Assembly (NCBI RefSeq): GCF_006345805.1
Contig: NW_021825598.1
Coordinates: forward strand, 1 to 15,064
Source: Octopus sinensis
Taxonomy: Eukaryota
Direction: 5' to 3'
DNA: 15,064 nucleotides
The translations under genes were made by a program, and so were the position numbers. The notes below the pieces were generated by a model. That model was not told where the DNA came from. It ran no database searches and saw only the letters and a program-made list of their open reading frames with translations. This document shows positions 1-15,064 of this stretch, piece after piece. Position 1 is the stretch's first letter; the number at the start of each line of letters is the position of its first letter.

Positions 1-274
1 TTCAATCAACTATGAAGTTTCTTTTTCATAAATTCTGTCTGTCATCTGAAAACGCTTGTTATTAAATCCATCTGTTACTCCACATTGTAAATATTTTCAC
101 CTCCTACCATTAACAAAGAAATCACGGATCACGTTATTCGTTCTGCATTCGTGCGCCCTCTATTTGAGATGCAATGTGAGTTAGGCAATGCTGTAGAGTG
201 CTCAGTCGTCAATTTATGCTCTTACACTTGTATTTTCTTTTATGTAGGTATATAGATTATATATATAGATATTA

Positions 275-430
275 TGGCTGTGTGGTAAGCAGCTCGCTTC
301 CCAACCACATAATTCCGGTTCAGTCCCATTGCGTGGCACTTTGGACAGGTGTCTTCTACTATATAGCCTTGGGCTGACCAAAACCCTGTGAGTGTATTTG
401 GTAGATGGAAACTGAGAGAATCCCGTCGTA
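275..430 (+). mobile_element. tRNA-derived SINE (family A), 5' head; its 3' half appears to resume at ~981
   Basis: A-box-like TGGCTGTGTGGT at 275 and B-box-like GGTTCAGTCCC at ~317. It aligns with the head of the minus-strand copy at 2620-2786. Confidence 0.8.
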
Positions 431-614
431 CATATATATATATATATATATATGGAATTAGCGGGCATTTTGAATTAGTCTTGATGGCATACATGCATAT
501 ATTGTATATATACGTTCGTATATTAATTATTCGTATTTTGTATTTATATATATATATATATATATATAATATATTATATATATATATATGTATTTATTGT
601 TTCATTCTGAGTGT

Positions 615-672
615 ATTCTACTGACGAGGCAAAGCATTTCTAAATGCAAGTCAGAAATCCGGGAAATAGAAT
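615..672 (+). ncRNA. Minimal type I hammerhead-like motif, probably inactive, in a putative solo Penelope-like pseudo-LTR remnant (~453-815)
   Basis: Stem I ATTCTA(615-620)/TAGAAT(667-672); core CTGACGA(621-627); stem II GGC/GTC with inner GCATT/AATGC; extra A653; GAAA(654-657); near-palindromic stem III TCC-G-GGA. The cleavage-site UH reads AA. Confidence 0.6.
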
Positions 673-822
673 TATCCAATAATTTTTTCCTAGTTTCATC
701 TTGTCTCTTTGTCTTTCTCCATGTTCTATATGAAAACTTAAGGTAGTTTTAGAGTCGGTTCACGGCTGCTATTTTGGGCATGGTGGTATCTCGTAGATAC
801 CCTGATTGATAAATTTTAATGT

Positions 823-876
823 ATTATATTATATATATTATATATATATATATATAGAGAGAGAGAGAAGAGAGAG

Positions 877-953
<77 letters not shown>

Positions 954-965
954 TATAGATATATG
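823..965. repeat. Compound microsatellite (TA)n/(GA)n/(GATA)n
   Basis: Read directly from the sequence. Confidence 0.95.
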
Positions 966-980
966 TATATGCTTATAGCT

Positions 981-1177
981 GTCTTTGTGTCTCTGTACTC
1001 TCTTCATCGCTTGACAACTGGTGTTGGTGTGTTTACTTAGCCGTCCGGCAGAAGAAACCGATTGAATAAGCGCCAGGCTTTAAAAAAATAAGTCATGGGG
1101 TCGAATCGTTCTACTAAAACACTTCGAGGCGGTGCTCCAGCATGGCAGTAGTCAAATGACTCAGAAGTAGAAGAATA
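981..1177 (+). mobile_element. SINE family A, 3' half
   Basis: CATCGCTTGACAAC...GGCGGTGCTCCAGCATGGC...GTCAAATGACT; reverse-complement homologous to 1181-1388 and 2362-2580. Confidence 0.8.
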
Positions 1178-1180
1178 CAT

Positions 1181-1388
1181 TCCTTTACTTGTTTCACCCA
1201 TCAGGCTGCGGCCATGCTGGGGTACCGCCTTGAAGAATTTTAGTCGAATAATCAACCTCAGCACATATTTTCCTTTAAAGCCTGGTACTTATTCTATCGG
1301 TCTCTTTTGCCGAACCGCTATTTTACGGGCGTAAACAAACGATCACTGGTCATCGAGCGGCGGTGGTGGGCAAACACAGACACAAAAT
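1181..1388 (-). mobile_element. SINE family A, 3' half; head remnant at ~1948-2001
   Basis: GCCATGCTGGGGTACCGCC...GTACTTATTCTATCGGTCTCTTTTGCCGAAC is collinear with 2400-2580. Confidence 0.8.
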
Positions 1389-1402
1389 CATGTATGTATA
1401 TA

Positions 1403-1405
<3 letters not shown>

Positions 1406-1441
<36 letters not shown>
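1406..1441. repeat. (TG)n microsatellite
   Basis: Read directly from the sequence. Confidence 0.95.
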
Positions 1442-1443
<2 letters not shown>

Positions 1444-1444
<1 letters not shown>

Positions 1445-1806
1445 GAAGTACAATGGCCCAGTGGTTAGGGCAGCGGACTTGCGGTCATAGGATCGCGGTT
1501 TCGATTCCCAGACGGGGAATTGTGAGTGTTTTTTGAGCGAAAACACCTAAAGGCTCCACGAGGCTCCGACAAGGGGTGGTGGAGAACCCTGGTGTACTCT
1601 TTCGCCACAACTTTCTCTCACCCTTTATTTGTGTTTCAGTTGTACCTGTATTTCAAAGGGCCAGCCTTGTCACACTCTGTGTCATGCTGAATCTTCCCGA
1701 GAACTGCGTTAAGGGTACACGTGTCTGTGGTGTGCTCAGCCACTTGCACGTTAATTTCACGAGTAGGATCAACTGGAACCCTCGTCGTCATAACCGTTGG
1801 AGTGCC
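1444..1806 (+). mobile_element. tRNA-derived SINE (family B), nested in the internal microsatellite of a family A copy
   Basis: tRNA-like head TGGCCCAGTGGTTAGGGC...GGTTTCGATTCCC (A and B boxes) followed by a ~280 nt unrelated body, flanked by microsatellites. Confidence 0.75.
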
Positions 1807-1812
1807 GTAAGG

Positions 1813-1947
1813 TATATATATATATATAGATATATATATATATAGATATATATATATCTACACACCACACACACACACACACACACACACCACACACCCA
1901 CACACAACAACACACACATATATATATATATATCTATATATATATAT
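1813..1947. repeat. (TA)n/(CA)n compound microsatellite
   Basis: Read directly from the sequence. Confidence 0.9.
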
Positions 1948-2001
1948 ACGGGCAGGCTTCTTTCAGTTTCCATCCACTAAATCCACTCACAAGGTTTTGA
2001 C
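1948..2001 (-). mobile_element. SINE family A, partial head
   Basis: GGCTTCTTTCAGTTTCCATCCACTAAATCCACTCACAAGG matches 2628-2668. Confidence 0.7.
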
Positions 2002-2361
2002 CGAACTATGGTGAAACAGTATACTTCACAGCTAATCAAAATGAAAACTTCCCCGGAAGCGAAAGAAAACGCCATTTATCGATATTTCACTTTTTTTTCT
2101 GCTCATTACATGCCGGATATTGCCACGCTTCCGAAATGAAATCGAATTAGCAGCTAGAAGTATATATAAATAGTGTTAAAATTTATTCCCTGATGTGCAA
2201 ATTTTGTGTTAGAATCAGTTCAATAATGCAAACATTATTAATATTCCACACTTCAAAGCTTTGACGTATATTAAGTTTTTAACACTATACGTCTTTAAGG
2301 GGGGGGGTAATACCGCAGCTTTTTAGCGGTTAACGACAAACACACATATTAAGTGTGTAAT

Positions 2362-2786
2362 ATTCTTTTATTCTTTTGCTTGCTTCAGTCATTTAACTGC
2401 CACCATGCTGGAGCATCGCATTTAAGATATTTCAGTCGAACAAATCGACCTCAGGACTTATTTTTAGAGCCTAGTACTTGTTCTATCCTTCCTTTTGCCG
2501 AACAGCTAAGTTACGGAGACGTAAACACACAAACACAGGTTGTCGAGCGGTGATGGGGAAACAAACACAGATAAAAGACATGTACACACACACATGTGTG
2601 TGTGTACGTGTGTGTTTGTATACGACGGGCTTCTTTCAGTTTCCGCCTACCGAATCCACTCACAAGTCTTTGGTCAGCCCGAGGATGTAGCAGAAGACCC
2701 TTGCCCAAGGTGCCACGCAGTGGCACTGAATCCAGGACGATGTGATTGGGAAGCAAACATCCTAGCACACAGCCATACCTCCGCTT
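2362..2786 (-). mobile_element. SINE family A, essentially full-length copy
   Basis: Minus-strand head GGTATGGCTGTGTG..., internal (CA)/(TG) tract at 2584-2615, 3' half homologous to 981-1177, and an (AAAAG)-like tail. Confidence 0.85.
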
Positions 2787-2918
2787 ATATTGTTAATTTT
2801 TAGATTACTGAACTACTTCTCACACTTAAGTTTAATTTTGCAGCGCCATTACACATCAGCTTTTACACTATTTGCATACACTTCGAACTGACGATACGAT
2901 TTCGTTTCGGAAGGGAGG

Positions 2919-2977
2919 CGAGTATACAGTGCTGATGAGCAGAAATAACTGCGAAATATCGATATCTATTGTTCTCG
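2919..2977 (+). ncRNA. Minimal type I hammerhead ribozyme candidate with a fully canonical core
   Basis: CTGATGA(2932-2938); stem II GCAG-aaataa-CTGC; GAAA(2953-2956); palindromic stem III ATATCGATAT; AUC site with predicted cleavage after C2966; stem I ACAGTG/TATTGT (two G-U pairs) plus CGAG/CTCG. Confidence 0.6.
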
Positions 2978-3110
2978 TTCAGTTCCAGGGCGATTTCGTT
3001 TCGCCTTTGAAGTATACCGTGTTTTTTTAAACTTTGTACATCTTTATAGTGTAGACTCCCGTGCATAATACCACAGCCACAAGCGTTTAAGCTTGCAGGT
3101 TCTTCATATC

Positions 3111-3112
<2 letters not shown>

Positions 3113-3150
<38 letters not shown>

Positions 3151-3236
3151 TGAGTGTGTGCGTATGATAAGACAAAGAAAATCCTTGAACATATCTTTAA
3201 TGATTCGTTACTATTGTTTCTGTACTAACACTATAC

Positions 3237-3279
<43 letters not shown>
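3113..3279. repeat. (TG)n at 3113-3160 and (CA)n at 3240-3279
   Basis: Read directly from the sequence. Confidence 0.9.
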
Positions 3280-3284
<5 letters not shown>

Positions 3285-3368
3285 ATTGTATGTCAGAGTA
3301 TCATCTAGAAGAAGAATACTCTGACATACAATTAAATAGCTAGAATAATACCAGTCATCTCGCATGAC

Positions 3369-3512
3369 GACAGAGAGAACCTTGAATGGTGAAAGAGAGA
3401 GAGAGAACCTTGTATGGTGACAGAGAGAACCTTGTATGGTGACAGAGAGAACCTTGTATGGCGAGAGAGAGAGAGAGAATCTTGTATGGTGACAGAGAGA
3501 AGAGAGAGAGAG
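3369..3512. repeat. Minisatellite, ~22-28 bp unit GACAGAGAGAACCTTGTATGGT, about 5.5 copies with a variable (GA)n
   Basis: Units start near 3369, 3391, 3419, 3441, 3463 and 3491. Confidence 0.9.
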
Positions 3513-3882
3513 CGGTAAAATTGTACAAGCTTTCGTTATTGAAAGCCAATGCTGTACAGATGTTCTATCATCGTGCGCAACGGTTATCATCTGACGAGAT
3601 TGAGCAATCACCATGTATGTATTAATTTTTACCAGGAAACAATTGACAGCGACTTCGAATTTTCGTTCAGCATGATTTATCGAACTGTCATCTGTTTAAT
3701 AACAGGCGAGGAAGTCGAAACTTGGAACACTCTGCTAAGAAGTTTTATGAAAAAAAAGAAAAACATCTTTTAAAAGTTTATAAATATTTTGTCTTCTGAA
3801 AAATTTCGAGTAATCCTTGTTCCTTTCGTTTAATGTTAAACTTGTTTATATCTAACTTCATATAAGAACAAACATTAAATAC

Positions 3883-3947
3883 ATGTATGTATGTATGTAT
3901 GTATGTATGTATGTATGTATGTATGTATGTATGTATGTATGTATGTA
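3883..3947. repeat. (TATG)n microsatellite
   Basis: Read directly from the sequence. Confidence 0.95.
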
Positions 3948-4126
3948 TACTGTGATTTAAATTGCATGACATATAACCTTTGTTTTGAACTCCATGTTCA
4001 TACTTAAGCAGTGAAAGAAAATCTGCAAAGAAAATTCTTGTCTTCAGTTAGAAAGATCATAGAAGAAAAAAATATGGTGACTGGCTTCATGTGTTGTATC
4101 ATGTGTATTGGTACATGCATACATGT

Positions 4127-4157
4127 ATAGATAGATAGATTGATAGATAGATAGATT

Positions 4158-4208
<51 letters not shown>

Positions 4209-4300
4209 TGATAGATAGATTGATAGATAGATAGATAGATAGATAGATACATACATACATACATACATACATACATGCATACATACACACACACACACAC
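4127..4300. repeat. (GATA)n/(CATA)n/(CA)n compound microsatellite
   Basis: Read directly from the sequence. Confidence 0.95.
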
Positions 4301-4327
4301 TTGTGTGTATGCTTATATAATAACATG

Positions 4328-4594
4328 GGAGGACGCGTGGTTTAGTGGTTAGGGTGATGCACTCAAGATCGTAAGGTTGTTGTTTCGATACCTGAAGCAG
4401 GTGATACATTGTGTTCTTAAGCAAAACACCTTTATTTCACGTTGCCACACAGTCCACTCAGCTCGCAAAACGGGTAACCCTGCGAGGGGCCGACGACACG
4501 TCCGTGGTGGTAATGGTGGTGGTGGTGGTGGGGTGGCGAGAGTATAGCCATAGCACAGATTTCGGGAAACTTACCTTATGAGTCTCAGGAAGGA
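4328..4594 (+). mobile_element. tRNA-derived SINE (family C), diverged copy
   Basis: Head GCGTGGTTTAGTGGTTAGGGTG...GTTTCGATACC and body TTGTGTTCTTAAGCAAAACAC...CAGTCCACTCAGCT; homologous to the minus-strand copy at 13642-14075. Confidence 0.75.
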
Positions 4595-4704
4595 CTGTTA
4601 ATCACTTTTGATATAGATGTATATATATATATATGCGGATATATGCATTTACATACAGCCATACATACAAATATACATACATACATTTATATGTATTATA
4701 TATA

Positions 4705-5647
4705 TAGGGTCATATATAATGCAGTCTTTTTATACTGCGTTGTATATGCGTTTTTTTTTTTATACATTTTTATTTTTCAGAATTAAGATAAACAAAGTTC
4801 GTTTTTAAACTAAAATATATTCTCATTCATTTTCTACAATGTTCTTCAATCCATCTGTTAGTCTTGCAAGCCTCCTCTTCCAAAATTCATTTGACCGTGA
4901 CGAAAAATACTACGCCAGTACTGTTCTAACCTCGTCTATAGAATTCATATTTTTTTCGTCTAAATGATTTTGAAAGCTGCGGAATAAATGAATTAGCAGA
5001 TGGGGCAATGTCCAGCGAAAATGTTATCGTGGGGAACCGTTTCCTACTGAAACTGCTCCAGCCTTTGCAATGTCATCCTCGCTATATGTGGCCGAACATT
5101 ATCCTGATGGAAGAACACCTTTCATCTTGAAACCAAAAATGCTCGTTTTTCGATGGCACACAGGTGTCGATGAATGGTTGAATGACTAAATCCAAGCTAC
5201 TCTGCTTGCTGTTCAACAGTTACAATGGGAATTTGTTCCACCAGGATTTGCAGGGCGCCCTCGTTGAACTCTACAGATCTTTCAGGACGAGGCTCATCTG
5301 CTAGGCTGTAGTTTTGGACTCTGCAACCACCTTTGACCCTGGCTTACGCTTATTGTCCGATCCCCATATACAGCATTAATATTGCTCGCACTTTCAGTTG
5401 CATTGTTGTCTTTATTGAACTCAGGAAGCAAAATATGCCGAATATGCTCCTTTGTCACTTCCATTATAGCTTTGAAAATGTAACTGTTAAAATCGAACTG
5501 CACTCTTCAAAACTTGCACTAAGAATAAGCAAAAGGTACAATTACTACTTACTTTTATAGCAAGTTGATGCAGGTAGTTTATCCCGTCCCCTTCCGACTT
5601 TTAGTTCAGGGAATTGAAAAAAACCGCATCATTTATGGACAACCCAA
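4705..5647 (-). mobile_element. Internally deleted, defective mariner (Tc1/mariner) DNA transposon
   Basis: The right TIR reads TTGGGTTGTCCATAAATGATGCGGTTTTTT on the minus strand; the degenerate left TIR reads TAGGGTCATATATAATGCAGTCTTTTT. Both ends abut TA, and transposase remnants lie between them. Confidence 0.85.
4805..5464 (-). pseudogene. Mariner transposase pseudogene (stops, frameshifts, central deletion)
   Basis: N-terminal HTH MEVTKEHIRHILL...NAVYG...QRW; VFFHQDNVRPH (HDNARPH motif); FSLDIAPS (YSPDLAPSD motif); LFRSFQNHL; C-terminal FWKRRLARL...EYILV*. Confidence 0.88.
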
Positions 5648-5659
5648 TATATATATATA

Positions 5660-5706
<47 letters not shown>
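5648..5706. repeat. (TA)n microsatellite, left target flank of the Penelope-like element
   Basis: Read directly from the sequence. Confidence 0.95.
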
Positions 5707-5708
<2 letters not shown>

Positions 5709-5804
5709 ATAAACGGTAAGATAACAAAAGAAAGAAAGAGACCTCATATTATATGTAAATAGAGGAAATTTATCTATACAATATGTTACATTACTCGGTA
5801 GTCA

Positions 5805-5865
5805 AGATAAACTCTGAGTTTCAGATGCCGAAGTGGAATCCCCAACACCATCTCTTCGGTTATCT
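5805..5865 (-). ncRNA. Variant minimal hammerhead-like motif in the PLE 3' UTR/pLTR (left copy)
   Basis: Minus strand: AGATAA CCGAAGA GATG...CATC T GAAA CTCAGAG TT TATCT. It has one T fewer at the cleavage site/stem I than the right copy. Confidence 0.55.
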
Positions 5866-6054
5866 GGCTATTTGAAAACGTTATGAAAAAATACCGTTAA
5901 AATGAAGGGAAATTACTCTGTTATAACTCTGCTTTGCCTGCGTACTTATACATCGCTCGCATTTTTCGTCATAAAAATTATATAAATACATAAAAATATA
6001 TAAAAATATATAAAATATATAAAATCTTCTTGGGACATAACACGAAAGCATGTT

Positions 6055-8016
6055 CTATCCGGTTTCTTTAGGGGACCAAAACGTAACAGAAATTTAGTCA
6101 CATGTGGGCATGATCCGAAAAGCTCTGTCCTTGTATTTAGACATGTGTAGGGTCTAAGCTGCTTTTCCAGATAAGCCATCTCTCCATGTCGCATAAACCG
6201 CACCTTCCGCTGCCGTTAGTATAGGGCTTACATCTGGCCAAAATCTTCCATTGTATGTTATAATCGACACCTTTATCTCTTAAAGACCAAATATGATTGG
6301 ATAATTGTGTCGCTTTTCTTTTGTTCCAGTGCCTAAAGCTCAAAGTGTGGTTATTGAACCTGGCCTTGAAATTACCCTCTGTCAGGCCCACGTATTTCTC
6401 TTCGTCGAAACGGTGTCTTTAGTGGTTATAGAGTTTACGGTAGCTTCATATATGATGGTCTTGGACATGCAAGCTCCATTTAGCGGGCACAATTCTTTAT
6501 TCCTGCATGACACTGTTTTCTTTTTCTTCTTGTGTTTTTTGTATGTTATGATTGATTATGTTTTTAAAATTGGTAGTTGAACTAAAACTAATTTTTAAAT
6601 TGTGTCTATTAAGAGTTTCCTATAAGCATGGTTACTGGAAAATGTCTATCTATCAGTGCTAGGAAATTTACCTATATTGAAGGCCACCTCGGGTGAGTAA
6701 GGGGGTAAACCAGATGACCTTCCTATTTCTATTATTCCTTTTCCTTATTGTTGGGCTGGTGATAGGTGTATATTTTATTTTTTCGCTAAACCACTATCTT
6801 TTAAAGCTTTATTATAAACTGGGGCAACGCTATTGAAGATGTCCTCATTAGATGAGAGGCTAGAAATCCTCTTACTAATATTTTAACTAAATTTTTGAAT
6901 ACTATAGGGGGATGGCATGAACCTACATTAATATAACTTAGTCTATCATTGGGCTTCCTATAAGGCTTATAAATATTATTATTAAGATCTAAGGAAACGT
7001 CTAAGAAATTGACAACCGTCAGGTTAGTGTCTATAGTTATACTAAGTCCGAAGTGTTTCATTAACTGGATAATATCCTTCCTAAAACGATCTTGTGCTGG
7101 TCCATTTGTATTAGCTGTTAAGGCGAGGGCATCATCTTTGTAGATGGCGAAATGTACGTTAGGGAATGTCTTACCGAAGGTATCTAGGAGAAAGAGTCCA
7201 ATTAGATCACAGATGCCTGCCCCATCATATGAACCCATGCTCACATCGAAAGCGCCCTCCGTGTCGGTGTTTTTTACCCACTTTGCATTCTCACTGAAAA
7301 GTAATGTCTTCTAGCATGGAAGATTATATCCTTATCATTGGTACTAATTTCTATGAAGTCACTAGCGAAGATTAGGGCTTTATCTAGCAGTTCTTTAGAG
7401 ATAGAGGCATAAAAATCACAACAATATCGAATTGTGTAAACCTCGCTTTTTTCTTATTCTTAATAGCTTTAAACCGTCTAAACGACTCTCTATACTATTG
7501 GACCATTGCACTAGCCTAGTATCGGTCTTATTTTCGTATTTATTTTATCTAAAATTTCTTTGCTAATAATCCCTAGTTCTGACTTGGCTGGGTTGATAAG
7601 CCTACATTTAGGGTTGGAAAGGAAGTTTTCTTTGTGGTCTTTAATAGTAATAAAGGCCTCTTTTAGGGGGAGGGTTTCTATTTTTTTATCTAATTTAAGT
7701 TTAGCGGCGATGACGCTAGCTTCTTTATTAATTTCGTTATATGTCTGTGCCCTAGCCTTAGTATATTATTAATGATGCTGTTGTGTAAGAGTTGTGTGTA
7801 TTTGCTGTTATCTACCAGGTATAAGTTTCTTGGTTTTATCCGAAAAAAGTGCTTTTTTCTTGGAGCTTTTTATATGATCAATATCTTTTTTCAATTATGT
7901 TGGAAATTGTTAAAAGACTTACGAAACTTTATTTTGCTCATGATCTTCAGCAGGTCCGTTTCGAAATCTTCCAAGCCTTTAATCCTAGGAGGGAATTTTT
8001 TGGATTTTATCCGATA
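6055..8016 (-). pseudogene. PLE RT/GIY-YIG ORF, frameshifted as assembled (left arm)
   Basis: ORF fragments MGSYDGAG...YKDD...FLDV...PYRKP...HPP and GLTEGNFKARFNNH...CGLC...LNTRTELFGSCPH. Confidence 0.9.
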
Positions 8017-8068
8017 GCAATTTTATATCCGATAGCAAATTTTATCCGATAGAAAGGAAAACATTTGC

Positions 8069-10019
8069 TATCGGATAAAATCCAAAAAATTCCCTCCTAG
8101 GATTAAAGGCTTGGAAGATTTCGAAACGGACCTGCTGAAGATCATGAGCAAAATAAAGTTTCGTAAGTCTTTTAACATTTCCACATAAATTGAAAAAAGA
8201 TATTGATCATATAAAAAGCTCCAAGAAAAAAGCACTTTTTTCGGATAAAACCAAGAACTTATACCTGGTAGATAACAGCTACACACACTCTTACACAACA
8301 GCATCATTAATAATTATACTAAGGCTAGGGCACAGACATATAACGAAATTAATAAAGAAGCTAGCGTCATCGCCGCTAAACTTAAATTAGATAAAAAAAT
8401 AGAAACCCTCCCCTAAAAGAGGCTTTATTACTATTAAAGACCACAAAGAAAACTTCCTTTCCAACCCTAAATGTAGGCTTATCAACCCAGCCAAGTCAGA
8501 ACTAGGGATTATTAGCAAAGAAATTTTAGATAAAATAAATACGAAAATTAAGACCGATACTAGGCTAGTGCAATGGTCAATAGTATAGAAGTCGTAGACT
8601 GGTTTAAAGCTATTAAGAATAAGAAAAAAGCGAGGTTTACACAATTCGATATTGTTGATTTTTATGCCTCTATCTCTAAAGAACTGCTAGATAAAGCCCT
8701 AATCTTCGCTAGTGACTTCATAGAAATTAGTACCAATGATAAGGATATAATCTTCCATGCTAGAAAGACATTACTTTTCAGTGAGAATGCAAAGTGGGTA
8801 AAAAACACCGACACGGAGGGCGCTTTCGATGTGAGCATGGGTTCATATGATGGGGCAGGCATCTGTGATCTAATTGGACTCTTTCTCCTAGATACCTTCG
8901 GTAAGACATTCCCTAACGTACATTTCGCCATCTACAAAGATGATGCCCTCGCCTTAACAGCTAATACAAATGGACCAGCACAAGATCGTTTTAGGAAGGA
9001 TATTATCCATTAATGAAACACTTCGGACTTAGTATAACTATAGACACTAACCTGACGGTTGTCAATTTCTTAGACGTTTCCTTAGATCTTAATAATAATA
9101 TTTATAAGCCTTATAGGAAGCCCAATGATAGACTAAGTTATATTAATGTAGGTTCATGCCATCCCCCTATAGTATTCAAAAATTTAGTTAAAAATATTAG
9201 TAAGAGGATTTCTAGCCTCTCATCTAATGAGGACATCTTCAATAGCGTTGCCCCAGTTTATAATAAAGCTTTAAAAGATAGTGGTTTTAGCGAAAAAATA
9301 AAATATACACCTATCACCAGCCCAACATAAGGAAAAGGAATAATAGAAATAGGAAGGTCATCTGGTTTACGCCCCCTTACTCACCCGAGGTGGCCTTCAA
9401 TATAGGTAAATATTTCCTAGCACTGATAGATAGACATTTTCCAGTTAACCATGCTTATAGGAAACTCTTTAATAGACACAATTTAAAAATTAGTTTTAGT
9501 TCAACTACCAATTTAAAAACATAATCAATCATAATATACAAAAAACACAAGAAGAAAACAGCTGTTCATGCAGGAATAAAGAATTGTGCCCGCTAAATGG
9601 AGCTTGCATGTCCAAGACCATCATATATGAAGCTACCGTAAACTCTATAACCACTAAAGACACCGTTTCGACGAAGAAATACGTGGGCCTGACAGAGGGT
9701 AATTTCAAGGCCAGGTTCAATAACCACACTTTGAGCTTTAGGCACTGGAACAAAAGAAAAGCGACACAATTATCCAATCATATTGGTCTTTAAGAGATAA
9801 AGGTGTCGATTATAACATACAATGGAAGATTTTGGCCAGATGTAAGCCCTATACTAACGGCAGCGGAAGGTGCGGTTTATGCGACATGGAGAGATGGCTT
9901 ATCTGGAAAGCAGCTTAGACCCTACCACATGTCTAAATACAAGGACAGAGCTTTTCGGATCATGCCCACATGTGACTAAATTTCTGTTACGTTTTTGGTC
10001 CCCTAAAGAAAACGGATAG
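8069..10019 (+). pseudogene. PLE reverse transcriptase plus C-terminal GIY-YIG endonuclease (~650 codons, N-terminus missing, frameshifted as assembled); tentatively Hydra-clade-like
   Basis: SDKT, KDHK, CRLINPAKS, FDIVDFY (8645), MGSYDG, YKDD (8933-8944), FLDV, YRKP, HPP; CSC-x5-CP-x4-C linker; IIY(9620)...YVG(9680), FKARF-x2-H, CGLC-x2-E, LN, C-x-H. The clade label is from memory of the family and was not tested. Confidence 0.9.
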
Positions 10020-10211
10020 AACATGCTTTCTGTGTTATGTCCCAAGAAGATTTTATATATTTTATATATTTTTATATATTTTTATGTATTTTTATATAAT
10101 TTTTATGACGAAAAATGCGAGCGATGTATAGTACGCAGGCAAAGCAGAGTTATAACAGAGTAATTTCCCTTCATTTTTAACGGTATTTTTTCATAACGTT
10201 TTCAAATAGCC

Positions 10212-10274
10212 AGATAACCGAAGAGATGGTGTTGTGGATTTCCACTTCGGCATCTGAAACTCAGAGTTTTATCT
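10212..10274 (+). ncRNA. Variant minimal type I hammerhead-like motif in the PLE 3' UTR/pLTR (right copy)
   Basis: Stem I AGATAA(10212-17)/TTATCT(10269-74); core CCGAAGA (U4C variant); stem II GATG/CATC with inner GTGG/CCAC; extra T10255; GAAA(10256-59); stem III ACTC-A-GAGT; GUU site at 10266-68. Confidence 0.65.
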
Positions 10275-10304
10275 TGACTACCGAGTAATGTAACATATTG
10301 TATA

Positions 10305-10601
10305 GATATATATATATATATATATGGGGGTGTATGTATGTATGCATGCATGTATGTACGTATATATGTATGTATATATGTGTGTATATGTATGTATTAT
10401 GTATGTATTATGTAATGTATTTATGTATGTATGTATTTTGTGCTGTTACAAAAAAACATATATATGCTTCGTGGTGCGCTCGAATAAATAAATAAATATT
10501 ATATATATTATAATATATTATATATATATATATATATATATTATAGTATATATAATATATTATATATATATATGTATATATATATATACACATATATATA
10601 T
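10305..10601. repeat. (TA)n and degenerate (TATG)n microsatellite region
   Basis: Read directly from the sequence; interrupted by a short unique stretch at ~10440-10496. Confidence 0.85.
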
Positions 10602-10739
10602 TTAAACACACATTGTCATGGAAGTAACGTTTTTGATGAGGCGTTCCAACAGTGACCATCCCCTTTAAAATAATCCTGACATAGCCAAAACCATCTCATT
10701 TTTTAAATTAAAATCAGTAGAGTGAGAATTACGGGCAAT

Positions 10740-10802
10740 TTAAATAAGTAACAGTTATGCAGTGCGGTCAATGTAATCGACTTAATCCCTTTGTCTGTCC
10801 TT
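10740..10802 (+). repeat. Inverted fragment of the adjacent SINE D array unit
   Basis: TAAATAAGTAACAGTTATGCA...ATGTAATCGACTTAATCCC...TGTCTGTCCTT is the near reverse complement of 11062-11123 and 10845-10907. Confidence 0.85.
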
Positions 10803-11907
10803 ATTTCTTTATTGCCCATAAGGGGCTAAACATAGAGGGACAACCAAAGACAGAGAACTGGATTAAGTCGATTATATCGACCCCAGTACATAACTGTTAC
10901 TTATTTAATAGACCCCGAAAGGATGAAAGGCAAAGTCGACCTCGGCGGAATTTGAAATCAGAACGTAACGGCAGACGAAATACTGCTAAGCATTCCGCCG
11001 GCGTGCTAACGTTTCTTATTTCTTTATTGCCCACAAGGGGCCAAATATAGAGGGGACAACCAAGGACAGACAACGGGATTAAGTCGATTACATCGACACC
11101 AGTGCATAACTGTTACTTATTTAATAGACCTCGAAAGGATGAAAGGCAAAGTCGACCTCGGCGGAATTTGAAATCAGAACGTAACGGCAGACGAAATACT
11201 GCTAAGCATTCCGCCGGCGTGCTAACGTTTCTTATTTCTTTATTGCCCACAAGGGGCCAAATATAGAGGGGACAACCAAGGACAGACAACGGGATTAAGT
11301 CGATTACATCGACACCAGTGCATAACTGTTACTTATTTAATAGACCTCGAAAGGATGAAAGGCAAAGTCGACCTCGGCGGAATTTGAAATCAGAACGTAA
11401 CGGCAGACGAAATACTGCTAAGCATTTCGCCCGGCGTGCCAACGTTTCTTATTTCTTTACTGCCCACAAGGGCTACACCAGAGAGAGGACAAACAAGGAC
11501 AGACAAACGGAATAAGTCGATTACATCGACCCCCAGTGCGTAATTGGTACTTATTTTATCGACCCCGAAAGGATGAAAGGCAAAGTCGACCTCGGCGGAA
11601 TTTGAAATCAAACGTAACGGCAGACGAAATACTGCTAAGCATTTCGCCCGGCGTGCCAACGTTTCTTATTTCTTTACTGCCCACAAGGGGCTACACACAG
11701 AGAGAGGACAAACAAGGACAGACAAACGGAATAAGTCGATTACATCGACCCCAGTGCGTAATTGGTACTTAATTTATCGACCCCGAAAGGATGAAAGGCA
11801 AAGTCGACCTCGGCGGAATTTGAAATCAGAACGTAACGGTAGACGAAATACTGCTGACCATTTCGCCCTTCGCCCGGCGTGCTAACGTTTCTGCCAGCTC
11901 GTCCCCT
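10803..11907 (-). repeat. Tandem array of five 216-218 bp copies of a tRNA-derived SINE (family D)
   Basis: GGATGAAAGGCAAAGTCGACC starts at 10921, 11137, 11353, 11571 and 11789. The minus-strand head GGGGACGAGCTGGCAGAAACGTTAGC...GATTTCAAATTCC (A/B-box-like) is complete only in the rightmost unit. Confidence 0.9.
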
Positions 11908-12162
11908 TAAGCAAGGTTCTTACCATACAGCTACGCCTGCTCCTTAGTTACAAGCTGCTGATTCATAGAAATTTATTCTTCGTTCTGTAGTAAAAAAAAA
12001 GAATAGACATTGAATCTTATACGTATCGTCTCCACCATCCTCGATAGTATGGTTGGATATTTTTAGAATACACAGCTAGAATGTTCCAAGTATTTCTATG
12101 AATTTTAAAGCTATAGAATTACTGCTTTGTCCGTGTAGGTGTGTTGAATTCAACATTGGCAC

Positions 12163-12203
12163 GTATGTATGTACGTATGTATATATGTATGTATGTATGT
12201 TTG

Positions 12204-12271
<68 letters not shown>

Positions 12272-12367
12272 CATCTATCTATCTTTCTATCTATCTATCT
12301 ACCTGTCCGTCTATCTATTTATCTGTCTATTTATCATTGCATTTTGCTAGCTATTTATTTCTCTATT

Positions 12368-12400
<33 letters not shown>

Positions 12401-12520
12401 ACCTATCTATCTATCTATATATATGTATATATATATACATGTATGTATGTATGTATGTATGTATGTATGTATGTATGTATGTATGTATGTATGTATGTAT
12501 GTTTGTATGTATGTATGTAT
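12163..12520. repeat. (TATG)n/(TATC)n/(CT)n compound microsatellite
   Basis: Read directly from the sequence; it accounts for the spurious ORFs here. Confidence 0.95.
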
Positions 12521-12783
12521 TATGTACGTATCTGTATAATACCTTATGGAGCAGAAATACAGCCAACAAAGACGAATGAAGGTATATTAAATATGATACA
12601 GTATAAAATATTGATTGCTTGAAATTACCTTCCTTTCAAGGAAAAAAAAAGAACGTAAAAGATACCACATAAAATCTCGAACGACTCCGTTTGAGGAAAG
12701 AAGATAATGTCTGGAATTCTTCGAAATTGAAATTATTTTAAGCGAAACTCACTGACTATCTTCAAACATACAAACACTTCACA

Positions 12784-12792
12784 TATATATGC

Positions 12793-12850
<58 letters not shown>

Positions 12851-12932
12851 TATTCATATATAATTATACATATATACAGATATATATATATATTTAAGTA
12901 TTATAATAATTAAATATATATATATATATAAA

Positions 12933-12965
<33 letters not shown>
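12784..12965. repeat. (TA)n-rich microsatellite
   Basis: Read directly from the sequence. Confidence 0.95.
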
Positions 12966-13328
12966 CGTAAATACCTAGAAAGATACACAACTATACATAC
13001 ATACAAATACATGCATATACAATAATTTCGAAATTTTTGATGTTTATGTTAAATTTACCATCTACTCCTCAAAACTTTTAATTTCACCACTAATCTCTGA
13101 ACTTCTTCTTCAAAATCTATTCTTTGTTGTCTTCATTTACTGAATAATTCATCTTAATCCATAATAATAAACATCCAGTTGTACCTACTCCCACATATTT
13201 CCACTCAGAAACGTCGATTTAAGTCTTCCTCGTAGATTTAGATAAAATGTAGGTATGTGCGTAACATACGCAGTAGACGTACAAACACGGGAAATCTAAT
13301 TATTTCTCCGTAGATTGAAACGATGATC

Positions 13329-13378
13329 AACAGCCATAATCGATTTTCAGACCATATTGCGTTCTCCTCAGGGGTGTC
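13329..13378 (-). ncRNA. Degenerate minimal hammerhead-like motif (possible PLE pLTR remnant)
   Basis: Minus strand: GACACCC CTGAGGA GAAC-gcaatat-GGTC T GAAA ATCGAT TA TGGCTGTT. Core intact, palindromic stem III AATCGATT, one mismatch in stem II, imperfect stem I. Confidence 0.5.
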
Positions 13379-13494
13379 TACGTAGATTTAACCAATCCCG
13401 GTAAATACCTCTCTGTTTATCTATCTGTCTATCACTCTGTCTATCTATTTATCGATGCATACATACATGCATATGCATATATGTGTGTTGTTTA

Positions 13495-13496
<2 letters not shown>

Positions 13497-13536
<40 letters not shown>

Positions 13537-13566
13537 TATATATATTGCATATTTATACATACATGC

Positions 13567-13605
<39 letters not shown>

Positions 13606-13640
13606 CTATATTATATATATACATATATATCTATATATAA
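13497..13640. repeat. (TA)n-rich microsatellite
   Basis: Read directly from the sequence. Confidence 0.95.
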
Positions 13641-13641
13641 A

Positions 13642-14073
13642 TGCGCCCTTTTAAAGCCTAGCCAGGCTCATGGGACCGGTTTCCCGGTTTTCATGGCGTA
13701 TTTCCGTGGAATAAGCTGCCAGACGAGATGATGAAGATGCCGACGACCGCTCGGTTCAAAGTCTCCCTTGACCACAAGTGGCCTGAACTCTTTACATGAA
13801 CACCACCCTGTACATAACTCCATGTCCCCCTACATGGCTTTGCTTTTTGCTTTTTGAGCCAAAAAATTAACTAACTAACTAACTAACATGTGTTCCCAAG
13901 CTGGATGGGACGCCAGTCCATCGCAGCGGTACTCATTTTTGCCAGCTGGGCGGACTGGAGCAACGTGAAATGAAGTGTTTTGCTCTAGAACACAACGCAT
14001 CGCCCAGTCCAGGAATCGAAACCACAATCTTACGATCATGATGCTAACACCCTAACCACTAAGCCACGCGCCT

Positions 14074-14075
<2 letters not shown>
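13642..14075 (-). mobile_element. tRNA-derived SINE (family C), interrupted by a LINE fragment
   Basis: Minus-strand head GGAGGCGCGTGGCTTAGTGGTTAGGGTG...GGTTTCGATTCC, homologous to 4328-4594. Confidence 0.85.
13701..13887 (+). mobile_element. 5'-truncated CR1/L2-type LINE 3' end
   Basis: 13701-13799 translates to FPWNKLPDEMMKMPTTARFKVSLDHKWPELFT* (the WNxLP...FKxxLD ORF2 C-terminal motif), followed by a short 3' UTR with hairpin CCATGT/ACATGG and a (TAAC)5 tail at 13868-13887. Confidence 0.82.
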
Positions 14076-14112
<37 letters not shown>

Positions 14113-14150
14113 ACACACACATATATATATATATATAGATAGATATATAT
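14075..14150. repeat. (CA)n/(TA)n microsatellite
   Basis: Read directly from the sequence. Confidence 0.9.
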
Positions 14151-14345
14151 CAAAAGAATGTATTATAATACAATTCCACAACCATACAAACAATCCAACA
14201 TACATCCATCATCAGCTGCCCCACGGATATCATTATGGTTTCGACTCCTGGGAAGTACCAGTCAATCCGGTGGTGTCACCAGCACCTAAATAAGTGTTGT
14301 TTGGGAACAAACAATCAAATAAACCACAACTTTCAAACACATTTG

Positions 14346-14418
14346 TATATATATATATATATTATATATATATATATATATAATATATATATTATATACA
14401 TATATATACATATGAGTA

Positions 14419-14472
<54 letters not shown>

Positions 14473-14512
14473 TATTCATATGTATATATATGTATACATA
14501 TACATATATATA
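14346..14512. repeat. (TA)n-rich microsatellite
   Basis: Read directly from the sequence. Confidence 0.95.
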
Positions 14513-14642
14513 ATTTCTGCATGTATTTATGTGTGTGAGTGTGAAGTTAGGGGAATAGATAAGGTGATAGATAAAGAGCGAGAAAAGAATACGCGCATAG
14601 TTAGAGAGATAGTGATACAAACAAACAGACAGGTACGTAGAC

Positions 14643-14686
14643 AGATACATAGACAGAGATAGATAGATAGATAGATACATAGACAG

Positions 14687-14727
<41 letters not shown>

Positions 14728-14780
14728 CATACATACATACATACATACATACATACATACATACATACATACATACATAC
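14643..14780. repeat. (GATA)n/(CATA)n compound microsatellite
   Basis: Read directly from the sequence. Confidence 0.95.
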
Positions 14781-15064
14781 GTACAGACTGTGATATATAC
14801 GCAGATGCAGAGGTGGATAGAGTGATATATACATGTGTGCAGTGAATGAGCACAAACATATTTTTAGATAGGTTGGTAGACTAAAAGATGGAGAGGGACA
14901 GAGGGGGGGGGGCGAATGGAGAGAGAGAGTGGGTGCGGGGGGGATGGAGAAATGGAGAGATATATTAAGAAACAGGTAAACAATAAGGAACAATAAGATA
15001 AAAGGCGAAGTTGAAAGAAGATGGAGAATATAAATATAAAGACAAAACCCAAGTTCAAAGAACG

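What the first reader, a model, noticed from the sequence alone, without database searches (positions are those of the whole stretch)
5707..10308. 4.6 kb head-to-head palindrome of a Penelope-like retroelement
Seen: two ~2.25 kb arms truncated at almost the same 5' position, a 44-nt spacer, and both 3' ends pointing outward into (TA)n. Symmetry stops at the element boundary, and the left arm has ~64 nt more 3' sequence. Established: PLEs form inverted and tandem insertions. Inference: arms covering nearly the whole ORF suggest cDNA fold-back and self-copying in a single integration event. Read-through from either side would give a ~2.2 kb hairpin RNA ending at a hammerhead-like motif, a possible source of silencing small RNAs or an ADAR substrate.
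Basis: partly seen in the sequence, partly recalled or inferred. Interest (0 to 1): 0.75.

Follow-up and report, generated by a model that had tools for sequence, protein, structure and literature searches.

The report
Head-to-head Penelope-like retroelement insertion pair
Two inverted, nearly equal 2.3 kb copies of a young Penelope-like retrotransposon of the Hydra clade sit head to head in a (TA)n repeat; this is the usual insertion form of that family in this genome, so the finding is real but ordinary, and it was likely made in a single integration event.

Summary
The palindrome is in the sequence as described. The left arm is 5707-8020 (-), the right arm 8054-10308 (+), with 33 nt of filler between them. 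The arms differ by 3 substitutions and 39 mostly homopolymer indels.

The element is a Penelope-like element (PLE) of the Hydra clade. It has one ORF, a C-terminal GIY-YIG nuclease without the CCHH motif, the motifs RWK, DKT and CxCX5C, a 2,590-nt unit and a (TA)n target. A related family, Hydra-1_Obim, is already published.

The arrangement is family-wide:
- 51 of 64 loci examined are head-to-head pairs.
- 41 of 41 classifiable pairs carry the 64-nt 3' "tail" on exactly one arm, as the window does.
- 7 of 39 simple pairs are near-symmetric like the window, against 0.9 expected.

Inverted 5'-truncated copies, a tail at one end and a (TA)n bias are published PLE features. So are the self-priming idea and small RNAs from Penelope inverted repeats.

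I favour one event in which both cut target strands primed reverse transcription from two start sites. Fold-back self-copying is not excluded. A hammerhead-like motif is present but has a non-canonical core (CCGAAGAG). Transcription, small RNAs and editing were not tested. No independent reads confirmed this junction.

The parts
5647..5706 (.). (TA)30 microsatellite, the left remnant of the target
   Evidence: TRF period 2, 30 copies; sequence
5707..5770 (-). 64-nt 3' 'tail' of the left arm (unit 2527-2590), absent from the right arm
   Evidence: The same 64 nt end exactly one arm in 41 of 41 classifiable pairs.
5771..8020 (-). Left arm body (unit 266-2526). It holds the RT and GIY-YIG coding sequence, which is 5'-truncated and broken by indels.
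5806..5864 (-). Hammerhead-like motif of the left arm (stem I, core CCGAAGAG, stem II, GAA, stem III, stem I)
   Evidence: Read against the motif parsed. Same layout as the Hydra-1_oBim HHR in File S2 of PMC8557442.
8021..8053 (.). Junction filler: two tandem re-copies of the left arm's last 16-18 nt
   Evidence: TRF 8004-8052 period 18. The 70-nt junction occurs once in the genome.
8054..10308 (+). Right arm (unit 255-2526) without a tail. It holds the RT and GIY-YIG coding sequence, which is 5'-truncated and broken by indels. The frame ends at 10019.
10213..10273 (+). Hammerhead-like motif of the right arm, 35 nt from the arm's 3' end
   Evidence: No Rfam hammerhead hit here.
10309..10325 (.). 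(TA)n, the right remnant of the target
   Evidence: Sequence

Best explanation
The 4.6 kb palindrome is a head-to-head pair of two 5'-truncated copies of a young Hydra-clade Penelope-like retrotransposon inserted in a (TA)n microsatellite, and it was likely made in one integration event.

Shown here:
- The identity of the element.
- The arm coordinates.
- That the same arrangement, with one tailed and one tail-less arm, is the family's usual insertion form.

Inferred:
- The element's GIY-YIG nuclease cut both strands of the (TA)n target.
- Each 3'-OH primed reverse transcription of element RNA. One started at the downstream start site (the arm with the 64-nt tail) and one at the upstream site (the arm ending ...GTATAGATA).
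- Both cDNAs stopped near unit position 255-266.
- They were joined at their 5' ends by a template switch that stuttered and left two re-copies of 16-18 nt.

Both arms lack the start of the ORF, so neither would be autonomous.
For: Identity:
- Natural 717-residue open frames in L015 and L012 carry RWK, DKT, CxCX5C (CSCRNKELC), a GIY...YIG core without internal cysteines, CGLC and CPH. These are the features listed for the Hydra clade in PMC8557442 section 11.
- The frame is collinear, block by block, with the printed Hydra-1_Obim protein (compared by eye).
- Pieces of the window's arms hit Pfam GIY-YIG weakly, at E 0.002.
- Atlas relatives carry HTH_animal, DUF8422, GIY-YIG and RVT_1.
- 835 relatives were found at E<=1e-3, the best at 52% identity.

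Family-wide architecture:
- 51 of 64 loci have a head-to-head junction.
- In the sample drawn with the 3'-terminal 300 nt, 25 of 30 loci do.
- 41 of 41 classifiable junctions have exactly one tail.
- All 3' ends seen abut (TA)n or a tandem unit.

Single template or single event:
- In 16 of 16 other pairs the partner arms differ less than the mean of non-partners, and in 10 of these 16 at most 5% of non-partner comparisons are as close.
- The window arms differ by 3 substitutions in 2273 columns.

Literature:
- A purified Poseidon PLE protein cleaves and extends both target strands and starts at two sites that bracket the tail (PMC11167929, main text read).
- An inverted 5'-truncated copy, a tail at one end and a (TA)n bias are described PLE features (PMC8557442 passages).
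Against: - The window's arms are no closer to each other than to several unlinked copies (3-6 mismatches by blastn; one shared derived site). Their likeness alone does not prove one event.
- Near-symmetric pairs are over-represented (7 of 39 against 0.91 expected). Two independently stopping cDNAs do not predict this without an added assumption such as a shared stop site, a collision or a U-turn.
- In vitro, no difference in start site between the two target strands was reported. The strict one-tail rule is therefore not directly explained by that work.
- No independent read or contig confirmed this particular junction.
- The contig is unplaced and rich in indel errors.
Confidence: 0.6

Rival explanations
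1. Fold-back (self-priming). A single cDNA primed on one target strand snapped back on itself near unit 255-266 and copied itself outwards. The new strand's end then annealed to the (TA)n on the other side.
For: - Near-symmetric pairs form a real class: 7 of 39 against 0.91 expected, with 0 of 20,000 permutations reaching 7.
- Some junctions are near-perfect palindromes with 0-2 nt at the centre (L036, L039).
- Junction fillers are local re-copies (window, L050, L071).
- (TA)n is its own reverse complement, so a copied flank could anneal to the far side.
- Arkhipova et al. 2013 inferred self-priming from palindromes at inverted junctions (PMC3846280 passages).
Against: - Self-copying predicts identical 3' ends on both arms, yet 41 of 41 classifiable pairs have one tailed and one tail-less arm. 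This would need an extra, site-specific resolution step.
- 32 of 39 simple pairs are asymmetric, many by more than 500 nt.
- In 4 of 4 untied near-symmetric pairs the tail-less arm is the longer one (2 ties). The arm that would have been made first then lacks the tail that its supposed copy carries.
Confidence: 0.25
2. Assembly artefact: a fold-back chimeric long read, or a mis-join, produced a palindrome that does not exist in the genome.
For: - The window is a whole unplaced 15 kb contig made of repeats.
- Its indel error rate is several times that of other loci.
- No second copy of the junction or of the flanks exists in the assembly.
Against: - Symmetry stops exactly at the element's two canonical 3' termini, and the 5.7 kb and 4.8 kb flanks are unrelated.
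- The one-tail asymmetry matches 40 other pairs, most of them on chromosome-scale contigs with few indels.
- A chimeric read would mirror the flank as well.
Confidence: 0.05
3. Two independent insertions of the same family into one (TA)n tract, in opposite orientation, that by chance ended 11 nt apart.
For: - The family is abundant: at least 1,252 candidate 3' ends.
- It targets (TA)n.
- The arms are no more alike than some unlinked copies.
Against: - 51 of 64 loci show the same abutting head-to-head form, with 0-40 nt between the arms.
- There is always one tail per pair (41 of 41).
- No (TA)n is left between the arms.
- Partner arms elsewhere share variants.
Confidence: 0.03

Closest known systems
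Hydra-clade Penelope-like elements, in particular Hydra-1_Obim (Craig et al. 2021, PMC8557442, section 11 and supplementary files S1/S2)
   Same: [quoted passage not shown]
- RWK and DKT motifs, a CxCX5C linker, no CCHH, and CxxC and CxH motifs.
- (TA)n target.
- A hammerhead-type motif of the same layout near the 3' end.
- The protein is collinear with the printed Hydra-1_Obim sequence.
   Different: - It is a different family. By eye, roughly half of the residues in the printed stretch are identical. No computed alignment was made, because the published sequence was not entered into any tool.
- The unit is 2,526 nt plus a 64-nt tail, against 2,507 nt.
- The hammerhead core reads CCGAAGAG, against ctgaagag.
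- The published entry is noted as having 'no pLTR', whereas tandem, pLTR-like copies occur here (L003, L007, L011, L012, L015, L040, L047, L068).
Canonical PLE insertion structure: pLTR, an adjacent inverted 5'-truncated copy, and a tail at one end (Evgen'ev and Arkhipova 2005 and Arkhipova 2006 as cited in PMC8557442; PMC3846280)
   Same: - An inverted copy directly at the 5' end.
- 5' truncation.
- An extension present on one end only.
- An AT-rich or (TA)n target.
   Different: - The tail is 64 nt rather than 30-40 nt.
- In the window both arms are long (about 88% of the unit) and nearly equal, which is the minority form (7 of 39 simple pairs).
Poseidon element PAc of Anolis, studied in vitro (Frangieh et al. 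2024, PMC11167929)
   Same: Both strands of an AT-rich target are cut and extended, and two internal RT start sites bracket the tail. This matches the two 3' termini seen here, 64 nt apart.
   Different: PAc belongs to another clade. No in vitro data exist for this element. The paper reports no strand preference for the start sites, whereas genomic pairs here always combine one of each.
Twin priming and 5' inversion of LINE-1
   Same: A second priming event on the other target strand creates an inverted segment.
   Different: In L1 the inverted part is a different, more 5' portion of one RNA, and only one 3' end is present. Here each arm has its own 3' end and the arms duplicate each other.

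Membership tests
Penelope-like elements (EN+) | A single ORF with a PLE-type RT followed by a GIY-YIG endonuclease | tested here: met
   - 717-residue natural open frames.
- GIY-YIG hit by Pfam only weakly, in window ORF pieces (E 0.002, below the cut-off), and not in the whole protein.
- RT blocks (KDHK...CRLINP, FDV.MGSYDG, YKDDAL) are collinear with the PLE alignment printed in the supplement of PMC8557442 (by eye).
- Atlas relatives carry GIY-YIG and RVT_1.
Hydra clade of PLEs | An RWK motif, and DKG changed to DKT | tested here: met
   RMRWKAFFF and LFSDKTKNLY in P0001, against the description
Hydra clade of PLEs | No CCHH inside the GIY-YIG core; a CxCX5C linker; CxxC and CxH around the conserved E and N | tested here: met
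   CSCRNKELC; IIYEATVNSITTKDTVSTKKYVGLT without cysteines; CGLC ... CPH
Hydra clade of PLEs | Short element (under 3 kb) that inserts into (TA)n | tested here: met
   The unit is 2,590 nt. The 3' flanks of all arms listed are (TA)n or a tandem unit.
Hydra clade of PLEs | Placement in the Hydra clade in an RT phylogeny | not tested
   No tree was built. The published reference proteins were not entered into tools.
Hammerhead ribozyme (canonical, type I, PLE-associated) | Catalytic core CUGANGA ... GAAA, with stems I-III | tested here: not met
   - Stems I-III and the GAA are present.
- The core is CCGAAGAG in 73 of 73 copies.
- The pattern CTGANGA N7-17 GAAA is absent from the element, and no good wider-spaced match exists.
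- No Rfam hammerhead match at E<=1 or E<=10.
- Cleavage activity cannot be tested with these tools.
PLE head-to-head insertion structure | An inverted 5'-truncated copy abutting the 5' end, with a tail on one end only | tested here: met
   Window. Family: 51 of 64 loci are head-to-head, and 41 of 41 classifiable pairs have one tail.

The most novel reading that the evidence does not exclude
The one-tail rule and the near-symmetric pairs together suggest a concrete integration mechanism for PLEs:
- Two reverse transcriptases of one dimeric particle, each primed by one strand of the cut (TA)n, travel in tandem along the same RNA from start sites 64 nt apart.
- When the leader (the tail-less arm) stalls, the follower (the tailed arm) stops a few nucleotides behind it.
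- The follower then switches onto the leader's cDNA, which joins the two arms head to head.

The window would be a frozen example of such a collision.

The nested, mirrored junctions in L060 and L013/14 would then mean that read-through RNAs of existing palindromes are themselves re-inserted.
Probability: 0.2. Interest if true: 0.6.

Novelty: new member of a known kind. Interest (0 to 1): 0.3.

Why it matters
As a single locus it matters little. It is a standard product of PLE integration, the fold-back idea is already in print, and small RNAs from such inverted repeats have been reported for Penelope copies in Drosophila.

The family around it is more useful. It is very young (partner arms differ by 0-8 substitutions per kb) and abundant (at least 1,252 candidate 3' ends). 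Its insertions record both 3' start sites and both 5' stop sites. It is therefore a natural data set for the still unsolved PLE integration mechanism, and an in vivo counterpart, in another clade, to the in vitro finding of two start sites and cleavage of both strands.

Long perfect palindromes of this kind are also a practical hazard for assembly and annotation.

Tried and rejected
- **Independent reads.** 24 runs were listed, and none held half of the sampled words. Laying two raw Illumina runs and two sets of contigs on 7700-8400 gave no record bridging 7988-8053. The raw runs gave 0 and 7 reads. There is no verdict on the junction. The second read-laying run was not spent, because the runs on offer are low-coverage or contig-only, and (TA)n flanks break contigs.
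- **Empty allele or allelic contig.** The left flank is an old repeat with 6,690 candidates at 80-85% identity, and the right flank matches only repeat pieces. No allelic copy was found.
- **Pfam on the whole protein and on four relatives.** No meaningful hit.
- **PDB sequence search.** Only chance-level hits (E 0.09 and 0.96).
- **Rfam.** No hammerhead in the element. The microRNA 'hits' at 7981-8104 are just the palindrome centre and microsatellites.
- **MAFFT keep-length alignment for counting window arm differences.** It gave 27 'substitutions' in clusters beside indels. I rejected this as misalignment and replaced it.
- **Reading the many copies that began at query position 1-3 as full length.** This was an artefact of the query boundary, corrected.
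- **L060 and L013/14 as proof of self-copying.** Rejected, because two cDNAs from one chimeric read-through RNA explain them equally well.
- **Earlier notes of this scan.** None exist for this genome.
Full report
**1. Observation**

The window holds a 4.6 kb inverted repeat.
- blastn of the left half against the right half gives one alignment, 5771-8100 against 10308-7985 (96.7% of 2362 columns; 8 mismatches, 48 gap openings).
- Beyond the repeat only (TA)n matches between the two sides.
- The repeat finder reports perfectly complementary blocks of 245 and 184 nt.
- The outer ends abut (TA)n: 5647-5706 (30 copies) and 10309-10325.
- The window is an entire unplaced contig, C2069, of a 2.72 Gb assembly with 13,516 contigs.

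**2. The element**

A search of the window's own genome with the right arm found 67 matches among 40 scored candidates, out of 1,921 candidates.

A natural tandem copy (L003) gave a full repeat unit of 2,590 nt:
- about 108 nt of leader;
- an ATG at L003:1343;
- a body running to unit 2526;
- a 64-nt tail (2527-2590) that in tandem copies runs straight into the next unit.

On this unit the window's left arm is 266-2590 (5707-8020, - strand, with tail). The right arm is 255-2526 (8054-10308, + strand, no tail). Both arms therefore lack the leader and about 53 codons.

Two natural copies (L015, L012) have 717-residue open frames. These frames contain:
- RMRWK and SDKT;
- the RT blocks KDHK..CRLINPAKSE, FDVSMGSYDG and IYKDDAL;
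- a CSCRNKELC linker (CxCX5C);
- a GIY...YIG core with no cysteines;
- CGLC and CPH.

This is the feature list that Craig et al. 2021 give for their Hydra clade of C-terminal-EN PLEs. That clade is short (under 3 kb) and targets (TA)n (PMC8557442, section 11 read in full).

Their supplement lists Hydra-1_Obim (2,507 nt, (TA)n) from a cephalopod. It also prints that element's protein, which is collinear with P0001 block by block. I compared the two by eye only and did not enter the published sequence into any tool.

Other database evidence:
- Local Pfam finds only a sub-threshold GIY-YIG in window ORF pieces (E 0.002) and nothing in the whole protein.
- The protein atlas places P0001 next to clusters carrying HTH_animal, DUF8422, GIY-YIG and RVT_1.
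- The big protein search found 835 relatives, the best at 52% identity, mostly on contigs of about 2.5 kb.

**3. Quality and age of the two arms**

A gap-tolerant global alignment gives 3 substitutions and 39 indel events. 31 of the 39 are single-base-type changes in homopolymer runs.

Against the reference unit, the window's arms show 32 and 15 gap openings but only 9 and 8 mismatches. Most other loci show 0-5 gap openings. The frameshifts that fragment the ORF in both arms therefore look like consensus errors of a poorly polished contig, not decay.

The family is young. Partner arms elsewhere differ by 0-7.8 substitutions per kb, and unlinked copies by about 6-10 per kb.

**4. The arrangement is the family's rule**

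I examined 64 loci including the window. They came from three samples:
- best matches to the window's arm;
- best matches to the 3'-terminal 300 nt;
- best matches to unit 300-600.

Flanks were fetched. A scripted tally finds a head-to-head junction, with 3' ends outward and arms 0-60 nt apart, in 51 loci and none in 13. In the least length-biased sample (30 loci) 25 are head-to-head and 5 are not.

There are 55 junction rows in the tally.
- 41 have both outer ends in view and ending at one of the two canonical termini.
- All 41 combine one tailed and one tail-less arm.
- The other 14 rows could not be classified: 7 were cut by the end of the fetched stretch and 7 have non-canonical ends (L013, L028, L034, L036, a diverged second pair in L048, and two rows of L060).

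Which arm is longer shows no bias by my hand count: the tail-less arm is longer in 17 pairs and the tailed arm in 20.

Partner arms are more alike than non-partners in 16 of 16 pairs tested. For the window itself this test is uninformative, because several unlinked copies are as close (3-6 mismatches) and there is only one shared derived site.

**5. Symmetry**

Most pairs are asymmetric. However, 7 of 39 simple pairs have 5' ends within 15 nt of each other: the window, L036, L039, L048, L049, L050 and L071. Only 0.91 such pairs are expected when partners are permuted, and 0 of 20,000 permutations reach 7. The window belongs to this minority.

The junctions of this class fall into two kinds:
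- near-perfect palindromes (L036, L039);
- junctions holding short local re-copies (window 33 nt, L050 18 nt, L071 10 nt).

In the 4 untied cases the tail-less arm reaches 2-15 nt further 5' (window, L039, L048, L049). L050 and L071 are ties. This is suggestive only.

Two loci (L060, L013/14) have nested structures in which a chimeric junction appears twice in mirror image. This can be explained either by self-copying or by two cDNAs made from one chimeric RNA read through an older palindrome. I could not separate the two.

**6. How it most likely arose**

Published work supplies both candidate routes.
- Frangieh et al. 2024 (PMC11167929, main text read) showed that a purified Poseidon PLE protein cuts and extends both strands of an AT-rich target. 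It starts reverse transcription at two internal sites whose spacing corresponds to the tail.
- Arkhipova et al. 2013 (PMC3846280, Discussion passages) proposed self-priming, from palindromes at inverted junctions.

The strict one-tail rule fits two priming events, one at each start site. It is not what simple self-copying predicts, because a copy should end as its template does.

The excess of near-symmetric pairs and the stuttered junctions show that the joining step often involves a U-turn or a template switch close to the stop of the other cDNA.

I therefore favour one event with priming on both target strands and a template switch at the 5' ends (0.6). I keep fold-back self-copying as the main rival (0.25). 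An assembly artefact (0.05) and two independent insertions (0.03) are unlikely, for the reasons given under the rivals. All mechanistic steps are inferred. Only the anatomy and the family statistics are shown.

**7. Hammerhead-like motif and the hairpin RNA**

Near the 3' end of each arm (10213-10273 +; 5806-5864 -) lies a motif with this layout:
- stem I GATAA/TTATC;
- core CCGAAGAG;
- a 30-nt stem II hairpin;
- GAA;
- stem III ACTC-A-GAGT;
- T.

This is the same layout as the hammerhead annotated for Hydra-1_oBim in File S2 of Craig et al..

All 73 copies of the motif in the fetched loci read CCGAAGAG, where the canonical core has U at that position. No Rfam hammerhead model matches. The published descriptor CUGANGA N7-17 GAAA does not match either. 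Folding recovers stem II, and in the centroid stem I (z -1.3).

From recalled mutational work on hammerheads, a change at that core position would be expected to impair cleavage. This is not tested.

Because the arms are head to head, a transcript entering from either side would carry the downstream arm in sense. It could fold into a duplex of about 2.25 kb. That, and any small RNAs or A-to-I editing, are inference.

For Penelope in transformed D. melanogaster, siRNAs matching inverted regions have been reported (PMC3681739 passages).

**8. What could not be settled**

- No independent read or contig bridged the junction.
- The 70-nt junction is unique in the assembly.
- No allelic or empty site exists in the assembly.

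**9. Verdict**

The identification as a PLE is confirmed and sharpened to the Hydra clade. The palindrome is a standard, already described product of PLE integration, in its less common near-symmetric, long-armed form. The locus is ordinary. The family is a good natural data set for the open question of how PLEs integrate.

Noticed in passing
window 2914-2988 (+): A canonical hammerhead core (CTGATGAGCAGAAATAACTGCGAAA, with a 4-bp stem II) lies outside the palindrome, about 250 nt downstream of a SINE-like head at 2628-2672. Rfam HH9 scores 23 bits, E 0.073, below its gathering score. The fold is no better than shuffles (z 0.14). It may be a retrozyme or a piece of another PLE.
   Followed up: partly
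window 10800-11868: A 216-nt tandem repeat with 4.9 copies (94% matches). Pieces of it recur at many places in the genome, often in pairs about 184-216 nt apart.
   Followed up: partly
window 4755-5640: The left flank of the insertion is an older repeat of about 885 nt. It has 6,690 candidate copies at 80-85% identity and ends just before the (TA)n that the PLE used.
   Followed up: partly
L060 (G000:C16:30285500-30293000) and L013/L014 (G000:C8:104809703-104817568): Nested palindromes. The outer arms break at the same unit position (1160/1160; 280/280) and continue into a second, oppositely oriented inner pair, so a chimeric junction occurs twice in mirror image. This would fit re-insertion of a read-through RNA of an older head-to-head pair, or self-copying.
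   Followed up: partly
family loci L017, L026, L033, L036, L039, L043, L062 (unit 1087-1129); L027, L031, L044, L050 (unit 1231-1242); window, L002, L008, L009, L013, L016, L019 (unit 214-281): The 5' ends of arms cluster at a few unit positions. This suggests pause or break sites of reverse transcription, or of the RNA. The window's junction lies in one such cluster, next to an A-rich run.
   Followed up: no
runs X23 and X24 laid on window 7700-8400: Two raw Illumina runs with the same species label gave 0 and 7 reads from about 1.9 billion letters each, on a stretch of an element with over a thousand copies in this assembly. Either the reads are filtered or those individuals lack the family. 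Unexplained.
   Followed up: no
L038 (G000:C7:94249506-94257805) and L073 (G000:C3:147244500-147250500): The same truncated, tail-less copy occurs twice in direct orientation, 2.0-2.7 kb apart (unit 1337-2526 twice; 485-2529 twice), without an inverted partner. These look like local duplications rather than separate insertions.
   Followed up: no
window 1955-1999 and 2628-2672: Two copies of a 45-nt SINE-like head (84% alike). With the dense microsatellites, this gives the contig the look of a cephalopod genome. That resemblance is recalled, not tested.
   Followed up: no
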